Shown here: positions 1-64,000 of the stretch, in pieces
How positions within the stretch are numbered: position 1 is the first letter of the stretch
Layout: each line of letters begins with the position of its first letter
NCBI GenBank assembly: GCA_963782055.1
Contig: CAWAIF010000003.1
Span: 1,824,001 to 1,888,000, forward strand
Length of the DNA: 64,000 nucleotides
Origin: an uncultured delta proteobacterium
GTDB lineage: Bacteria; Myxococcota_A; Polyangia; Polyangiales; Polyangiaceae
Direction: 5' to 3'
Made by a program: the position numbers and the translations under genes
The notes under the pieces: model-generated
Seen by the model: only the letters and a program-made list of their open reading frames with translations
The model's database searches: none
What the model was told of the DNA's origin: nothing

Positions 1-2288
1 GCACCACGCTTGCTCTGGTCGCGATGGTGACCACCGCCGCCGCCCTCTGCGGCCTCTACGCGTGCAGCGGAGACGACACCCAGGCGGCCAGCGACGCCGG
101 CGCCGACCAGACCGCCGACACCAACGTGGGACCGGCGCCGGGGTGCGTCGTCTCCCCGACGCCGGCGCCCTTCCCGACGGGGCAGTGCAACGTCCCGCAG
201 CCCGCGCAGCCGGACTCCTTCGACGAGGCGCTCGGGAAGGTCGGGCTCGATCGTTGTAGTATGCAACAAGACCCCTCCAAGATGGTCGACGCGGTCATGG
301 CCGTCCTGGACAAGCGGCAGATGCCCGACTTCCGCCCGCTGCTGCAGTACCCGCTGCGCCTGCCGGCGTACGGGGCGGAGACCGCGAAGTGGCTGGACGA
401 CGCCATGGCCGGCAAGACGCCCGTCGCCAGCGCCATCGCCGCCGCCGCCGCGCGGAGGGGCGCGCCGGTGACCGACTGCGCGGACCCCGCGTGGTCCGTC
501 GTGGACGGCGAGGACCAGGCGCCGCTCGCGACCACGCTGGGCGAGATGGCCAGCGCCTTCGGCGCGGACTTCGATCACGACGCGACGGCCCAGGCGACCG
601 CCGGGCTCCCCATCGACCTGCGCCGCGCGCTGGTGCCGGTGATGCGCGCGATGACGCAGGCGTCGCAGGACATCGCCGCCGCGCGCGCCCCCGCGGAGGG
701 GAAGTTCGCGGCCCTCTTCAAGCTGGCGCCCGACTGGATCATCGGCACCTACTCGTACAACTGGTCCACCGGCCTGCTGCCGGCCTTCGACGCGGTGGAC
801 GTCAACGCGATCACCCGCGCGTCGCTCTACGTCGCCAGCACGGTGGAGAGCGCGGACCTCGCGCGCTTCCGCGGCGCGACCTTCGACCCCGTCGAGGTGG
901 ACACTCCGCTCGGGTCGCTGGTGATCCACGGCGCGGGCAAGGACGACTACGAGCCGGGCTCCGCGGCGGAGAAGGCCTTCTTCCTGCTCGACACCGGCGG
1001 CGACGACACCTACCGCGTGCCGGTGGGCTCGGCGAGCTACGACCACTCGCTCTCGGTGTCGGTGGACCTCGCGGGCAAGGACACCTACGGGTACGTGGAG
1101 AAGGCGGACCCCGCGGACAACGTCGGCCACCGTCTGCCGAGCGACGGCGCGGGGCGCCAGCAGGGCCTGACCCGCTCGCGCGTGGCGCGGCAGGGCGGCG
1201 CGCTGCTCGGCGTCGGCCTCCTCTGGGACCTCGGCACCGACGACGACACCTACCAGTCGCTCGCCGTCTCGCAGGGCACCGGCGTCTTCGGCGTGGGCGT
1301 GCTCTACGACGAGGGCGGCAACGACAGCTACAAGTCGGAGGCGCTCTCGCAGGGCGCGGCCGGCTTCGGCATCGGCCTGCTGCTCGACGGCGCCGGCAAC
1401 GACCACTACCTCGTCTACGCCGCGTCGGAGGGCTTCGGCTTCACGCAGGGCGTGGGCGCGCTGGTGGACGAGTCGGGCGATGACACCTACTACTCCGACC
1501 CCGGCGATCCCGCCGTCGGCGGTGACGCCATCTACGCCAACGCGCAGCTTCCCGGCGTGGGCAACACCTCGATGACCCAGGGCTGCGGCGAGGGCCACCG
1601 CCCCGACGCGCCGGAGCCCGGCTACCAGTTCGCCGGCGGCATGGGCATCCTGCGCGACGCCGCGGGCAACGACAGCTACACGACCAGCGTCTTCGGCCAG
1701 GGCTGCTCCTTCGCCATGGGCATCGGCCTGTTCCTCGAAGGCGGCGGGGACGACACCTACGAGGGCCTCTGGTACGTGCAGGGCAGCGCGGCCCACACCG
1801 GCGTCGTCTACTTCTGGGACCACGCCGGCAACGACGAGTACGATCCCACCTTCCCCATCCGCGCGACGAGCATCGGCGTGGGCCACGACTACTCGTCGGT
1901 CATCCACTACGACGAGGGCGGCGACGACGCCTACCACGGCCCGGGCCTCTCCATGGGCTGCGGCAACGCCAACGGCGTCGGCTTGCTCGTCAACGTGGGC
2001 GGCACCGACACCTTCAGCGCGCCCAACCAGAACTCTCTCGGCTGCGCCAACTCGACCGAGGTCTTCAAGACGCCGCGCAAGTCCATCCAGACCCTCGGCG
2101 TCTTCGTCAAGGCGGGCGGATCGGCGACCTACACCGTCGGCGGTATCGACGCGGGCTCGTACCCGGGCGGCGAGTGGAGCTACACCCCGAACAACACGCC
2201 GCTCGACGCCGGGCTGGACGGCCCGTTCTACGAGTACGAAAAGAGCATCGGCATCGATCGCCCGGACGGCTCGGCGACGCTGCCGTGA
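1..2288 (+). CDS. Secreted lipoprotein with ~11 Gly/Asp-rich repeats (hhD-x-x-G-x-D-x-Y); probably starts just left of the window
   Basis: The frame is open upstream of ATG 24 to the window edge (TTLALVAMV...). Lipobox-like LYAC. Repeats include LLDTGGDDTY, LYDEGGNDSY, LLDGAGNDHY, LVDESGDDTY, LRDAAGNDSY and FWDHAGNDEY. Confidence 0.8.
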   Translation, partial: TTLALVAMVTTAAALCGLYACSGDDTQAASDAGADQTADTNVGPAPGCVVSPTPAPFPTGQCNVPQPAQPDSFDEALGKVGLDRCSMQQDPSKMVDAVMAVLDKRQMPDFRPLLQYPLRLPAYGAETAKWLDDAMAGKTPVASAIAAAAARRGAPVTDCADPAWSVVDGEDQAPLATTLGEMASAFGADFDHDATAQATAGLPIDLRRALVPVMRAMTQASQDIAAARAPAEGKFAALFKLAPDWIIGTYSYNWSTGLLPAFDAVDVNAITRASLYVASTVESADLARFRGATFDPVEVDTPLGSLVIHGAGKDDYEPGSAAEKAFFLLDTGGDDTYRVPVGSASYDHSLSVSVDLAGKDTYGYVEKADPADNVGHRLPSDGAGRQQGLTRSRVARQGGALLGVGLLWDLGTDDDTYQSLAVSQGTGVFGVGVLYDEGGNDSYKSEALSQGAAGFGIGLLLDGAGNDHYLVYAASEGFGFTQGVGALVDESGDDTYYSDPGDPAVGGDAIYANAQLPGVGNTSMTQGCGEGHRPDAPEPGYQFAGGMGILRDAAGNDSYTTSVFGQGCSFAMGIGLFLEGGGDDTYEGLWYVQGSAAHTGVVYFWDHAGNDEYDPTFPIRATSIGVGHDYSSVIHYDEGGDDAYHGPGLSMGCGNANGVGLLVNVGGTDTFSAPNQNSLGCANSTEVFKTPRKSIQTLGVFVKAGGSATYTVGGIDAGSYPGGEWSYTPNNTPLDAGLDGPFYEYEKSIGIDRPDGSATLP

Positions 2289-2335
2289 CCTCACCCCCGG
2301 CTCCCTCTCCCTATGAGGAAGAGGGGGAGGGGAGA
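2289..2335. repeat. REP-like imperfect palindrome between convergent genes (possible bidirectional terminator)
   Basis: CCTCACCCCCGGCTCCCTCTCCC...GAGGGGGAGGGGAG: a pyrimidine arm and a purine arm, lying between the stops at 2288 and 2348. Confidence 0.45.
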
Positions 2336-2347
2336 CGAGGCGAGAAC

Positions 2348-3568
2348 TTAGAGCAGCAGGTGGAGCTGGCCGAGGAGGGACCAGGACTCGATGCCCGCCT
2401 GGACGCCGCCGCGGAAGTCGTCGGTGTAGATGGCGTCCAGGCGCAGGTCCATGTGCGGCGCGAGAAACCACCACACCGTCGACCACGCGGACACCGAGGT
2501 GGTGTCGTCGACGAAGTTGCGGTTGTAGAGCTCCCCCGTCAGCATCACGTGGATGCCCTGGAAAGGCTCCAGGTCTGCCTGCACGTAGCTCGTCGCGCCG
2601 ACGTGGTCCTTCGCCATCGGCTGCGACTCGAAGATGAGGTCGCCCTCGGCCATCAGCACCAGCGGCTTCCACGGCGAGTAGCGCACGAAGGGTCCGTAGT
2701 TGTGCCGCCACACCGCCGTCTGAAGCGTGGGGTTCCGCTCCGAGTGCATGAGCTGTGCGCTCGCGCCGACCGCCAGCTTCTCGAGCGGCGCCCACTCCAC
2801 CAGCGCCGCGCCCCCGCGCTCCCGCAGCGCATCGTCGGGGATGGAGTAGTTGCCGAAGGCGGCCATCACCTCGCCGCGCAGCTTGTCCCCGGTGTACGAG
2901 AGGGCGACGCCTGTCTGCTGCTGGTCGTTGATGTTGGTGTTCGTCTCGAAGCGGGTGAAGAGGTTGTGCTCGATCGTCCGGATGCCGAAGGGCACGTCGA
3001 AGCGCCCCGCGCGCAGCAGGAACTGCTCATCGGAGCCGAGGTCGACGCCGAGCCACAGGCTGCGCGCGATGAGGTTGTCGCGCGGATCGGTGGTGAGCTT
3101 GGCGAAGAACGCCCCGTCGTGCGCGAAGCCGAGGCTCGCGTTGGCGCGGAAGCGCCCGACCTTCACCTGCCCGGCCATGTCCGCCTGCATGAGGATGGGC
3201 AACCGCCCCGACGGCGCGTTCGGGGCAGTCGGGAAGACGCCGAGCTCGGCGTACCGCCCGTCCGCCTGCAGCAGCAGCGCGTCCGGGAGCTGGAAGGCGC
3301 CGAACATGAAGTTGCCCAGCGTCCCGGGGTCCTCGTCCTCCGACGGCTTGCCGTCGTAGTGCATGCGCAGCAGGACCTCCTCCATCCCGCGGCCGTACCG
3401 GGTGAGCAGCCCGCCGCCCGAGGGGTCCGCGTGGCACGTGTTGCACTGCGTGTAGCCGTGCCGGATCATCCACGGGAACGCTTCGGCGCGGTGCGCGAGC
3501 CCCGTCACCAGGAGCAGCAGCGCGACGCCGAGGAGACGCGCGAGCAAGCGATGGGTCGCCCGGTGCAC
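2348..3568 (-). CDS. Putative outer-membrane beta-barrel protein with an N-terminal c-type heme motif
   Basis: Signal peptide (AEA|F), then CNTCH. The remainder alternates like beta-strands and ends GQLHLLL. Confidence 0.7.
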   Translation of the reverse strand: MHRATHRLLARLLGVALLLLVTGLAHRAEAFPWMIRHGYTQCNTCHADPSGGGLLTRYGRGMEEVLLRMHYDGKPSEDEDPGTLGNFMFGAFQLPDALLLQADGRYAELGVFPTAPNAPSGRLPILMQADMAGQVKVGRFRANASLGFAHDGAFFAKLTTDPRDNLIARSLWLGVDLGSDEQFLLRAGRFDVPFGIRTIEHNLFTRFETNTNINDQQQTGVALSYTGDKLRGEVMAAFGNYSIPDDALRERGGAALVEWAPLEKLAVGASAQLMHSERNPTLQTAVWRHNYGPFVRYSPWKPLVLMAEGDLIFESQPMAKDHVGATSYVQADLEPFQGIHVMLTGELYNRNFVDDTTSVSAWSTVWWFLAPHMDLRLDAIYTDDFRGGVQAGIESWSLLGQLHLLL

Positions 3569-3596
3569 TGCCTTCAGCAGGCGCGTGGGGACGCGC

Positions 3597-4127
3597 TCAC
3601 TCCGTGGCGGCGAAGTGCACGTCGATGTCGATATCGGGCTTCACGGTGACGCCCAGGTACGACGGCACCTTGATCCCGAAGTCGCGGAAATCGATGTGCG
3701 CCCTGCCCGTCACGTCCACCTTCCCGCCGGCGTGGTGCGCGGCGTAGTGGAAGGAGACACGCTTGCTCTTGCCGTGGATCGTCATGGTGCCCTGCGCGTC
3801 CCCGGAGCCCTCCGTCTTGACGGACGCGCGGTCGACGACGAGGTCGGCGTTGGGATACTTGCCGACCTCCAGGTACTTCTCGCGCATGTGGTGATCGCGC
3901 AGGCCGATGCCGGTGGCCAGGTGCGCCAGCGGCACACGGATGGTGACGGTCGCGCCCTGGTCGATCACGTCCAGATCACTGGTGGTGCCGGTGAGGTGCA
4001 TGCCGGCGGGGCCGCGCGCGTGGAAGGCGACGGCGGGGGTGCCGGTGCGGGCGAGCTTGGCGTCGGCTGCGAGAGGAACGCAGAGGCCCATCGTGACGAG
4101 AACAGCGAGTCGTAGGGGTCGGTTCAT
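3597..4127 (-). CDS. YceI family lipid/polyisoprenoid-binding periplasmic protein
   Basis: TGIGLRDHHMR, GTMTIHGKSK and IDFRDFGIK motifs; signal peptide; GGAG 6 nt before ATG 4127. Confidence 0.85.
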   Translation of the reverse strand: MNRPLRLAVLVTMGLCVPLAADAKLARTGTPAVAFHARGPAGMHLTGTTSDLDVIDQGATVTIRVPLAHLATGIGLRDHHMREKYLEVGKYPNADLVVDRASVKTEGSGDAQGTMTIHGKSKRVSFHYAAHHAGGKVDVTGRAHIDFRDFGIKVPSYLGVTVKPDIDIDVHFAATE

Positions 4128-4257
4128 GAACATCTCCAAAGGGGTTCTAGCACGCAACAAACCCAGAGGTAGGTACCGGCACCGGTGGGGGAGCAGGCGG
4201 CGCGGCGCATGAGGTGCGGATTTGCTTTGTGCGCGTGACGTGGAATACGAGCGAAGG

Positions 4258-5199
4258 ATGGCATCGGCCGCCGGCCTGCTGATCTTCGTCATCGCGTCGC
4301 GCGACGGCCGTGACGCCACGCTCGACGCCGCGGTCGCGGCGGCGCGGGAGACGCTCGGCGAGAACGCCACGGTTCAGGTCGAGGTCAGCCCCGCCGCCAG
4401 CGACCCCGGCATCGTCGCGCTGGAGGACGAGCGGCACGCCGGCGCCGTCGCCACGCTGCGCTGGGACCCCTCTCACACGAGCGCCACCATCCATCTGCAC
4501 CGTGCCCGCGAGGGGCGGTGGGTGGACCGGACGATCGTCTTTCGCGCGGCTGACGCGCCCGCCGAGCGGGGACGCACCATCGGCTTCGCCGTGGCGTCGA
4601 TGCTGCCGGAGCAGGAGCTTCCACGCGCGCCCGAGCACAGGATCATCATCGCGCCACCGCCACCCACAGCTCATCACCCGTTTGACGGTCCATGGCACGG
4701 TTCATTCGATGCGCAGGCCGTCGGCGCGCTCCCCTTCAGCGGGTACGGGGCAGGGGTGGGCGCCGACCTCTCCGGTCAGTGGTACCTCTCCCGGCTGGGC
4801 TTCCGGCTGGGCGCCGTCATCCGCGCGGGAGACGTGGCGCCCGCCCAGGCCACCTCCATCATGGTGTCGGTGGCCGCCGGCCTGGAGGTGCGCATCGTCG
4901 AGCCGGCCGCCGGGGAGCGCTTCGGGCTCGCCCTGCGCTTCGACATGCTGGCCACCTTCCTCTCCCTGCGGCATCTGGACGCCGACGACCCCTCGCCCGT
5001 CGTTCAGGACAGGTGGCTGCCGGGGGGCGATCTGGTGGCGGAAGGTACCTTCCAGCTCGGCCCCGCCACGGCGATCATCCTGGGGCTGGGGGCGGAGGCG
5101 TCGCTGGGGTCGACCAATGTCTACGTGGCGCGGAAGCCGGTGGCGACGATCGAGCCGATACGCCTGGTCGGGGAGCTGGGCCTGAGAGCCCGCTTCTAG
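4258..5199 (+). CDS. Hypothetical exported protein with a beta-barrel-like C-terminal half, upstream of the ECF operon
   Basis: GC3-rich ORF ending GLRARF (terminal Phe). Confidence 0.6.
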   Translation: MASAAGLLIFVIASRDGRDATLDAAVAAARETLGENATVQVEVSPAASDPGIVALEDERHAGAVATLRWDPSHTSATIHLHRAREGRWVDRTIVFRAADAPAERGRTIGFAVASMLPEQELPRAPEHRIIIAPPPPTAHHPFDGPWHGSFDAQAVGALPFSGYGAGVGADLSGQWYLSRLGFRLGAVIRAGDVAPAQATSIMVSVAAGLEVRIVEPAAGERFGLALRFDMLATFLSLRHLDADDPSPVVQDRWLPGGDLVAEGTFQLGPATAIILGLGAEASLGSTNVYVARKPVATIEPIRLVGELGLRARF

Positions 5200-5329
5200 C
5201 CGCCCGGGGCCTTCCACCCGTTGCTCGCTAACGATCTGGCTCAGCCTCGCGATATGACAGGAATATACGCGCCCGCGGGGCGGCCGATCCCAGCCTGATC
5301 GCCCTCGCCTCGGGGTACAGTAGAGGGGC

Positions 5330-6046
5330 ATGTCTCTCCCTGCGCGCCCCCCTCTGCGCCTGGTGCCCCCGCCCGAAGGCGAGTCCGGGACCGAGGTCGC
5401 ATCCGGACGGTCCGCCCGCACCTCCGACAGGGTGCCGGCCCCGTCGCGCCGGCACGCGCCCGCGCTCGATGACACCGAGCTCCTGACCGCCCTGCGCGTG
5501 GGTGACCCTTCCGCCGCCACCTCCCTGCACGACCGCGTCCGCCCGCAGGTCGACCGCACCATCTTCCGCCTGCTCGGCCGCCGCGACGTCGACCACGACG
5601 ATCTCGCCCAGCTCGCGATGATCGAGATCATCGGCAGCATCGATCGCTTCCGCGGCGACTGCTCCCTGGACGCGTGGACGGCGACGGTGACGGCCCACGT
5701 CGTCTACAAGCACCTGCGCCGCCGCAAGACGGAGCGCCGCATCTTCTCGCCGCCCTCGCCCGACGACATGAGCGTGGCCTCGCCCATCAGCGCCAGCCGC
5801 CAGGCGATGGTGCGCAGCGCGATGACGCGAGTGGTCCGTCACCTGGACGACATGGATGAGAATCGTGCCTGGACTTACCTGCTTCACGACGTCTGCGGGT
5901 ACGACTTACGCGAGATTGCACAGATCACGGGGGTCACAGTGGCAGCCGCACAAACGCGCCTCGTGAGGGGGCGCAAGGACATTCACGAGCGCATCGGTTC
6001 GGACCCCGAGCTCGCCAGCATCCTGGCGGAAACGGAGCGGGCATGA
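5330..6046 (+). CDS. ECF-type RNA polymerase sigma factor
   Basis: Region 2 DDLAQLAMIEIIGSIDRFRG..LDAW; region 4 GYDLREIAQITGVTVAAAQTRLVRGRK. Confidence 0.9.
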   Translation: MSLPARPPLRLVPPPEGESGTEVASGRSARTSDRVPAPSRRHAPALDDTELLTALRVGDPSAATSLHDRVRPQVDRTIFRLLGRRDVDHDDLAQLAMIEIIGSIDRFRGDCSLDAWTATVTAHVVYKHLRRRKTERRIFSPPSPDDMSVASPISASRQAMVRSAMTRVVRHLDDMDENRAWTYLLHDVCGYDLREIAQITGVTVAAAQTRLVRGRKDIHERIGSDPELASILAETERA

Positions 6047-7182
6047 CCTCGCCTCGCAATGCTCAGCTCGCCGCCGCGTTTCTGCGCACGCAGCGGGACG
6101 CTCTACCGGCGACGCCGCCTCACCGCGAGGTCCGCGCGCAGGCCATACTCGCGCTGCAGGAGGAGCTCGCCAAGCGTGCGAGGGCCCGCAAGCGCGCGCG
6201 CTGGGTCTTCGGCGCCGTCGCCGCGGCGGCCGCGGTCGCCATCACCGGCGGCGGCATGCTCGCCCTCCACATGCATCATGCGTCGAGCCTCGCCGCGTCT
6301 GCGCCGTCGACCCCCAAGCCCGCCGCCACGGTGGCGGTGATCGCGCATCCCACCGGCGACGTGACGGTGGTGGGTGGGGACGGCAAGCCGGAGGCCCTCA
6401 CCGACGGCAGCCTTCTGCGCGCGGGCAGCCATGTCGTGGCCCGCTCGCACGGCCGCGTCGTGCTCTCCTTCGCCACGGGCACCCAGCTCACCGCGGAGGA
6501 CGGCGGCGACGTGACGGTGATGGAGAACGGCAGCGTGCAGCGCCTGCTGCTCGCCAGCGGATCGTTGCAGGCCAAGGTCCACAAGCTCGGCCCGCACCAG
6601 CGCTTCCTGGTCAGCACCCCGGACGCGGAGGTCGAGGTGCGCGGCACCCAGTTCCGCGTCTCGGTCGTCGGGGCCGATCCGTCGTGTGGCGGCGGCACGC
6701 GCACGCGCGTCGTGGTCACCGAGGGCGTGGTGTCGGTGCGCAGCCACGGCGAGGAAGCGCGCGTGCCCGCGGGCTCGTCGTGGCCGCCCGGTTGCGTGGC
6801 GAGGACAGCGGTGGGCTCCACGGCGACCGCGCCCACGGAGCTCGCCGAGTCGACGTCGCCCCGGCCCAAGGCCGTCCCGCGGCCGGGTAACGCCGCGTCG
6901 CAGGCTTCCCGCTCCACCCTCACCGAGGAGAACGATCTGTTCGGCAAGGCCGTCGCCGCCCGCCAGCGCGGCGATGCACCGGGTGCGGTGGCCGCGTGGT
7001 CGACCTTCATCGCGAAGTACCCGAGCAGCCCCCTGGCGGAGAGCGCTGCCGTCGAGCGCATGAAGACGCTGCGCGGCGTGGACCGCGCGCGAGCGAGCGC
7101 GGCGGCGCGGCAGTACCTCGACGAGTACCCGTCCGGATTCGCGCGCGCGGAGGCCCAGGCCATCCTCGCGGAGGATCGGTGA
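6043..7182 (+). CDS. FecR-domain anti-sigma factor with a C-terminal TPR-like helix pair
   Basis: ATGA overlap with the sigma gene; one TM helix; FLVSTPDAEVEVRGTQFRV and VTEGVVSV FecR motifs; C-terminal F.AKYPSSPLAE. Confidence 0.85.
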   Translation: MTSPRNAQLAAAFLRTQRDALPATPPHREVRAQAILALQEELAKRARARKRARWVFGAVAAAAAVAITGGGMLALHMHHASSLAASAPSTPKPAATVAVIAHPTGDVTVVGGDGKPEALTDGSLLRAGSHVVARSHGRVVLSFATGTQLTAEDGGDVTVMENGSVQRLLLASGSLQAKVHKLGPHQRFLVSTPDAEVEVRGTQFRVSVVGADPSCGGGTRTRVVVTEGVVSVRSHGEEARVPAGSSWPPGCVARTAVGSTATAPTELAESTSPRPKAVPRPGNAASQASRSTLTEENDLFGKAVAARQRGDAPGAVAAWSTFIAKYPSSPLAESAAVERMKTLRGVDRARASAAARQYLDEYPSGFARAEAQAILAEDR

Positions 7183-7820
7183 CCCTGCGGCGACCCTCCA
7201 CCAGGGTCGCCATCGCGCTGCTCGTCGCCGGGGGCCTCGCCGCCTGCAACGGCGAGTTCCACTTCGACGAGCCGGGGGACGCGGCTCTCCCCGAGCCGGA
7301 CGCCGGCGACGCGCAGACGGGCCGGCCGCGGTGCAGCACCGACGCCGACTGCGGGCTGTCCAGCCTCCACTGCGACACCGCCTCCGGCGACTGCGTCGCG
7401 TGCGTCACCGACACCAACTGCACCGACCCGGGCTTTCCGCGGTGCGACTTCGCCATCCACCGGTGCGTGGAGTGCGGCATCAGCACCGACTGCCCCGTCG
7501 GGGAGTACTGCGAGAACCAGACGCGCCGGTGCGTGCCGCGCTGCCAGGACCCCGACGAGTGCCCGCTCTCGCGGCCCTTCTGCGACAAGGTCAACGTGCG
7601 CTGCTACGAGTGCCTGACCGACACCGACTGCCTTCCGCTCCTGCTGCCGCGCTGCGACACCGCCGGCTTCATCTGTGTCCAGTGCATGACGGACGCCGAC
7701 TGCGGCTCAGGGCATCGCTGCGACACGCCCGACGGCGTGTGCGTCGATTGCCTCAGCAGTGACGACTGCCCCTACCCGGAGGCGTGCGATCCCGCCAAGG
7801 GCCGCTGCGTCACGCCGTAG
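7179..7820 (+). CDS. Cys-rich repeat lipoprotein
   Basis: GTG start overlaps the upstream stop; lipobox LAAC; tandem CxxDxDC...CD...CVxC repeats. Confidence 0.8.
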   Translation: MTLRRPSTRVAIALLVAGGLAACNGEFHFDEPGDAALPEPDAGDAQTGRPRCSTDADCGLSSLHCDTASGDCVACVTDTNCTDPGFPRCDFAIHRCVECGISTDCPVGEYCENQTRRCVPRCQDPDECPLSRPFCDKVNVRCYECLTDTDCLPLLLPRCDTAGFICVQCMTDADCGSGHRCDTPDGVCVDCLSSDDCPYPEACDPAKGRCVTP

Positions 7821-7970
7821 CGACGGCTCGCCGCAGACTTTACACGCCGGGGATCGTGCTTATCCGTTTGTTCGACAACGGCTGCGGAGCGCCCCCAGGG
7901 CGCACGCGATCAACGGCTCGAGCATAGGCCACGAGGGGGCGTCCCTCGCATGGCGTACGAGAGGTGTCTC

Positions 7971-8423
7971 ATGCGAATGACGGTGCTCAATGGGTTGCGG
8001 CGCGAGCCGCTCGCGGAGCTGGACGAGCTGCGCAGGGAGATGGATCGCTTCTTCGGAGGCGCGCTCGGCTTCTCGCCGCCCGCGTGGCCGGAGCCAGGCC
8101 TGCGCGAGCTGGCGGACCGCTACGAGCTCGCGCTGGACGTGCCCGGCCTCGTCGCCGGCGACGTCGAGATCAAGGTGGAAGAGGGCGTGCTGCGCCTGCG
8201 CGCCGAGCACAAGCCCGCCGCCGAGGAAGGAACGAAGGACGGCGACGACCTGAAGCTCGTCCGCAAGGAGCGCGCCGCGGTGCGCGTCGCCCGGAGCTTC
8301 GAGCTTCCGGCGCACGTCGACGTGGAGCGCATCGCCGCGACGCTGGACAAGGGCGTGCTCACCCTGACCGTCCCCAAGTCGGAGGCGGCCCGCAGCCGCA
8401 CCGTGGAAGTGAAAGGAGCCTGA
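7971..8423 (+). CDS. Hsp20/alpha-crystallin small heat-shock protein
   Basis: LDVPGL...RSFELPAHVDVERIAATLDKGVLTLTVPK; RBS GAGGTG upstream. Confidence 0.9.
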   Translation: MRMTVLNGLRREPLAELDELRREMDRFFGGALGFSPPAWPEPGLRELADRYELALDVPGLVAGDVEIKVEEGVLRLRAEHKPAAEEGTKDGDDLKLVRKERAAVRVARSFELPAHVDVERIAATLDKGVLTLTVPKSEAARSRTVEVKGA

Positions 8424-8425
8424 CG

Positions 8426-8734
8426 ATGAGCGCGGAGAAGGAGAAGCTGCTGGTCCGTCCCCCCACCGATGTGCTCGAGGGCAAGGACGCCTTCGTGCTG
8501 GTCGCCGAGGTGCCCGGCGTGGGGCCGGAAGATCTGGACGTGCGCGTCGACAAGGGCCTGCTCCTGCTGGACGCGAAGCGTGAAGGCCGCGTCGCCTACG
8601 CGCGGACGTTCCGGCTCCCCAAGGGGGTCGACGAGAACGCGATCGCCGCGACGCTGAAGGACGGCCTGGTGAGCATCCGCCTGCCGAAGGCGGAGAGCGC
8701 GAAGCCGCGGCTGGTCCCCATCGCCACGGGGTGA
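8426..8734 (+). CDS. Second Hsp20 family protein
   Basis: MSAEKEKLLVRPPTDV...AEVPGV...RTFRLPKGVDENAIAATLKDGLVSIRLPK; the ATG lies inside track ORF 7964..8734. Confidence 0.88.
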   Translation: MSAEKEKLLVRPPTDVLEGKDAFVLVAEVPGVGPEDLDVRVDKGLLLLDAKREGRVAYARTFRLPKGVDENAIAATLKDGLVSIRLPKAESAKPRLVPIATG

Positions 8735-8832
8735 CGCGGGCGCGCTTGACGCCCATCCGCCCCGCCGACCATTCTCGGCCTCCCGGCTGAGGTCCCGCGC
8801 TCGCGCAGGCCGACAGCCCGAAGGGCACGAAG

Positions 8833-9423
8833 ATGGAGTCGTCGAAGAAGCAGACCATCCTGGAGGCCGCGACGCGCGTCTTCGCCCGCCACGGCTTCAA
8901 GAAGGCCTCCATCGACGAGATCGCCCAGGCCGCCGGGGTGGCGAAGGGCACCGTCTACCTCGCGGCGACCTCCAAGGAGGACCTCTTCTACCAGGTCCTG
9001 CACCGGGAGGTCCGCGCCTGGGTGGCGGAGATTTCCCGGCTCATTGACCCCCGGACCCCCGCGGACCAGCTCCTGGCCGTCATGGCCCAGACGGGCATGG
9101 ACTACCTCGCCGCACACCCCCTGGTCGGCGACCTCCTCTTCGGTAAGACCGCGGAATTACTGCCCCGCTGGTCCGACCGCCTGCTCGAGCTCCGGACCAT
9201 CGGCCACGCGAATGTGGTGGAGGTCCTACGGATCGGCATCAAGCAGGGCATTTTCCGGGCGGAGCTGGACGTGGAGGCGGTGGCGGCCCTGCTCCAGGAC
9301 ATGCAGCTCTCGACGGTCGTGTTCTACCGGCACGTCGGGGAGGAGGCCCTGGATCGGCGGAAAATGGCGGGATTTGACCTGGTGTTGAACGGGTTGAGGG
9401 TCAGGGGAGGGGGAGGCGCGTGA
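8833..9423 (+). CDS. TetR/AcrR family transcriptional regulator
   Basis: N-terminal HTH ILEAATRVFARHGFKKASIDEIAQAAGVAKGTVY. Confidence 0.92.
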   Translation: MESSKKQTILEAATRVFARHGFKKASIDEIAQAAGVAKGTVYLAATSKEDLFYQVLHREVRAWVAEISRLIDPRTPADQLLAVMAQTGMDYLAAHPLVGDLLFGKTAELLPRWSDRLLELRTIGHANVVEVLRIGIKQGIFRAELDVEAVAALLQDMQLSTVVFYRHVGEEALDRRKMAGFDLVLNGLRVRGGGGA

Positions 9424-9450
9424 GGGCTAGCGGAGGGTGGGAGATCGCCC

Positions 9451-9456
9451 TATACT
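9451..9456 (+). promoter_or_regulatory. Candidate -10 box of the lasso cluster promoter
   Basis: TATACT ~75 nt upstream of the precursor ATG, in very GC-rich DNA; no good -35 box. Confidence 0.35.
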
Positions 9457-9530
9457 CAGCGCATCCGTGCCCCGCGTGAACGCTTGCAGGAGGGAGGGCA
9501 ACGGATGCCCTTTGTAGAGGAGAATGCTCG

Positions 9531-9695
9531 ATGACCGATCCCAACGCCGAGGTGAAGGAGGCTCCTGCGGAGCAGGAGACGCCGAAGAAGCGCCCGTACG
9601 TGGCGCCCCGGCTCGTGGAGCTGGGGAAGGTGCGGGATCTGACGGCGGCGGGCGGGGCTTCTAGCACCGATGGTGGTTTCACTCGACGCCCGTAG
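9531..9695 (+). CDS. Lasso peptide precursor (A), 54 aa: MTDPNAEVKEAPAEQETPKKRPYVAPRLVELGKVRDLTA|AGGASSTDGGFTRRP
   Basis: Translated by hand (below the track cutoff). RBS AGAGGAG at 9516-9522. Leader motifs YxxPxL and LGxVxxLT with Thr at -2. Core starts with Ala and has Asp at position 8. Lies directly before the cyclase. Confidence 0.93.
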   Translation: MTDPNAEVKEAPAEQETPKKRPYVAPRLVELGKVRDLTAAGGASSTDGGFTRRP

Positions 9696-11112
9696 GCAAC
9701 TGTTGATCTCCGGTCCCTTCGGGCTGCCTCGACTCTACTACTCCGTTGGTGACCACCGTGTCGCGCCTGAGTTGGATCGTCTGAGGCGCATCACCGACGC
9801 AGAACCGGACGATGCAGGTCTCGCGGGCTGGTGCACCGGAATCCGTGACGCTGATGCCGGCACCACACTCTTCACCCGCCTCCGCCGGCTTCAACCGTTC
9901 GAGACCATTCCAGCATCCTCTGATGATGCGGGCCGTTCCGCGCAGATGCCCGTCCTGCCGTCCCGAGCGTGGGACCGTCGATCTCCTGCAGACCTGGCGA
10001 CTGAACTCCGCGCGCGTCTGTTCAGCGCCGTCGCGAGGATTACGAAGGGAGCCCACAGGGTGGCGGTGATGCTTGGGGGCCTAGACTCAAGCGCGGTACT
10101 CAGTATCTTGACGAGGCTCTTCCCACCGACTTCCCTCTTCGCCATCACTATCCTGTTTGAAGAGGGGGAGCGCGATGCTCCATATGCTGAGGCCTTGTGT
10201 CGCCACTTCGGCGTAAGATGGTATCCGTTACCCTTGTCGAGAGCGGTGCCGGTAGAGGCGTTTGTGGTGGCTGATGCTCACCCCTGCCTCTCGCCCCACG
10301 CCGGTAGCGAGCTTGGAGCTTTTCGGCTGGCCGCAGAGCTGGGCGCCGACGTTGTCGTCACGGCAACGCTTGGCGACGCGGCGTTCGGGGGAAATCTTGG
10401 CCAAATTGGCCGCCTCTACGCCCGCCGTCATCCCATCGCGGCCGCTCGCCTCGCGCTTCGCGCTCAGCTTCCGTGGCATCCGAGTCCGCTCCGACGTGTG
10501 CGCAGTTTGCTCGTTGCACCGAACATCCGCGACCGTATGCCCGAGGTTGTACGCCGGTGGCGCTCGCGCCGGCAATGGAGAGACAGGGCTCCTTGGGTTA
10601 CGCCCCACTTTTCGAGACTACTGGAGCGACATGAGCTTTCCGCCGCCAAGCCATACTTTATTAGTACTACGCCGGCGGCTTGGCTGCGAGAGCTGGTTGC
10701 AAACGTCGATGTGTTGACCGTCACGGCCGGGCTCTCGGCCTTCGCCCAAACCTCTGGACTTCGTTGGCGGGACGCGCTCTTTGATGTGCCTCTGCTCGCG
10801 TTTCTGGCTGCTATTCCCATCGAGCGGCTACTTGATTGCAACAAGTTTCGAGGCTTGCTTCGTCGAGCGATGGCGGGCTGGATGCCGGACCCTGTTCGCT
10901 TGCGGGCTGGCAAGGCATCCATGAACGGCCGCAAGCGACACTTCCGGGCTGACGACTTGAGGGCGATGGGGGAGTTTGCCCGAGCGAGACAACTCGCGAA
11001 GCGGGGGCTTGTCGACTCGGCGGCGCTGCGTGCTGCGTTCGAACACGCCGACGACATCTCGCCCATTTGGCGTTTTCTGGCTGCCGAAGCTTGGTTGCAA
11101 CGGGTGGCTTGA
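9670..11112 (+). CDS. Lasso peptide macrolactam cyclase (C protein; asparagine synthetase-like)
   Basis: ATP-PPase motif LGGLDSS; N-terminal remnant GPFGLPRLYY; C-terminal LFDVPLLAFLAAIP..RGLLRRAMAGWMPDPVRLRAGK; cluster context. Exact start uncertain (ATG 9670 or TTG 9703). Confidence 0.88.
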   Translation: MVVSLDARRQLLISGPFGLPRLYYSVGDHRVAPELDRLRRITDAEPDDAGLAGWCTGIRDADAGTTLFTRLRRLQPFETIPASSDDAGRSAQMPVLPSRAWDRRSPADLATELRARLFSAVARITKGAHRVAVMLGGLDSSAVLSILTRLFPPTSLFAITILFEEGERDAPYAEALCRHFGVRWYPLPLSRAVPVEAFVVADAHPCLSPHAGSELGAFRLAAELGADVVVTATLGDAAFGGNLGQIGRLYARRHPIAAARLALRAQLPWHPSPLRRVRSLLVAPNIRDRMPEVVRRWRSRRQWRDRAPWVTPHFSRLLERHELSAAKPYFISTTPAAWLRELVANVDVLTVTAGLSAFAQTSGLRWRDALFDVPLLAFLAAIPIERLLDCNKFRGLLRRAMAGWMPDPVRLRAGKASMNGRKRHFRADDLRAMGEFARARQLAKRGLVDSAALRAAFEHADDISPIWRFLAAEAWLQRVA

Positions 11113-11837
11113 TGACTGTAGCAGCTGGCATTCCCTGCCTGGTGAACAGCGTGGCCGGCGGATATTCCGCGGAGTGGCCGGGCTTGGGTAGTCTCCGCAT
11201 TCAGGGCTCTTCAACTGTTCACCATACCTATGTTGATGATGCAGTTGCCGCCGAGAAGTGGCGCCGCGGTCCCGCGATGGCCGTGGAAAGATACTTGCGT
11301 CGCACCGGCGTCGGATTTCACGCGTCGGCTGTCAGTTTGCCCAGTGGCCACGCCATTGTCTTCGCCGGGGCAAGCGGTGCCGGAAAGTCCACCGCCGCCG
11401 CGGTCTTGTGTCTTCGAATGGGAGCAAGCTTGCTGGCAGATGACGTCTGCATCGGCAAGATCGACCGCGGTCAACTCTGGATAGAGCCCTCGGAGTCGCA
11501 GCACTGGCTGGATGGCCCGGCGCGCGAGCGTCTCGCGTACCCGCGTGGCCAGGGTCCTAAGCGGCCAGTGGCCGCCAGCTCGCTGGCCCACGCCCCTATC
11601 CCGGCCGCGAAGCTTGTGGCGCTGCGTGATGATGGGCCCGTGCAGCCCGTGCGCCTTCGTGGCCTGGAGGCGCTGACCGCGATAGCAGCGGCGTCGATGG
11701 CTCCCCACGTGGATGCTGAGGCGCAGAGTCGAGCCGTCGAGGATCTGGATCGGTTCGTCGTGATCGGGCGGCTCGTGGAGGTGGTGGCCTGCTGTCGTCT
11801 CCCCGATGATCTCCTGCTGCGGAAACTGGTGGCGTGA
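11112..11837 (+). CDS. HPr kinase-like lasso peptide kinase
   Basis: FHASAV, Walker A GASGAGKST and LLADD motifs; TGATG coupling to the cyclase stop at 11112. Confidence 0.85.
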   Translation: MTVAAGIPCLVNSVAGGYSAEWPGLGSLRIQGSSTVHHTYVDDAVAAEKWRRGPAMAVERYLRRTGVGFHASAVSLPSGHAIVFAGASGAGKSTAAAVLCLRMGASLLADDVCIGKIDRGQLWIEPSESQHWLDGPARERLAYPRGQGPKRPVAASSLAHAPIPAAKLVALRDDGPVQPVRLRGLEALTAIAAASMAPHVDAEAQSRAVEDLDRFVVIGRLVEVVACCRLPDDLLLRKLVA

Positions 11838-12124
11838 TGGAACGGGCTCTGACTTCCGACCGCTTCCAGGTGGCTGAGCACGTGCACGCCCGCGAGTTCG
11901 ACGGGGAGATGGTCGTGCTCGATCTGCAGTCAGGCACCTACTTCGGCCTCGACGAAGTGGGAGCCTTCTGCTGGCAGGCGCTGGGCGCCGGTCGTGCGGT
12001 CTCCGAGGTTGCGGGAGAGATCGCGGCCGTCTACGACGTCTCCCGAGACGAGGCTCTTCGGGATCTTCTAGCCTTGGCCGACGAATTATTGCAGCGGCAC
12101 CTCGTCCAACGGAGGGCACCATGA
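11837..12124 (+). CDS. PqqD family RiPP recognition element (lasso B1)
   Basis: REFDGEMVVLDLQSGTYFGLDEVGAFCWQAL...IAAVYDVSRDEALRDLLALADELLQRHLV; coupled start (ATG 11837 or GTG 11834). Confidence 0.92.
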   Translation: MERALTSDRFQVAEHVHAREFDGEMVVLDLQSGTYFGLDEVGAFCWQALGAGRAVSEVAGEIAAVYDVSRDEALRDLLALADELLQRHLVQRRAP

Positions 12125-12507
12125 GCGGCCTGCACGTCGCCTCACGATTGGCGCTGCGGCTTCTTCGCCCACGCCAGGCTTTTCGGGTGGTGGCCGCCCT
12201 GGGGCGCCTCGTGCCCTCGCTCGACCGCACGGAGGCCGAGGCCTACGCGGTGAACCTGTCCGGGAGGGGCAGCTGCCTCTCCCGATCCGTCGCGGTGGCC
12301 GCTCGTCTTCCCGGCGCGAAGGTCATGATCGGCGTGGCGCCCGTCGGGTACGGGGCGGTGCGCGCCGCGCTCTACGGGGCAAGGCGCGGGGAGGTGCTCA
12401 AGGCGCATGCCTGGGTCGAGGTGGATGGGCGCCCCCTCGCAGGACAGCGGCCCCTGGGCAAGGTTCTGGCGACGCTCGAGGTAGCTCGACCAGTCACCGA
12501 TTCATGA
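12121..12507 (+). CDS. Lasso peptide leader peptidase (B2, transglutaminase-like)
   Basis: Catalytic Cys in SCLSRSVA, then IGV and AHAWVEVDG motifs; ATGA overlap with B1. Confidence 0.88.
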   Translation: MSGLHVASRLALRLLRPRQAFRVVAALGRLVPSLDRTEAEAYAVNLSGRGSCLSRSVAVAARLPGAKVMIGVAPVGYGAVRAALYGARRGEVLKAHAWVEVDGRPLAGQRPLGKVLATLEVARPVTDS

Positions 12508-12537
12508 TATCCTGGACGCGTCGGGAAGGAGCTTTCC

Positions 12538-13443
12538 ATGAGGAACTTGTCACGCATCGCAGCGATGGCTGGAGGGATCGTGGCCTGCAACGTCATCGCC
12601 TGGACGTCGATGGTGGGTTGCAGCGGAGACGACAACGCAATCCCCGATGGGGGCGATGCGGCCCCTGACAACACCCAGATAGATGTCTTCGTGCCCGACG
12701 TGCAGGGCCAGGACGTCGTGGGCGACGAGGACGCTGGCACCAACCCCGACGCTCCCTATGACGCAGCGTCTCTCCTAGCCTTCCCCGCCGAGGAAGCGCT
12801 GGCGAGCTGTGGTCGTCTCCGGACGTGCTGCTACGGCGCCGACGCTGGGGTCGCTCTCACCAAATGCATTGGACATGTTAGTCCACTTGGGATCAATGGC
12901 ACCCTCGTGGAATTGAGTCTCCCAGGCGTGCTTGATGGCGGGCATCTTCACCTGGATGAGACGACGGCAAACTCCTGTCTCGCAGCACTCAGTACCTTCT
13001 CGTGCCCGGTGATGCCGGAGTCCGAATACCGGAACGTCACACAGAATTGCTACGGGGCCGTGTCCGGTACCCTTCCCATCGGGGCTCAGGGGTGCAAGAC
13101 GAGCGTTGAGTGCGTGCCGGGAGCGTACTGCGCTGCTGCGACTGCGCCCGACGGCGGTCCCACGAAGGAGTGTTATGTTGTTGGCGATGCCGGCTCGCCC
13201 TGTACCGCATCCAACATCCAGTGCATGTACCGCGGGTATCTAGGCCAGAACCAGCTTCGTTGTGCCATTGACGGTGGGTCCACGGGGACATGTGGTCCCC
13301 AGCTCCAGAACGGTGCGAAGTGCAACTACTCCTTCGACTGTCTGTCGCAAACCTGCGACGAGACGGGCCATTGCGGTACTGCCTTCACACTGACGGATCC
13401 GGGGACTTGCGACTACCTCTTCTACAGCGACGCCGGGCTCTAG
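12538..13443 (+). CDS. Cys-rich secreted lipoprotein of unknown function inside the lasso cluster
   Basis: RBS AAGGAG; signal peptide ending VGC; DAG-rich linker; about 20 Cys. Confidence 0.75.
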   Translation: MRNLSRIAAMAGGIVACNVIAWTSMVGCSGDDNAIPDGGDAAPDNTQIDVFVPDVQGQDVVGDEDAGTNPDAPYDAASLLAFPAEEALASCGRLRTCCYGADAGVALTKCIGHVSPLGINGTLVELSLPGVLDGGHLHLDETTANSCLAALSTFSCPVMPESEYRNVTQNCYGAVSGTLPIGAQGCKTSVECVPGAYCAAATAPDGGPTKECYVVGDAGSPCTASNIQCMYRGYLGQNQLRCAIDGGSTGTCGPQLQNGAKCNYSFDCLSQTCDETGHCGTAFTLTDPGTCDYLFYSDAGL

Positions 13444-13461
13444 TCCGTCCCGTCGACGTCG

Positions 13462-15066
13462 ATGACGTCTCGCCTCACCGCACTGCGCCGAGCAGGTCCC
13501 TGGACCGCGCTCGGCGCGGCGCTTTTGTTCACCGAGCGCGTCGCCATCTTCGCCGCCGCCTCCGGTCTCGCCGCGCGGAGCGCCCGCGCCGCGCTCATCG
13601 CCGGGGCCGGCGCCTCCGCACTCCACCTGACCCGCTCCGCCTTCGGCTCCCTCGCCCGCACGCGGAGCCAGGCGGCGCTCTACGACGAGGCGCTCACCGC
13701 CGTGCTCGAGGGGGACGTGCTGGCGGTACAGGGCGAGAAGCTCCAGGCGACGCTCTTCTCGGCCATCGACGCCGCCGCGCGTGTCGGCGCCACCGCCGTT
13801 CCCTCGCTCATCGGTGACGGGCTCGCCGCCGCCGTCCTCGGCGTGTGGGTCGTCGCGGGCACGCCCACCGCGACCTGGGCCGTCGCGGGCGCCGCGCTCG
13901 CCGCGGGCCTCGTCCTCGCCCTGATCTCCCGTCGCGTCGCCGGCGCCGCCTCCGACCGGTTCTGGGCCGCGCACGAGCGCGTCGCGCGGCACCTCGTCGA
14001 CGGCGTGGACGGGCGCGTCGACCTCGCCGCGAGCGGTGAGGTCCCCGCCTTCCGCGAGGGCCTGCAGAGCGCCGTCTCGTCGCAGCGCTCCGTCGCGCGC
14101 CGCGCGGCCATGCTCGAGGCCTTCGCGGGACGTGCGCCCATGGCCGCCGCGGTCTTCGCCGCGCTGGGGGCCGTCCTCGCGCTTCATCCGTCGCTCGCCG
14201 GGACCGGCCTGGCGCACCTGATCGTGCTCGCCGGCGTCATGCCGCCCTTCGCGGGGCTCGCGATGTCCCTCGCGCAGGTGGCGCGCGCTCGCGGTCCGCT
14301 CCGCGCGCTGGACGCTCTCCTCCGCTCTCCGCGCATGGACGCAGGCGGTTCCTCGCAGCCTGCCGTGGCGGCCATCGATCTCCGGGGCGTGACCGTCCGC
14401 TACGGCGAGACGGTCGCCCTCGACGGGGTGACCATCCACCTGGAGCCGTCCGGCGTGCACGTACTCGTGGGTCCCAACGGGTGTGGAAAGACGACGCTCC
14501 TCGGCGTGCTCGCCCGGCTCGTTCGACCGTCCGACGGCGAGATCCTGGTCGGGGGCGACACGCTGGATGCGCTCGACCTCCGCGCCTGGCGTGCATCGCT
14601 CGGCTACCTCTCGCAGCGCCCGTACCTCCCGGTGCGCTGCTCGGTCCGCGTCGCGATGCGCTTCGTCGCCCCGCGCGCGGACGACGAGGCGCTGCGGGCT
14701 GCGCTGCGGCGGACGCGCGCGTGGGAGGTGCTCGCGAAGAAGTCGCCGGACGATCCGCTCTCCACCCCGGTCGACGGCCTGTCCGCCGGCGAGCGCCAGC
14801 GCGTCGCCCTCGCCCGCGTCCTGGTGCGCCAGCCTCGCGTGCTCCTGCTCGACGAGCCGGACGCCAACCTCGACGCCGAAGGCCGCGCGCTGCTCGTCCG
14901 GCTGCTCCGCGAGCTGGGGGAGTCGTGCTGCGTCGTCTGCGCGGCGCATGGCCGAGAGATCCGGGAAGCCGCCGATGTTCTGGTCCACCTCGAAGCAGGC
15001 CGGGTGGGCAGCGAGGAGCAGCCGCACCGTCCCCTCACCTCCGGGCGGCTCGCCTCGTCCGCGTGA
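13462..15066 (+). CDS. ABC exporter (fused TMD + NBD), probable lasso peptide exporter
   Basis: Several TM helices; Walker A GPNGCGKT, signature LSAGERQ, Walker B LLLDEP. Confidence 0.88.
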   Translation: MTSRLTALRRAGPWTALGAALLFTERVAIFAAASGLAARSARAALIAGAGASALHLTRSAFGSLARTRSQAALYDEALTAVLEGDVLAVQGEKLQATLFSAIDAAARVGATAVPSLIGDGLAAAVLGVWVVAGTPTATWAVAGAALAAGLVLALISRRVAGAASDRFWAAHERVARHLVDGVDGRVDLAASGEVPAFREGLQSAVSSQRSVARRAAMLEAFAGRAPMAAAVFAALGAVLALHPSLAGTGLAHLIVLAGVMPPFAGLAMSLAQVARARGPLRALDALLRSPRMDAGGSSQPAVAAIDLRGVTVRYGETVALDGVTIHLEPSGVHVLVGPNGCGKTTLLGVLARLVRPSDGEILVGGDTLDALDLRAWRASLGYLSQRPYLPVRCSVRVAMRFVAPRADDEALRAALRRTRAWEVLAKKSPDDPLSTPVDGLSAGERQRVALARVLVRQPRVLLLDEPDANLDAEGRALLVRLLRELGESCCVVCAAHGREIREAADVLVHLEAGRVGSEEQPHRPLTSGRLASSA

Positions 15067-15087
15067 CGAGCCGCCGCGGCCGCCGCG

Positions 15088-16413
15088 TCACCGTTCCCTC
15101 ACCTCCGGACACACCGGGCTCACCTCCCGCCCCGTCCCGCGCCCCACCGTCACCTTCTCCGGCTCTCCAAACGCCGCGATCAGCGCAAAATGCTCGTACC
15201 GGCACGGGGTCACCTCCAGCGCCGGGACCCCGCGCGCCCGCAGCTCCAGACCCCGGTCGATCTGCGCGTCCCGGCGCTCCGTCGGGCCGTTGCCCGGCAC
15301 CTCCCGCCACCGGCCCGCCACCCCGCTCAGCCACGCCACCCCGCCGATCACCACCGCCGCCACGAGCCACGCCTCCCGCCCGGGCCGGCCGTGGATCCCC
15401 GCCACCACCAGCGTCCGCGCGCCGTCCGCACCGGCGCACGCGAGCACCGCGAAGAGCGTCATCATCGCGCGCGCCGGATGGTGCGTGGGCGCGGCGTCCG
15501 CCAGATCGCCCGCCACGAGGAAGACCATGACCAGCAGCGCGCCGGCGAGCGGCAAGGCCCAGCGCGCGCGGAAGGCCCTCGACCGCAAGCACAGCACCGC
15601 CGGGATGGCGGCCAGCGGGATCTCCGGCGCCCCGTCCAGCGCCGCGCGCGGGTAGGCGAGCAGACGATCGACCAGCGGGCCTCCGCCGCCCAGCGCCTTG
15701 CGGTAGTTCGTGACGCGCGCCAGGAAGTGCACCGGGCTGCCGTGCGCGTGCGCGTTCCACGCCATCCAGGCGAGCGGTCCCAGCGCCGCCAGCGCCGCCG
15801 CCGTCGTCAGGCCGCGCCTCTCGCCGCGCTCCGCCTTCATCGCGCGCCACCCCGCCACGCACGCCACCATCGCCGCGATGGGCCACGCCTCGTAGCGCGA
15901 CAGCGCCGCGACCAGCGAGAACGCGCCGGCCGCCGTCAGCGCCGCCGGGCGCCGGTCCGCCAGCAGCACCAGCGCCGCCGCCGCGAGCAGCCCCGCCCAT
16001 CCCTCGGGCACCGTCGCCACCCCGAGCCACACGCTCCACGGGGTCAACGCCGCGAGCCCCGCGCCCAGCAGCGCGGAGATGCGCGGCACCTGCACCGCTC
16101 GCATGGCGCCGTAGAGCACCAGCGGCGCGGCGGTCCCGAGCACGAACGCAAGCCCGCGCGCGGTCGCCAGCGACCGCCCGAACGCCATCATGGTCGCTCC
16201 CGTCAGCCAGAAGGGCAGGGGAAGCCAGCTCGTGCCGCTCGGGTCCAGCCGCGGCGCGTGCGCGAAGCTCTCGGCGATGACCGTGCGCGCGTAGTCGTCG
16301 TCCGACACCTGCGCGAAGCCCGCGTGCAGGACGTAGAGCATCGCCCCCGTCCGGGCGAGCAGCAGCGCGAGCGCGCCGAGGTCGAGCGCCGGCGGCGCCG
16401 CGGCCCGCGTCAC
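15088..16413 (-). CDS. Polytopic membrane protein, GT-C/PMT-like glycosyltransferase candidate
   Basis: GTG 16413 start; acidic SDDDYAR loop after TM1; WLPLPFW; many TM helices; RYEAW. Confidence 0.65.
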   Translation of the reverse strand: MTRAAAPPALDLGALALLLARTGAMLYVLHAGFAQVSDDDYARTVIAESFAHAPRLDPSGTSWLPLPFWLTGATMMAFGRSLATARGLAFVLGTAAPLVLYGAMRAVQVPRISALLGAGLAALTPWSVWLGVATVPEGWAGLLAAAALVLLADRRPAALTAAGAFSLVAALSRYEAWPIAAMVACVAGWRAMKAERGERRGLTTAAALAALGPLAWMAWNAHAHGSPVHFLARVTNYRKALGGGGPLVDRLLAYPRAALDGAPEIPLAAIPAVLCLRSRAFRARWALPLAGALLVMVFLVAGDLADAAPTHHPARAMMTLFAVLACAGADGARTLVVAGIHGRPGREAWLVAAVVIGGVAWLSGVAGRWREVPGNGPTERRDAQIDRGLELRARGVPALEVTPCRYEHFALIAAFGEPEKVTVGRGTGREVSPVCPEVRER

Positions 16414-17063
16414 GTCACGGGGCGGACGCGCTCGTCGCCGGGGGCGGCGCGGGTGCGGTGGCGGTGGTCGTCGCGACCACGTGCGGGGCGCTGGCGGTGG
16501 CCGCGGGCGGCGCCGCGGCGTGCGTGGCCGCGGCCGCGGCATGCGTCGGAGCGGGGGCAGGCGCCGAACGCGTGCGTCGGGGTCGGCGGCGCGGGCGCCT
16601 TGGCGGACGGCGCCGGTGCGGTGGCCGAGGGAGCCGGCGCGGTCGCGCTGTCCGACGGCGCGCTCACCGGCGGCGCAGGGGTCGACGAGGGAACGCCCAG
16701 GTCGATGGGCGGCTTGGCCCCCGACGGGACGGCGCTCGTCTCCGGGTGCTCCTTGTGATGGGTGCCGCGCTCCGCCTTCTTCTCCTTCTCCAGCTCGAGC
16801 TTCGCCGCGAGGGCGCGGTCGGCGGAGGAGGAGCGGTACGCCAAAGACACGCTGGTGAGCATGAACATGGTGGCGGCGATGGCGGTGGCCTTGGTGAGGA
16901 TGTTGCCCGCACCGCGCCCACCGAACACCTGGGTCGCGCCGCCGCCGCCGAAGGCGGCGCCGAGGCCTCCGCCGCGGCCCTGCTGCAGGAGCACCACGCC
17001 GATGAGCACCGCGGCCACCAGGACGTGCAAGATCTTGAGTAAGGTATCGAGGACGCTGCCCAT
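16410..17063 (-). CDS. secG: Preprotein translocase subunit SecG with a long Pro/Ala tail (apparent frameshift near 16567)
   Basis: LIGVVLLQQGRGGGLGAAFGGG..FGGRGAGNILTKAT; directly after tpiA (TGATG). Confidence 0.9.
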   Translation of the reverse strand: MGSVLDTLLKILHVLVAAVLIGVVLLQQGRGGGLGAAFGGGGATQVFGGRGAGNILTKATAIAATMFMLTSVSLAYRSSSADRALAAKLELEKEKKAERGTHHKEHPETSAVPSGAKPPIDLGVPSSTPAPPVSAPSDSATAPAPSATAPAPSAKAPAPPTPTHAFGACPRSDACRGRGHARRGAARGHRQRPARGRDDHRHRTRAAPGDERVRPVT

Positions 17064-17839
17064 CAAAGGCTCCTGCCGATGGCTTCGGCGGCGTTGGCGA
17101 TAGCACCGAATGACCCGGCGTCCAAGCTCGCCCCGCCGATGAGCGCCCCGTCCACGTCCGGCTGGCCGAGCAGGGCGGTCGCGTTGTCCGGCTTGACCGA
17201 GCCCCCGTAGAGCACCCGCGTGGCCTCCGCGAGCTCGGCCGTCACCCCGCCGAGCCACCCCCGGATGGCGGCGTGGACCTCCTGGGCGTCCTGAGGTGCG
17301 GCGTTCTTGCCGGTCCCGATGGCCCAGACCGGCTCGTAGGCGATGGCAGCCGACACCGTCGCGTCCGCCAGCGCGGGCAGGAAGGCCGAGACCTGCCGGT
17401 GGACCACCTCGAGCGTCTTGCCCGCCTCGCGCTCGGCCAGAGTCTCGCCCACGCAGACGATGGGCACGATGGATTGGGAGAAGGCGGAGGCGACCTTGGC
17501 GGTCACCGAGGCGTCCGTCTCGCCGAAGAGCTGGCGGCGCTCGCTGTGACCCAGGATGACCCAGCCCGCTCCGGACTCCTTGATCATCGGGCCGCTGACC
17601 TCGCCGGTGAACGCGCCCTGCGGCTTGTCGTGCATGTTCTGGGCGGCGAGCTTCACGCTCGAGCCCTCCAGCTCGTGCGCCACGGCGGCGAGGGCGGTGA
17701 ACGGCGGCGCGACCAGGAGGTCCACGCCGGGGACCTGAGCGGCGAGGTCGCGGACCTGGGCCGCGAGGCGGACGCCCTCCAGGCCGCCGTGGAACATCTT
17801 CCAGTTGCCCGCGATGAGGGGGCGGCGCTTCGGGCTCAC
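17063..17839 (-). CDS. tpiA: Triosephosphate isomerase
   Basis: IAGNWKM, ILGHSERR, AYEPVWAIGTG, YGGSVKP, LIGGASL; GTG start overlaps the pgk stop. Confidence 0.97.
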   Translation of the reverse strand: MSPKRRPLIAGNWKMFHGGLEGVRLAAQVRDLAAQVPGVDLLVAPPFTALAAVAHELEGSSVKLAAQNMHDKPQGAFTGEVSGPMIKESGAGWVILGHSERRQLFGETDASVTAKVASAFSQSIVPIVCVGETLAEREAGKTLEVVHRQVSAFLPALADATVSAAIAYEPVWAIGTGKNAAPQDAQEVHAAIRGWLGGVTAELAEATRVLYGGSVKPDNATALLGQPDVDGALIGGASLDAGSFGAIANAAEAIGRSL

Positions 17840-19035
17840 CCTCGCAGAACCTCGATGCCGGGCAGCTTCTTCCCCTCGATCAGCTCGAGCGAGGCGCCGC
17901 CGCCGGTGGAGATGTGACCCATCTTCGCGGCGATGTCGCCGCCGGCGGCGTGGACGGCCGCCGCGCTGTCGCCCCCGCCCACCACGGTGAACGCCTTCGA
18001 CGCGGCGAGCGCCGCGGCCACGCCGAAGGTACCCTTCGCGAAGGGCGCCTTCTCGAAGAGGCCCATCGGGCCGTTCCAGAAGACGGTCTTGGCGGTGGCG
18101 AGGCGCTTCGCGAAGAGCTCGACGGTCCTCGGACCGATGTCCAGGATCATCTTGCCCTCGGGGACGGCGGAGACGTCGACAATCGCACCCTCGGTGGCGT
18201 CCAGGCCGTCCGCCACGACGGCGTCGACCGGCAGCAGCACCTCCACCTTCCGCTCGCGCGCCTTCTCCAGGAGCGTGCGGGCGAGGGCGAGCTTGTCGCC
18301 CTCCACCCTGGACTTCTTGACGTCCTTGCCGGTCGCCGCGAGGAAGGTGTTGGCCATCGCCCCGCCGATGACGAGCGCGTCGACCTGCGCGAGCAGCGCC
18401 TCCACGACCGCGATCTTGTCGGAGACCTTGGCGCCGCCCAGCACCGCCACGTAGGGCTTGTCCGGCCCGAGCACCAGCTTGCCGAGCGCGTCGATCTCCT
18501 TCTCCAGCAGGAAGCCGCAGCCGCAATCGCGGAAGAGCCGCGCGACGGCGTGCACGCTGGCGTGGGCGCGGTGCACCGCGCCGAAGGCGTCGTCAACGTA
18601 CACGTCGGCCAGGGACGCGAGCTCCTTCGCGAAGCCCTCGTCGTCCTTCTCCTCCTCCGCGTGGAAGCGCAGGTTCTCCAGCAGGCACACCTGACCGTCG
18701 CGCAGGTCGAAGACCACCTTCTTCGCCGCGTCGCCCACGCAGTCCTCCGGGACGTGGACCTCCGCGCCGAGCAGCTCGGCGAGGCGCTCGCCCGCGGGGA
18801 CGAGGGAGAGCGCGGGGTCCGGCCCCTTCTTCGGGCGCCCCAGGTGGCTGGCGAGGATCACCCGCGCCCCGCGCTCCATCGCGTGCTGGATCGTGGGCAG
18901 CGCCGCGCGGATGCGGGTGTCGTCGCTGACGTCGCCGTCGGCCATCGGCACGTTGAAATCCACGCGCAAGAACAGCCGCTTGTTCTCGATGGGGAGGTCG
19001 CGGACGGTCTTGATGCCTTCGAGCGGGTTGGCCAT
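17836..19035 (-). CDS. pgk: Phosphoglycerate kinase
   Basis: RVDFNVP, SHLGRP, LLENLRF, GGAKVSDK, WNGPMG, STGGGASLE. Confidence 0.97.
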   Translation of the reverse strand: MANPLEGIKTVRDLPIENKRLFLRVDFNVPMADGDVSDDTRIRAALPTIQHAMERGARVILASHLGRPKKGPDPALSLVPAGERLAELLGAEVHVPEDCVGDAAKKVVFDLRDGQVCLLENLRFHAEEEKDDEGFAKELASLADVYVDDAFGAVHRAHASVHAVARLFRDCGCGFLLEKEIDALGKLVLGPDKPYVAVLGGAKVSDKIAVVEALLAQVDALVIGGAMANTFLAATGKDVKKSRVEGDKLALARTLLEKARERKVEVLLPVDAVVADGLDATEGAIVDVSAVPEGKMILDIGPRTVELFAKRLATAKTVFWNGPMGLFEKAPFAKGTFGVAAALAASKAFTVVGGGDSAAAVHAAGGDIAAKMGHISTGGGASLELIEGKKLPGIEVLRG

Positions 19036-19048
19036 GGCGCGCCCCCGC

Positions 19049-20065
19049 TCACATCTTGGAGACGACCAGCTCGGCCAGGTCAATCATGCGGTTGGAGAAG
19101 CCCCACTCGTTGTCGTACCAGCTGAAGACCTTCACGAAGCGGTCTCCCATGACCTGGGTGAGCGTCGCGTCGAAGATGGAGGAGCGCGGATCGCCGATGT
19201 AGTCGCTGGAGACGAGCGGCTGCTCCTCGTAGCCGAGGATGCCCTTCATCGCGCCCTCGGAGGCGGCCTTCATCGCCGCGTTCAGCGCGTCCTTGGTGAC
19301 GGGCTTCTCGGTCTGGACGGCGAGATCGATGAGGCTGACGTCCATCGTCGGGACGCGGATGGCCTGGCCGTCGAACTTGCCCTTCAGCTCCGGGATGACC
19401 TCGGCGAGCGCCTTGGCGGCGCCGGTGGAGGTGGGGATCATGTTCTGCGCGGCCGCGCGGGCGCGCCGCAGATCGCCCTTGCGGTGCGGGGCGTCCAGGA
19501 CGTGCTGGTCGTTGGTGTAGGAGTGGATGGTCGTCATCAGGCCGTGGACCACGCCGAAGTTGTCCCGGAGGACCTTGGCCACCGGCGCGAGGCAGTTGGT
19601 GGTGCACGAGCCGTTGGAGACGATGTGGTGGTTGGCCGGATCGTAGCTGGCGTGGTTGACGCCCATGACCAGCGTGGCGTCCTGCCCCTTGGCGGGCGCG
19701 CTGATGATCACCTTCCTGGCGCCGGCGTCGAGATGCGCGCTGGCCTTCTCCCTGGTGGTGAAGAGGCCGGTGCACTCCAGCACCACGGCCGCGCCGACGT
19801 CCTTGAGGGGCAGCTTGGCGGGGTCCTTCTCGGCGGTCACCTTGATGTGCATGCCGCCGATCTCGATGCCGCCGTCCACGGCCCGCGCCTTCGGGTTCGC
19901 GCGCCCGTGCACCGTGTCGTAGTTGTAGAGGTGGGCGAGGGTCCGGGCGTCGGTGAGGTCGTTGACCAGCACGACCGGCAGGTCAGAGGCCTTGCGCGCA
20001 ACCATGGCGCGGACGAGGCACCGGCCGATGCGGCCGAAGCCGTTGATGGCGATCTTGGTGGACAT
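19049..20065 (-). CDS. gap: Type I glyceraldehyde-3-phosphate dehydrogenase
   Basis: INGFGRIGR, SNGSCTTNCL, WYDNEWG. Confidence 0.98.
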   Translation of the reverse strand: MSTKIAINGFGRIGRCLVRAMVARKASDLPVVLVNDLTDARTLAHLYNYDTVHGRANPKARAVDGGIEIGGMHIKVTAEKDPAKLPLKDVGAAVVLECTGLFTTREKASAHLDAGARKVIISAPAKGQDATLVMGVNHASYDPANHHIVSNGSCTTNCLAPVAKVLRDNFGVVHGLMTTIHSYTNDQHVLDAPHRKGDLRRARAAAQNMIPTSTGAAKALAEVIPELKGKFDGQAIRVPTMDVSLIDLAVQTEKPVTKDALNAAMKAASEGAMKGILGYEEQPLVSSDYIGDPRSSIFDATLTQVMGDRFVKVFSWYDNEWGFSNRMIDLAELVVSKM

Positions 20066-20269
20066 CAGGGGCAGCTCCTTCCGAAGGGGTCGCGGAGCCT
20101 AGTCCGCTGCCCGGTGTCAGGCAACCCCGGGGGGACAGGCAGACGCTCCTGCACCCCGCAGGGGGGTGCAACGCGTGCGCCGCGCGCAGGGGATTCGCAC
20201 GGGAGCGAGCGGCTTCTGCCGGCGATCCTGCGCGAACCGCGTGGGCACGAAGGTGGCTAGCGCAAGGGT

Positions 20270-21544
20270 ATGGCCAGCCCCTACGAGGTCGCGCGGCTCG
20301 GCGGCCCGACCTTCGCGACCCCCCTGCCGACCCCCGCTCCCGGCTTCGTGGAGGACGGCGTCCGCGTCGTCCTCGACCCCGTCCTGGCCGTGCAGCACGC
20401 CGACGTGGCCTCCTTCGAGAAGGCTGGCCCCCGCGCCCGCCTGGCGTTCGAGGCGAGCGATGCCCGGGTCGGCATCGTCACCTGCGGGGGCCTCTGCCCG
20501 GGCATCAACAACGCGGTGCGGGCGCTCTTCATGGAGCTGCACCACGGCTACGGTGTGCCGGAGGTGTTCGGCTTCCGCTTCGGGCTGGAGGGGCTCGTGC
20601 GCGGCGAGCCCTCGCGGCTGACCCCGGCGCTCCTGCGGCCGGCGCACCGGATGGGCGGCAGCATCCTGGGGACCTCGCGCGGGCGGCAGCAGGTGAGCGC
20701 GATGGTGGACACGCTCGTGCGGCTGGGGTTGAACGTGCTCTTCCTCGTCGGCGGCAACGGGACGCTTCGTGCGGCCGACGCCTTGCACCAGGAGATCACC
20801 CGCCGCGGTTTGCGCATCGGCGTGGTGGTCCTGCCCAAGACCATCGACGACGACGTGCCGCTTCTGGACAAGACCTTCGGCTTCGCGACGGCCGTGGAGC
20901 ACGCGCGCGCCGCCATCGACGCGGCCCACGTGGAGGCGACGGGGGCGCGCCACGGCATCGGGATCGTGAAGCTGATGGGGCGGGACGCGGGGTTCATCGC
21001 GGCCACCGCGACGCTCGCCAGCGCGGAGGTAAACTTCTGCATGCTGCCGGAGTACCCCTTCGCGCTGGGAGGAGATCAGGGACTGCTGGCGGCCCTGGAG
21101 GAGCGCGTCGTGCGGCGAGGCCACGCCGTCGTGGTCGTCGCGGAGGGCTGCGGGGCCGCGCTGGTCGGCCCCGGCGCGCCGCGCGACCCCTCGGGGAATC
21201 TGCGCTACGCGGCGCCGGAGCTGGACATCGGGACGCACCTGCGCGACGCGGTGAAGGCGCACTTCGCGGCCTCCGGCGTGCCGGCGACGGTCAAGTACAT
21301 CGACCCGAGCTACACCATCCGCGCCGCCCCGGCGAACGCCGCCGACGCGGTCTACTGCGCGCACCTCGGTCGCCACGCCGCGCACGCGGGGATGGCGGGT
21401 CGGACCGGGGTGCTGGTCGGGCGCGTGCACGGCCTCTTCGTGCACGTGCCCGTGCCAATGGCGATGCGCGACACCCGGCACGTGGAGGCCGATCTCTGGC
21501 AGGCGGTGCGGGAGGTCACCGGCCAGCCGGCCCTGGGCGCCTGA
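20270..21544 (+). CDS. pfkA: 6-phosphofructokinase (PfkA superfamily, probably ATP-dependent)
   Basis: TCGGLCPGIN, GGSILGTSRG, PKTIDDD, TFGFATAV, MGRDAGFIA, KYIDPSYTIR. Confidence 0.93.
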   Translation: MASPYEVARLGGPTFATPLPTPAPGFVEDGVRVVLDPVLAVQHADVASFEKAGPRARLAFEASDARVGIVTCGGLCPGINNAVRALFMELHHGYGVPEVFGFRFGLEGLVRGEPSRLTPALLRPAHRMGGSILGTSRGRQQVSAMVDTLVRLGLNVLFLVGGNGTLRAADALHQEITRRGLRIGVVVLPKTIDDDVPLLDKTFGFATAVEHARAAIDAAHVEATGARHGIGIVKLMGRDAGFIAATATLASAEVNFCMLPEYPFALGGDQGLLAALEERVVRRGHAVVVVAEGCGAALVGPGAPRDPSGNLRYAAPELDIGTHLRDAVKAHFAASGVPATVKYIDPSYTIRAAPANAADAVYCAHLGRHAAHAGMAGRTGVLVGRVHGLFVHVPVPMAMRDTRHVEADLWQAVREVTGQPALGA

Positions 21545-21557
21545 GCCGGGTGGCGCG

Positions 21558-21971
21558 TCAGGGTCGGGCGGGCGCCCCGGCCTGGACGGCGTAGCTCTCG
21601 ATCCGGGCGGGATGCTCCGGGACGCCGCCGGTGAGGCCGCGCAGGACGTCCAGCGTGGAGAGCATGCCCAGCGCGACGCCGTGGGCGTCCACGACGACGA
21701 GGTGGTGGAGGTCGCCCGCCACGAGAAGCTGCGCCGCCTCCTCGAGGCTGGCGCTCGCGCTCACCGTCTGCAGGATGCTGGACATGTGGACGGGGCCGCT
21801 GCGGTCCGCCAGCTCGCGCAGGGTGATGAGGCCGACCGGCTTGTGGTCGTCATCGAGCACCGGGACCGCGCTCAGGCGGAGCTCCATCATGGGGCCGAGG
21901 GCGATCTCCAGGCGATCGCCGTCGCGCACGTAGACGAGGCGGGGGTTCATGAAGTCCGCGGCTGTCGCCAT
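21558..21971 (-). CDS. CBS domain pair protein
   Basis: AADFM...SAVPVLDDDHKPVGLITLREL...HHLVVVDAHGVALGMLSTLDVL. Confidence 0.85.
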   Translation of the reverse strand: MATAADFMNPRLVYVRDGDRLEIALGPMMELRLSAVPVLDDDHKPVGLITLRELADRSGPVHMSSILQTVSASASLEEAAQLLVAGDLHHLVVVDAHGVALGMLSTLDVLRGLTGGVPEHPARIESYAVQAGAPARP

Positions 21972-22008
21972 GCTCGCGCAAGCTGCAAGAAGAAGACCGC
22001 AAGAGATT

Positions 22009-22033
22009 CGCTGAGGATCCGCTGAGGATCCGC
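22009..22033. repeat. 11-bp tandem direct repeat (CGCTGAGGATC x2), candidate operator
   Basis: Exact copies at 22009-22019 and 22020-22030, ~40 nt upstream of the CBS gene. Confidence 0.6.
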
Positions 22034-22163
22034 GTCGCCCCGCCCGCGGAGGCTGCACGCCTTGCGGTGCGCCGCAACCTGCGCATCAGGCCCACAAAAG
22101 CCGAACCGCGCGCATGCCCTGGAGCATAGCGCGCGGCCGGCGGCGCAGCGACGTCTGGAGGCG

Positions 22164-24104
<1,941 letters not shown>

Positions 24105-24336
24105 GTGTTTACCTCGAAAACGGGCGCGGTCCTTCTAGACGTACCATCGATCCCCCGTGGCTTCCACTCGGCCAGGGACAGGTCGTCCCTCACGCGCTCC
24201 GGCCGGCTCCGGGCTGCGGCGGGGCATGCCTCTGGCCGCCCTCCCAACGTCCGCCACGGCCGGCCCATGCGCTCTTCTTGACCTTTCTTCACGGTTCGGC
24301 CGGCGGGGGTGCCGGACCAGGGGCTCTCCACGTGCC

Positions 24337-25185
24337 TCACGGCCGCCGAAGACGCTTGGATCCAACCTGCGTCGTCTGGGCGGTCGCGACAAGGCCCCCC
24401 GGAAGAAGCACGCGACCGCGCGGCGAGCTCGAGGCGGCGAGGCGCGCCAGCGCGTCCAGGGTGGCTCGTGGCAGCGGGTATGCGGGCGCGTCCGGGTCGC
24501 GCGCCTCCCCGAGCTGATCGGCCAGGGCGCAGAGGTGAAGCACGACGGTGGGGCTGAGCGACTCCAGCAGCGGGAGCACCTCCTTGCGCACGCGCACCCG
24601 CAGGAAGCGGGCGTCCTCGTTGGAGGGGTCCTGCGCGAAGGGGACGCGGTGTCGAGCCAGGTGGGCCAGCACGTCGAGCTTCCGCGCCCGGATGAGCGGC
24701 CGGACCAGCGGTCCGGCGCGCGGCGGGAGCACGGCGAGGCCGCGGGGGCCGGCGCCTCGCAGCAGGCGCAAGAGGACGGTCTCCGCGCGATCGTCGGCGT
24801 GGTGGGCCAGGGCGATGAAGCTCGCGCGGTGCTTCGCGGCGGCCTCCCGGAGGGCCGCGTGGCGCGCCTCCCGCGCTCGGGCCTGAAGGTTGCCCCCTGG
24901 CGCGACGCGCAGCGCCGTGCGGGCGAAGGGCACCTGCAGGGTCGCCGCGAAGTCGCGGGCCAGGTCCAGCTCGGCCGACGCGCCGGCGCGTAGCCCGTGG
25001 TCCACGCCGTGGGCGAGCACCTCCAGCCCGGCAGGCCGCCGCAGGGCCGCGAGCACGTCGAGCAGCGCCATGGAGTCCGGACCGCCGCTCACCCCGCACA
25101 GGATGCTCGCGCCTCGCCCGACGCCCGCCTCGCGAAGCGCCCGGCGCGCCAGGGTGATCAGCGTGGGCGGGTGCGACGAGGTCAC
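24337..25185 (-). CDS. tilS: tRNA(Ile)-lysidine synthetase (short form)
   Basis: SGGPDSMAL, VDHGLR, AHHADDRAETVLLRLLRG, DPSN; lies upstream of ftsH. Confidence 0.93.
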   Translation of the reverse strand: MTSSHPPTLITLARRALREAGVGRGASILCGVSGGPDSMALLDVLAALRRPAGLEVLAHGVDHGLRAGASAELDLARDFAATLQVPFARTALRVAPGGNLQARAREARHAALREAAAKHRASFIALAHHADDRAETVLLRLLRGAGPRGLAVLPPRAGPLVRPLIRARKLDVLAHLARHRVPFAQDPSNEDARFLRVRVRKEVLPLLESLSPTVVLHLCALADQLGEARDPDAPAYPLPRATLDALARLAASSSPRGRVLLPGGLVATAQTTQVGSKRLRRP

Positions 25186-25370
25186 TGCAGCTCGAACTCC
25201 TTGCAGAAGACGATCTCGGGGGCGGCGAGCGGCAGGCGGTGCTCGCCGGTGGGGTAGCCGTGGCTGCACGCGGCGCGCTCGGCGTCGAAGTGCGCGCAGT
25301 CGTCGCAGCGAAAGCGCAGGTCGAAGCGCTCTGCCTCCCGGCGCAGCGTGGCGTCCACCCGCGTCCTCAC
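25182..25370 (-). CDS. Small Cys/His-rich hypothetical protein (62 aa)
   Basis: VRTRVDATLRREAERFDLRFRCDDCAHFD...CSHGYP...FCKEFELQ; GTGA-coupled to genes on both sides. Confidence 0.7.
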   Translation of the reverse strand: MRTRVDATLRREAERFDLRFRCDDCAHFDAERAACSHGYPTGEHRLPLAAPEIVFCKEFELQ

Positions 25371-26665
25371 GACGCCCCGCGCTCCAGCACCACCACCGAC
25401 TCCAGGTGGCTCGTGTAGGGGAACATCTCGAACGCCTCGACGGCGCGGACGCGGTAGGCGCCGGCCAGGATGTCGAGGTCCCGCGCGAGGGTCGCCAGGT
25501 CGCACGAGACGTAGACGACGTGCCGCACGTGGCTCGCGACGAGCGCCTCGGCCGCCTGGCGCGCCCCCGTCCGCGGCGGATCGAGCACGACGAGCTGGGC
25601 TCTCGGGATGGGGAAGGCGCCGGCGTCGGCGCAGGTGACGCGGGCCTCCAGCCCCCGGGCGCGGAGGTTGCGCCGCGCCGCCTCGCACGCCGCCTCGTCC
25701 GACTCCACCGCCACGAGCTGCGCGGCGCCGCGCGCCAGCAGCACCGTGAGGTTGCCGGCGCCGGCGTACAGCTCCACCGTCCGCGCGCCCTGCGGCGCCA
25801 GGGCGGCGACGCGTCCGGCGAGCACGCGGTTCATCGCCTCCTGCGCCTGCGAGAAGCCTCCGGGGGCGAGCTCCAGCGGCGCGCCGTCGGCCCCGGCGAT
25901 CCACGGGGTGGGGTCGCCGATGACCGCCGGGCGGGTGGTCTCGCCGCACCACACCCGCACGCCCTGCAGCGCGCCGCCCTTCACCGCCTCCTCGAACCGC
26001 GCGAAGCACGCGGCGGGGAGCTCGCGCGACCAGCGGAGGTCCATCACCGGCTGCCGGGCCTCGTCACGAAGCGCCCCGAGGGCGATCGACGCCTCGCCGT
26101 CCCCCACGGCGCCTTCCAGGACCGCGGCGAGCTGCAGCCGCGCGGCGTCCAGCGCGGGGGCGAGCACCACGCACACGGGGACGTGCACCGGCTCGTGCGT
26201 GCGCGCGGCGAAGATGCCCACCTTCGCCCGACCGCCGCTGGCGCGGGCGTGGAGGCGGGCGCGGGTGCGGTACCCGAGGTCCTGCGGCGCGAGGTGGTAG
26301 GCGACGGGCACGTCGCGCCCGGCGGCCGGGAGGGCGGCGCGCAGGTGCAACAGGTGCAGGCGCTGCTGCGCCTCGCGCGCGATCGGCATCCAGTCGCAGC
26401 CACCGCACGCCTCGGCGTAGGCGCACGGCGACGGCACGCGGTCGGGCCCGGGCTCCTCGATGGTCTCGATGACCCCCCGCGCCGGTCGCCGCGCCATGTC
26501 CACCCGCACGCGCAGCCGGTCACCGGGCGCGGCCTGGCGCACCAGCACCGCGCGCCGCTCGCCCTCACGCGTGACGTGCGCCACGCCCTCGCCGCTCGGC
26601 GCGACGCCGGTGATCTCGACCGAGACCCGCTCCGCCGCGTCCTTGTCGTGCCTGGGCTTCGTCAC
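25367..26665 (-). CDS. rlmD: TRAM-domain 23S rRNA (uracil-C5)-methyltransferase, RlmD/RumA family
   Basis: CAYAEACGGCDW Fe-S motif, FSQAQ, ELYAGAGN, LDPPRTG, YVSCD, EMFPYTSHLE. Confidence 0.85.
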   Translation of the reverse strand: MTKPRHDKDAAERVSVEITGVAPSGEGVAHVTREGERRAVLVRQAAPGDRLRVRVDMARRPARGVIETIEEPGPDRVPSPCAYAEACGGCDWMPIAREAQQRLHLLHLRAALPAAGRDVPVAYHLAPQDLGYRTRARLHARASGGRAKVGIFAARTHEPVHVPVCVVLAPALDAARLQLAAVLEGAVGDGEASIALGALRDEARQPVMDLRWSRELPAACFARFEEAVKGGALQGVRVWCGETTRPAVIGDPTPWIAGADGAPLELAPGGFSQAQEAMNRVLAGRVAALAPQGARTVELYAGAGNLTVLLARGAAQLVAVESDEAACEAARRNLRARGLEARVTCADAGAFPIPRAQLVVLDPPRTGARQAAEALVASHVRHVVYVSCDLATLARDLDILAGAYRVRAVEAFEMFPYTSHLESVVVLERGAS

Positions 26666-26678
26666 GGTCCTCGCCCTC

Positions 26679-28280
26679 TCACTTGCTGCACGCGTACAGC
26701 GCGTAGCCGCCCGCCGGGTCGCTCGGGAGCAGGCCCGACTTGCGGCTCGTCCACGCCACGAGCACCTTGGAGTCGGTCGCGAGCACCGCGACCGGCCCAT
26801 CGTGGAAGGTCCGGGGAACGCGCGGGTCGTCCGCGGCGCGCACGTCGCGCAGCTCGGTCGGGCTGGAGCCGCCGACACCATCGACGACGCTGATCTGCAG
26901 CGTGTCCTTCTGCTCGATCACGGCGAACGCGCGGTCCTGCGCGACCGCCAGGTCCAGCGCCTCCACGCCGGTGATGTCGGCCGCCACCAGCCCCAGCTCG
27001 TACGAGGCCCCGGACTGCCCGACGTCGTACGCGCGCAGCGCCTCGTCCTGGCCCTGGCCGGTGCCGTTGGTCAGCAGCAGCGCGCGCCCCCCGAGCGCCG
27101 CCAGCGCGGCCAGCGTGCCCTCCGGCTGATCCACGGGTGCGCCGAGGTCCTGCGGATCGGGTGACTGCGGCAGGACGAAGACGCGCGCGCCGTCGCCGCC
27201 GCCGGCGTCGGCGTCGATCTTCCCCAGCGTGGCCACGGCCAGCGAGGTGGCGCCCCGGGCGATCTGCACGCCTTTGTCCTGCGGCGCACCGAACGCGCTG
27301 GTCACCTGCGTCGTCACGCTGGTGCCGTCGGTGAGCGCCATCGTGGACGCGCCGTTCTGGCGGTACACCACCAGGTACTTGCCGCCCGCCGCCGCGGGCG
27401 CCACCGGGTGCGGGGAGACGCCGATCTCCGGCGGGGAGTTGTACAGGTAGGTGTGGCGATCGAGCACGTTGCCGTCGCCGTCGAGCGAGTACAGCTCCAG
27501 GCCGCTCCGGTTCTGGCAGGGCGGTCGCGCGAAGACGAGCAGCCCACCGGAGGAGTCCAGCGTCACCCCCACCGCGTCGAGGGTCGTCTCGCTCGGGCAG
27601 TGGCCGTCGACGTCCTGCTGCGTCGCGCCCAGGATGCCGCCCGCGTCGTCGAGCGACTCGATCGTCAGGCGCATGGAGCCGTCGCCGGGCTGGTACTCGG
27701 TGTACGCGACGAGGAAGCCCGCGGTGGTCACGGCCAGCGCGGGCGCCGAGACGAGCGGTCCGTCATCCATCGGGTCGGCGAGCGGGCCGGCGGCGAGCAG
27801 TCGCATGGAGCAGGCGGCGCCCACGGCCGGGTCCGGCGGCGGCGGCGGGACGCAGCGACCGAGGTAGCAGACCGCGCCGGAGGCGCACGCCGAAGCGTCG
27901 GGACCGTCGACGAGGGAGAGCGGGACGGCGACCGAGCCGCCGCGCGTCACGTCCTTCGGGACGCAGCCCGCCGCCACCACGCCGCAGTCGTCGCGCCGGA
28001 CGACGGCGGCGAAGCCGTAGCTCCCGCTCGGGAGGAGCCCCAGCCCCGCGGGCCCGTCATCCGCCTTGTAGGAGACCCGCGCCGTCGCGCCGGCCTGCGG
28101 GAGGCCGCCGGAGAGCTGCGAGGGTGGGGGGCACGCCCCCTTCGGAAAGGCGGCGATCTCGATCCACGCAGCCTGGTCCAGCGCGTCCTGCGGCACGTCG
28201 AGGGTCACCGAGACGCCGGGCGGATCGCACGAGCTGACGAAGAGGAGAGCGGCGAGCGCCGTGGCGCTCCGCAGGATCAT
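26679..28280 (-). CDS. Hypothetical lipoprotein
   Basis: MILRSATALAALLFVSSC lipobox; ATG 28280 overlaps the kinase stop. Confidence 0.75.
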   Translation of the reverse strand: MILRSATALAALLFVSSCDPPGVSVTLDVPQDALDQAAWIEIAAFPKGACPPPSQLSGGLPQAGATARVSYKADDGPAGLGLLPSGSYGFAAVVRRDDCGVVAAGCVPKDVTRGGSVAVPLSLVDGPDASACASGAVCYLGRCVPPPPPDPAVGAACSMRLLAAGPLADPMDDGPLVSAPALAVTTAGFLVAYTEYQPGDGSMRLTIESLDDAGGILGATQQDVDGHCPSETTLDAVGVTLDSSGGLLVFARPPCQNRSGLELYSLDGDGNVLDRHTYLYNSPPEIGVSPHPVAPAAAGGKYLVVYRQNGASTMALTDGTSVTTQVTSAFGAPQDKGVQIARGATSLAVATLGKIDADAGGGDGARVFVLPQSPDPQDLGAPVDQPEGTLAALAALGGRALLLTNGTGQGQDEALRAYDVGQSGASYELGLVAADITGVEALDLAVAQDRAFAVIEQKDTLQISVVDGVGGSSPTELRDVRAADDPRVPRTFHDGPVAVLATDSKVLVAWTSRKSGLLPSDPAGGYALYACSK

Positions 28281-30709
28281 TGCACCATCGGAATGGTTCG
28301 CCGCTCCACCTTCCCGCCGATGATGATGACGGAGATCGTCTTGTCCACGTGGGGGTTGTTGGCCACCAGGCGGATGCGGTGTCGCCCCACGGGCAGCGGC
28401 TTGTTGACGATGGGGCAGTGACCCATGTTCGTGCCGTTGTCGTACCACTGGTCGCACGGGGGCAGCGTGATGACGTAGAGGTAGCCCGTCTCGCCCTTGG
28501 CGGTGCCGCTCACCGTGTGGTGCGTGACGGTGGGGACCGTGTGCGTCACGGTGGTGGCCGCCGTCGCCGTGACGGTTGCGGTGGCCGTCGGCGCTGCGGA
28601 CGCGCTCGCCGTCGCCGAGGGCTCGGCCGCGGTGGCGGAAGGCGGCGGCGCCGTGGACGCCGTCGCGCTCGGCGTGGCGCTGTCTCCAGGGGCGGGCGTC
28701 GCGGCGATCGCCACCGAGAAGGCGGCCCGCGCGGCGCTGAAGGGCCCGTTGCCCGAAGCGACGACAGCCCCCGCGGTGGTCGCGGTGGTCTCCGGTGCCG
28801 TCGCGGTCTTCGCCGTCTTGCCGGGCGCCACCAGCACGTAGACGAGGGTGAGCACCAGGAGCGCCGCGACACCCGAGGCGACGCCCACCGCCCACATCGG
28901 GATGCCCCGCCGGACGGGGCGAAGGAGCGCGGTGGCGCCGGGCGAGATGGTGGGGCCCATCCCCGGGACCTGTCCGGGGTAGGCCGGCGGGGGAGGCTGC
29001 GGCGGACCCATGCGCGGGTCCTGCGGGTTGAAGGTGGGCGCGAAGCCGGGCGGCATGAACCCTCCCGGCGGCCCAGGCGGCGCAGGCGGCGGCGCCCCGG
29101 GGCCCACCACCACCGGCGGAAGGTCCACCGGCTGATCGCTGGCGCGCGCGGGCACCGCGCGTGGAGGCACCGCGACCGCCGCGTTCATCGCGACGCGCGT
29201 AGGCATCTCGTCGTAGGTGGGCGGCGGCATCCCCGCGGCCGGCCGCGGACGCCCATCGGGATCCGCCTTGGCCTCGGTGATGATGGTGGCGTCGTCGTCG
29301 TCGTCGAAGTCCTCCTCCTCCGTCGGCGTCGGCGCCATGATGGTCGGCCCGTCGTCCTCCATCGTGTCCAGGTCGGCGAGCTGAGGGGCGGCGGCGACGG
29401 GAGCCGGCGGCCGCCCGGCACCGAGCGGCATCGTCTGGCCCAGCTTCGCCGGTGGGCGGAGCGTGTCCGGCTTGGGTGGCTCCGGCCGTCGGCCTGCCGC
29501 CGGTCGCGGGACCGGCGCACCCGCCGCCGGGACCGCCGGCCGGGCGGCCTGCGGCGCAGGCTGCACCTCCGAGTTGTAGGTCTGCAGCGAGCCATCCAGG
29601 TCCGGCACGTTGGCGCCGAGGGCATCCAGGCTGATCGTCTGCGTGACCTCCGCCGCCCATCGCAGGTGCGCCTCCCGCTTCTGGATGCGGTCGGCGAAGA
29701 TGGACGTCACGTACGACGCCACCTCGTCGCTGGCGATGAACAGCCCGCGCTTCATCAGCATCGACTGCAGGGCGCGCGAGAGCTCGCGCGCGGTGCGGTA
29801 GCGCTCGTTCTTGTTCTTGGCGAGCGCCTTCATCGCGATCTTCTCGAGGTCGAGCGGGTAGCCCCGCACGAGCGTCGAGGGCCGCGGCACGTTGCACTCC
29901 TGCACCTTGGCGAGGGTGTCCAGGTCGCTCTCCATGCGGAAGAGTCGCTGCCCCGTCGTCAGCTCCCAGAGCACCACGCCCAGCGCGAAGACGTCCGTCC
30001 GCCGGTCGATCGGCTCGCCCGCCACCTGCTCCGGCGACATGTACGCCAGCTTGCCCTTGAGCGTGCCCGCGCGCGTCGAGCTCATGCGCGAGCTGAACTT
30101 GGCGATGCCGAAGTCGACGACCTTGGTGTTGCCGTCGTAGCAGACGAAGAGGTTGTGCGGCGTGACGTCGCGGTGGACCAGGTTCAGCTTCTCGCCGTTC
30201 TTGCCGTACAGCTCGTGCGCTGCGTGCAGGCCCTCGGCGGCGTCGGCGATGACGCGGCAGGCGATCTCCGGCGGCATCGGCGCGCCGAGCTCCTCGGTGC
30301 GGCGCATGACCTCCCGCAGCGGCTCGCCGTGCAGGTACTCCATCGCGATCCAGTAGGTGTCGTCGTGCTTGCCCAGCTCGAACACCGTCGCGACGTTGGG
30401 GTGGGAGATGCGCGCGGCGACGCGCGCCTCGTCCAAGAACATCTGGATGAAGCTCTCGTCCTCCACCAGGTGCGCGTGGATGCGCTTGATGGCGACCCAC
30501 TTCTGGAAGCCGCCCGGCCCGTCCATGCGGCCCAGGTGCACGCTCGCCATGCCGCCGATGCCAATCTCGTCGACGACGCGGTAGCGGCCAAGGAAATACG
30601 TCCCCACCTGGCTGGGTGGGTTCTGGTCCGGCAGGACCGGCGCGGATGCCTGCATCGGGCGTGCGCCGGGCGGCGGCGGGTTGGGGCGCGGGGCTCGATC
30701 GTGCGGCAA
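28277..30709 (-). CDS. Membrane Ser/Thr protein kinase with Pro-rich linker and PEGA-like C-terminus
   Basis: GIGGMASV, VAIKRI, HRDVTPHN, DFGIAK, YMSPEQ, DVFALG; one TM helix. Confidence 0.93.
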   Translation of the reverse strand: MPHDRAPRPNPPPPGARPMQASAPVLPDQNPPSQVGTYFLGRYRVVDEIGIGGMASVHLGRMDGPGGFQKWVAIKRIHAHLVEDESFIQMFLDEARVAARISHPNVATVFELGKHDDTYWIAMEYLHGEPLREVMRRTEELGAPMPPEIACRVIADAAEGLHAAHELYGKNGEKLNLVHRDVTPHNLFVCYDGNTKVVDFGIAKFSSRMSSTRAGTLKGKLAYMSPEQVAGEPIDRRTDVFALGVVLWELTTGQRLFRMESDLDTLAKVQECNVPRPSTLVRGYPLDLEKIAMKALAKNKNERYRTARELSRALQSMLMKRGLFIASDEVASYVTSIFADRIQKREAHLRWAAEVTQTISLDALGANVPDLDGSLQTYNSEVQPAPQAARPAVPAAGAPVPRPAAGRRPEPPKPDTLRPPAKLGQTMPLGAGRPPAPVAAAPQLADLDTMEDDGPTIMAPTPTEEEDFDDDDDATIITEAKADPDGRPRPAAGMPPPTYDEMPTRVAMNAAVAVPPRAVPARASDQPVDLPPVVVGPGAPPPAPPGPPGGFMPPGFAPTFNPQDPRMGPPQPPPPAYPGQVPGMGPTISPGATALLRPVRRGIPMWAVGVASGVAALLVLTLVYVLVAPGKTAKTATAPETTATTAGAVVASGNGPFSAARAAFSVAIAATPAPGDSATPSATASTAPPPSATAAEPSATASASAAPTATATVTATAATTVTHTVPTVTHHTVSGTAKGETGYLYVITLPPCDQWYDNGTNMGHCPIVNKPLPVGRHRIRLVANNPHVDKTISVIIIGGKVERRTIPMVQ

Positions 30710-30718
30710 AGAGTGCTC

Positions 30719-31615
30719 CTACGGACTTGGTTGAATCTGCGCCGGACCGACCAACACCTGGTCGGGGGTCCGGAGCAGGAAGTAGCCGGCGGTCGCCCCC
30801 CCGGCGGCGAGCAGGGCGCCGCCGATGACGTATGGCCAGGGGCCGGACCAGAAGCCGCCGTGGTGCGGCTCGGGTGCGTCGCCGGTGGCCACGGGCTCCG
30901 GCCGCACCTCGACGTGCTGCTCCGCGAACCCGAGCTGGTTGTCGTGCGCGTCGAGGGCGTCGACGTGGATGCGCAGCCGCGCCCCCGGCAGGGTCATGGT
31001 GCCGGGCACGCGGAAATGCACCACCGTGGAGGCCGGGTTCTCGAAGCGGTAGGTCTTCTTGGTCGTCGGGTCGGTGGCGGTCATGCCGAGCCGGGTGATG
31101 GCGGCGACCTCCGAGGGGTCAAGGAGCACGTTGACCGCGAAGGCCGCGCCGGAGTCCACCTCCGCCGGCGCGCTCGCCTCGAAGCGGATCGGCGCCAGGT
31201 GCTGCTCGCGCACCGTGTCCGCGAGCGCCGTCGCCTTCTTGCCCGTCTCCGGGGGCACGACAAAGTCGGGGTCGATGATGACCGCCACGCGGAAGGCCTC
31301 GATCGCGCCGTGCTTCTTGCCGAGCACCGCGCGGAGCGCGCCGATGCGCACGTAGCACTCCAGCGTCTCCTCGCGGTTCAACCCGCCCTTCTCCAGCGCG
31401 TGGGCGTACTCCGGCGCCGCGCGATCCAGCTCGCCGTCGTCCCAGGAGGTGCGCGCCTTGGCGAGCGCCTCCGCGCCCGCGGCCTCCTTCCTGGAGGTCC
31501 CCTGCGCGTGGGTGAAGCCGGCCGCGCCGAGCAGCACGGAGGCCACGGCGGCGGCGGCGACGCCCCGCCTCGCCGCGGGACACGGCCCCCGCGACGCGCC
31601 GAGGAGGCCGGCCAC
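30719..31615 (-). CDS. Hypothetical exported protein (TPR-like N-terminus, C-terminal TM); start uncertain
   Basis: Signal-like AAAAVASVLLGAAGFTHA; C-terminal WPYVIGGALLAAGG. Confidence 0.65.
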   Translation of the reverse strand: MAGLLGASRGPCPAARRGVAAAAVASVLLGAAGFTHAQGTSRKEAAGAEALAKARTSWDDGELDRAAPEYAHALEKGGLNREETLECYVRIGALRAVLGKKHGAIEAFRVAVIIDPDFVVPPETGKKATALADTVREQHLAPIRFEASAPAEVDSGAAFAVNVLLDPSEVAAITRLGMTATDPTTKKTYRFENPASTVVHFRVPGTMTLPGARLRIHVDALDAHDNQLGFAEQHVEVRPEPVATGDAPEPHHGGFWSGPWPYVIGGALLAAGGATAGYFLLRTPDQVLVGPAQIQPSP

Positions 31616-31798
31616 AGGCCGACGACATGCGAGGCCGATCGAAGGAAACACCGGTCGTAAAGGGTATCGGCGTTGACCAGGGCGCGCAAGCAACGGAGCC
31701 TGCGTGGGAGGCGCGGCACGCGCCTGGCGCCGTGGGCGGGGGGTAGTCCGCCGGGCGAGGGTTACCCACGTTGTGGGAGCACGCTCAGCGAGGTTCTG

Positions 31799-32536
31799 TC
31801 ACGGAAATGCCTGGGCGGGCTGGCCGCGCTCGAAATAGAAGCGGAAGGACCCCTGGAGGTGGCCGCGGCACGGGGGAGGCGGCCCCACACCGCCCGGGCA
31901 CTCGTCGCGCGGATCCGCCAGGTAGACGTCGAAGGTGGCCTCGGTGAGGCGCTTGTCGGCGTCTCCCTCGTCGGGGTTGCCGTCGAACAGGGAGGAGAAG
32001 GTGATGGTGCTCTTGCCCACCGCCGGTGGCACGGCGGTGCTGCCGCACTGGCTCGCCGCCGAGCGCGTGGCGTCGTCGCAGCTCCCGTCGGCGTTGGTCG
32101 TCGCCTCTTCCACGGCGTAGAGCCCAGGCGTCTCCGGCCTGCACGTGCGCTGCAGGTAGAGCGCGAACTGCACCAGCGGCGGGTCGGGGTTGGCGGTGAC
32201 GGGCACCCCCGGCGGGGTGACGTCCGGCGGGAGCGCCATCTTGAGCGGCTGCCCGAGCATCGTCGTGCGCACGGTGGTGACGTCGTTGACGAGGATGGAC
32301 GCGCCGTCGCTGAAGTTCTGGAGGTCGGAGCTGCGCTGGATGCGCAGGGTGACGGTGTTGCGGTAGGGCGAGGCGGCGAAGAAGTCCGGCTGCAGGTCGA
32401 ATTTGCCCGACCAGCAGTCGGGCACGAAGAGGGTCCCGGTGACCGAGCCCTGCCCGCCGCCCACCGTGCAGGAAGCCACCAGGGGCGCGATCGCCACGGC
32501 GGCCACCACCCCGACGAGGGCGCGACGGCCGATCAC
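31799..32536 (-). CDS. Hypothetical lipoprotein
   Basis: Lipobox VASC; coupled to the mnmA stop. Confidence 0.75.
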   Translation of the reverse strand: MIGRRALVGVVAAVAIAPLVASCTVGGGQGSVTGTLFVPDCWSGKFDLQPDFFAASPYRNTVTLRIQRSSDLQNFSDGASILVNDVTTVRTTMLGQPLKMALPPDVTPPGVPVTANPDPPLVQFALYLQRTCRPETPGLYAVEEATTNADGSCDDATRSAASQCGSTAVPPAVGKSTITFSSLFDGNPDEGDADKRLTEATFDVYLADPRDECPGGVGPPPPCRGHLQGSFRFYFERGQPAQAFP

Positions 32537-33633
32537 GCGCGCGCCTCCCCGCCGGCGCGAGGGCCGCGCGCGGAGGCGATGCGGCCGCCACCGAGCACGC
32601 GGTCGCCGTCGTAGAAGACCGCCACCTGGCCGCGCGTCACGGCGCGCGCCGGTTCGGCGAAGCGCACCAGCGCCCCGCCCGCGTGGGGTTCGACCGTGGC
32701 AGCCACTCCACGATGACGATACCGCACACGGACCGCCGCCGGTAGCGGCAGGCGAGCGCCGGGCGCGAGCACCAGGTCAGCGATCTCTGCGCTCTCGGCG
32801 AGCAGGCCGGCCTCCGCGCCGAGGTGCACCGTCCCGCTCGGCGCGTCGATGTGCGTCACGAACGCCGGAGCCCCCAGCGCGACGCCGAGCCCCTTGCGCT
32901 GCCCGACGGTGAAGCGGTGCACGCCCTCGTGCGTCCCGACGACGCGTCCGGCCGCGTCCACGACGGGCCCCGGCCGGACGCGACCCTCCGCGCGCTCCTC
33001 CACGAACCGCGCGTACGCCCCCCTGCCTTCGCCGACGAAGCAGAGCTCCTGGCTCTCGCCCTTCGTCGCGCCCGGCAGCGCGCGGCGCACCGCCTCCGCG
33101 CGCACCTCGCCCTTGGTGCTCTCGCCCAGCGGGAACATCAGCCGCGCGAGCTGCTCCGGCGGGGTGGCGTAGAGGAAGTAGCTCTGGTCCTTGTCCGGAT
33201 CGAGCCCGGCGAGCAGCGCGGTCGTCCCGCCGTCCGCCGCGGTCCGCGCGTAGTGACCCGTCGCTACGTGGGACGCGCCGAGGCGATCGGCCAGGCCGAA
33301 CAGCTCCCCCAGCTTCACGCCGCGGTTGCACGCCGTGCAGGGGCTGGGCGTCTCGCCGGCGAGGTACGCCTCGACGAACGGCTCGACGACCTTCTCGGCG
33401 AAGAGCGCGCGGCGGTCGAAGGTGAAGTGCGGGAAGCCCAATGCGTCGGCCACGCGCCGCGCGTCGTACTGGTCCTCCGGCGCGCAGCAGCGCGCGTGCG
33501 AGCCGGCGCCCTTTTCCGGGTAGTCCCAGAGGTGCAGGGTGCAGCCGACGACGTCGTGGCCCTGGTCGCGCAGGCGCGCCGCCGCCACCGACGAATCGAC
33601 GCCGCCGCTCATCGCCACCAGCACCCGCGCCAT
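32533..33633 (-). CDS. mnmA: tRNA-specific 2-thiouridylase
   Basis: AMSGGVDSSVAA, TPSPCTACN, ATGHYAR, KDQSYFL, ESQELCF, FTVGQRKG, VTRGQVAV. Confidence 0.96.
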   Translation of the reverse strand: MARVLVAMSGGVDSSVAAARLRDQGHDVVGCTLHLWDYPEKGAGSHARCCAPEDQYDARRVADALGFPHFTFDRRALFAEKVVEPFVEAYLAGETPSPCTACNRGVKLGELFGLADRLGASHVATGHYARTAADGGTTALLAGLDPDKDQSYFLYATPPEQLARLMFPLGESTKGEVRAEAVRRALPGATKGESQELCFVGEGRGAYARFVEERAEGRVRPGPVVDAAGRVVGTHEGVHRFTVGQRKGLGVALGAPAFVTHIDAPSGTVHLGAEAGLLAESAEIADLVLAPGARLPLPAAVRVRYRHRGVAATVEPHAGGALVRFAEPARAVTRGQVAVFYDGDRVLGGGRIASARGPRAGGEARA

Positions 33634-33695
33634 GCGGAAGAGGTAGCACGCAACGGCCGGAGGGGCCGGGTCGATGGGGCACCAGGAGGTCTCTC

Positions 33696-34028
33696 ATGTC
33701 CATTCGAAGCATCGGCGAGCGCGCGCCTGCCATCCCCTCGACCCCGACGCCCGCCGCGCACCCGCACGCGGCCGCGCACCGCAAGCCCGCGCACGCCCCG
33801 GCCGAGCCGTTCGCGCGGCTGGTCGCGGGGCTGGGCCACGAGCTCAACGCCGGCGAGCACACCGTGCAGCACGCCATCGCCGCCGGTGGCGCCGGGCGCG
33901 ACCTGGACCCCGGGGAGCTCATCGCCCTGCAGGCGGGCGTCTACCGCTACGGCGAGGCGGTCGACCTGGCGTCCAAGCTCGTCGATCACGCGGCCACCGG
34001 GATCAAGTCGGTCGTGCAGGGGCAGTGA
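33696..34028 (+). CDS. Small protein resembling the T3SS inner-rod (SctI/YscI/HrpB2) family
   Basis: Strong RBS AGGAGGT; C-terminus DPGELIALQAGVYRYGEAVDLASKLVDHAATGIKSVVQGQ. Confidence 0.6.
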   Translation: MSIRSIGERAPAIPSTPTPAAHPHAAAHRKPAHAPAEPFARLVAGLGHELNAGEHTVQHAIAAGGAGRDLDPGELIALQAGVYRYGEAVDLASKLVDHAATGIKSVVQGQ

Positions 34029-34081
34029 CCTCGCCCCGCCCCGTCCTTTGCAGGAGCGGGGGGAGTTGGTAAACGCGGGGC

Positions 34082-35536
34082 GTGGATCGCTCGCCTCTGG
34101 ATCGTTTCGTCGCGTCGTCCGCGCCGGCGGTGACCGACGGGCGCGGCGTGCACTCCTACGCCGACCTCGCCACGATCGCCGATCGCGTGGCGGCCCGGCT
34201 CGGGGACGCGCGGGGCGCCCGCGTCGGCCTGCTGGCGTCGCCCGGCGCGAGCTTCGTCGGGGCGCTCTACGGCATCTGGCGCGCGGGCGGCTGCGGGCTG
34301 GTGCTCTCGCCGCTGCACCCGGCGGCGGAGAGCGCGTACTTCAGCGAGGACGCCGGGCTGCGCACCATCCTCGTCACGCCGGACCAGCGGGCGCGGGCGG
34401 AGTCGTTCGCCGGCGAGCGCGTGCTCGTCGACGTGGATGCGCTGCCGGCGGGGGCGCCGGCGTCGCCCGCGGCGCCGGCGGCCGGCGATCCCGCGCTGAT
34501 GCTCTACACCAGCGGCACGACCGGCAAGCCGAAGGGCGCGGTGCTCACGCACGGCAACCTCGCCACGCAGCAGCGGCTCGTGGGCGAGGCGTGGGGCTGG
34601 TCCAGCGCGGATGTCCTGCTCCACACCCTCCCGCTCCACCACATGCACGGCCTGTGCATCGCGCTGCTCTCCGCGCTCGGCGCGGGCGCCTCCGCGCGCA
34701 TGCTCCCCGGCTTCGACGCGGCGCGCGTGTGGGAGGCGATGGGCGAGTCCACCGTCTTCATGGCGGTGCCGACGATCTACGCGAAGCTCTTCGCCGCGGA
34801 GGCGGCGGCGGACGAGCCGACGCGCGCGCGATGGATGCAGAATGCAAAGAATCTGCGCCTCGCCACCAGCGGCAGCGCGGCGCTGCCGGTCACGCTCGCC
34901 GAGCGGTGGCGCGGCATCGCGGGCGTCATCCCGCTCGAGCGCTACGGCATGACCGAGATCGGCGTGGGGATCTCCAACCCGCTGCGCGGCGAGCGGCGCG
35001 CGGGCACGGTGGGGCTGCCGCTGCCCACCGTGGAGACGCGCGTCGTCGGCGAGGACGGCGCGGACGCGGAGACGGGCGAGCTCTGGGTGCGCGGGCCGAG
35101 CGTCTTCGCCGGCTATCACGGCAAGCCGGAGGCGACGAAGGCCGCCTTCGCCGACGGCTGGTTCAAGACGGGCGACACGGTGACGCGAGGGGAGGGCGGC
35201 TACTTCCGCATCCTCGGCCGCACCAGCGTCGACATCCTCAAGAGCGGCGGCTACAAGCTGAGCGCCCTGGAGATCGAGGAGGCGCTGCGCGCGCACCCGG
35301 AGGTGGCCGACGTCGGCGTGGTCGGCATCCCCGACGAGACGTGGGGCGACCGCGTGGTGGCGTGCGTGGTCGCGCGGGGAGAGGTGGGCGAGGAGGAGCT
35401 GCGCGCGTTCGCCAAGGAGCGGCTCGCCTCCTACAAGTGCCCCAAGCGCGTCCTCTTCTTCGACGACCTGCCCCGCAACGCGATGGGCAAGGTGGTCAAG
35501 CCGGAGCTCGCGCGCATCGCGAAGGCCCGCGCCTGA
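34082..35536 (+). CDS. Acyl-CoA synthetase, MatB/ACSF3 (malonyl-CoA synthetase)-like
   Basis: YTSGTTGKPKG, ERYGMTE, WFKTGD, LPRNAMGKV. Confidence 0.85.
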   Translation: MDRSPLDRFVASSAPAVTDGRGVHSYADLATIADRVAARLGDARGARVGLLASPGASFVGALYGIWRAGGCGLVLSPLHPAAESAYFSEDAGLRTILVTPDQRARAESFAGERVLVDVDALPAGAPASPAAPAAGDPALMLYTSGTTGKPKGAVLTHGNLATQQRLVGEAWGWSSADVLLHTLPLHHMHGLCIALLSALGAGASARMLPGFDAARVWEAMGESTVFMAVPTIYAKLFAAEAAADEPTRARWMQNAKNLRLATSGSAALPVTLAERWRGIAGVIPLERYGMTEIGVGISNPLRGERRAGTVGLPLPTVETRVVGEDGADAETGELWVRGPSVFAGYHGKPEATKAAFADGWFKTGDTVTRGEGGYFRILGRTSVDILKSGGYKLSALEIEEALRAHPEVADVGVVGIPDETWGDRVVACVVARGEVGEEELRAFAKERLASYKCPKRVLFFDDLPRNAMGKVVKPELARIAKARA

Positions 35537-35566
35537 GGGGATTCGCCCGAACGGCGCGTCGGAGGC

Positions 35567-35656
35567 CCCGACGCGTAGCGGGGGACGTGGGCGGGGAGGG
35601 GAGGCGGGTGCGGCGGGCCGGCGTGTCGCGGGGTGGTGCGGCGCGTGCCGCCCCTC
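35567..35656 (-). repeat. Dispersed intergenic repeat, copy 1
   Basis: Its reverse complement shares GAGGGGCGGCACGCGCCG (18/18), CCCTCCCCG and CCGCTrCGCGTCGGG, in the same order, with 48490-48537. Confidence 0.65.
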
Positions 35657-35661
35657 CCCGA

Positions 35662-36204
35662 CTAAAGCCCGTGCAGGTGGGCGCGCAGCTCGTCGCTCTT
35701 GCACAGGCCGGTGCGGCGGAAGACGACGTGCCCCCCCCGGTCCAGGATGACGACGGTGGGGACGCTGTGCACGTCGCCGAGCGGGCCGCCGCCGGCGATC
35801 GTCGCCTCGTCGGCCATCCCGACGGGGAACTTCACCTTCATCGCGTCGCGGTAGGCCTCGACCAGCTCTCGCGTGGAGGGGTCCTGCAGGGCGATGAGTG
35901 CATAATACACAGAATCGCCGTCGTGCCGGGACATGGGGACGAGGAAGCTCACCTGCGCCTGGCTCACGATGTCGCCGGTGGTGATGAAGGCGAGCACCGC
36001 GGGGCGCCCGCGCGCGGCGTCGGAGGCGACGGGGCGCGCGTCGAGGGAGTCGTAGCGGAAGCTGACCGGCCCGTCCTCCTGCGGCGTGGACATGCCGGGG
36101 ACGGGCGCGGCCTTCTCGCTCGCGCAGCCGCAGAGGACGAGCGCCGCGACGGCGGCCGCGCGAGGGAGCCTAGTCCTCGCCCTTGTGGCCCACGAAACCA
36201 TCAT
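35662..36204 (-). CDS. Thioredoxin-like (TlpA-like) lipoprotein lacking CxxC
   Basis: Lipobox LCGC; RGRPAVLAFITTGDIVSQ; cis-Pro motif VPTVVILDRGG. Confidence 0.7.
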   Translation of the reverse strand: MMVSWATRARTRLPRAAAVAALVLCGCASEKAAPVPGMSTPQEDGPVSFRYDSLDARPVASDAARGRPAVLAFITTGDIVSQAQVSFLVPMSRHDGDSVYYALIALQDPSTRELVEAYRDAMKVKFPVGMADEATIAGGGPLGDVHSVPTVVILDRGGHVVFRRTGLCKSDELRAHLHGL

Positions 36205-36814
36205 CCCTTTCGGCGAAGAGCACATTGAACGTCGTCAGCGATCCGTAGCACTGCGTGACGTACTGCTGCATCTGGACCTTCTCCTCGTCGTCCAGCTTGG
36301 CGCTGCCGTTGATCTTCTGCTCCAGCACCCGCAGCTTGTCGCGGATCATGACGATCTTGTGGAAGAAGGTCTCGATGGGCATCGTCTTGTCGGCGGTGCC
36401 TTCCCGGCCGGGCTTGAGGATCACCTCTCCGCCCTTCCAGCGGGCGCCCAGCGTCACCACGCTCACGCCCAGCTCGTCGCGGATGACCTCGCGCAGCACT
36501 CTCCGGAATTCGTCGGCGTCCATGTCCAGCAGCTCCTCGGGGATGGTGATGGGCTCACGGGGTGGTTCTTGCTCGGTCCGGGCGGGGCCGCGCTGCCGCG
36601 GGCTCGTCGCGCGCTCGCGCCGCGCCGGCTTGGCGGTGAAGGTGCCCTTGCGAACGTACTGCGAGCAGGTGTTGTCGGCGTAGAGGGGCGCGGGCCAGAC
36701 GCCGAGCAGGCACTCGCCGCGGCGGCGGACCTCGCCGTTCTGGTCGATGACCTCGCTGACGCGCACGAAGCGGGCGCAGGTGCCACAGCGGCCGTCCAGC
36801 GGGTCGTCGCTCAA
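36170..36814 (-). CDS. Conserved-looking hypothetical protein with an N-terminal Cys cluster
   Basis: TTG start overlaps the upstream stop; CGTC..C..C; FFHKIVMIRDKLRVLEQKIN..YGSLTTFNVLF. Confidence 0.75.
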   Translation of the reverse strand: MSDDPLDGRCGTCARFVRVSEVIDQNGEVRRRGECLLGVWPAPLYADNTCSQYVRKGTFTAKPARRERATSPRQRGPARTEQEPPREPITIPEELLDMDADEFRRVLREVIRDELGVSVVTLGARWKGGEVILKPGREGTADKTMPIETFFHKIVMIRDKLRVLEQKINGSAKLDDEEKVQMQQYVTQCYGSLTTFNVLFAERDDGFVGHKGED

Positions 36815-37488
36815 GGCGGGGCTCCCGCGAGGGCGCCCTGCTCCGGGGAGAAGAGCCGCGCGAAGGCGGTGACGGCGGGCGGCGCATCGCGCCCGGCGCG
36901 CCTGTCGGAGAGGATGGCGTGGGCGAGGTCCTCCACCACGAAGCCGAGCGGCACGTTCTGCAGGGCGACGCCCTCCACCTCGGTGCGATCCACGTCGTCC
37001 GCGAGACAGAGCGGGTCGTGGCGGGCGGAGACGATGCCCTCGTCCGGCTCGTAGCGGCACTGCAGCGTCTCGACGAAGCGCAGGTAGAGCGGGACGACGA
37101 CGACGCACACGTGCTCGCCGCGCTCGCCGTGCCCGAGCCACGCGCGCGTCTGGCCGCCGAGCGGCGCGCCCGCGCACTCCTCGGCGATGCGGCGGCGGCG
37201 GACGTCGTCGCCCTCCACGAAGAGCAGCGGCGCGTAGAGCGCGACGCGCGGCGCGGCGATGGCGTCGGCGTCCGCGCGCAGCGCGTCCAGCCAGGCGTCG
37301 CGGTGCGCGGGCTCCAGCGCATCGTAGGCGAGCGCCGCGGCGAGCGCGGCCTCCGCGTCCTCGGCGAGGGCCCCGAGCCACGAGCGCCACGCCGCGCGCG
37401 CGCGCTCGTCGCCGAGCCGCGAGGCCCAGCGCTCCAGTTCTTCGTCCCCGCGGCCCATGGCGAGGCGAAGCTTAGCGATCTCGGTCAC
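36811..37488 (-). CDS. Hypothetical protein
   Basis: GC3-rich frame coupled to the downstream gene. Confidence 0.6.
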   Translation of the reverse strand: MTEIAKLRLAMGRGDEELERWASRLGDERARAAWRSWLGALAEDAEAALAAALAYDALEPAHRDAWLDALRADADAIAAPRVALYAPLLFVEGDDVRRRRIAEECAGAPLGGQTRAWLGHGERGEHVCVVVVPLYLRFVETLQCRYEPDEGIVSARHDPLCLADDVDRTEVEGVALQNVPLGFVVEDLAHAILSDRRAGRDAPPAVTAFARLFSPEQGALAGAPP

Positions 37489-37558
37489 GCCGCGGAAGGG
37501 TCGTACGTCGGCCGGTTGCGGTTCCCTTCGCCGCGCCTAAGGGGTAGATCCGAAGGCG

Positions 37559-38263
37559 ATGCCGCTCGCGCCCGCCGACTCTCCCGAGACCCTCGCTCGG
37601 GTCAAGGAAGGGATGGAGCTGGTGGACCTGCTCGCGCGGCAGCTCCGCCGGAACCTCGGGCCGAGCACCGACTACGACGACCTCGCCTCGGCCGGGCGCG
37701 AGGGCCTGCTCGCGGCGGCGCGCAGCTACGACCCTTCGCACGGCGTGCCCTTCCGCCGCTGGGCCAACCTGCGGGTGCGCGGCGCCATGATGGACGCGGT
37801 GCGCTCGCAGAGCGCCCTGCCGCGCCGCGTGTACGCCCAGCTCCGCGCGATGGAGGCCGGCGATCGCGTGGTCGAGGCGGCGAACGAGGACGAGGTGCAG
37901 CGACCGCCCACCGGCGCGGCCGAGGCGGACAGCCGCCTGAGCGGGTACCTCGCCGGCATCGCCACCGCGATGACCCTCGGCGTCATCTCTCCCTCGGCGG
38001 GGCCCGACCCGGACGACGTGCGCGACACGCGGCTGTCGGCGGAGGAGCAGGTGGCCGAGCGGGAGCTGATCGAGCTGGTGCGGTCCGTCGTGGACCAGCA
38101 GCCCGACGCCGAGCGCCATCTGCTGAAGCGCCACTACTTCGACGGCGTGACGTTCGAGCAAGCGGCCAAGGAGATCGGCCTCTCCAAGAGCTGGGCGAGC
38201 CGCATCCACGCGCGCGCCATCGAGGCGCTCACCCGCGAGCTCAGGCGCGTGCACGTGGAGTGA
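37559..38263 (+). CDS. FliA/WhiG-type (sigma-28-like) RNA polymerase sigma factor
   Basis: DDLASAGREGLLAAARSYDPSHGVPFRRWANLRVRGAMMDAVR; region 4 IGLSKSWASRIHARA. Confidence 0.85.
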   Translation: MPLAPADSPETLARVKEGMELVDLLARQLRRNLGPSTDYDDLASAGREGLLAAARSYDPSHGVPFRRWANLRVRGAMMDAVRSQSALPRRVYAQLRAMEAGDRVVEAANEDEVQRPPTGAAEADSRLSGYLAGIATAMTLGVISPSAGPDPDDVRDTRLSAEEQVAERELIELVRSVVDQQPDAERHLLKRHYFDGVTFEQAAKEIGLSKSWASRIHARAIEALTRELRRVHVE

Positions 38264-38383
38264 GCTGGCGGGCCCACCGGGCGACCGCGCACCCGAGCCG
38301 CGGCGGGATTTCGCCCTCGCGCGCCTGGTTTGGGGTATCGTCCCTCCGCCGCGCTCCCGGGGGGAGCTCGGTCACGAGGAGCC

Positions 38384-41071
38384 ATGCTGGAGCATCCGTC
38401 CCTGGGCACGCCGACGCCCAAGCCCGCGAAGTTTCCGCCGCCCGCGCCCGGCAAGAAGCCGAGGATGCCGCGGCTGGAAGCAGCCAAGTTTCCGCCCGAT
38501 GACGACGATCTGCCCGCCGGGCCGCCCGGCGGCATGCCGATGGGCGGGCCCTACGGCGGCGACGACGGCAACTTCAAGCGAGGGGCCACCAAGCCCATCC
38601 TGATCGTCGTCGGCCTCCTGATCGCGATCGGCGCCGTGGTGCTGGCGATCTTCGCGGCCAAGGGCGAGTCGGAGAAGATGACGGTCGACCAGATCGCCAA
38701 CGAGCGAAAGGCGATCGCCCTGCTCCCGAAGGCGGAGCAGATGCCCAAGTGGCGCGCGTGGGCCGCCCGCGACGACGCCGAGCCGCTGCAGGAGGACGCC
38801 TTCGCCAACCTGGCCTGGGCGAAGGACAAGCCGGGTCTGAAGATCATCATCGACAAGGGCCTCGCCTCCAACGACCACCGCGTGCGTGCGCGCGCCGCCC
38901 AGGCGATCGCCGAGTACGGCTCGCCGATGGCGGACGCCGCCAAGCCCGCGCTGCTCAAGGACCTGAAGGACGCCGACTCCACCGACAAGCCGCACATCTG
39001 CTGGGCGCTCGCCGTCCTGAAGGAGCCCACCGCCTTCGACGAGGTGCTCAAGGAGTACCGGGTCGGTCACCTGGCCTCCATCCAGCGACTGGACGGCTTC
39101 CCCGCGTTCGACCCCGAGGTGCTCGCCGGGATGGTCTCCCTCGACAAGCTGGCGAGCTACGCCAACGACCCGAGCGACGCCGTGCGGCAGCTCATCGCCA
39201 CCATCCTCTCCAAGACGGGCGACGCCCAGTGGACGAGCACCCTCACCAAGCTGGTGCAGGACAAGCAGGTGGAGGTCGCGCGCGAGGCGGCCGTCGGTCT
39301 GGGCAAGATCGCCAACGAGCAGTCCATCGCGCCGCTGCTGGCCGCGCTCAACCGCGCGGACAAGGACTCCCGCCCCAAGTTCCTCGAGGCACTGCGTGAC
39401 GGCGTCGGCGCCACCGGGCTCGTCCTGGCGCTCCGCAGCGTGCAGCCGGGCCACGAGTTCTACCAGACCAAGCAGATCTTCGACATGCTCAAGGAGCTGG
39501 AGGATCCCCGCGGCGGCGACGCGCTGGTGAAGTACCTCGACACGCCGGGCATCCACCCGCACTGGAAGACGGAGGCCGCGCTGCGTCTCGCCGAGATCGG
39601 CGACCCGCGCGCGGTGCCCTTCCTCGCGTGGCGCCTCGCCCAGGACCCGGTGAAACTCTACGGCAAGGACCCGAAGGAGGAGATCCAGATGATGGCTCGC
39701 GACGACAACGAGCGCGTCGTCGCGGCCCGCATGCTGGCGGACCTCGCCATCCTCTACCCGGCCAAGCGGCCGGAGTTCCTGACCGAGGCCGAGGACGCGA
39801 CGATGGGCTGGGCGACGTCGCACCCGCAGCCGCACGCCAACGCGCTGCGCTTCCTGGCCGCCGCCGGGTCGACGAAGGTCCTGCCCGATCTGCGCAAGTG
39901 GGCCAACCCGTCGGACCCGCTCCCCAAGGAGGGTCAGCAGGACTTCCCGCAGTCGTGGGCGACGGCGCAGAGCGCGCTGCGCTACATCGGCTGGATGCAG
40001 GACGAGCAGAGCTGGTCGCTCCTGGAGCGGCAGCTCCACCGCCGCCCGCCGAAGGTGGACGCCACGATGTCCTCGCTCCAGCAGGGCGGCCTCGCCGTGC
40101 TCGGCATGACGCTGCGCGCCCTCGGCGTCGGCGCCTCCGATGGCTTCGCCCAGTGGGGGAGTGACAAGGCCTACCCCGACCTGGTCAAGTACATCGAGGA
40201 CCCGATGGAGAACGAGCAGGCCCGCTACGAGGCGTGCTTCGCGCTCTCCTGGGTCGCAAACGACGACCAGATGAAGGAGGTCGTGAAGAAGGTCCACGAC
40301 TTCAACAAGCCCGACCCGGCCAGCCAGCTGGTGCGCAGCTGTTACCTGGAGTCCCTCATCCACCGGCCGGTGCCCGCCGCCAACAGCGGGCTGGTCGATC
40401 TCATCACAGCGGAGGCCGACCCGCAGGTGGCCAAGCAGGCCGCGCGCGCCATCGGCTTCGGGGGCGTGGACCAGAGCGTCGTCCCCAAGCTGATGGACAT
40501 GCTGAAGGACAACTCGCTGCGCAACTACGCGATGCTCGCGCTGCTCATCGGCGCGGACCCCGACACCACGTCGCGCGCGCTGGCCACCTACAACGACGCC
40601 CCGCCGGAGGCGATGGAGGAGCTCAAGAGCTTCTACGATCAGAGCTTCGGCTACTGGAGCGACAAGAACTACGAGAACGGCGACGTCGCCCGGTGGATCG
40701 CCAACGCGGAGGCTTGCCGCCACGTGAAGGTGAAGAACGTGCTGCAGGACTGGCCGAGCATGATCCTCAAGCGGGCCATCCAGGGGATCGAGTTCGACAA
40801 CGGGCCGCACTCGATCACGCGCGTGCAGTTCCGCGTGCGCCTCATCGCCGACGCCAAGGGGCAGGACGCCAAGAAGCGCGAGGACGCGGTGGCGATCCTC
40901 AAGTTCATGCGCGAAAAGGGCGTGCTGATGGCGCTGCGCACCCAGCCGCCGCCGCTGGGCGAGCTCGCGCGCAAGGCCTTCTTCGAGGTCATGAACCCCA
41001 AGCTCACCGACCAGAGCATCCCCGAGTCGCAGAAGGCCGCGAGCGGCGGCAACGTGCTCCCGCCTCCGTGA
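38384..41071 (+). CDS. Membrane-anchored HEAT-repeat protein
   Basis: RBS GAGGAG; Pro-rich N-terminus; one TM helix; VRARAAQAIA, VAREAAVGLGKI and EAALRLAEIGDPRAVP repeats. Confidence 0.85.
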   Translation: MLEHPSLGTPTPKPAKFPPPAPGKKPRMPRLEAAKFPPDDDDLPAGPPGGMPMGGPYGGDDGNFKRGATKPILIVVGLLIAIGAVVLAIFAAKGESEKMTVDQIANERKAIALLPKAEQMPKWRAWAARDDAEPLQEDAFANLAWAKDKPGLKIIIDKGLASNDHRVRARAAQAIAEYGSPMADAAKPALLKDLKDADSTDKPHICWALAVLKEPTAFDEVLKEYRVGHLASIQRLDGFPAFDPEVLAGMVSLDKLASYANDPSDAVRQLIATILSKTGDAQWTSTLTKLVQDKQVEVAREAAVGLGKIANEQSIAPLLAALNRADKDSRPKFLEALRDGVGATGLVLALRSVQPGHEFYQTKQIFDMLKELEDPRGGDALVKYLDTPGIHPHWKTEAALRLAEIGDPRAVPFLAWRLAQDPVKLYGKDPKEEIQMMARDDNERVVAARMLADLAILYPAKRPEFLTEAEDATMGWATSHPQPHANALRFLAAAGSTKVLPDLRKWANPSDPLPKEGQQDFPQSWATAQSALRYIGWMQDEQSWSLLERQLHRRPPKVDATMSSLQQGGLAVLGMTLRALGVGASDGFAQWGSDKAYPDLVKYIEDPMENEQARYEACFALSWVANDDQMKEVVKKVHDFNKPDPASQLVRSCYLESLIHRPVPAANSGLVDLITAEADPQVAKQAARAIGFGGVDQSVVPKLMDMLKDNSLRNYAMLALLIGADPDTTSRALATYNDAPPEAMEELKSFYDQSFGYWSDKNYENGDVARWIANAEACRHVKVKNVLQDWPSMILKRAIQGIEFDNGPHSITRVQFRVRLIADAKGQDAKKREDAVAILKFMREKGVLMALRTQPPPLGELARKAFFEVMNPKLTDQSIPESQKAASGGNVLPPP

Positions 41072-41093
41072 GGGCACGTTCGGGTCGTCTCCG

Positions 41094-43235
41094 GTGAAGC
41101 GCTCCGTCCGCGGGCTGATGCTCGCCGCGCTGCTCGCGGGCGCGGCGTGCGGTCCGCCGCCGTCGCCAGAGCTCCCGCAGGGCGGCGCCGCGGCGGCGGA
41201 CCCGTACGCCGGCCTGGAGGCGCACGCCCGGGCGCGCGACGCCGAGGGCGAGCGCCTCACCGCCCTGGCGCTGGCGTCCGGCGACGCGGCGTCACGGGCG
41301 CGCGGCATGGCGGCGGCGCTGGACTACCGGACCTCGCCGCCCAAGGCCGTCCACACCGCGCTCCTCGCGCTGCTCGGCCGCTCGCAGGGGGACGAGCGGG
41401 CCGCGGCGGTCTGGGTGCTGCTCGCCGGTGGGGACGATGCGGTGCTGGCGCAGGCGCTGGAGGAGTACGCTCAGGGACGGCTGCAGCGGGTGACGCTGCC
41501 GGGTCGCGCGCACCTCTACGACGCGGTGGTGCTGGCGAAGACCGTGGCCGGCCTCCCCTGGCCCGAGCCGAAGGACGCCGTCCGCGAGCGCGTCCTGGTG
41601 GAGGCGCTGCCCGCCGCGGACCCGACGACACGCGGGATGCTGCTGCAGGCGCTCGAGGAGGCGGAGGGTGGCTCCGGCCTGGTCGCCGCCATCGGCGGGC
41701 TCGCCCGCGCGCCGCGCGCGGTGCAGGTCGTCTTCGCGCGGCTGCGCGACGCGCCGGACCCGCGCGCGGCCGACGCCCTCGCCGCGTACCTGGCCTCCGG
41801 GCCGCCCCCGCATTTCCGGACGGAGGCGGCGCTGCGCCTGGCCGAGCTGGGGGATCTGCGCGCGGTCCCGCACCTCGCGTGGCGCCTGCGGCAGGAGCCG
41901 GCGACGCTGTACCCGAAGGGCGGCGACTTCCCGGAGCTGGCGCGCAACGACAACGAGCGCGTGGCCTGCGCGCGGATGCTGGTGGACCTCGCGGCGCTGC
42001 ACCCGGAGGCGCTCGCGTCCCTGCGCGCGCAGGCGGAGGACGCGGTGCTCGCGTGGGCGACCGGGCGGTCGGAGCCTCACGCCAACGCGCTTCGCTTCCT
42101 CGCCGCGGTCGGGTCGACGAGCGCGCTGCCCTCGCTGCGCCGCTGGGCGGACCCGCCGACGCCGCTGCCCGCGCCGGGGGCCGTGCCGTTCCCCCCGGAG
42201 TTCTTCGTCGCGCAGTCGGCGCTCCAATCGCTGGGTCGCACGCGCGATCCGGGGGCCTGGGCGGTGCTGCAGAAGCAGCTCTTCCGGCGCCCGGCGAGCG
42301 TGGACGGGTCCATGGACGCGCTGATGCGAGGCGGGCAAGCGGTGCCGGGGATGGCCCTGCGCGCCCTCGCCTTCGGTGCGGCCGACGGCTTCGCCGAGTG
42401 GGGGGACTCGCGGGCGTTCCCGCTGCTGGTCAAGTACGTGCAGGATGCACGCAACAACGAGGAGTCGCGCCTGGAGGCGTGCCGGGCCATCGCGTGGGTG
42501 GCGACGGACGCGCAGCGCAGGAGCGTGGTCACGAAGGCCATGGCGGTGCGCGGCGCGTCGCCGAAGGCGGGGGTGCTCCGCGCGTGCTGGCTGGAGGCGC
42601 TCGCCGAGCGGCCTGTCGCGGCGGTGAACGCGGGTCTGCTGGGCATGCTCTCCGCGCACGTGCCGCCGGAGGCGCATCACGCCGCGGCGCGCGCGCTGGG
42701 CCGGGGCGGGCTGGATCCGTCGATCGAGGGCAAGGTGAGGGACGCGCTGAAGGACAAGGCGCGACGGCACGACGCGGCGCTCGCGCTGCTGCTGGGCGGG
42801 TCGGACGACGACGTCGCCGAGGCCCTCGGCGCCTACGAGACCGCGACCGCGGCTCAGGGCCTGCGGCAGCTCTACTTCCGGAGCATCTCGGCCGTGACCG
42901 ACGACGACCTCGCCTCCGGCAACGTGGCCCGCTGGGCCGCGCGCGCCGACGCCGCGCGTCGGGTGCGGGTTCGCGGCGTGCCGCAGGACTGGGTGTGGGG
43001 CGTGCTCGGGCAGGCGCTCCGCGACACGCAGTTCGACAGCGGCCCGCACACCCTCACGCGCACCGTCCTGCGCGCGCGCCTGCTCGCCGACGCGCGCGGC
43101 GCCGACGCGGCCAGGCGCGACGACGCCCTGCGCCTGCTCGCGCTGCTGGGCGAGCGCGGGGTGATGGCCGCGCTGGCGGCGGAGGACGACCCGCTCGGCG
43201 CCGCCGCGCGCGCGCGGCTGGAGGAGGCGCGATGA
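41094..43235 (+). CDS. HEAT-repeat lipoprotein, paralog of the upstream gene
   Basis: Lipobox GAAC; shares TEAALRLAE.GD.RAVP.LAWRL, DNERV..ARML.DLA, PHANALRFLAA.GST and FD.GPH with 38384-41071. Confidence 0.85.
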   Translation: MKRSVRGLMLAALLAGAACGPPPSPELPQGGAAAADPYAGLEAHARARDAEGERLTALALASGDAASRARGMAAALDYRTSPPKAVHTALLALLGRSQGDERAAAVWVLLAGGDDAVLAQALEEYAQGRLQRVTLPGRAHLYDAVVLAKTVAGLPWPEPKDAVRERVLVEALPAADPTTRGMLLQALEEAEGGSGLVAAIGGLARAPRAVQVVFARLRDAPDPRAADALAAYLASGPPPHFRTEAALRLAELGDLRAVPHLAWRLRQEPATLYPKGGDFPELARNDNERVACARMLVDLAALHPEALASLRAQAEDAVLAWATGRSEPHANALRFLAAVGSTSALPSLRRWADPPTPLPAPGAVPFPPEFFVAQSALQSLGRTRDPGAWAVLQKQLFRRPASVDGSMDALMRGGQAVPGMALRALAFGAADGFAEWGDSRAFPLLVKYVQDARNNEESRLEACRAIAWVATDAQRRSVVTKAMAVRGASPKAGVLRACWLEALAERPVAAVNAGLLGMLSAHVPPEAHHAAARALGRGGLDPSIEGKVRDALKDKARRHDAALALLLGGSDDDVAEALGAYETATAAQGLRQLYFRSISAVTDDDLASGNVARWAARADAARRVRVRGVPQDWVWGVLGQALRDTQFDSGPHTLTRTVLRARLLADARGADAARRDDALRLLALLGERGVMAALAAEDDPLGAAARARLEEAR

Positions 43236-43807
43236 GGCCGGCGCGCCTGGCGGTGTTCGGGCTGGCGCTCGTCGCCTGCGGGCCGGCGCCCGCGCCGAAG
43301 TCCTCGGCGAACATCGCGGTGTCGCGCATCGACGCGCCACCCGGCGTGACCCTCGAGCAGGCCTGCACCCCGACCGGCCCCGAGCTGTGCTTCAACGCGG
43401 CGGACGACAACTGCAACGGCATCATCGACGAGGGGTGCGGCGTCCGCACCGGCGCGCTGCAGTTCGCCATCGCGTGGGGCGACAGCCCCGCCGACGTCGA
43501 CCTGCGCGTGACCGACCCGGACGGCGCCACCATCGACTCCTCCAGGCCGGGGCAGCCCGACGGCCTGCACCTCGACCGCGACTGCCCGAAGGACGACTGC
43601 CACGGGCAGAACGAGGAGAACATCCTGTTCGAGGGCGTGGACCCGCCGCGCGGGCGCTACGTGGTCGACGTGGTGCTCGCCGAGACGCACGGCGCGGCGC
43701 TGCCCGTCTCGGTGACGCTCGGGGCACGCATCGGCAACCGCTCCTACCGCGCGGACCTGGTGCTCGAGAAGCGCGACGACAAGAAGAGCTTCGCCTTCAC
43801 CCTGTGA
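43232..43807 (+). CDS. Lipoprotein with a MopE-like Cys motif and a YfaP/DUF2135-like domain
   Basis: LVAC lipobox; ELCFNAADDNCNGIIDEG; W..ADVDLRVTDPDG..LDRD..EENI; ATGA overlap. Confidence 0.75.
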   Translation: MRPARLAVFGLALVACGPAPAPKSSANIAVSRIDAPPGVTLEQACTPTGPELCFNAADDNCNGIIDEGCGVRTGALQFAIAWGDSPADVDLRVTDPDGATIDSSRPGQPDGLHLDRDCPKDDCHGQNEENILFEGVDPPRGRYVVDVVLAETHGAALPVSVTLGARIGNRSYRADLVLEKRDDKKSFAFTL

Positions 43808-43810
43808 GCG

Positions 43811-44407
43811 TCAGCCGGCTGCCGAGTCGGGGCCGGCGTCGCCGGTGCCCCAACGCGCCTTGAAGAAGCACTCGTCCTGCTGGCGCGCCCGGCAGCGCGG
43901 GTGCTCGATGAGCACGTTCTTCGCGCCGACGAGCTCCATCAGCCGGGTGAGGTAGCCCACGAGCTCGCGGCAGAGGGCCTCGTCCACGCAACCCCAGCCC
44001 TCCAGCGTGCCGGAGAGCCTCGTCGGCGACTCGCGCGTGAGCTTCCACTCGCCGGTGTCGTGGAAGCGGCGCCAGTACTCGCCCGTCTTCTCGACCACGA
44101 TGGCCGGGTTCATGATGCGCAAGAACACGCGGTGGATGAGGGTGAGGTCGCGCTCCGCCTCGAACCGCCCGAGCTGCACCACGAGCGCCATGTCGCCGTA
44201 CCCGTGCGCCTCCTCGAGGGCGTTGATGAGGCGGGCGTAGAGCGCCAGCGAGTACCAGCCGATGGTGACGACCGAAGGCAGGACCTCGCGGTCCGCCGGC
44301 GTGAGTCGCTCGAGGACGGCGTCGTAGCCCTCCTGCCCGAAGCGCTGGATCGTGAACGCCTTCACGTTCACGAAGCTGATGCCCTTGGTGAGTGCCTCCC
44401 CGTCCAT
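43811..44407 (-). CDS. Myxobacterial DUF2378/V4R-like hypothetical protein
   Basis: KG..F...RFG.EGYDAVL..L...GWY; C-terminal HPRCRARQQDECFFKARW. Confidence 0.65.
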   Translation of the reverse strand: MDGEALTKGISFVNVKAFTIQRFGQEGYDAVLERLTPADREVLPSVVTIGWYSLALYARLINALEEAHGYGDMALVVQLGRFEAERDLTLIHRVFLRIMNPAIVVEKTGEYWRRFHDTGEWKLTRESPTRLSGTLEGWGCVDEALCRELVGYLTRLMELVGAKNVLIEHPRCRARQQDECFFKARWGTGDAGPDSAAG

Positions 44408-44472
44408 TGGTGAACCAGCTCCTTCAGGTCGCACCGCCCGACGTGCAGCGGGCAGCCCGTGCCAGGCTAGAT

Positions 44473-44500
44473 TTGACGCGAAGCGGCGTCACCCTATAAA
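44473..44500 (+). promoter_or_regulatory. Sigma70-like promoter for the Fe-S oxidoreductase
   Basis: TTGACG-N16-TATAAA, ~50 nt upstream of ATG 44551. Confidence 0.6.
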
Positions 44501-44550
44501 AGGCCTATCTTCGTTGGCCGGCGCCGCCCGTCGTGGCGCCTCGGAGGAAC

Positions 44551-46875
<2,325 letters not shown>

Positions 46876-46923
46876 CCTCGGGGGGGTTTACTTCGGCGCC
46901 CGGTTTGCAGCTATCCTCGGGGA

Positions 46924-47406
46924 ATGATGCCTCCGGGGGACCCTTCGCGGAGACCGTTCCCGCCGCCGCAGGAGCCGGGTCCTGGGTCGCCGGTCTTCGC
47001 CTTCGGCCCCCCGCCACGGCCTCCGCCCAAGCAGCTCCCCACCTCGCTCAAGGCGATCCTGTACCTGAAGGGCGCGGGCGCGATCGTCGGCATACTGCTG
47101 TCGATGGTCGCCTTCATGACCCTCGGAAAGATCGCCACCGAGACGACTTACCTGGAGCACGACCAGTCGGTGAAGATGGGGAGGTTGCTGCTCTTCGCGG
47201 CGGCGGTGTCCTTCGTGCAGCTCGTGGGCGTGTGGGCGACCTTCAACTTCAAGAAGTGGGGCGTGCTCACCATCCTCGCCTTCTCGCTGCTCAACGTGCT
47301 CGTGCGCGTGCGGGCGGGCGGGGGCTCCATCTTCGTGACGAGCTCCGTCCTGGTGACGGTCGCTCTCGCCGCCCTCGTCTTCCCGCGCTGGGCGGACTTC
47401 GAGTAA
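46924..47406 (+). CDS. Hypothetical membrane protein (~4 TM)
   Basis: Pro-rich N-terminus followed by hydrophobic segments. Confidence 0.65.
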   Translation: MMPPGDPSRRPFPPPQEPGPGSPVFAFGPPPRPPPKQLPTSLKAILYLKGAGAIVGILLSMVAFMTLGKIATETTYLEHDQSVKMGRLLLFAAAVSFVQLVGVWATFNFKKWGVLTILAFSLLNVLVRVRAGGGSIFVTSSVLVTVALAALVFPRWADFE

Positions 47407-47425
47407 GGCGCTATACCTAGCGGCG

Positions 47426-47612
47426 ATGGCGACCTGCCCGATCTGCCGCCGCAGCGCGGCGCCTCGCACGGACAACGCGGCCTTCCCCTTCTGCAGCCCA
47501 CGCTGCCGTCAGAATCGACCTCGGCAAGTGGCTGAGCGAGGACTACCGCATCTCGTCGCCGGCGCTCGGCGACGAGACGACACCGGCGACGACGAGCGAG
47601 GAGCCGTCGTGA
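47426..47612 (+). pseudogene. yacG: DNA gyrase inhibitor YacG, frameshifted by one extra base at ~47513 (real lesion or sequencing error)
   Basis: MATCPIC...FPFCSPRCRQ continues in the +1 frame as IDLGKWLSEDYRISSP...*; removing one A restores a 61-aa YacG. Confidence 0.85.
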
Positions 47613-48481
47613 CGCCCGGTCGCTTCGCGGCGGGCGCGGCGTTCGCCGCGGTGCTCGTGGCCGCGCCCGCGCTCGCGCAGACCACGCCGCCGCCGGGCGG
47701 CTACGGGCAGCCGACCTACGGCCAGCCGACCGGGCAGCCAGGCTATGGCCAGCCGCCGCCGGGTGGGCTCGCCCCGCCGCCGCCCATCGCGTCCACCGCG
47801 CCGGGCTCGCCCACAGCGCCCCCGCCGGGCTCCGGCACCGCCACCACCCAGAAGCTGAACGAGGCGCAGAAGAAGGACAGCGGGCGCGGGCTGGAGTGGG
47901 TCTACGCCGACGCCGAGGCCGGCTTCGCGTATGCGTCGCTCGGCTCGCTCTCCAACAACCTCTCCATCCAGCGCACCGACAACTCCGGCCCGATGCTCGG
48001 CGCGGCGGCCGGCGTGCGGCTGCTCGTCTTCACGCTGGGCGCGCGCTTTCGCTACCAGCTCCTGGACAGCTTCAACTTCTGGCAGCTCAACGCCGTCGTG
48101 GGGGTCCACGTCCCGCTCGGCCACTGGGACCCCTACGTGGCGATCCACGGCGGCTACTCGGCGATCGGGACGCTGGACTCCAGCGTGGTCGACATCAAGA
48201 ACCTGGCGAGCGGCGCCACCTCCAGCGACATCTCCGTCCACGGCGGCAACGTCGGGCTCTCCGGCGGGGTGGACTACTACTTCGTCCGCTTCCTCTCGCT
48301 CGGGGTGGACGGCAGCTTCGAGTTCCTCTTCCTGAAGCGCGATCCGCTGCCCATGCCGGCGGGCTGCGCGGCCACGCCGGCTTGCCAGGCGGCGGTCGCC
48401 AGCAACCCGCTTTACCAGAAGTCGGGCGACTCGGTCGGCATGGGCCTCAGCGTCTCGTTGCACCTCGGGCTGCACATTTGA
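47609..48481 (+). CDS. Putative outer-membrane beta-barrel protein with a Pro/Gly/Gln-rich N-terminus
   Basis: GTG overlaps the restored yacG stop; signal peptide ALA|Q; YGQP repeats; beta-strand pattern. Confidence 0.75.
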   Translation: MTPGRFAAGAAFAAVLVAAPALAQTTPPPGGYGQPTYGQPTGQPGYGQPPPGGLAPPPPIASTAPGSPTAPPPGSGTATTQKLNEAQKKDSGRGLEWVYADAEAGFAYASLGSLSNNLSIQRTDNSGPMLGAAAGVRLLVFTLGARFRYQLLDSFNFWQLNAVVGVHVPLGHWDPYVAIHGGYSAIGTLDSSVVDIKNLASGATSSDISVHGGNVGLSGGVDYYFVRFLSLGVDGSFEFLFLKRDPLPMPAGCAATPACQAAVASNPLYQKSGDSVGMGLSVSLHLGLHI

Positions 48482-48489
48482 CGGGTCGC

Positions 48490-48537
48490 GAGGGGCGGCA
48501 CGCGCCGTCCCTCCCCGGCCCTCCGCTGCGCGTCGGG
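48490..48537 (+). repeat. Dispersed intergenic repeat, copy 2
   Basis: Matches the reverse complement of three blocks in 35567-35656. Confidence 0.65.
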
Positions 48538-48632
48538 CGCGGCGCGTCGCAGCAACCACGCTATACTGCGGCGGGGCGCGCGCGTTTTGCCGCCGATTGG
48601 GCCGGGGCGGGCGGCGGCGCTAAGCTCCGGGC

Positions 48633-49793
48633 GTGCTCGCCGTCCTCAGGTGGCTGCTCCCGTCGGTGGTGCCGGCGCTCGCGTTGCTGGTGCTGCTCTG
48701 GCGCACCGACCGCAACCGCGAGCCTCCGCTCGTCGTGCTGGGCACCTACGGCCTGGGGATCCTCTTCGGCGCCGCAGCCTTCTGGGTCACCGGCAAGGCC
48801 AGGACGGCCATGGGCCTGGACCTCAGCATCCACGCCGCCGGACAGGCAGGCGCCCTCGCCTTCGTCTTCGCCATCTACTCCCCGTTCGGTGAGTTCGCGA
48901 AGGTCGCCGCGACGTGGCCCGCCTTCCGCTCCAGGTACTTCGACGAGCCGTTCGACGGCGTCGTCTACGCGGGCAGCGCGGCGCTCGGCTTCGCCACGCT
49001 GGAGAGCGCGCGCATCCTGCTGCGTCATCCCACCGGCGGGGTGTGGATCGCGCGCGCCCTCCTCGCCCTGCCGGCGCACCTCTTCTTCGCCGCGCTCTGG
49101 GGCTGGGGCCTCGGCCGCGCGAAGCGATCACGCGAGCCGAGCAAGGCCTTCCCCACGCTCTTCGTCGTGGCGGTGATCGGCCACGGCTTCTACACGCACC
49201 TCATCTACGGGCGCGGCGCGGGCGCGATGCTGGCGGTCATCCCCATGCTGCTCGGCATGGCCGTGGTGGCCTTCTTCGTCGGGCGCGACCTGCGCAAGCG
49301 CAACACGCTCGACCGCCAGTCCAGCGTCACGCGCCTCTCGATGGTGGGGCTGGAGGCGGCGGCGCGCCCCTCCATCCAGGCGTTCCGCGAGGCGCTCCGC
49401 AGGCGCGAGCGCCCCCTCATGATCCGCTGGGTCGTCATGGCGGTCTTCGTCACCTTCGGCGCGATGGTGCTCGGGCTCGCCGCCTCGGTGGCGCTCGGCT
49501 TCTTCGCGCACGTGGACTTCTCGGTCGTCGACGAGCGCGACGTCAGCGCGTCGGCGCCGGTGGCGCTCTTCGTGGCCGGCCTGCTCGCCGCCTTCCCGCT
49601 GAGCGGGTATCTCATCGCCCGGGCCGCCTCCCTCCGCGGCATCGCCGAGCCCGCCGCCGGGAGCGCCATCGCCATCCTCGCCACCCTGGTGCTGCTCGGC
49701 CTCGTCGCGCCGGTCGCGCTGGTCTTCGCGCTCGCCCTCGCGCCCATCGCCTTCGGCCTCTCCTGCCTGGGCGCGCTCTTCGGCCGCGCCTGA
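48633..49793 (+). CDS. PrsW family intramembrane protease-like protein (degenerate motifs)
   Basis: DRNREP, FDEPFDGVVYA..ALGFATLES, PAH, HGFY; the EExxK motif reads GEFAK. Confidence 0.8.
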   Translation: MLAVLRWLLPSVVPALALLVLLWRTDRNREPPLVVLGTYGLGILFGAAAFWVTGKARTAMGLDLSIHAAGQAGALAFVFAIYSPFGEFAKVAATWPAFRSRYFDEPFDGVVYAGSAALGFATLESARILLRHPTGGVWIARALLALPAHLFFAALWGWGLGRAKRSREPSKAFPTLFVVAVIGHGFYTHLIYGRGAGAMLAVIPMLLGMAVVAFFVGRDLRKRNTLDRQSSVTRLSMVGLEAAARPSIQAFREALRRRERPLMIRWVVMAVFVTFGAMVLGLAASVALGFFAHVDFSVVDERDVSASAPVALFVAGLLAAFPLSGYLIARAASLRGIAEPAAGSAIAILATLVLLGLVAPVALVFALALAPIAFGLSCLGALFGRA

Positions 49794-49887
49794 GAGGGTG
49801 CGTTCGGCCTTTTTCACGGACTGATCGGATCGGAGGGCACGTAAAGGCGCCTTGGCGCCGGTGAGCCCCACGTGCCAAGATCGCGCC

Positions 49888-52031
<2,144 letters not shown>

Positions 52032-52035
<4 letters not shown>

Positions 52036-53141
52036 TAGCCCAAGAAAGCGCTCCCGATCCGGCCGAGCCGCAGGTGCTCTCCGGCGCCGACGTGCTCGTC
52101 GTCGACGACTTCCCCGACACCCTCGCCCTCTACGAAGCCCTGCTCACCGACGATGGCCACCGCGTGCGCACCGCCCGCAGCGGCGCCGAGGCGCTCGCCA
52201 AGGTCGAGGAGCGCGAGCCGGAGCTGGTGCTGCTCGACGTGTCCATGCCCGGTCTGGATGGCTACGAGGTCCTGCGCCGCCTGCGCGCCCGCCAGGGCGG
52301 GGGTCCGGCGGTGCTCATGCTCACCGCCGCGCGCCGGGAGCCGGCCGCCATCGAGCACGGACTGCGGCAGGGCGCGGATGCGTATCTGACCAAGCCCATC
52401 GAGGGGCGGGAGCTGCTCGCCCGGCTGCGCGGCGCGCTGGAGTCCTTCCGGCTGCGCCGCCTGCTGGAGGCGCAGCGCCGTGATCACGTGGCCATGCTGG
52501 TGCACGATCTCCGCCACCCGCTCGGGTCGCTGGGGCTCGTCGCCGAGATCCTGGGCGCGGACGACCTCTCCGGGGACGAGCGGCAGCAGGCGCTCGCGAC
52601 GATGCGGAGCCTCTGCGCGGACATGGCGCGGCTGGTCGACGGCGTGCTTGCCGCCAGCCGCCTGGAGGCGGGGGTCTTCACGGTGGACCCGCGCCCCACC
52701 ACCGTGCGCAACGTTGTCGGCCCCACGATCGACGCCTTCGCCTCGGTCGCCTCCCGCCGCCACATCACCTTCTCCTTCGAGGGCGAGCTGGGCGCTCCCC
52801 TCCACGCCGACCCCATCAAGCTGCGGCAGGCCATCGACAACCTCGTCGCCAACGCGCTGAAGTTCACGCCGCGCGGGGGCCACGTGCGGGTGGCCTTCCA
52901 GACCCACGAGGACTCGGTCTGCTTCGACGTCAGCGACAGCGGCCCCGGCATCCCGCCCTCCGAGCGGCAGGCCGTCTTCGACCGCTACCGCCAGGGGCGG
53001 AGCGGCCGGACCGCGGGAGGGGCAGGGCTGGGGCTGGCCATCGCCCTGGGCATCGCCAAGGCCCACGGGGGCACCGTCACCATCGGCGAGAGCGACTGGG
53101 GCGGCTCGAGCTTCCGCCTCAGCCTGCCCGTGCCCGCCTGA
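52032..53141 (+). CDS. Hybrid response regulator / histidine kinase
   Basis: VLVVDD, LLDVSMP, LTKP; HDLRHPL; NALKFT; DSGPGI; GLGLAI. Confidence 0.92.
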
Positions 53142-53167
53142 GCGCTCCGCCGCCCGCAGGACCGAGG

Positions 53168-53195
53168 TTGACAAGCGGCCAATCTTGCCTAAAGT
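53168..53195 (+). promoter_or_regulatory. Sigma70 promoter of rpsT
   Basis: TTGACA-N16-TAAAGT followed by a GC-rich discriminator. Confidence 0.75.
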
Positions 53196-53228
53196 GCGCG
53201 CTCCGCATCCCGACCTGAGGTTTTTGTC

Positions 53229-53495
53229 GTGGCCAATCATCCGTCTGCAGAAAAGCGCAACCGCCAGCGGCTCACCCGCACCGCCCGCAACCGCTCCATC
53301 ACCAGCTCCGTGCGCACGCACGTGAAGCAGGTCCGGACGGCCATCCACGACAAGCAGAAGGACGCCGCGGTCAAGGCGCTCGCCGTCGCCATCTCCGCGC
53401 TGGACAGGGCCGCCCAGAAGGGCGCCCTGCACCGCAAGGCCGCGTCCCGCACCATCGCGCGTCTCTCCGCCCAGGTGCACGAGCTCGCCAAGTAA
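53229..53495 (+). CDS. rpsT: 30S ribosomal protein S20
   Basis: MANHPSAEKRNRQ...LDRAAQKGALHRKAASR. Confidence 0.97.
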   Translation: MANHPSAEKRNRQRLTRTARNRSITSSVRTHVKQVRTAIHDKQKDAAVKALAVAISALDRAAQKGALHRKAASRTIARLSAQVHELAK

Positions 53496-53503
53496 GGCTG
53501 TCG

Positions 53504-55018
53504 ATGGCGCCCGAGCGCCGTCGTGAGCTCGAAGGCCTCGTTGGAAGGACGCTGGGCGGCAAGTACCGCCTGGAGCGGCTCCTGGGGGCTGGCGGCATGG
53601 GCGGCGTGTACGAGGCCCGCGGCCCGGGCGGCGAGCGTGTCGCCGTCAAGGTCCTCTCGGTGCTCGACCCCGCCTCGCGCGAGCGGGTGATGGGGCGCTT
53701 CACCCGCGAGGCGCGCGCCGCCTCCGCCGTCGCCAGCGATCACATCGTCGGCGTGATCGACGCGGGCACCGATGCCGGCCGCCCCTTCATCGTCATGGAG
53801 CTGCTGGAGGGCGAGGACCTCGGCCACCGCCTGCGTAGCGCCGGCCGCCTCCCCGAGGCGGAGGCGCTCCACGTGGCCGCGCAGATCCTCGCCGCGCTGG
53901 CGGTGACGCACGACGCGGGCGTGGTGCACCGCGACCTGAAGCCGGACAACGTCTTTCTCTGCCGGCGCCCCGACGACCCCTGCTTCGTCAAGGTCGTCGA
54001 CTTCGGGATGTCCAAGCTCGCGCCCAAGGCGGGCGCCACCCTCCCGCTCGCGCTCACCGGCAAGGGCCTCGCGGTGGGGACGCCGTCGTACATGTCGCCC
54101 GAGCAGGCCCGCGCGCTGGCCGATGTCGACGGCCGCGCGGACCTGTGGGCGGTGGGCGCCATCCTCTTCGAGTGCCTCACGGGCTCGCCGCCCTTCGTCG
54201 CGAGCGCGCAGGAGCAGGTGCTCATCGCCATCTGCACCGTCGACGCGCCGGAGGTGCGGAGCATCGTGCCCGCGGTGTCCGAGCCGGTCGCGCGGCTGGT
54301 GAAGGAGGCGCTCTCGCGCGATCGCGCCAACCGATTCCCCACCGCGTGGCACATGCTGCGCGCCATCACCGACCTCGCCCCGGCGGAGATGCGCTTGTTG
54401 CCACACCAGGCGGTGACGCGCATGGACACCGTGGTCACGGGCCCGCCGGCGGAGGTGGCCGCGCTGCTCGCGCGCGCCGTCCCGCCGGAGGCCAGCGGGC
54501 CGTACCCGGCGCCCGAGGGCAGCGGCGCCATCCTCCTCCCCGCCGACGCGAGCGGGTCGAACGCCGCGCTGCGCGCTTCGGCGCCGAGGATCTCGGTGCC
54601 GCGCGTGTCCGCCCCCGCGGTGGTGGCGTCGCGCCCGCTCACGCGCCTGGGCAGGCCTTCGCGCGCGCCGGTCGTGGCGATCGCCATCGCCGCGGCCCTG
54701 CTCGGGGGCGGCGTGACGACGTACCTCGTCGCGAGCGCCAGAGCGAAGCATCGCCGGGAGGTGTCGAGCGAGGCGGCGTGGAGCGAGACGACCCCGAGCG
54801 CCGCCGGCAGCGTGAGCGCGCCGCGCGACAACACCCTCGAGCCGCTCGCGTCGTCCGCGCCGTCGGCCGGCGGGAGCGCGGTGGAGCCGCTGAGCACGCT
54901 GGCCCCGCTGCATGCGCCGCACGCGCACGCCACGGGCCGCCCGCCGGCCCATCACCACGCCCCGGCCGCCCACTCCGCCCGGCCCGGGGGCCTGAACCTC
55001 GCGCGCGATCTGCCCTGA
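53504..55018 (+). CDS. Ser/Thr protein kinase
   Basis: GAGGMGGVY, VAVKV, HRDLKPDN, DFG, GTPSYMSPEQ; one TM helix. Confidence 0.93.
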   Translation: MAPERRRELEGLVGRTLGGKYRLERLLGAGGMGGVYEARGPGGERVAVKVLSVLDPASRERVMGRFTREARAASAVASDHIVGVIDAGTDAGRPFIVMELLEGEDLGHRLRSAGRLPEAEALHVAAQILAALAVTHDAGVVHRDLKPDNVFLCRRPDDPCFVKVVDFGMSKLAPKAGATLPLALTGKGLAVGTPSYMSPEQARALADVDGRADLWAVGAILFECLTGSPPFVASAQEQVLIAICTVDAPEVRSIVPAVSEPVARLVKEALSRDRANRFPTAWHMLRAITDLAPAEMRLLPHQAVTRMDTVVTGPPAEVAALLARAVPPEASGPYPAPEGSGAILLPADASGSNAALRASAPRISVPRVSAPAVVASRPLTRLGRPSRAPVVAIAIAAALLGGGVTTYLVASARAKHRREVSSEAAWSETTPSAAGSVSAPRDNTLEPLASSAPSAGGSAVEPLSTLAPLHAPHAHATGRPPAHHHAPAAHSARPGGLNLARDLP

Positions 55019-55036
55019 TCGAAGTACCATGGCGCC

Positions 55037-56296
55037 GTGCACCGGCGAGCTGCCACGACGACGTGCCGGGCGGCGTGGGCGCTGGCCGTCCTGTCCGCCG
55101 CGCTGCTCCTCGCCGCACCCCTGCGCGCGCAGGAGGACGAGGTCGCGGCCCGCGCGCACTTCCGCGCGGGGGTGAAGCGCTTCGACGCGAAGGACTACGA
55201 GCAGGCCCTGACCGAGTTCCAGACGGCGTACGCCGCCAGGCCGTCGCCCACCATCGCGCGCAACGTCGGCCTGACGCAGCGCGCCCTCGGGCGCTACGCC
55301 GACGCGTGCACCACCCTGGACGACATGCTCGCTTCGCCCGCGGGGCTGAAGCCGGACGTCGTGACCGCCACGCGTCGCACCATCGACGAGATGCGCGCGA
55401 AGGTGGCCTTCGTGCACGTGGCGCTCCGGTCCGCGGCCGGGTCCGCGCCGGTGTCGGCGACCCTCTCGGTGGACGGCGAGGCGGTGCCCGCCGCGCGCGT
55501 CGCCCGCGGCCTGTACCTCTCCCCCGGGGACCACTACTTCGCCGCGCGCGCCGCGGGCTACACCGAGGCGGACAAGTCGGAGACGGTCACCGCCGGGCAA
55601 GAGGTCACCGTGGACCTTCTCCTCGCGAGCACCGGCGGTGGGGAGAGCGGCGTGGTCATCAGCAGCCCCGAGGCGCCGCCGCCCGGAGTGACCCTCTCCG
55701 CCGCCCCGGTGGCCGCCCCTGCGCCGGCGTCGCGTCCGCCGCAACGGCATCGCGGGTGGGCCTCCGTCGCGGTGGAGGGCGTGGCCACCGAGCTGCCCGT
55801 CGCGCCCGCGCTGCTGTCGGGTGGAACGCAGCTCCTGGGAGGCATCGGCCTCGCCGGGCACATCGCCTACCAGGCGCTCCCGTTCCTCGCCCTCGGCGCG
55901 GACGCGGAGGCCAACGTCCTGCTGGTCCCGCACCCGGCGAACACCACCTTCTCGGTCTCGCAGATCGGCATCGGGCCGCACGTGCGGTTGATGACCCCCA
56001 ACCGCGTGCATCTCTTCCTGGGCGTGAGCGGGGGCCTCTTCCTCGTCGGGACGTCGACCCAGCTCCCCGGCGAGACCTCGTCGCAGGCCTCGACGGCGTT
56101 CACCGGCTTCGCCCTCGGCGAGGCGGGCGTCGTCGTCGACGTGAGCGAGAAGGTTGGGGTGGAGGTGGAGGGCTACGGGGGCGTCGCGGGGATCGACGGC
56201 TCCCGCAAGGACACCGCGGGCGTCTCGTCGGGCCTCTACACCTCCGGACTGACCTGGCGCGCGGGGGGGCGCGCCGGTGTCCTGTTCCGCTTCTGA
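55037..56296 (+). CDS. TPR/PEGA-like exported protein with a beta-barrel-like C-terminus
   Basis: ARAHFRAGVKRFDAKDYEQALTEFQTAY; ATLSVDG..LSPGDH; ends LFRF. Confidence 0.75.
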   Translation: MHRRAATTTCRAAWALAVLSAALLLAAPLRAQEDEVAARAHFRAGVKRFDAKDYEQALTEFQTAYAARPSPTIARNVGLTQRALGRYADACTTLDDMLASPAGLKPDVVTATRRTIDEMRAKVAFVHVALRSAAGSAPVSATLSVDGEAVPAARVARGLYLSPGDHYFAARAAGYTEADKSETVTAGQEVTVDLLLASTGGGESGVVISSPEAPPPGVTLSAAPVAAPAPASRPPQRHRGWASVAVEGVATELPVAPALLSGGTQLLGGIGLAGHIAYQALPFLALGADAEANVLLVPHPANTTFSVSQIGIGPHVRLMTPNRVHLFLGVSGGLFLVGTSTQLPGETSSQASTAFTGFALGEAGVVVDVSEKVGVEVEGYGGVAGIDGSRKDTAGVSSGLYTSGLTWRAGGRAGVLFRF

Positions 56297-56368
56297 CCCC
56301 ACCCCACGCCTCCGCCACGCGTAACGCGATGTAACGAGAATCCGGCCGTGGAGCGGCTATTTCGAGGC

Positions 56369-58474
56369 ATGCGCAAGCTCGCCGCCCCCGCCGCCTCCTT
56401 TGTCTCGCTCCTGGCGGTCATCGCCGCCTGTTCCCCCGACGCGACCGAGAACCCGGGCGGCGGCCCGGCGCCCGGCACCGTGGTGGAGGAGGGGAACTAC
56501 ACGCTGACGGTGCTCGCGCCCGCCACGGCGGGGAGCTGCGACGTCCACGCCGAGCAGCCGGCGCACTTCACCGACGCGTCGGCGGCGATGGGCCTCTCCG
56601 GCGTCGCCATGAGCGGCTTCTACTCCGCCGACCTGGACCACGACGGGTACCCCGACCTGGTGCTCCTCTCCGGCGCGGCGAACAAGCGCGGGACCGTGGG
56701 CGACAGCAAGCCGGACGTGCTGGTGCTCATGAACCGCCCCGCCGACGGCGGGGGGCGCACCTTCGTCGACGAGACGGAGAAGAGCGGGCTCTTCCAGACG
56801 CGCGACGCGTCGAGCACCGAGTACCGCATGACGCAGATCGTCTCGATGGCGGACGTGAACAACGACGGCAACCTCGACGTGTTCGCCGGTATCAACTACG
56901 ACCCGAACAACACCGACAAGACCTCGTCCTTCAACCAGGATCGCGACGAGGTCCTGCTCAACGACGGCCACGGTCACTTCTCCCTCGCCCCGCAGTCGGA
57001 CCCCAGCGGGGACACCGAGTCGGACAACACGCAGGCGGTCTTCACCGACGTCGACGACGACGGCTCCCTCGATCTGCTGCTGACCTACTGGTACAAGAAC
57101 TCGCAGGTAAGCGCGATCGGCTCGCAGGCGCAGCTCTTCCACGGCAACGGCGACGGCACCTTCACGAGCATCACCGACGCCGCCGGCCTGACGATGGACA
57201 ACACCGGCTCGACGAAGAGCCTGCTCGACGGCACCAGCTCGCGCCCGGCGTTCGGCACGGTGGCGTGCGATCTGGACGGCGACGGCTACCCGGAGATCCT
57301 GGAGAGCTCCTACGGCGGCCAGTCCAACCTGCTGTTCAAGAACGACGGCAGCGGTAACTTCACGCGCGTCGTCCAGAAGGGCGGCTTCGACGGCGACACC
57401 ACGGTCGACTACCACGACAACGAGTACTTTCGCTGCTACTGCACGCACCACACGGGGGACGCGTACTGCGCGGGCGCGGCCTCGCCCAAGATCGGCTGTC
57501 CGAACGGCGCCAAGGTCGCCTGCGGCGACGCCTCGTGCCCCGTCGACAACTACTGGCAGCTCGGCGTGAGCGACGCGCCTGCGATGGCCAACGGCAACAA
57601 CTTCTCCGCGGCGTGCGGCGACATCGACGGCGACGGAAAGATGGACGTCTTCCAGGGCACCATCCGCCACTGGTGGGCAGGCAACGCCACCGACCCGCCG
57701 CAGGTGCTGCTCAACAAGACGCAGGCGGGGGGCAACATCGATCTGCAGCGCGTCGACCCTGCGCAGGACGGCGTCGTCTTCCCGCACCTCGATCCCATGG
57801 GCTGGAACGAGGGCATCCAGCAGGCGACGCTGGTCGACATGGACAACGACGGACGCACCGACATCCTCACCGGCGGCAGCGACTACGGCTACCAGTGGGG
57901 CCACATGTTCATCCAGCAGACGGACGGCACCTTCCAGGATCTGGCGCAGCAGTGGGGCCTGATGTTCCCCTGCATGGACGGCCTCGCCGTCGCCGACTAC
58001 GACCGCGACGGCGATCTGGACGTTGTCGTGCGCGGGAGCCTCTTCCGCAACTGCGCGAAGAGCGGCGGCGGCTGGGCGGCCATCCCCGGCAAGGACCCCG
58101 GCTTCTCCGGCTACGACGTGCCGGAGGTCCACATCTTCACCAACGACGCCTCCGAGCACTCCAGGTGGCTGGAGCTGCGCCTCGTCGCCACCGACGGCGC
58201 GACCAACGTGATGGGCATCGGCGCCACCGTGAGCGTGACCGTGAATGGTGTCACCCAGACGCAGCAGGTGCTGGGCGCGCACGGCATCGGCGCGGAGAGC
58301 GACGACCCCGGCGTGCTCTTCTTCGGCCTGGGCGCGTGCGGCGCGGTCGACAAGATCGAGGTCCGCTGGCCGAACCAGGACCACACCACCGACACCTGGG
58401 AGAACGTGCCGTCGAACCACCTCGTCGAGCTGCGGCAGGCGGACAAGACGCTCTACGGCGTGAACCTGAAGTAG
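56369..58474 (+). CDS. CRTAC1/ASPIC-UnbV family FG-GAP repeat lipoprotein
   Basis: Lipobox IAAC; repeated DxDxDGxxD motifs; C-terminal IGATVSV...FFGLG..IEVRWP. Confidence 0.88.
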   Translation: MRKLAAPAASFVSLLAVIAACSPDATENPGGGPAPGTVVEEGNYTLTVLAPATAGSCDVHAEQPAHFTDASAAMGLSGVAMSGFYSADLDHDGYPDLVLLSGAANKRGTVGDSKPDVLVLMNRPADGGGRTFVDETEKSGLFQTRDASSTEYRMTQIVSMADVNNDGNLDVFAGINYDPNNTDKTSSFNQDRDEVLLNDGHGHFSLAPQSDPSGDTESDNTQAVFTDVDDDGSLDLLLTYWYKNSQVSAIGSQAQLFHGNGDGTFTSITDAAGLTMDNTGSTKSLLDGTSSRPAFGTVACDLDGDGYPEILESSYGGQSNLLFKNDGSGNFTRVVQKGGFDGDTTVDYHDNEYFRCYCTHHTGDAYCAGAASPKIGCPNGAKVACGDASCPVDNYWQLGVSDAPAMANGNNFSAACGDIDGDGKMDVFQGTIRHWWAGNATDPPQVLLNKTQAGGNIDLQRVDPAQDGVVFPHLDPMGWNEGIQQATLVDMDNDGRTDILTGGSDYGYQWGHMFIQQTDGTFQDLAQQWGLMFPCMDGLAVADYDRDGDLDVVVRGSLFRNCAKSGGGWAAIPGKDPGFSGYDVPEVHIFTNDASEHSRWLELRLVATDGATNVMGIGATVSVTVNGVTQTQQVLGAHGIGAESDDPGVLFFGLGACGAVDKIEVRWPNQDHTTDTWENVPSNHLVELRQADKTLYGVNLK

Positions 58475-58555
58475 CGCGCGCGGGAGGGTTCTCGCCAACG
58501 GCCCTTCCGCTGGGGAGCGATTCGTGTAGCCTCCGAGCGATCAAAGGAGGAGCCC

Positions 58556-58846
58556 ATGGGTATGACAGGCGATCGCTACGAGGGGACGTTCGACGGCCAC
58601 AAGATCGAGCTCGTGCGGAACAACGTCAACAAGACGCTGAATCTGCTCATCGACGACAACGTCGTCGCGTCGGAGCACCGGTGGCTGCCGAAGGACATCA
58701 CGCTTCACGCCGACTTCGAGCACAAGGGCGTCAAGCACGCGGTGGTGGCGCACCAGCAGGTCAAGCCGCTGCTCGGCCTGCCGATCGCCTGCGATGACAG
58801 CATCGAGATCGACGGCAAGCCGCTCCCGCTCAAGAAGACGAAGTAG
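58556..58846 (+). CDS. Small hypothetical protein
   Basis: RBS AAGGAGGAG; GC3-biased codons. Confidence 0.75.
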   Translation: MGMTGDRYEGTFDGHKIELVRNNVNKTLNLLIDDNVVASEHRWLPKDITLHADFEHKGVKHAVVAHQQVKPLLGLPIACDDSIEIDGKPLPLKKTK

Positions 58847-58946
58847 GCCGCGTCGAGGTCACTCGCTCATCAGCCGCTGGAGCGGATGCGGCTCCCCGCG
58901 TCAGCCGGGGCGTCTCCAGCCGTCCAGCAGGTGGGTGGGCACCCGC

Positions 58947-58975
58947 TTTACAGAGCCCGGGCCCCGCGCTAGCTT
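58947..58975 (+). promoter_or_regulatory. Sigma70-like promoter of tRNA-Glu
   Basis: TTTACA-N17-TAGCTT plus a GC-rich discriminator. Confidence 0.6.
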
Positions 58976-59016
58976 CCGCCGCCCGTGTCGCCGGGATCCG
59001 TCCCGGCGTCCACAAC

Positions 59017-59089
59017 GTCCCCATCGTCTAGAGGCCCAGGACCGCGGCTTTTCACGTCGCTAACGGGGGTTCGACTCCCCCTGGGGACG
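59017..59089 (+). tRNA. tRNA-Glu (anticodon TTC), CCA not encoded
   Basis: Acceptor stem GTCCCCA/TGGGGAC; D-arm GTCT/GGAC; anticodon arm GCGGC-TTTTCAC-GTCGC; T-arm GGGGG-TTCGACT-CCCCC. Confidence 0.95.
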
Positions 59090-59157
59090 CTTCGCTCGCA
59101 GGCTCGCTCGCGGCCCAGCTCCCCCACTTCGCGCGGAGGGCGGAGTGGCCGGCCGGC

Positions 59158-60108
59158 TCAGTACTGCGTCTTCATGTACGCGAGCAGGTCGGTCCAGTCC
59201 TGATCTCCGAGCTGCCAGCGCGGCATCGCGGTGTCCAGGGCGTCGCCGTCGGCGCCTATACCCTGCACCACCGCGCGGCGGATGAGCCCGTCGGTGTAGG
59301 TCGGCCCGCGGTCGCCGTCGGTCTCGCGCATCCCCAGCGGATCGGTGAGGTTGCCGTAGGTGATGTCCGGCGCGGTGAGCATCATGGTGCTGCGGCCATG
59401 ACCGTCGGCGCCGTGGCAGCTCGCGCAGGCGTTCATCATCATCCCGATCCCGCCGGTGCGCCCGATGGTCTGGCCGTCCGCGCCAACGCCCTGGTCGTAG
59501 ACGCGCTCACCCAGCGCGACGGGATCGGTCGTGCCGCTCGGCGCGCCGCACCCGTTCATCGTGGGGCCCCACGCATAGGAGCCCCCGCCCATGCCGCCGG
59601 TCATCTGCACGCACCGGTCGTAGGCGTGCCCCGCATCCTCGAGCATCACGCCCACGTGCCGCACCGCCTCGTCCTGGTCGGCGCCCAGATCACCGAGCGT
59701 GCAAGCGACCTGCCGATGCGCGTCCAGCTCGCCGAGCATCGCCTGCGCGACGCAGGCCATGTCCTCGAAGTCGGCGCCCTGGTGCGCGCCCATGAAGCCG
59801 TCCATCGCGCCGCTCATCTGGACCATCTGCTCGATCCACGGGCGGACGGTGGCGTCGTACTGATCGTGCGCCGGCTGGCAGCCCTGCAGCGTCATGCCCT
59901 GCGCGGTCATCGCCGCGCGGTACGCGGTGGCGGCGGACTGCACCTGCCCGGCGAGCGTCTCGTAGGTCGTGATGTTGCTGGCGCCCGCGCTCGTCCCGGC
60001 GTCCTGGCCGTCGCCGGCGGATCCACCCGCGCCGGGAGCCTGCGAGCCCCCGCACGCCATCGCGGCGACGAGCGCGCCGGCGGCAAGAAGAAGATGAATC
60101 GGTCGCAT
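59158..60108 (-). CDS. Lipoprotein with a Met/His/Cys-rich helical domain and C-terminal monoheme cytochrome c
   Basis: RBS GAGGAGG; lipobox AMAC; CASCH; distal Met in AMPRW. Confidence 0.8.
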   Translation of the reverse strand: MRPIHLLLAAGALVAAMACGGSQAPGAGGSAGDGQDAGTSAGASNITTYETLAGQVQSAATAYRAAMTAQGMTLQGCQPAHDQYDATVRPWIEQMVQMSGAMDGFMGAHQGADFEDMACVAQAMLGELDAHRQVACTLGDLGADQDEAVRHVGVMLEDAGHAYDRCVQMTGGMGGGSYAWGPTMNGCGAPSGTTDPVALGERVYDQGVGADGQTIGRTGGIGMMMNACASCHGADGHGRSTMMLTAPDITYGNLTDPLGMRETDGDRGPTYTDGLIRRAVVQGIGADGDALDTAMPRWQLGDQDWTDLLAYMKTQY

Positions 60109-60478
60109 CTCGTCCTCCTCACGGCGAGGCTCAGCAAGATGCGCACCTCGTGCGAGAGGCGCGTTTTCCCCCGGGGAAGCGGACGTGCGGCGTGCACACC
60201 GGATGCAGCCGATGCGCACCGTCGCAACGACCGCGTCGAGCCGGCATGCAGCTCATGGTGGAGACCCTCGCCCTCGCGGTCTTTCGCCGCGTCGCGGCCG
60301 CCGAGATCGAGCCGGTGCTCACCGAGCAGGGGCGGGAGGCGCCGACGTTGCACGCCGGCGCACGTCGCGCGCCACGGCGGCCGTGTCGTGTCGCATCCGG
60401 GCAGCCCGCCGCGCGGCACGAAGATTGTTACCTCGTCCCTTCGTGGCTCATCCACCTCCCCCCGCAGGTGTCGCTCGC

Positions 60479-61717
60479 GTGGCCGCGCGGCTGGTCGCGA
60501 CCGCCGTGCTCGCCCTCGTGGTGTTGCTCGGCGTGCGCCCGGCGTGGGCGCAGGTGGCGGCGCCGGACGCGGGCGCCCCCTGCGGGCCGGGTGCGGCGTG
60601 TCCGCTCGACGAGCTACCCGCGCCCGCCTCACCGCCCGCCCAGGCCGGCGCGCCCGCGCCGGTGACCCTCGTCTTCTTCTGGGGGGTCGGCTGCCCGCAC
60701 TGCGAGGAGGCCGCCCCTTTGGTCGACGCGCTGGAGAAGGAGGAGCCGCGCCTGCGCGTGGAGCGCGTCGAGGTGCGCAAGAGCGCGGAGGGCCGGCGGC
60801 GCTTCCTCGACACGATGAAGCGGCTCGACGCCACCGCCATCGGCATCCCCACCTTCGTCGTCGGGGACGCGTACGTCGTCGGGTACGTCAAGGGCGAGAC
60901 GGACCGCGAGGTGCGGGCGATGGCGCGCCGCGCGCTCGGGCCGAAAGGCGCGGTGGCGGCGTCCCCGCTGCGGCGCATCGACCTCCCCCTCGTCGGGAGC
61001 ATCGAGCCGGCGTCGGTGCCGCTGCCGGCGCTCACCCTCCTGATCGGCCTGGTGGACGGCGTGAACCCGTGCGCCATGTGGGTGCTCGTGGTGCTGCTGG
61101 GCATCCTGATCCACGTCCAGTCGTGGCGCCGGATGCTCATGTACGCCGGCACATTCGTCGTGATGTCGGGGGTCGTCTACTTCTTCTTCATGACGGCGTG
61201 GTCCGCGCTCTTCCAGCTCGTGGGCCTCTCGCGCGTCGCGACCATGGTGCTCGGGGGCGCCCTGCTCGGGATGGGCCTGGTCAACATGAAGGACGTGGTG
61301 TGGTTCAAGAAGGGGCCCAGCCTGGTCATCCCGGAGACTGCCAAGCCCCGGCTCTTCCGCCGCATGCGCCGCATCGCCGGCGCCGCGACCACAACCGCCG
61401 CGCTGGGGGGCATCGCCGTGCTCGCCTTCTTCGTCAACCTGATTGAGCTGGGCTGCACGGTCGGCTTCCCGGCCATCTACACGCGCGTCCTGTCCCTGCG
61501 CGGCCTCCCGGCGGGCGCGCGCTACGGGTACCTCGCCCTCTACAACGTCGCGTACGTGGTGCCGCTGCTGCTCATCGTCGCCGCGTTCATCGCCCTCCGG
61601 CGCCGCTTCACCATGAGCGAACGGCTGGCGCGCGGGCTCAAGGGGGTGAGCGGCGTGCTCCTCGCGGCGTTCGGCGCGCTCTTCCTGCTGGCACCCGACC
61701 TGCTGACGGGGGCCTGA
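60479..61717 (+). CDS. Glutaredoxin-like domain fused to a DsbD/CcdA-like TM domain
   Basis: FWGVGCPHC, IPT, DGVNPCAMWV, IELGCT; multiple TM helices; start approximate. Confidence 0.8.
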   Translation: MAARLVATAVLALVVLLGVRPAWAQVAAPDAGAPCGPGAACPLDELPAPASPPAQAGAPAPVTLVFFWGVGCPHCEEAAPLVDALEKEEPRLRVERVEVRKSAEGRRRFLDTMKRLDATAIGIPTFVVGDAYVVGYVKGETDREVRAMARRALGPKGAVAASPLRRIDLPLVGSIEPASVPLPALTLLIGLVDGVNPCAMWVLVVLLGILIHVQSWRRMLMYAGTFVVMSGVVYFFFMTAWSALFQLVGLSRVATMVLGGALLGMGLVNMKDVVWFKKGPSLVIPETAKPRLFRRMRRIAGAATTTAALGGIAVLAFFVNLIELGCTVGFPAIYTRVLSLRGLPAGARYGYLALYNVAYVVPLLLIVAAFIALRRRFTMSERLARGLKGVSGVLLAAFGALFLLAPDLLTGA

Positions 61718-61799
61718 TCGCGCGGCTCCGCCTACGGTCTCGCCCCGCCGGGCCGGCGAGGCTCCCTCCGGCCCGCCAGGTGGTGATAGCATCGGCACG

Positions 61800-62636
61800 A
61801 TGGGGACCCCGAACAGCGAAGTGATCGTCGACACGCAGTGGGTCGAAGATCACCTCCGCGATCCTGCCGTGCGCATCGTGGAGGTGGACGTCGATCCGGT
61901 GAACTACTACGAGGGACACGTCCCCGGTGCCGTCGGCTGGGACTGGGCAGTGCAGCTCTGCGACACGCGGCTGCGCGACATCCTCTCGCCGCTGCAGTTC
62001 GAGGAGCTGATGGGCAGTGCCGGCATCGGCAACGACACCAAGCTCGTGCTCTACGGAGACAGCAACAACTGGTTTGCCGCCTGGGCGTTCTGGCAGGCGA
62101 AGATCTACGGCCACAGAGACGTGGTGCTGGTGGACGGTGGGCGCACCAAGTGGATCGCGGAGGGGCGCCCGCTCACCCGCGAGCTGCCGTCCCACACCCC
62201 CAGCAAGTACACGGCCGCCCGCGCGAGCGCCTCGCTCCGCAGCCTGCTGCCGGAGGTGCGAGACGCCGTCGCCGCCAGGAGCGCCGACCTCGTGGACGTG
62301 CGCAGCCCGCTGGAGTTCACCGGCGAGGTGTTCGCCCCGCCCGGCCTGCCCGAGACGTGCCAGCGCGGCGGTCACGTCCCCGGGGCGGTCAACGTGCCCT
62401 GGGACCGCGCGTGCCGGCCCGACGGCACCTTCAAGAGCGTGGAGGAGCTGCGCGCGCTCTACGGGGCCGCCGGGGTACGCGGCGACAGGCCGGTCATCGC
62501 CTACTGTCGAATCGGCGAACGCTCGAGCCACACGTGGTTCGTGCTCAAGTATCTCCTCGGTTACCCCGACGTGAAGAACTACGACGGCTCGTGGACCGAG
62601 TGGGGGAACCTCGTCAGCGCGCCCATCGAGAGGTGA
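61800..62636 (+). CDS. Tandem rhodanese thiosulfate sulfurtransferase (CysA/SseA type)
   Basis: GHVPGAV, DVRSPLEFTG, active site YCRIGER, YDGSWTEWG. Confidence 0.93.
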   Translation: MGTPNSEVIVDTQWVEDHLRDPAVRIVEVDVDPVNYYEGHVPGAVGWDWAVQLCDTRLRDILSPLQFEELMGSAGIGNDTKLVLYGDSNNWFAAWAFWQAKIYGHRDVVLVDGGRTKWIAEGRPLTRELPSHTPSKYTAARASASLRSLLPEVRDAVAARSADLVDVRSPLEFTGEVFAPPGLPETCQRGGHVPGAVNVPWDRACRPDGTFKSVEELRALYGAAGVRGDRPVIAYCRIGERSSHTWFVLKYLLGYPDVKNYDGSWTEWGNLVSAPIER

Positions 62637-62640
62637 TGCC

Positions 62641-62961
62641 ATGAGCGGTGAATCCAAGGCCGAGCCGAAGGGTCGTACATTCCGTCCCAGGGACTACACG
62701 AAGCGCGCCGCCGAGCTCGATGGCTGGCCCATCGGCGTCACCTCGTACTGGATCGAGCAGCGGTGCGTCGTGCTGGTCGACAACGTGGACCCCGGCGCCA
62801 CCATCGCCCGGGCGGAGGGGGACTCCCTCGAGGCGACCGAGCGCGCCGCCCTGGAGATCGCGCGCCGGCGTCTGAGCGGCACCGCGCGCCGGCGCGAGGC
62901 CCTGCGGGACCTGCACGAGAGCGTCGCCAGCATGGAAGAGGCCGTGCGCTCGAGGCGTTGA
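62641..62961 (+). CDS. Small hypothetical protein
   Basis: RBS GAGGTG; follows the rhodanese gene. Confidence 0.7.
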   Translation: MSGESKAEPKGRTFRPRDYTKRAAELDGWPIGVTSYWIEQRCVVLVDNVDPGATIARAEGDSLEATERAALEIARRRLSGTARRREALRDLHESVASMEEAVRSRR

Positions 62962-63512
62962 TGCGGCGCCTCGCGCCGTTCCTCTTCTTGTTGCTCCTCG
63001 CCTCCGGCGCCTCCGCGTCCGCCACGCACCCCTACGACCGCCAGCCTCCGCCCACGATCTACTGGATGCTCGCGCAGGCCGTCCCCAGCCCGGAGGTGGG
63101 GTTCGGCGGCGAGCGCGCGGCCTTCGGCGTGCGCTGGCAGCTCACGCCGCTGCTCTACTCGTGGGGCATCTACCACAAGCTCTCGCCCTACCGCTTCTTC
63201 GTGGTCGAACCCGGCACGCGCAACGCCGGATCCATCGCGCTGCGGGTGGCGCCGGAGTACCTCTCGACGGCGGCGTCCGGGTCGGAGTGGGGCGTCTGGG
63301 TGGGCGTGCGCTCCACCTTCCCGCTGGTCGAGCACGGCGAGCGGCTGGCCGCGTCGATCGGGGCGGCGGCGCTGCTGCGCCGGGGCCAGGTGTATCCCGC
63401 GCTGGAGGCCGGCGCGGAGATCGCGTTCGGGGTGGTGGGCCTCTTCGTGACCTACGCGCCGTCCTTCGACGAGGCCCCGTGCATCGTCACGCTCCGCGTG
63501 AGGTACTTCTGA
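62961..63512 (+). CDS. Hypothetical exported protein
   Basis: TGATG-coupled; signal peptide MRRLAPFLFLLLLASGASA; ends VRYF. Confidence 0.7.
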   Translation: MRRLAPFLFLLLLASGASASATHPYDRQPPPTIYWMLAQAVPSPEVGFGGERAAFGVRWQLTPLLYSWGIYHKLSPYRFFVVEPGTRNAGSIALRVAPEYLSTAASGSEWGVWVGVRSTFPLVEHGERLAASIGAAALLRRGQVYPALEAGAEIAFGVVGLFVTYAPSFDEAPCIVTLRVRYF

Positions 63513-64000
63513 TGCGCGCGCGGGTCCTCGGCGTGGCGCTGGCGCTCGCCGCCGCCGGCTGCTCCGCGGCGTTTCACGAGACGGCGCCGCCGCCTCACGT
63601 CGTCACTCACGTGCGTGTCGCCGGCGCGCGCCTGGCCGTGACGTGGGTCGGCCACGCCACGATGCTCGTGCAGATGGACGACCGCTACGTGCTCACCGAC
63701 CCCGTCTTCACGACGCTGATCGGCGGCTTCTCGCGGCGCAAGGTGGGCGTGCCGCTCGACCCGAAGAGCCTGCCGCCGCTCGACGCCGTGCTCGTCTCGC
63801 ACGTCCACTTCGATCACCTCTCGCTCGGCTCGCTCGCCGCGATCGAGCCGAAGGTGCGACGCCTCTACATGCCGGAGGGCGGGCTCGAGTACCTGACCGA
63901 CTTCTCCTTCGACGCGGTGGACCTGGCGCGCTTCGAGACGGTGGACGACCGCGGGCTGCGGATCACCGCGGTGCCCGTCCATCACGTCGGCGGGCGCTAC
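63512..64000 (+). CDS. MBL-fold metallo-hydrolase lipoprotein (runs off the window)
   Basis: Translated by hand: MRARVLGVALALAAAGC...VTWVGHATMLV..LTDPVF..LDAVLVSHVHFDHL. Confidence 0.85.
   Translation, partial: MRARVLGVALALAAAGCSAAFHETAPPPHVVTHVRVAGARLAVTWVGHATMLVQMDDRYVLTDPVFTTLIGGFSRRKVGVPLDPKSLPPLDAVLVSHVHFDHLSLGSLAAIEPKVRRLYMPEGGLEYLTDFSFDAVDLARFETVDDRGLRITAVPVHHVGGRY

Follow-up and report, generated by a model that had tools for sequence, protein, structure and literature searches.

The locus described here is an intact seven-gene operon for a predicted lasso peptide; its intactness and the family matches of its genes support a lasso pathway. It lies in a 64,000-nucleotide stretch of DNA, the whole of which is called the window. 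The reading that we favour, with reasonable rather than high confidence, is that the operon yields a 15-residue lasso with a predicted Ala1-Asp8 ring and a likely phospho-Ser5, and that its Cys-rich lipoprotein is the likely peptide-binding partner in strain-level recognition or conflict. The features, in window positions, are as follows.

9518..9522, + strand: ribosome-binding site AGGAG (from the sequence), 8 nt upstream of the precursor ATG
9531..9647, + strand: leader of precursor A, 39 aa; YxxPxL at -17 to -12, Thr at -2; NF033521 at 24.7 bits (cut-off 19)
9648..9695, + strand: core (15 aa) and stop; Ser5 codon 9660-9662, Asp8 codon 9669-9671, 7-residue tail
9670..11112, + strand: lasso cyclase C, 480 aa; PF00733; alternative start TTG 9703
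11112..11837, + strand: HprK-like peptide kinase K, 241 aa; His70, P-loop Gly86-Ser93, Asp110-Asp111
11837..12124, + strand: B1, RiPP recognition element (PqqD); PF05402; alternative start GTG 11834
12121..12507, + strand: B2 leader peptidase, 128 aa; PF13471; Cys52, His96, Glu100
12538..13443, + strand: Cys-rich lipoprotein, 301 aa; signal peptide, lipobox-like Cys28, acidic linker, domain 12754-13440
13462..15066, + strand: ABC exporter D, 534 aa; PF00005 at 100.5 bits; hydrophobic N-terminal half, then ATPase

An earlier note on this DNA had described these seven + strand genes (precursor, C, K, B1, B2, lipoprotein and D) with overlapping or coupled stop/start codons from C to B2. All seven intact ORFs were located at the positions it gave, and the coupling was seen as TGATG at the C-K and K-B1 junctions and ATGA at B1-B2. 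The first in-frame ATG of C (9670) sits within the core coding sequence. The note also regarded the precursor as unannotated; the gene is missing from its ORF track, but the exact 54-aa protein is present as a singleton in a public protein collection. Scans for promoters, terminators and repeats gave no signal above chance. The adjoining membrane protein gene (15088-16500, minus strand) was rejected as a cluster member, since all 10 genomes tested have it, some of them with no cluster beside it.

The 54-aa precursor (9531-9695) has the YxxPxL leader and the Thr at -2 of class II lasso precursors. With cleavage after Ala39, as the note had proposed, Tyr23, Pro26, Leu28 and Thr38 take positions -17, -14, -12 and -2. 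This register is supported by the family precursors, all 64 of which have Thr at -2, and cleavage after residue 38, 40 or 41 would break it in each case. The proposed Ala1-Asp8 macrolactam also gains support, because Asp or Glu is found at core position 7-9 in 63 of 64 related cores, including Asp8 here (shuffled cores: mean 13.4, maximum 26). Closure of this ring by C with ATP is considered very probable, and stable threading of the tail through the predicted ring moderately so. The tail of this core contains Phe11, Arg13 and Arg14, which the note took as possible plugs, and ends in Pro. The calculated monoisotopic mass of the cyclised core is 1417.670 Da ([M+H]+ 1418.677), and the hand-calculated values of the note (~1417.67 and ~1418.68) were right. 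The note did not recognise the core as a characterised lasso peptide, and the exact core sequence had no match in the papers searched (subscription journals and MIBiG were outside the scope). The precursor alone, as a query against the genome contigs, gave 598 pattern matches and 0 confirmed ones.

The leader, the Asn-synthetase-like cyclase and the split B1/B2 had been read as a lasso pathway, which the family matches support, and the profile tests suggested at that time were passed by C (PF00733, 96.4 bits; cut-off 21), B1 (PF05402, 63.5 bits; cut-off 23.4) and B2 (PF13471, 27.2 bits; cut-off 26, marginal). C keeps Asp139, Asp236 and Lys415 and matches the cyclase fold, although it scores under the full-length NCBIfam cyclase cut-offs; its predicted structure (pLDDT 91.8) resembles TsnB9, beta-lactam synthetase and AsnB. 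The phmmer searches of C and of B2 against PDB sequences gave nothing useful, whereas an alignment profile recovered the AsnB family. A search for active-site mutants of cyclases offered nothing usable. The N-terminus of C is short, a trait common to 26 of 62 clusters, and the Ser directly before the GGLDS motif is deleted, as in 9 of 66 homologues (a seven-member clade and two others). A cyclase broken by deletion was rejected, since both traits occur in relatives.

B1 and B2 provide the recognition element and the Cys-His peptidase, respectively. B1 keeps 17 of 17 conserved columns. In B2, Cys52 and His96 are invariant across 37 homologues; the protein is of the short form, the alignment shows a loop lengthened in frame by about 11 residues, and it falls under the NF033537 cut-off (24.1 vs 33). 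B2 was not visible in the stretch fetched for 31 of 63 family clusters; these absence calls rest mainly on clade profiles, because PF13471 missed the B2 of this locus in the genome search. No replacement peptidase was identified in the B2-less members. A trypsin fusion as the B2 substitute was rejected, since its signal resembles that of a lipoprotein and the matches of two B2-less genomes (G120 and G213) did not include it.

The HprK-like matches of K are weak and all below cut-off; the His-Lys-Asp-Asp motif is nevertheless present (His70, Lys92, Asp110 and Asp111). The earlier note likened the kinase to those of paeninodin-type clusters. This reading was not borne out: those kinases modify a C-terminal Ser, according to the available text of PMC9266682, whereas this core ends in Pro and Ser is the last residue in only 1 of 59 related short cores. 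K cannot act as in paeninodin, because the C-terminal Ser is absent. The ring appears to offer a better candidate. Ser or Thr occurs within the ring in 62 of 63 cores, and Ser5 is found in 6 of 6 cores of the kinase clade of K (support 0.896) vs 7 of 58 outside it, the six being kin and not independent cases. This conservation suggests, with slightly better than even confidence, that Ser5 is the phosphorylation site.

The lipoprotein had been listed in the earlier note as the gene between B2 and the exporter, which is correct, but its distinctiveness was passed over. Pfam and NCBIfam searches with this lipoprotein gave no match. Its domain consists of a helical part and two modules tentatively read as Dickkopf/colipase-like; PF04706 was weakly matched (E up to 0.01) by 21 of 61 family lipoproteins, this one not among them. 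The Foldseek search with the lipoprotein model returned nothing at E up to 0.001, and the match of the model to Dkk1 was partial (Z 6.0, rmsd 2.7, over 62 of 229 residues). The gene was found within 6 kb of 73 of 99 kinase places, and in 21 of 25 myxobacteria-titled vs 0 of 25 other cyclase-plus-kinase loci. The best 30 lipoprotein loci all adjoin cluster genes, and 23 of these were not seeds; 7 of 63 clusters had no visible lipoprotein in the stretch fetched. Of 87 ORFs with the Cys-rich domain, 7 also encode a trypsin-like protease fused to it, and four of these adjoin a lasso precursor. No paper on lasso-linked lipoproteins or Polyangiaceae lasso clusters was found in the literature searched (subscription journals, MIBiG, antiSMASH-DB and RODEO tables were outside the scope). 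The lipoprotein is, with good probability, a working part of the lasso system, and its usual presence in the family clusters suggests a possible part in inter-strain recognition or conflict.

The cluster is one copy of a locus spread across the Polyangiaceae (family by record titles), often adjoining secG-tpi-pgk. The orthologous clusters keep the same gene order, and the precursor profile matched a single site in the 7.58 Mb genome (E 9e-14); together these indicate a lasso locus beyond chance. In the trees (quick or FastTree), the lipoprotein, C, K, B1 and exporter of this copy all group with the same two sister genera, D with the exporters of the sister clusters. GC3 is 0.66-0.75 in C, K, B1 and the lipoprotein vs 0.87-0.97 in the flanking genes, the largest drop of 37 loci. 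A recent foreign island was rejected despite this low GC3, since its genes fall with those of sister genera, in which the cluster occupies the same site.

Judged from these sequences, the cores and the exposed lipoprotein domain vary fast and independently. Between two strains, 7 of 8 mismatches across 7,423 bases fall in the 51-base core, and each allele is present in two assemblies. In three close genomes, the silent-site difference of the lipoprotein domain is 0.57-0.60 vs 0.13-0.24 for the kinase, which is read as domain exchange. Identical lipoproteins were found with cores differing at 4 of 17 residues, and an identical core with lipoprotein domains only 54-56% identical; an allele-matched receptor was rejected, since the lipoprotein does not track the core. 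Across 24 loci, the lipoprotein and cyclase distances are weakly related (rho 0.17), and rho falls to 0.01 once the flanking gene is removed.

In the favoured scheme, B1 would bind the leader, as its family match suggests, and K, like BsfK, would phosphorylate the precursor before cleavage, within the segment that becomes the ring, presumably at the conserved Ser5. B2 would then cut after Ala39, for which the register is well supported, C would close Ala1 onto Asp8 around the tail with ATP, and D would export the product. The lipoprotein, as part of the system, might bind lasso peptides at the cell surface without a strict match to its own core; this last step is the weakest of the scheme, and we hold it as possible but somewhat doubtful.

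Other readings of the locus were weighed against this scheme. The peptide is unlikely to be an ordinary antibacterial lasso that leaves the cell by way of the ABC transporter, with the lipoprotein serving as an allele-matched immunity protein. Lantibiotic systems do include immunity lipoproteins such as NisI, and the fast-changing cores would fit an arms race. An exporter is present here and in 42 of 63 family clusters, and an exporter gene has been taken as a hint of antibacterial activity (PMC7549694, available text). However, core and lipoprotein change independently, and a single query for the exporter membrane domain gave no match in 4 of 5 tested genomes that keep the cluster; pseudomycoidin, a kinase-type relative, inhibited 0 of 3 laboratory strains in the account available (PMC6993621). 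The lipoprotein might also be a passenger, i.e. a general myxobacterial Cys-rich surface protein trapped early and varying under, for example, phage or predator pressure. Relatives of the domain under 100 bits are common across the order, with only 2 of 24 places at 50-100 bits near a kinase; some strong copies stand alone or are fused to other domains, and deep co-divergence with the cyclase is lacking. On the other hand, the lipoprotein remains with the cluster where this has been rearranged or duplicated or has lost B2 or the exporter, and even in a reduced genome of 1.8 Mb (G032). In another genome (G002), the cyclase and lipoprotein both group with the clusters of another genus, and the protease fusions adjoin second precursors; a passenger is considered rather unlikely.

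It is improbable that this copy is silent or decaying, with little or no product, whatever the family does. The GC3 drop would fit decay, and K is the most diverged of 68 kinases, with the lowest share of conserved columns kept (72%). C has Ala at a Gly position kept in 62 of 66 homologues; the cluster is missing from this site in 5 of 5 congeners, one of which (G006) has a frame-broken copy elsewhere. However, the frames are open and coupled despite long branches, the catalytic residues are kept in C, K and B2, and the share of conserved columns kept by C, B1, B2, the lipoprotein and the exporter (86-100%) falls inside the range of the family; the cyclase oddities are common to relatives at about 40% identity. 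A low probability is also given to a ring whose tail unthreads to a branched cycle, or to another product form in the B2-less members. Unmodified pseudomycoidin was isolated as a branched cycle (PMC6993621, available text), the family tails are Gly-rich beside the ring with no conserved bulky plug position, and about half of the clusters show no B2. This copy, however, has B2, an 8-residue ring and the Phe and Arg residues in its tail, and the B2-less precursors keep the acidic ring residue (32/32) and Thr at -2. A broader reading, to which we lend only tentative credence, is a polymorphic Polyangiaceae recognition system with swapped cores, in which the separately swapped Dickkopf-like domain would be a dedicated lasso receptor or trap, also for the lassos of other strains. 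Since about half of the family is without B2 and some members are without exporter, leader removal and export there would follow an undescribed route.

As one more core sequence alone, the locus would be ordinary. According to the available text of PMC13381572, it is unknown what kinase-modified lasso peptides do in nature; the present family offers a handle on this question, with dozens of orthologous clusters that share one chromosomal site, cores that vary and a dedicated surface protein. The family locus is also present in a cultured strain, Labilithrix luteola DSM 27648 (locus L169), where no B2 is visible over 14 kb. Three features would each, if true, add to lasso biology: a lipoprotein that binds lassos, a third position for phosphorylation and clusters that naturally lack B2.

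The earlier note supposed that few if any lasso peptides are characterised from this lineage, on which some work exists: the bsf cluster of Bradymonas sediminis FA350, a predatory host placed in Myxococcota (PMC11509652), is partly characterised. According to the available text of PMC10368454, BsfK acts on ring Ser3 of the uncut precursor, and in heterologous hosts no mature Bsf lasso was ever detected. Both systems have the split B1/B2, a cyclase, an ABC exporter and an HprK-like kinase with the same His/P-loop/Asp-Asp motif, together with a predicted 8-residue ring closed on Asp8; phosphorylation lies in the ring in Bsf and is predicted there in this locus. By its published description, as far as available, Bsf has Ile at -2, the Ser3 site and a nucleotidyltransferase, with no lipoprotein among its seven genes; whereas this copy has Thr at -2, Gly3, a predicted Ser5 site and the Cys-rich lipoprotein, and lacks the nucleotidyltransferase. 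The Ile/Val at -2 of Bsf-type leaders is replaced by Thr throughout the family, and Ser/Thr at core position 3 is present in 32 of 64 family cores.

The paeninodin and pseudomycoidin clusters share the genes A, C, K, B1, B2 and D and the His-Lys-Asp-Asp kinase motif with this locus; the nucleotidyltransferase is shared with 25 of 63 family clusters, this copy not among them. Their kinases PadeK, ThcoK, SyanK and PsmK modify the C-terminal Ser, and pseudomycoidin can form without B1 and B2 (PMC9266682 and PMC6993621, available text); whereas this core and 58 of 59 related short ones have no Ser at the C-terminus. The review searched had 0 occurrences of a lipoprotein. The linear polyphosphorylated peptides of Bacillota also combine a lasso-type leader, an RRE and an HprK-like kinase, and a non-B2 peptidase, the signal-peptidase-like LppS, removes their leader (PMC13381572, available text). 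Unlike them, the Polyangiaceae family keeps the cyclase and the ring acid. The modelled lipoprotein may resemble the Dickkopf/colipase-fold domains (PF04706; PDB 3s2k and 1eth), to judge from a partial fold match that implies no function; it differs from those proteins in being a lipoprotein of bacterial origin and in its additional helical, disulfide-rich part.

The earlier note had described a seven-gene, same-strand lasso cluster, and all seven open reading frames were found intact on one strand of the window:

9531-9695, plus strand: precursor A, leader passing NF033521
9670-11112, plus strand: cyclase C, passing PF00733
11112-11837, plus strand: HprK-like kinase K
11837-12124, plus strand: B1 (RRE, PqqD), passing PF05402
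12121-12507, plus strand: leader peptidase B2, passing PF13471 by a narrow margin
12538-13443, plus strand: Cys-rich lipoprotein
13462-15066, plus strand: ABC exporter

The three family profiles named for C, B1 and B2 were thus each recovered above cut-off. Cleavage after Ala39 gives the proposed core AGGASSTDGGFTRRP, with a computed cyclised mass of 1417.670 Da. The precursor, called unannotated earlier, is indeed missing from the ORF track; however, the exact protein is already called in a public collection, as a singleton. The precursor, B1 and B2 of this type are each single-copy in the genome (97% complete). By its genes and precursor the cluster is of class II, with a predicted product. 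This copy is complete, B2 included; the locus is a real lasso cluster and probably functional.

Orthologous clusters were reached by searching 60 relatives with C as query. Profile searches of 383 Polyangiaceae genomes found the lipoprotein in 152, the kinase in 172 and B2 in 50, tallies that take in genomes G307 or G308 and, for the lipoprotein and kinase, also distant paralogues. Seventy loci were mapped: besides the window, the first search supplied nine, and the other 60 were picked mostly around the best kinase matches. A, C, K and B1 occur together in 63 of the seventy, commonly in the order A-C-K-B1-(B2)-lipoprotein-(ABC). The membrane-protein gene bordering the window cluster is also present in 34 of these 63 stretches, and tpi in 27. 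A leader-motif scan of named genomes gave at least 120 matches, with DNA examined for 80 of the 120 listed; among the matches listed are clusters titled Polyangiaceae, Polyangiales, Myxococcales and Labilithrix, including the cultured Labilithrix luteola DSM 27648 (locus L169).

The window C, K, B1, lipoprotein and exporter all group with clusters of two genera; housekeeping genes also place these genera nearby, and both carry the cluster at the same site. This points to inheritance in place. The cluster is absent at this site in 5/5 congeners. Two genomes carry a cluster at a different place: that of G002 belongs to another lineage, and that of G006 is frame-broken. A reduced family genome of 1.8 Mb (G032, locus L020) retains all seven genes at the same site, rearranged, and the clusters L030/L275 (G006) and L271 (G327) are split over several frames, by decay or long-read errors.

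Upstream of the window cluster (5330-9423) are ECF-sigma-like, FecR-like and Cys-rich lipoprotein genes, named from sequence, with two HSP20 genes and a TetR gene; a TetR gene is upstream in 4/63 stretches, and a sigma and FecR pair in locus L299. The conserved membrane protein at 15088-16500 (minus strand) adjoins secG and is present in 10/10 family genomes tested; it has no Pfam matches, and by eye is a glycosyltransferase-like candidate. A methyltransferase with a PRMT_C-like match occurs in 39/63 stretches and a PF14907 nucleotidyltransferase in 25/63, neither in the window cluster; example loci, among others, are:

L018:9751-10692, minus strand
L019:8637-9560, minus strand

Outside the window, on its contig (G000:C3, near 2457685-2488780), a nucleotidyltransferase similar to the ones in related clusters and a pair of asparagine-synthetase-like genes are separated by about 20 kb. 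A near-identical 35-codon frame at ten places on this contig (such as 1994344 and 3170737) is probably a mobile element or repeat.

The window cyclase is shorter by about 100 N-terminal residues, and one residue is deleted where the first Ser of the usual SGGLDS motif would stand. Private damage is ruled out, since both features occur in relatives: 26 of 62 clusters have a short N-terminus (at most 170 codons from precursor stop to motif), and 9 of 66 homologues have the deletion, seven of them forming one clade with the window cyclase (support 93). Many other homologues carry Gly at this position. Asp139, Asp236 and Lys415 are retained, and structural matches to the model (pLDDT 91.8) include TsnB9, beta-lactam synthetase and AsnB. 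Counting against full health are Ala232, where 62/66 homologues keep Gly; the cyclase GC3 of 0.66 versus 0.96 in the flanking gene, the largest drop among 37 loci; and the window kinase, which retains the fewest conserved columns of 68 kinases.

Measured from the YxxPxL motif, position -2 is Thr in 64/64 precursors, a count partly built in because the retrieving profile covered that region; the core was not likewise constrained. Among the cores (63 distinct), Asp or Glu is found at positions 7-9 in 63/64, and at position 8 in 45; in 1000 rounds of shuffling, acids at 7-9 averaged 13.4, with a maximum of 26. The Ala1-Asp8 macrolactam predicted earlier is well supported by this retention. Threading of the predicted product, unlike the ring, is not well supported, because the family tails (6-16 residues) have no fixed bulky position and the product isolated for unmodified pseudomycoidin was a branched cycle (PMC6993621). 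In 5/64 related precursors the sequence continues into a Peptidase_S74 self-cleaving chaperone domain, which passes the Pfam cut-off in two of the five:

L023:9094-9570, minus strand: S74-fused precursor
L061:2924-3526, plus strand: S74-fused precursor
L063:2935-3561, plus strand: S74-fused precursor
L069:3012-3548, plus strand: S74-fused precursor
L079:8367-8888, minus strand: S74-fused precursor

Two Thermoleophilia loci (L156 and L171, near 7001) encode a lasso-like leader with at least 10 consecutive histidines after it, around which our cluster profiles detected no cluster genes.

B2 is present in 32/63 stretches and the exporter in 42/63; in 28 B2-less stretches the lipoprotein directly follows B1, with gaps of 38-376 bases. 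A 37-sequence B2 profile gave no matches at E <=0.05 in five genomes with this B2-less arrangement, and NF033537 found no B2 in G120, G213 and G114, being positive in two controls. PF13471 revealed one B2 in G222, at another locus, and in G335 B2 is present but far from the cluster. The profiles may have overlooked a peptidase that has diverged. For pseudomycoidin, B1 and B2 were reported to be replaceable by host proteases (PMC6993621). The core ends in Met at 24/32 loci without B2 in the stretch versus 7/27 with it, which may reflect kinship only.

The lipoprotein begins with a signal peptide, followed by a lipobox-like Cys28; an acidic linker then leads to a domain with about 20 cysteines. 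Cluster genes adjoin the 30/30 best family matches. Among the best matches listed, with G307 and G308 left out and short contigs scored as misses, a kinase lies within 6 kb at 73/101 places with at least 100 bits (67/76 genomes) versus 2/24 at 50-100 bits; conversely, 73/99 kinase places have a lipoprotein within 6 kb. Named loci with cyclase and kinase, grouped by title and overlapping the profile-searched genomes, contain it in 21/25 myxobacteria-titled cases versus 0/25 others. In an order-wide sample of 250 genomes, scores above 150 bits came from Polyangiaceae and one genome of another family. In its model (pLDDT 92.4), two small modules like Dickkopf and colipase domains accompany a helical part; the best fold match (Z 6.0) covers only 62 residues, PF04706 is weakly matched by 21/61 members, and the Atlas lists similar Myxococcota protein clusters without names. 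It appears to be a binding protein rather than an enzyme. The Cys-rich domain follows a trypsin-like protease in 7/87 ORFs, four of them adjoined by a lasso precursor, which fits a recognise-and-cut version:

L266:4002-5543, plus strand: trypsin-like fusion
L277:3832-5376, plus strand: trypsin-like fusion
L181:9678-11639, plus strand: trypsin-like fusion
L098:2825-4444, minus strand: trypsin-like fusion
L260, L265, L269: trypsin-like fusions

Those from profile-searched family genomes are all in genomes without a B2 match.

In a sister lineage, loci L305 and L299 differ by 8 mismatches in 7,423 aligned bases and by a single gap of 16 bases. The 51-base core holds seven of these mismatches, which alter 4/17 residues, and each allele is present in two assemblies; the two loci have the same cyclase, kinase, B2 and lipoprotein domain. 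Genomes G122 and G123 share the same core, and their lipoprotein domains are 56% identical; silent-site differences reach 0.60 in this domain, compared with 0.24 for the kinase and 0.11 for the lipoprotein N-terminus. A third genome repeats this pattern, whereas the pair G029/G110 does not. Across 13 other pairs the core is not always the most variable part, and the correlation of lipoprotein distances with cyclase distances is weak (rho 0.17). So the core and the lipoprotein domain are both exchanged, out of step with each other, which argues against lock-and-key immunity by the lipoprotein. The pattern fits a surface protein that might meet many peptides or be under pressures of its own.

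The window kinase shares the His, the P-loop and the Asp-Asp motif with PadeK-type enzymes and BsfK (PMC9266682, PMC10368454). Paeninodin-type kinases target a C-terminal Ser (PMC9266682); such a Ser occurs in 1/59 short family cores, and the earlier paeninodin-type reading fails on this feature. Ser or Thr is found inside the ring in 62/63 cores. BsfK, from the Bradymonas sediminis cluster (bsf), targets Ser3 of a predicted Gly1-Asp8 ring (PMC10368454). At the equivalent position, five residues ahead of the acid, 36/63 family cores have Ser or Thr and the window core has Gly. Ser5 is constant in the six cores of the window's kinase clade, where position 3 varies, and occurs in 7/58 outside it; since the six are related by descent, the pattern serves as a lead and carries no statistical weight. 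Two strains of the clade have Ser versus Gly at position 3, and both keep Ser5. We predict phospho-Ser5 on the window core, with a computed [M+H]+ of 1498.64.

No paper on a Polyangiaceae lasso locus was found in the literature searched. By term search, the word lasso is absent from the main text of two recent Myxococcota cluster surveys (PMC12766979, PMC13445942), and the passages retrieved from a 2026 review (PMC13352647) include none on myxobacteria or lipoproteins. Some Polyangiaceae clusters have probably been predicted already in automated databases. As a single sequence, the window core holds modest interest. Further work is better spent on the conserved lipoprotein, on how core and lipoprotein domain are exchanged independently of each other, and on the members that lack B2. 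Compared with known systems, the window cluster differs from the paeninodin type in the C-terminal Ser, and from Bsf in Ile(-2) and Ser3, though it probably works as Bsf does.

Follow-up and report, generated by a model that had tools for sequence, protein, structure and literature searches.

A myxobacterial lasso peptide kinase, its single precursor and a predicted phosphorylation site in the lasso ring

The cluster and its precursor

The window (the whole stretch of 64,000 nucleotides analysed here) holds a lasso peptide cluster in which a precursor gene (A) is followed by a cyclase (C), a kinase (K), an RRE protein (B1), a leader peptidase (B2), a Cys-rich predicted lipoprotein and an ABC exporter (D) (Table 1). 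The cyclase, the RRE and the cysteine peptidase are recognised through Pfam, and NCBIfam lasso models score below their cut-offs. The start of C is uncertain, either an ATG at 9670 that overlaps the precursor or a TTG at 9703. Its motif GG[LI]DSS is common to the window's subclade in the alignment, and its shortness was rejected as a sign of damage, 31 of the 78 family cyclases measured being equally short. GC content over most of positions 9500-13500 is 61-65%, against 72% in the genome, which is consistent with acquisition of the cluster from elsewhere. A promoter and terminator scan gave nothing exceeding chance.

Table 1. Positions of the cluster genes and their parts in the window
Feature	Position	Strand	Basis or remark
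Lasso precursor A, 54 aa	9531..9695	+	leader model NF033521 above cut-off; leader HMM
Precursor leader, 39 aa	9531-9647	+	
Precursor core, 15 aa, predicted Ala1-Asp8 ring	9648-9692	+	
Core Ser5 codon, predicted phosphorylation site	9660..9662	+	prediction
Lasso cyclase C (Asn_synthase), short form, most of N-terminal domain missing	9670..11112	+	
Precursor kinase K, HPr-kinase/PEPCK fold, 241 aa	11112..11837	+	start overlaps cyclase stop
RRE / B1 (PqqD family)	11834..12124	+	PF05402, E=2e-17
Leader peptidase B2, Cys motif GSCLSRS, His motif HAWVE	12121..12507	+	PF13471 at cut-off; alignment
Cys-rich predicted lipoprotein	12538..13443	+	conserved in cluster family
ABC exporter D	13462..15066	+	

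The precursor scores above the cut-off of the NCBIfam lasso leader model (NF033521; 24.7 bits vs 19). It has the YxxPxL leader, the Thr at -2 and the acidic residue at positions 7-9 expected of a lasso precursor, and the spacing Tyr-17/Pro-14/Leu-12/Thr-2 leads to a core of 15 residues, AGGASSTDGGFTRRP. This core contains Asp8; its hydroxyls S5, S6, T7 and T12, its two Arg and its ending FTRRP are as first described in the initial annotation. Residue 3 is Gly; as the C-terminal residue is Pro and not Ser, neither of the known phosphorylation sites of this kinase class, the C-terminal Ser and Ser3, is present in the core. Could a Ser-ending precursor elsewhere in the genome be the true substrate, as the annotation had allowed? 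A leader HMM built from the kinase family, with the unpublished genome G396 possibly among its seeds, was run on the genome (97% complete), cut into 104,507 six-frame segments; the precursor scored 39.4 bits and the runner-up 11.6, and no second precursor, Ser-ending or other, was found by it. A looser pattern returned one Ser-ending candidate elsewhere in the genome, outside the best 20 of the leader HMM. B1, B2 and K are each single-copy in the genome. Within the precursor, GC3 is 0.53 in the core and 0.90 in the leader; this is not a general family trait, the core lying below the leader in 27 of the 74 precursors whose cores are compared below.

The kinase, its relatives and its possible substrates

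K carries HASAV (residues 70-74), the Walker A sequence GASGAGKST (86-94) and DD (110-111) in an intact open frame, and its annotation as a lasso-cluster kinase stands. The His-Lys-Asp-Asp set with Walker A that characterises HPr-kinase-like RiPP precursor kinases is present, and the eight motif residues of BsfK are all matched (H70, G86, G89, G91, K92, S93, D110, D111). The AlphaFold model (pLDDT 92.6) has its best Foldseek matches in PEPCK and HPrK, with TM-scores of 0.34-0.52, and no lasso kinase is among the matches listed. HPr kinases also rank first in a PDB profile search, and the best family scores are those of weak HprK-related models.

Among 382 further genomes from the family of the host, 84 match a search profile made of K and nine homologues (E ≤ 1e-38, with a score gap below); the unpublished G396 is included in this count and contributes to nothing else here, except possibly to the leader HMM. 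The family set consists of 119 top-scoring kinase frames from 118 loci in genomes and metagenome contigs, which also hold relatives of the cyclase (106 loci), B1 (111), B2 (49), the lipoprotein (90) and the exporter (55). No precursor was seen at 39 of the 118 loci, many of them on short contigs but at least five on long ones, and two were duplicates; after removal of cores that have fewer than 11 residues or run off a contig, 74 distinct cores were left.

The Cys-rich protein, called a lipoprotein from an N-terminus judged by eye, has no Pfam or NCBIfam match; its atlas look-alikes are Cys-rich proteins of Myxococcota. Its best matches track the subclade of K and C, the first six all being members of the K subclade, and it is a candidate receptor or immunity protein.

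Is the precursor the substrate at all? The fold is common to HPrK and PEPCK, the genome encodes HPr, and a few family cores have no suitable ring hydroxyl, so K might act on HPr, a tail Arg, the lipoprotein or a small molecule. K shares the P-loop fold and the His/DD motif with the HPr(Ser) kinase/phosphorylase model TIGR00679, but it reaches only 14.2 bits where the cut-off is 240, and is not a canonical HPrK; the genome has its own, scoring 325 bits, about 1 kb from HPr and about 0.96 Mb from K. Several cores of the K subclade (L226, L237, L218) have no Arg. Natural fusions of family kinases point the same way: in P0010 the kinase carries a C-terminal RRE (PF05402), and in L217:5186-7792 (+) cyclase and kinase form an open frame of 868 residues with a short linker. 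These fusions place K in one pathway with the lasso genes. The annotation's suggestion of another substrate, Arg included, gained no support and is quite improbable. A further cyclase-kinase fusion, in L240, is doubtful, as the part preceding the Met of the kinase appears to be out of frame, and only L217 was counted.

Is K still at work? Of 43 well-conserved columns it retains 31, where the median is 38, and this puts it in the bottom four of 111 rows. It has neither the conserved N-terminal Trp nor the R-x-G motif, and sits on a terminal branch of 1.17 in the kinase tree (median 0.56). GC3 is 0.66 in C and 0.70 in K, compared with 0.91-0.92 in two flanking genes, and within the genus a match at E ≤ 1e-38 occurs in only one of six other genomes. 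All this would suit a kinase, or an entire cluster, in decay, whose peptide, if made, would be unphosphorylated. Yet the seven invariant residues of K are all intact, every frame is open with genes overlapping at start and stop, the fold is predicted with confidence, L237 is equally diverged (30/43), and recent acquisition accounts for the low GC3 equally well; decay seems improbable, and an active K, phosphorylating the precursor of the window, is likely. The sole same-genus match, L222:4948-5169 (-), lies in a rearranged cluster with a core of 8 residues and no acidic residue, and that cluster is possibly broken.

How does K relate to the kinases already characterised? PadeK, ThcoK, SyanK and PsmK target the C-terminal Ser (PMC9266682). 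The rule drawn from them in the annotation does not extend to BsfK of Bradymonas sediminis (Duan et al. 2023, PMC10368454), whose precursor ends in Asp. The residue that BsfK phosphorylates is Ser3 in the ring; it tolerates Thr at this position, leaves Thr2 untouched, is far more active with B1 and does not modify the core once the leader is missing. Nor does the rule cover LppK of Paenibacillus alginolyticus (Popov et al. 2026, PMC13381572), which modifies Ser3 in a linear RiPP. Since BsfK is published, a lasso kinase with a precursor that has no C-terminal Ser is in itself no surprise. K shares with BsfK the HPr-kinase-like character and the His-Gly-Lys-Ser-Asp-Asp set, and the two clusters share split B1 and B2, a cyclase, an ABC exporter, a YxxPxL leader, an Asp8 ring, a precursor without C-terminal Ser and a ring hydroxyl as target (predicted for K). 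The differences are as clear: BsfK is strict for residue 3, which is Gly in the window's core and not the Ser/Thr3 of the BsfK type; leader position -2 is Thr and not Ile as in bsf, or Val; bsf has a nucleotidyltransferase where the window's cluster has none, and has the Cys-rich predicted lipoprotein instead; and similarity between the kinases is limited to 54 residues around the P-loop (K has 241 aa, its counterpart an open frame of 363). LppK, compared by its published description, is also an HprK-like kinase with an RRE, a YxxP leader and phosphorylation close to the core N-terminus, but it modifies Ser3 only and yields a linear polyphosphorylated product, with a signal-peptidase-type protease and no cyclase. 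PadeK-type enzymes share the His-Lys-Asp-Asp motif and, as proposed for K, act on the precursor before maturation, whereas their C-terminal Ser is lacking in the window's core and in 71 of the 74 family cores.

The trees agree with this separation. In a 92-row tree built from family kinases that have a precursor, less some near-duplicates, and from chosen outgroups, the family makes up a single 71-row clade (99/94). Two other clades stand apart from it: the Bacillota kinases (Paenibacillus/Cohnella) whose precursors end in Ser (100/100) and the Bsf group (100/100). PadeK-type enzymes are represented by the stand-ins L117, L152, L158 and L186, not by PadeK itself, and BsfK by L250, whose core mass equals the published calculated mass of BsfA, 2015.8417. 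AU tests on 35 rows reject a grouping of K with PadeK-like rows (p=0.0004) and its placement inside the Bsf group with L250 (p=0.0008); all p-values given here overstate, since sequences that share ancestry do not count as independent. How the three groups branch from one another is too poorly resolved to name BsfK as the nearest characterised relative by descent. The phylogeny called for by the annotation hence sets K apart from the Ser-terminal stand-ins, and of its idea of a new regiospecificity the part that stands is that K is not PadeK-type and likely acts on a ring hydroxyl, a target for which BsfK is the precedent. K itself falls in a subclade of 7 rows (93/90; 90/70 in a reduced set), recovered independently in the cyclase tree (SH-aLRT 99).

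Which hydroxyl?

The comparison of cores from homologous clusters turns attention from the tail to the ring. Only three of the 74 cores end in Ser, and 39 end in Met. Ser or Thr occurs at ring positions 2-5 in 70 of 74 cores, while shuffled cores average 44.1 and none of 20,000 shuffles reaches 70. The richest position is 3 (34/74). The first ring Ser/Thr lies at position 2 (22 cores), 3 (29), 4 (10), 5 (9) or later (3), and a lone one is found at 2, 3, 4 and 5 in 6, 11, 5 and 5 cores and at 6, 7 and 8 once each. Four cores have none at positions 2-5, one of the 74 having none in the ring. Among kinase-free actinobacterial cores the figure for positions 2-5 is 10 of 20, and after dereplication 8 of 13 against 60 of 64 in the family (Fisher p=0.0055); this control, for which a strict pattern gave precursors at 22 of 60 loci, 20 of them without a kinase, is small, comes from another phylum and is slightly above its own shuffles (8 vs 4.9; 197/5,000). 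A kinase-free control within the phylum gave a plausible precursor at one of 20 loci, without a cyclase match. That phosphorylation, if K acts, falls in the ring is very likely. Met, Lys or Arg abound in many family tails. At L062:162-386 and L105:36-374, lasso-type leaders next to second-tier kinases precede long cores of Gly/Thr/Asn repeats that contain no acceptor. Among L305-L312 and L315, from other families of the phylum, kinase, RRE and B2 occur together, several without a cyclase-model match and two with Phe-starting cores lacking a ring Asp/Glu, which suggests cyclase-less cassettes.

Within the K subclade Ser5 is present in all seven cores, and each other column from 1 to 9 holds two to six different residues; the seven count as six lineages, since two share one kinase. 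Ser5 was spotted on the first tree, before L291 was added, and the subclade is defined from proteins, not from cores. The two members with an identical kinase, L033 and L218, show 99.7% identity across 9.4 kb, and seven of their eight mismatches lie within the core; five residues change, Ser3 and Thr12 among them, and Ser5 is kept, such that one ring has Ser3 and Ser5 and the other Ser5 alone. Over the 36 core bases (L033:4465-4500 and L218:1306-1341) six of the seven mismatches change an amino acid, which, as far as the two sequences go, is very strong local diversification. In L240, from another subclade with Ser5 in 3/3, Ser5 is the sole hydroxyl of the entire core. Other subclades fix Ser2 (5/5), Ser/Thr3 (4/4) or Ser5 (3/3). 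Among kinase pairs at least 55% identical with different cores, 25 of 28 have a ring Ser/Thr position in common, where the share over all pairs is 48%; part of this agreement comes from shared descent, and L276/L277 (kinases 77% identical), with no such position in common, are a clear exception.

Taken together, Ser5 is probably the site of K. What of the neighbouring hydroxyls? The first ring Ser/Thr varies over positions 2-5 and later across the family, two of the six subclades examined lack an invariant Ser/Thr column, position 7 is most often Thr (14/74), and the window's core offers three adjacent hydroxyls; K might then use a loose window after the leader and phosphorylate Ser6, Thr7 or several of them. 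But position 5 alone is invariant in the K subclade, where Ser/Thr occurs at position 6 in 2/7 and at position 7 in 4/7 cores, and BsfK ignored the adjacent Thr2, so such loose action appears unlikely. Thr12 in the tail has in its favour that Ser/Thr stands at position 12 in 22 of 74 cores, compared with 12.6% over all tails; it is found there in only 3/7 subclade cores, and becomes Gly between L033 and L218 although the kinase is identical, leaving Thr12 very improbable as the target. Ser5 could also be kept for the target or the fold of the peptide rather than for the kinase.

A single genome carries, in L203 (9398-9571, -; 15064-15264, +), two divergent kinase-lasso clusters arranged back to back, and the predicted sites differ between them, Ser3/4 in one and Ser2 in the other.

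Proposed pathway and meaning

By analogy with the characterised systems, B1 would bind the YxxPxL leader while the precursor is still full-length, and present the core to K, which with ATP-Mg would phosphorylate a ring hydroxyl, most likely Ser5 and possibly more than once. B2 would then cut off the leader, C would close the Ala1-Asp8 ring after leader removal and D would export the predicted phospho-lasso, with a calculated mass of 1497.64 Da with one phosphate (1417.67 Da unmodified). The complete reading, RRE-assisted phosphorylation of the precursor at Ser5 before cleavage and cyclisation, is given a probability of roughly 0.55. Action on the precursor, dependence on the RRE and the order of the steps are carried over from BsfK and PadeK to a locus whose genes, motifs, fold, single precursor and conservation pattern are observed. 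The main doubts about this reading come from the divergence of K, the low GC3 of the cluster and the chance that Ser5 is kept for peptide function; the reading is also weakened by the fact that both known N-terminal kinases use position 3, BsfK strictly.

K is probably, judged from sequence, the enzyme of a third site, the predicted Ser5, in an uncharacterised myxobacterial family. A search of the open-access literature gave no paper on the K family and none on a lasso peptide phosphorylated at Ser5, subscription papers falling outside its scope; ring Ser at other positions may be shown in the alignment figures or the FASTA files that supplement PMC10368454, also outside it. A wider picture can be sketched, tentative when all its parts are taken jointly: the family would be a series of kinases, guided by the RRE, that differ in how far along the lasso ring they act, with sites fixed by subclade (Ser2, Ser/Thr3, Ser/Thr4, Ser5) after repeated origins, the rest of the core diversifying fast, the lipoprotein a receptor or immunity partner, the whole a strain-specific signalling or kin-discrimination code, and the window its first Ser5 example.

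What would follow? A common myxobacterial lasso family is brought to notice. If the Ser5 reading is true, an enzyme for this site, together with sister clades predicted to act at positions 2, 3 and 4, would allow tests of how a kinase guided by an RRE measures its distance from the leader, and would offer tools for placing phosphate at chosen positions of the lasso ring.
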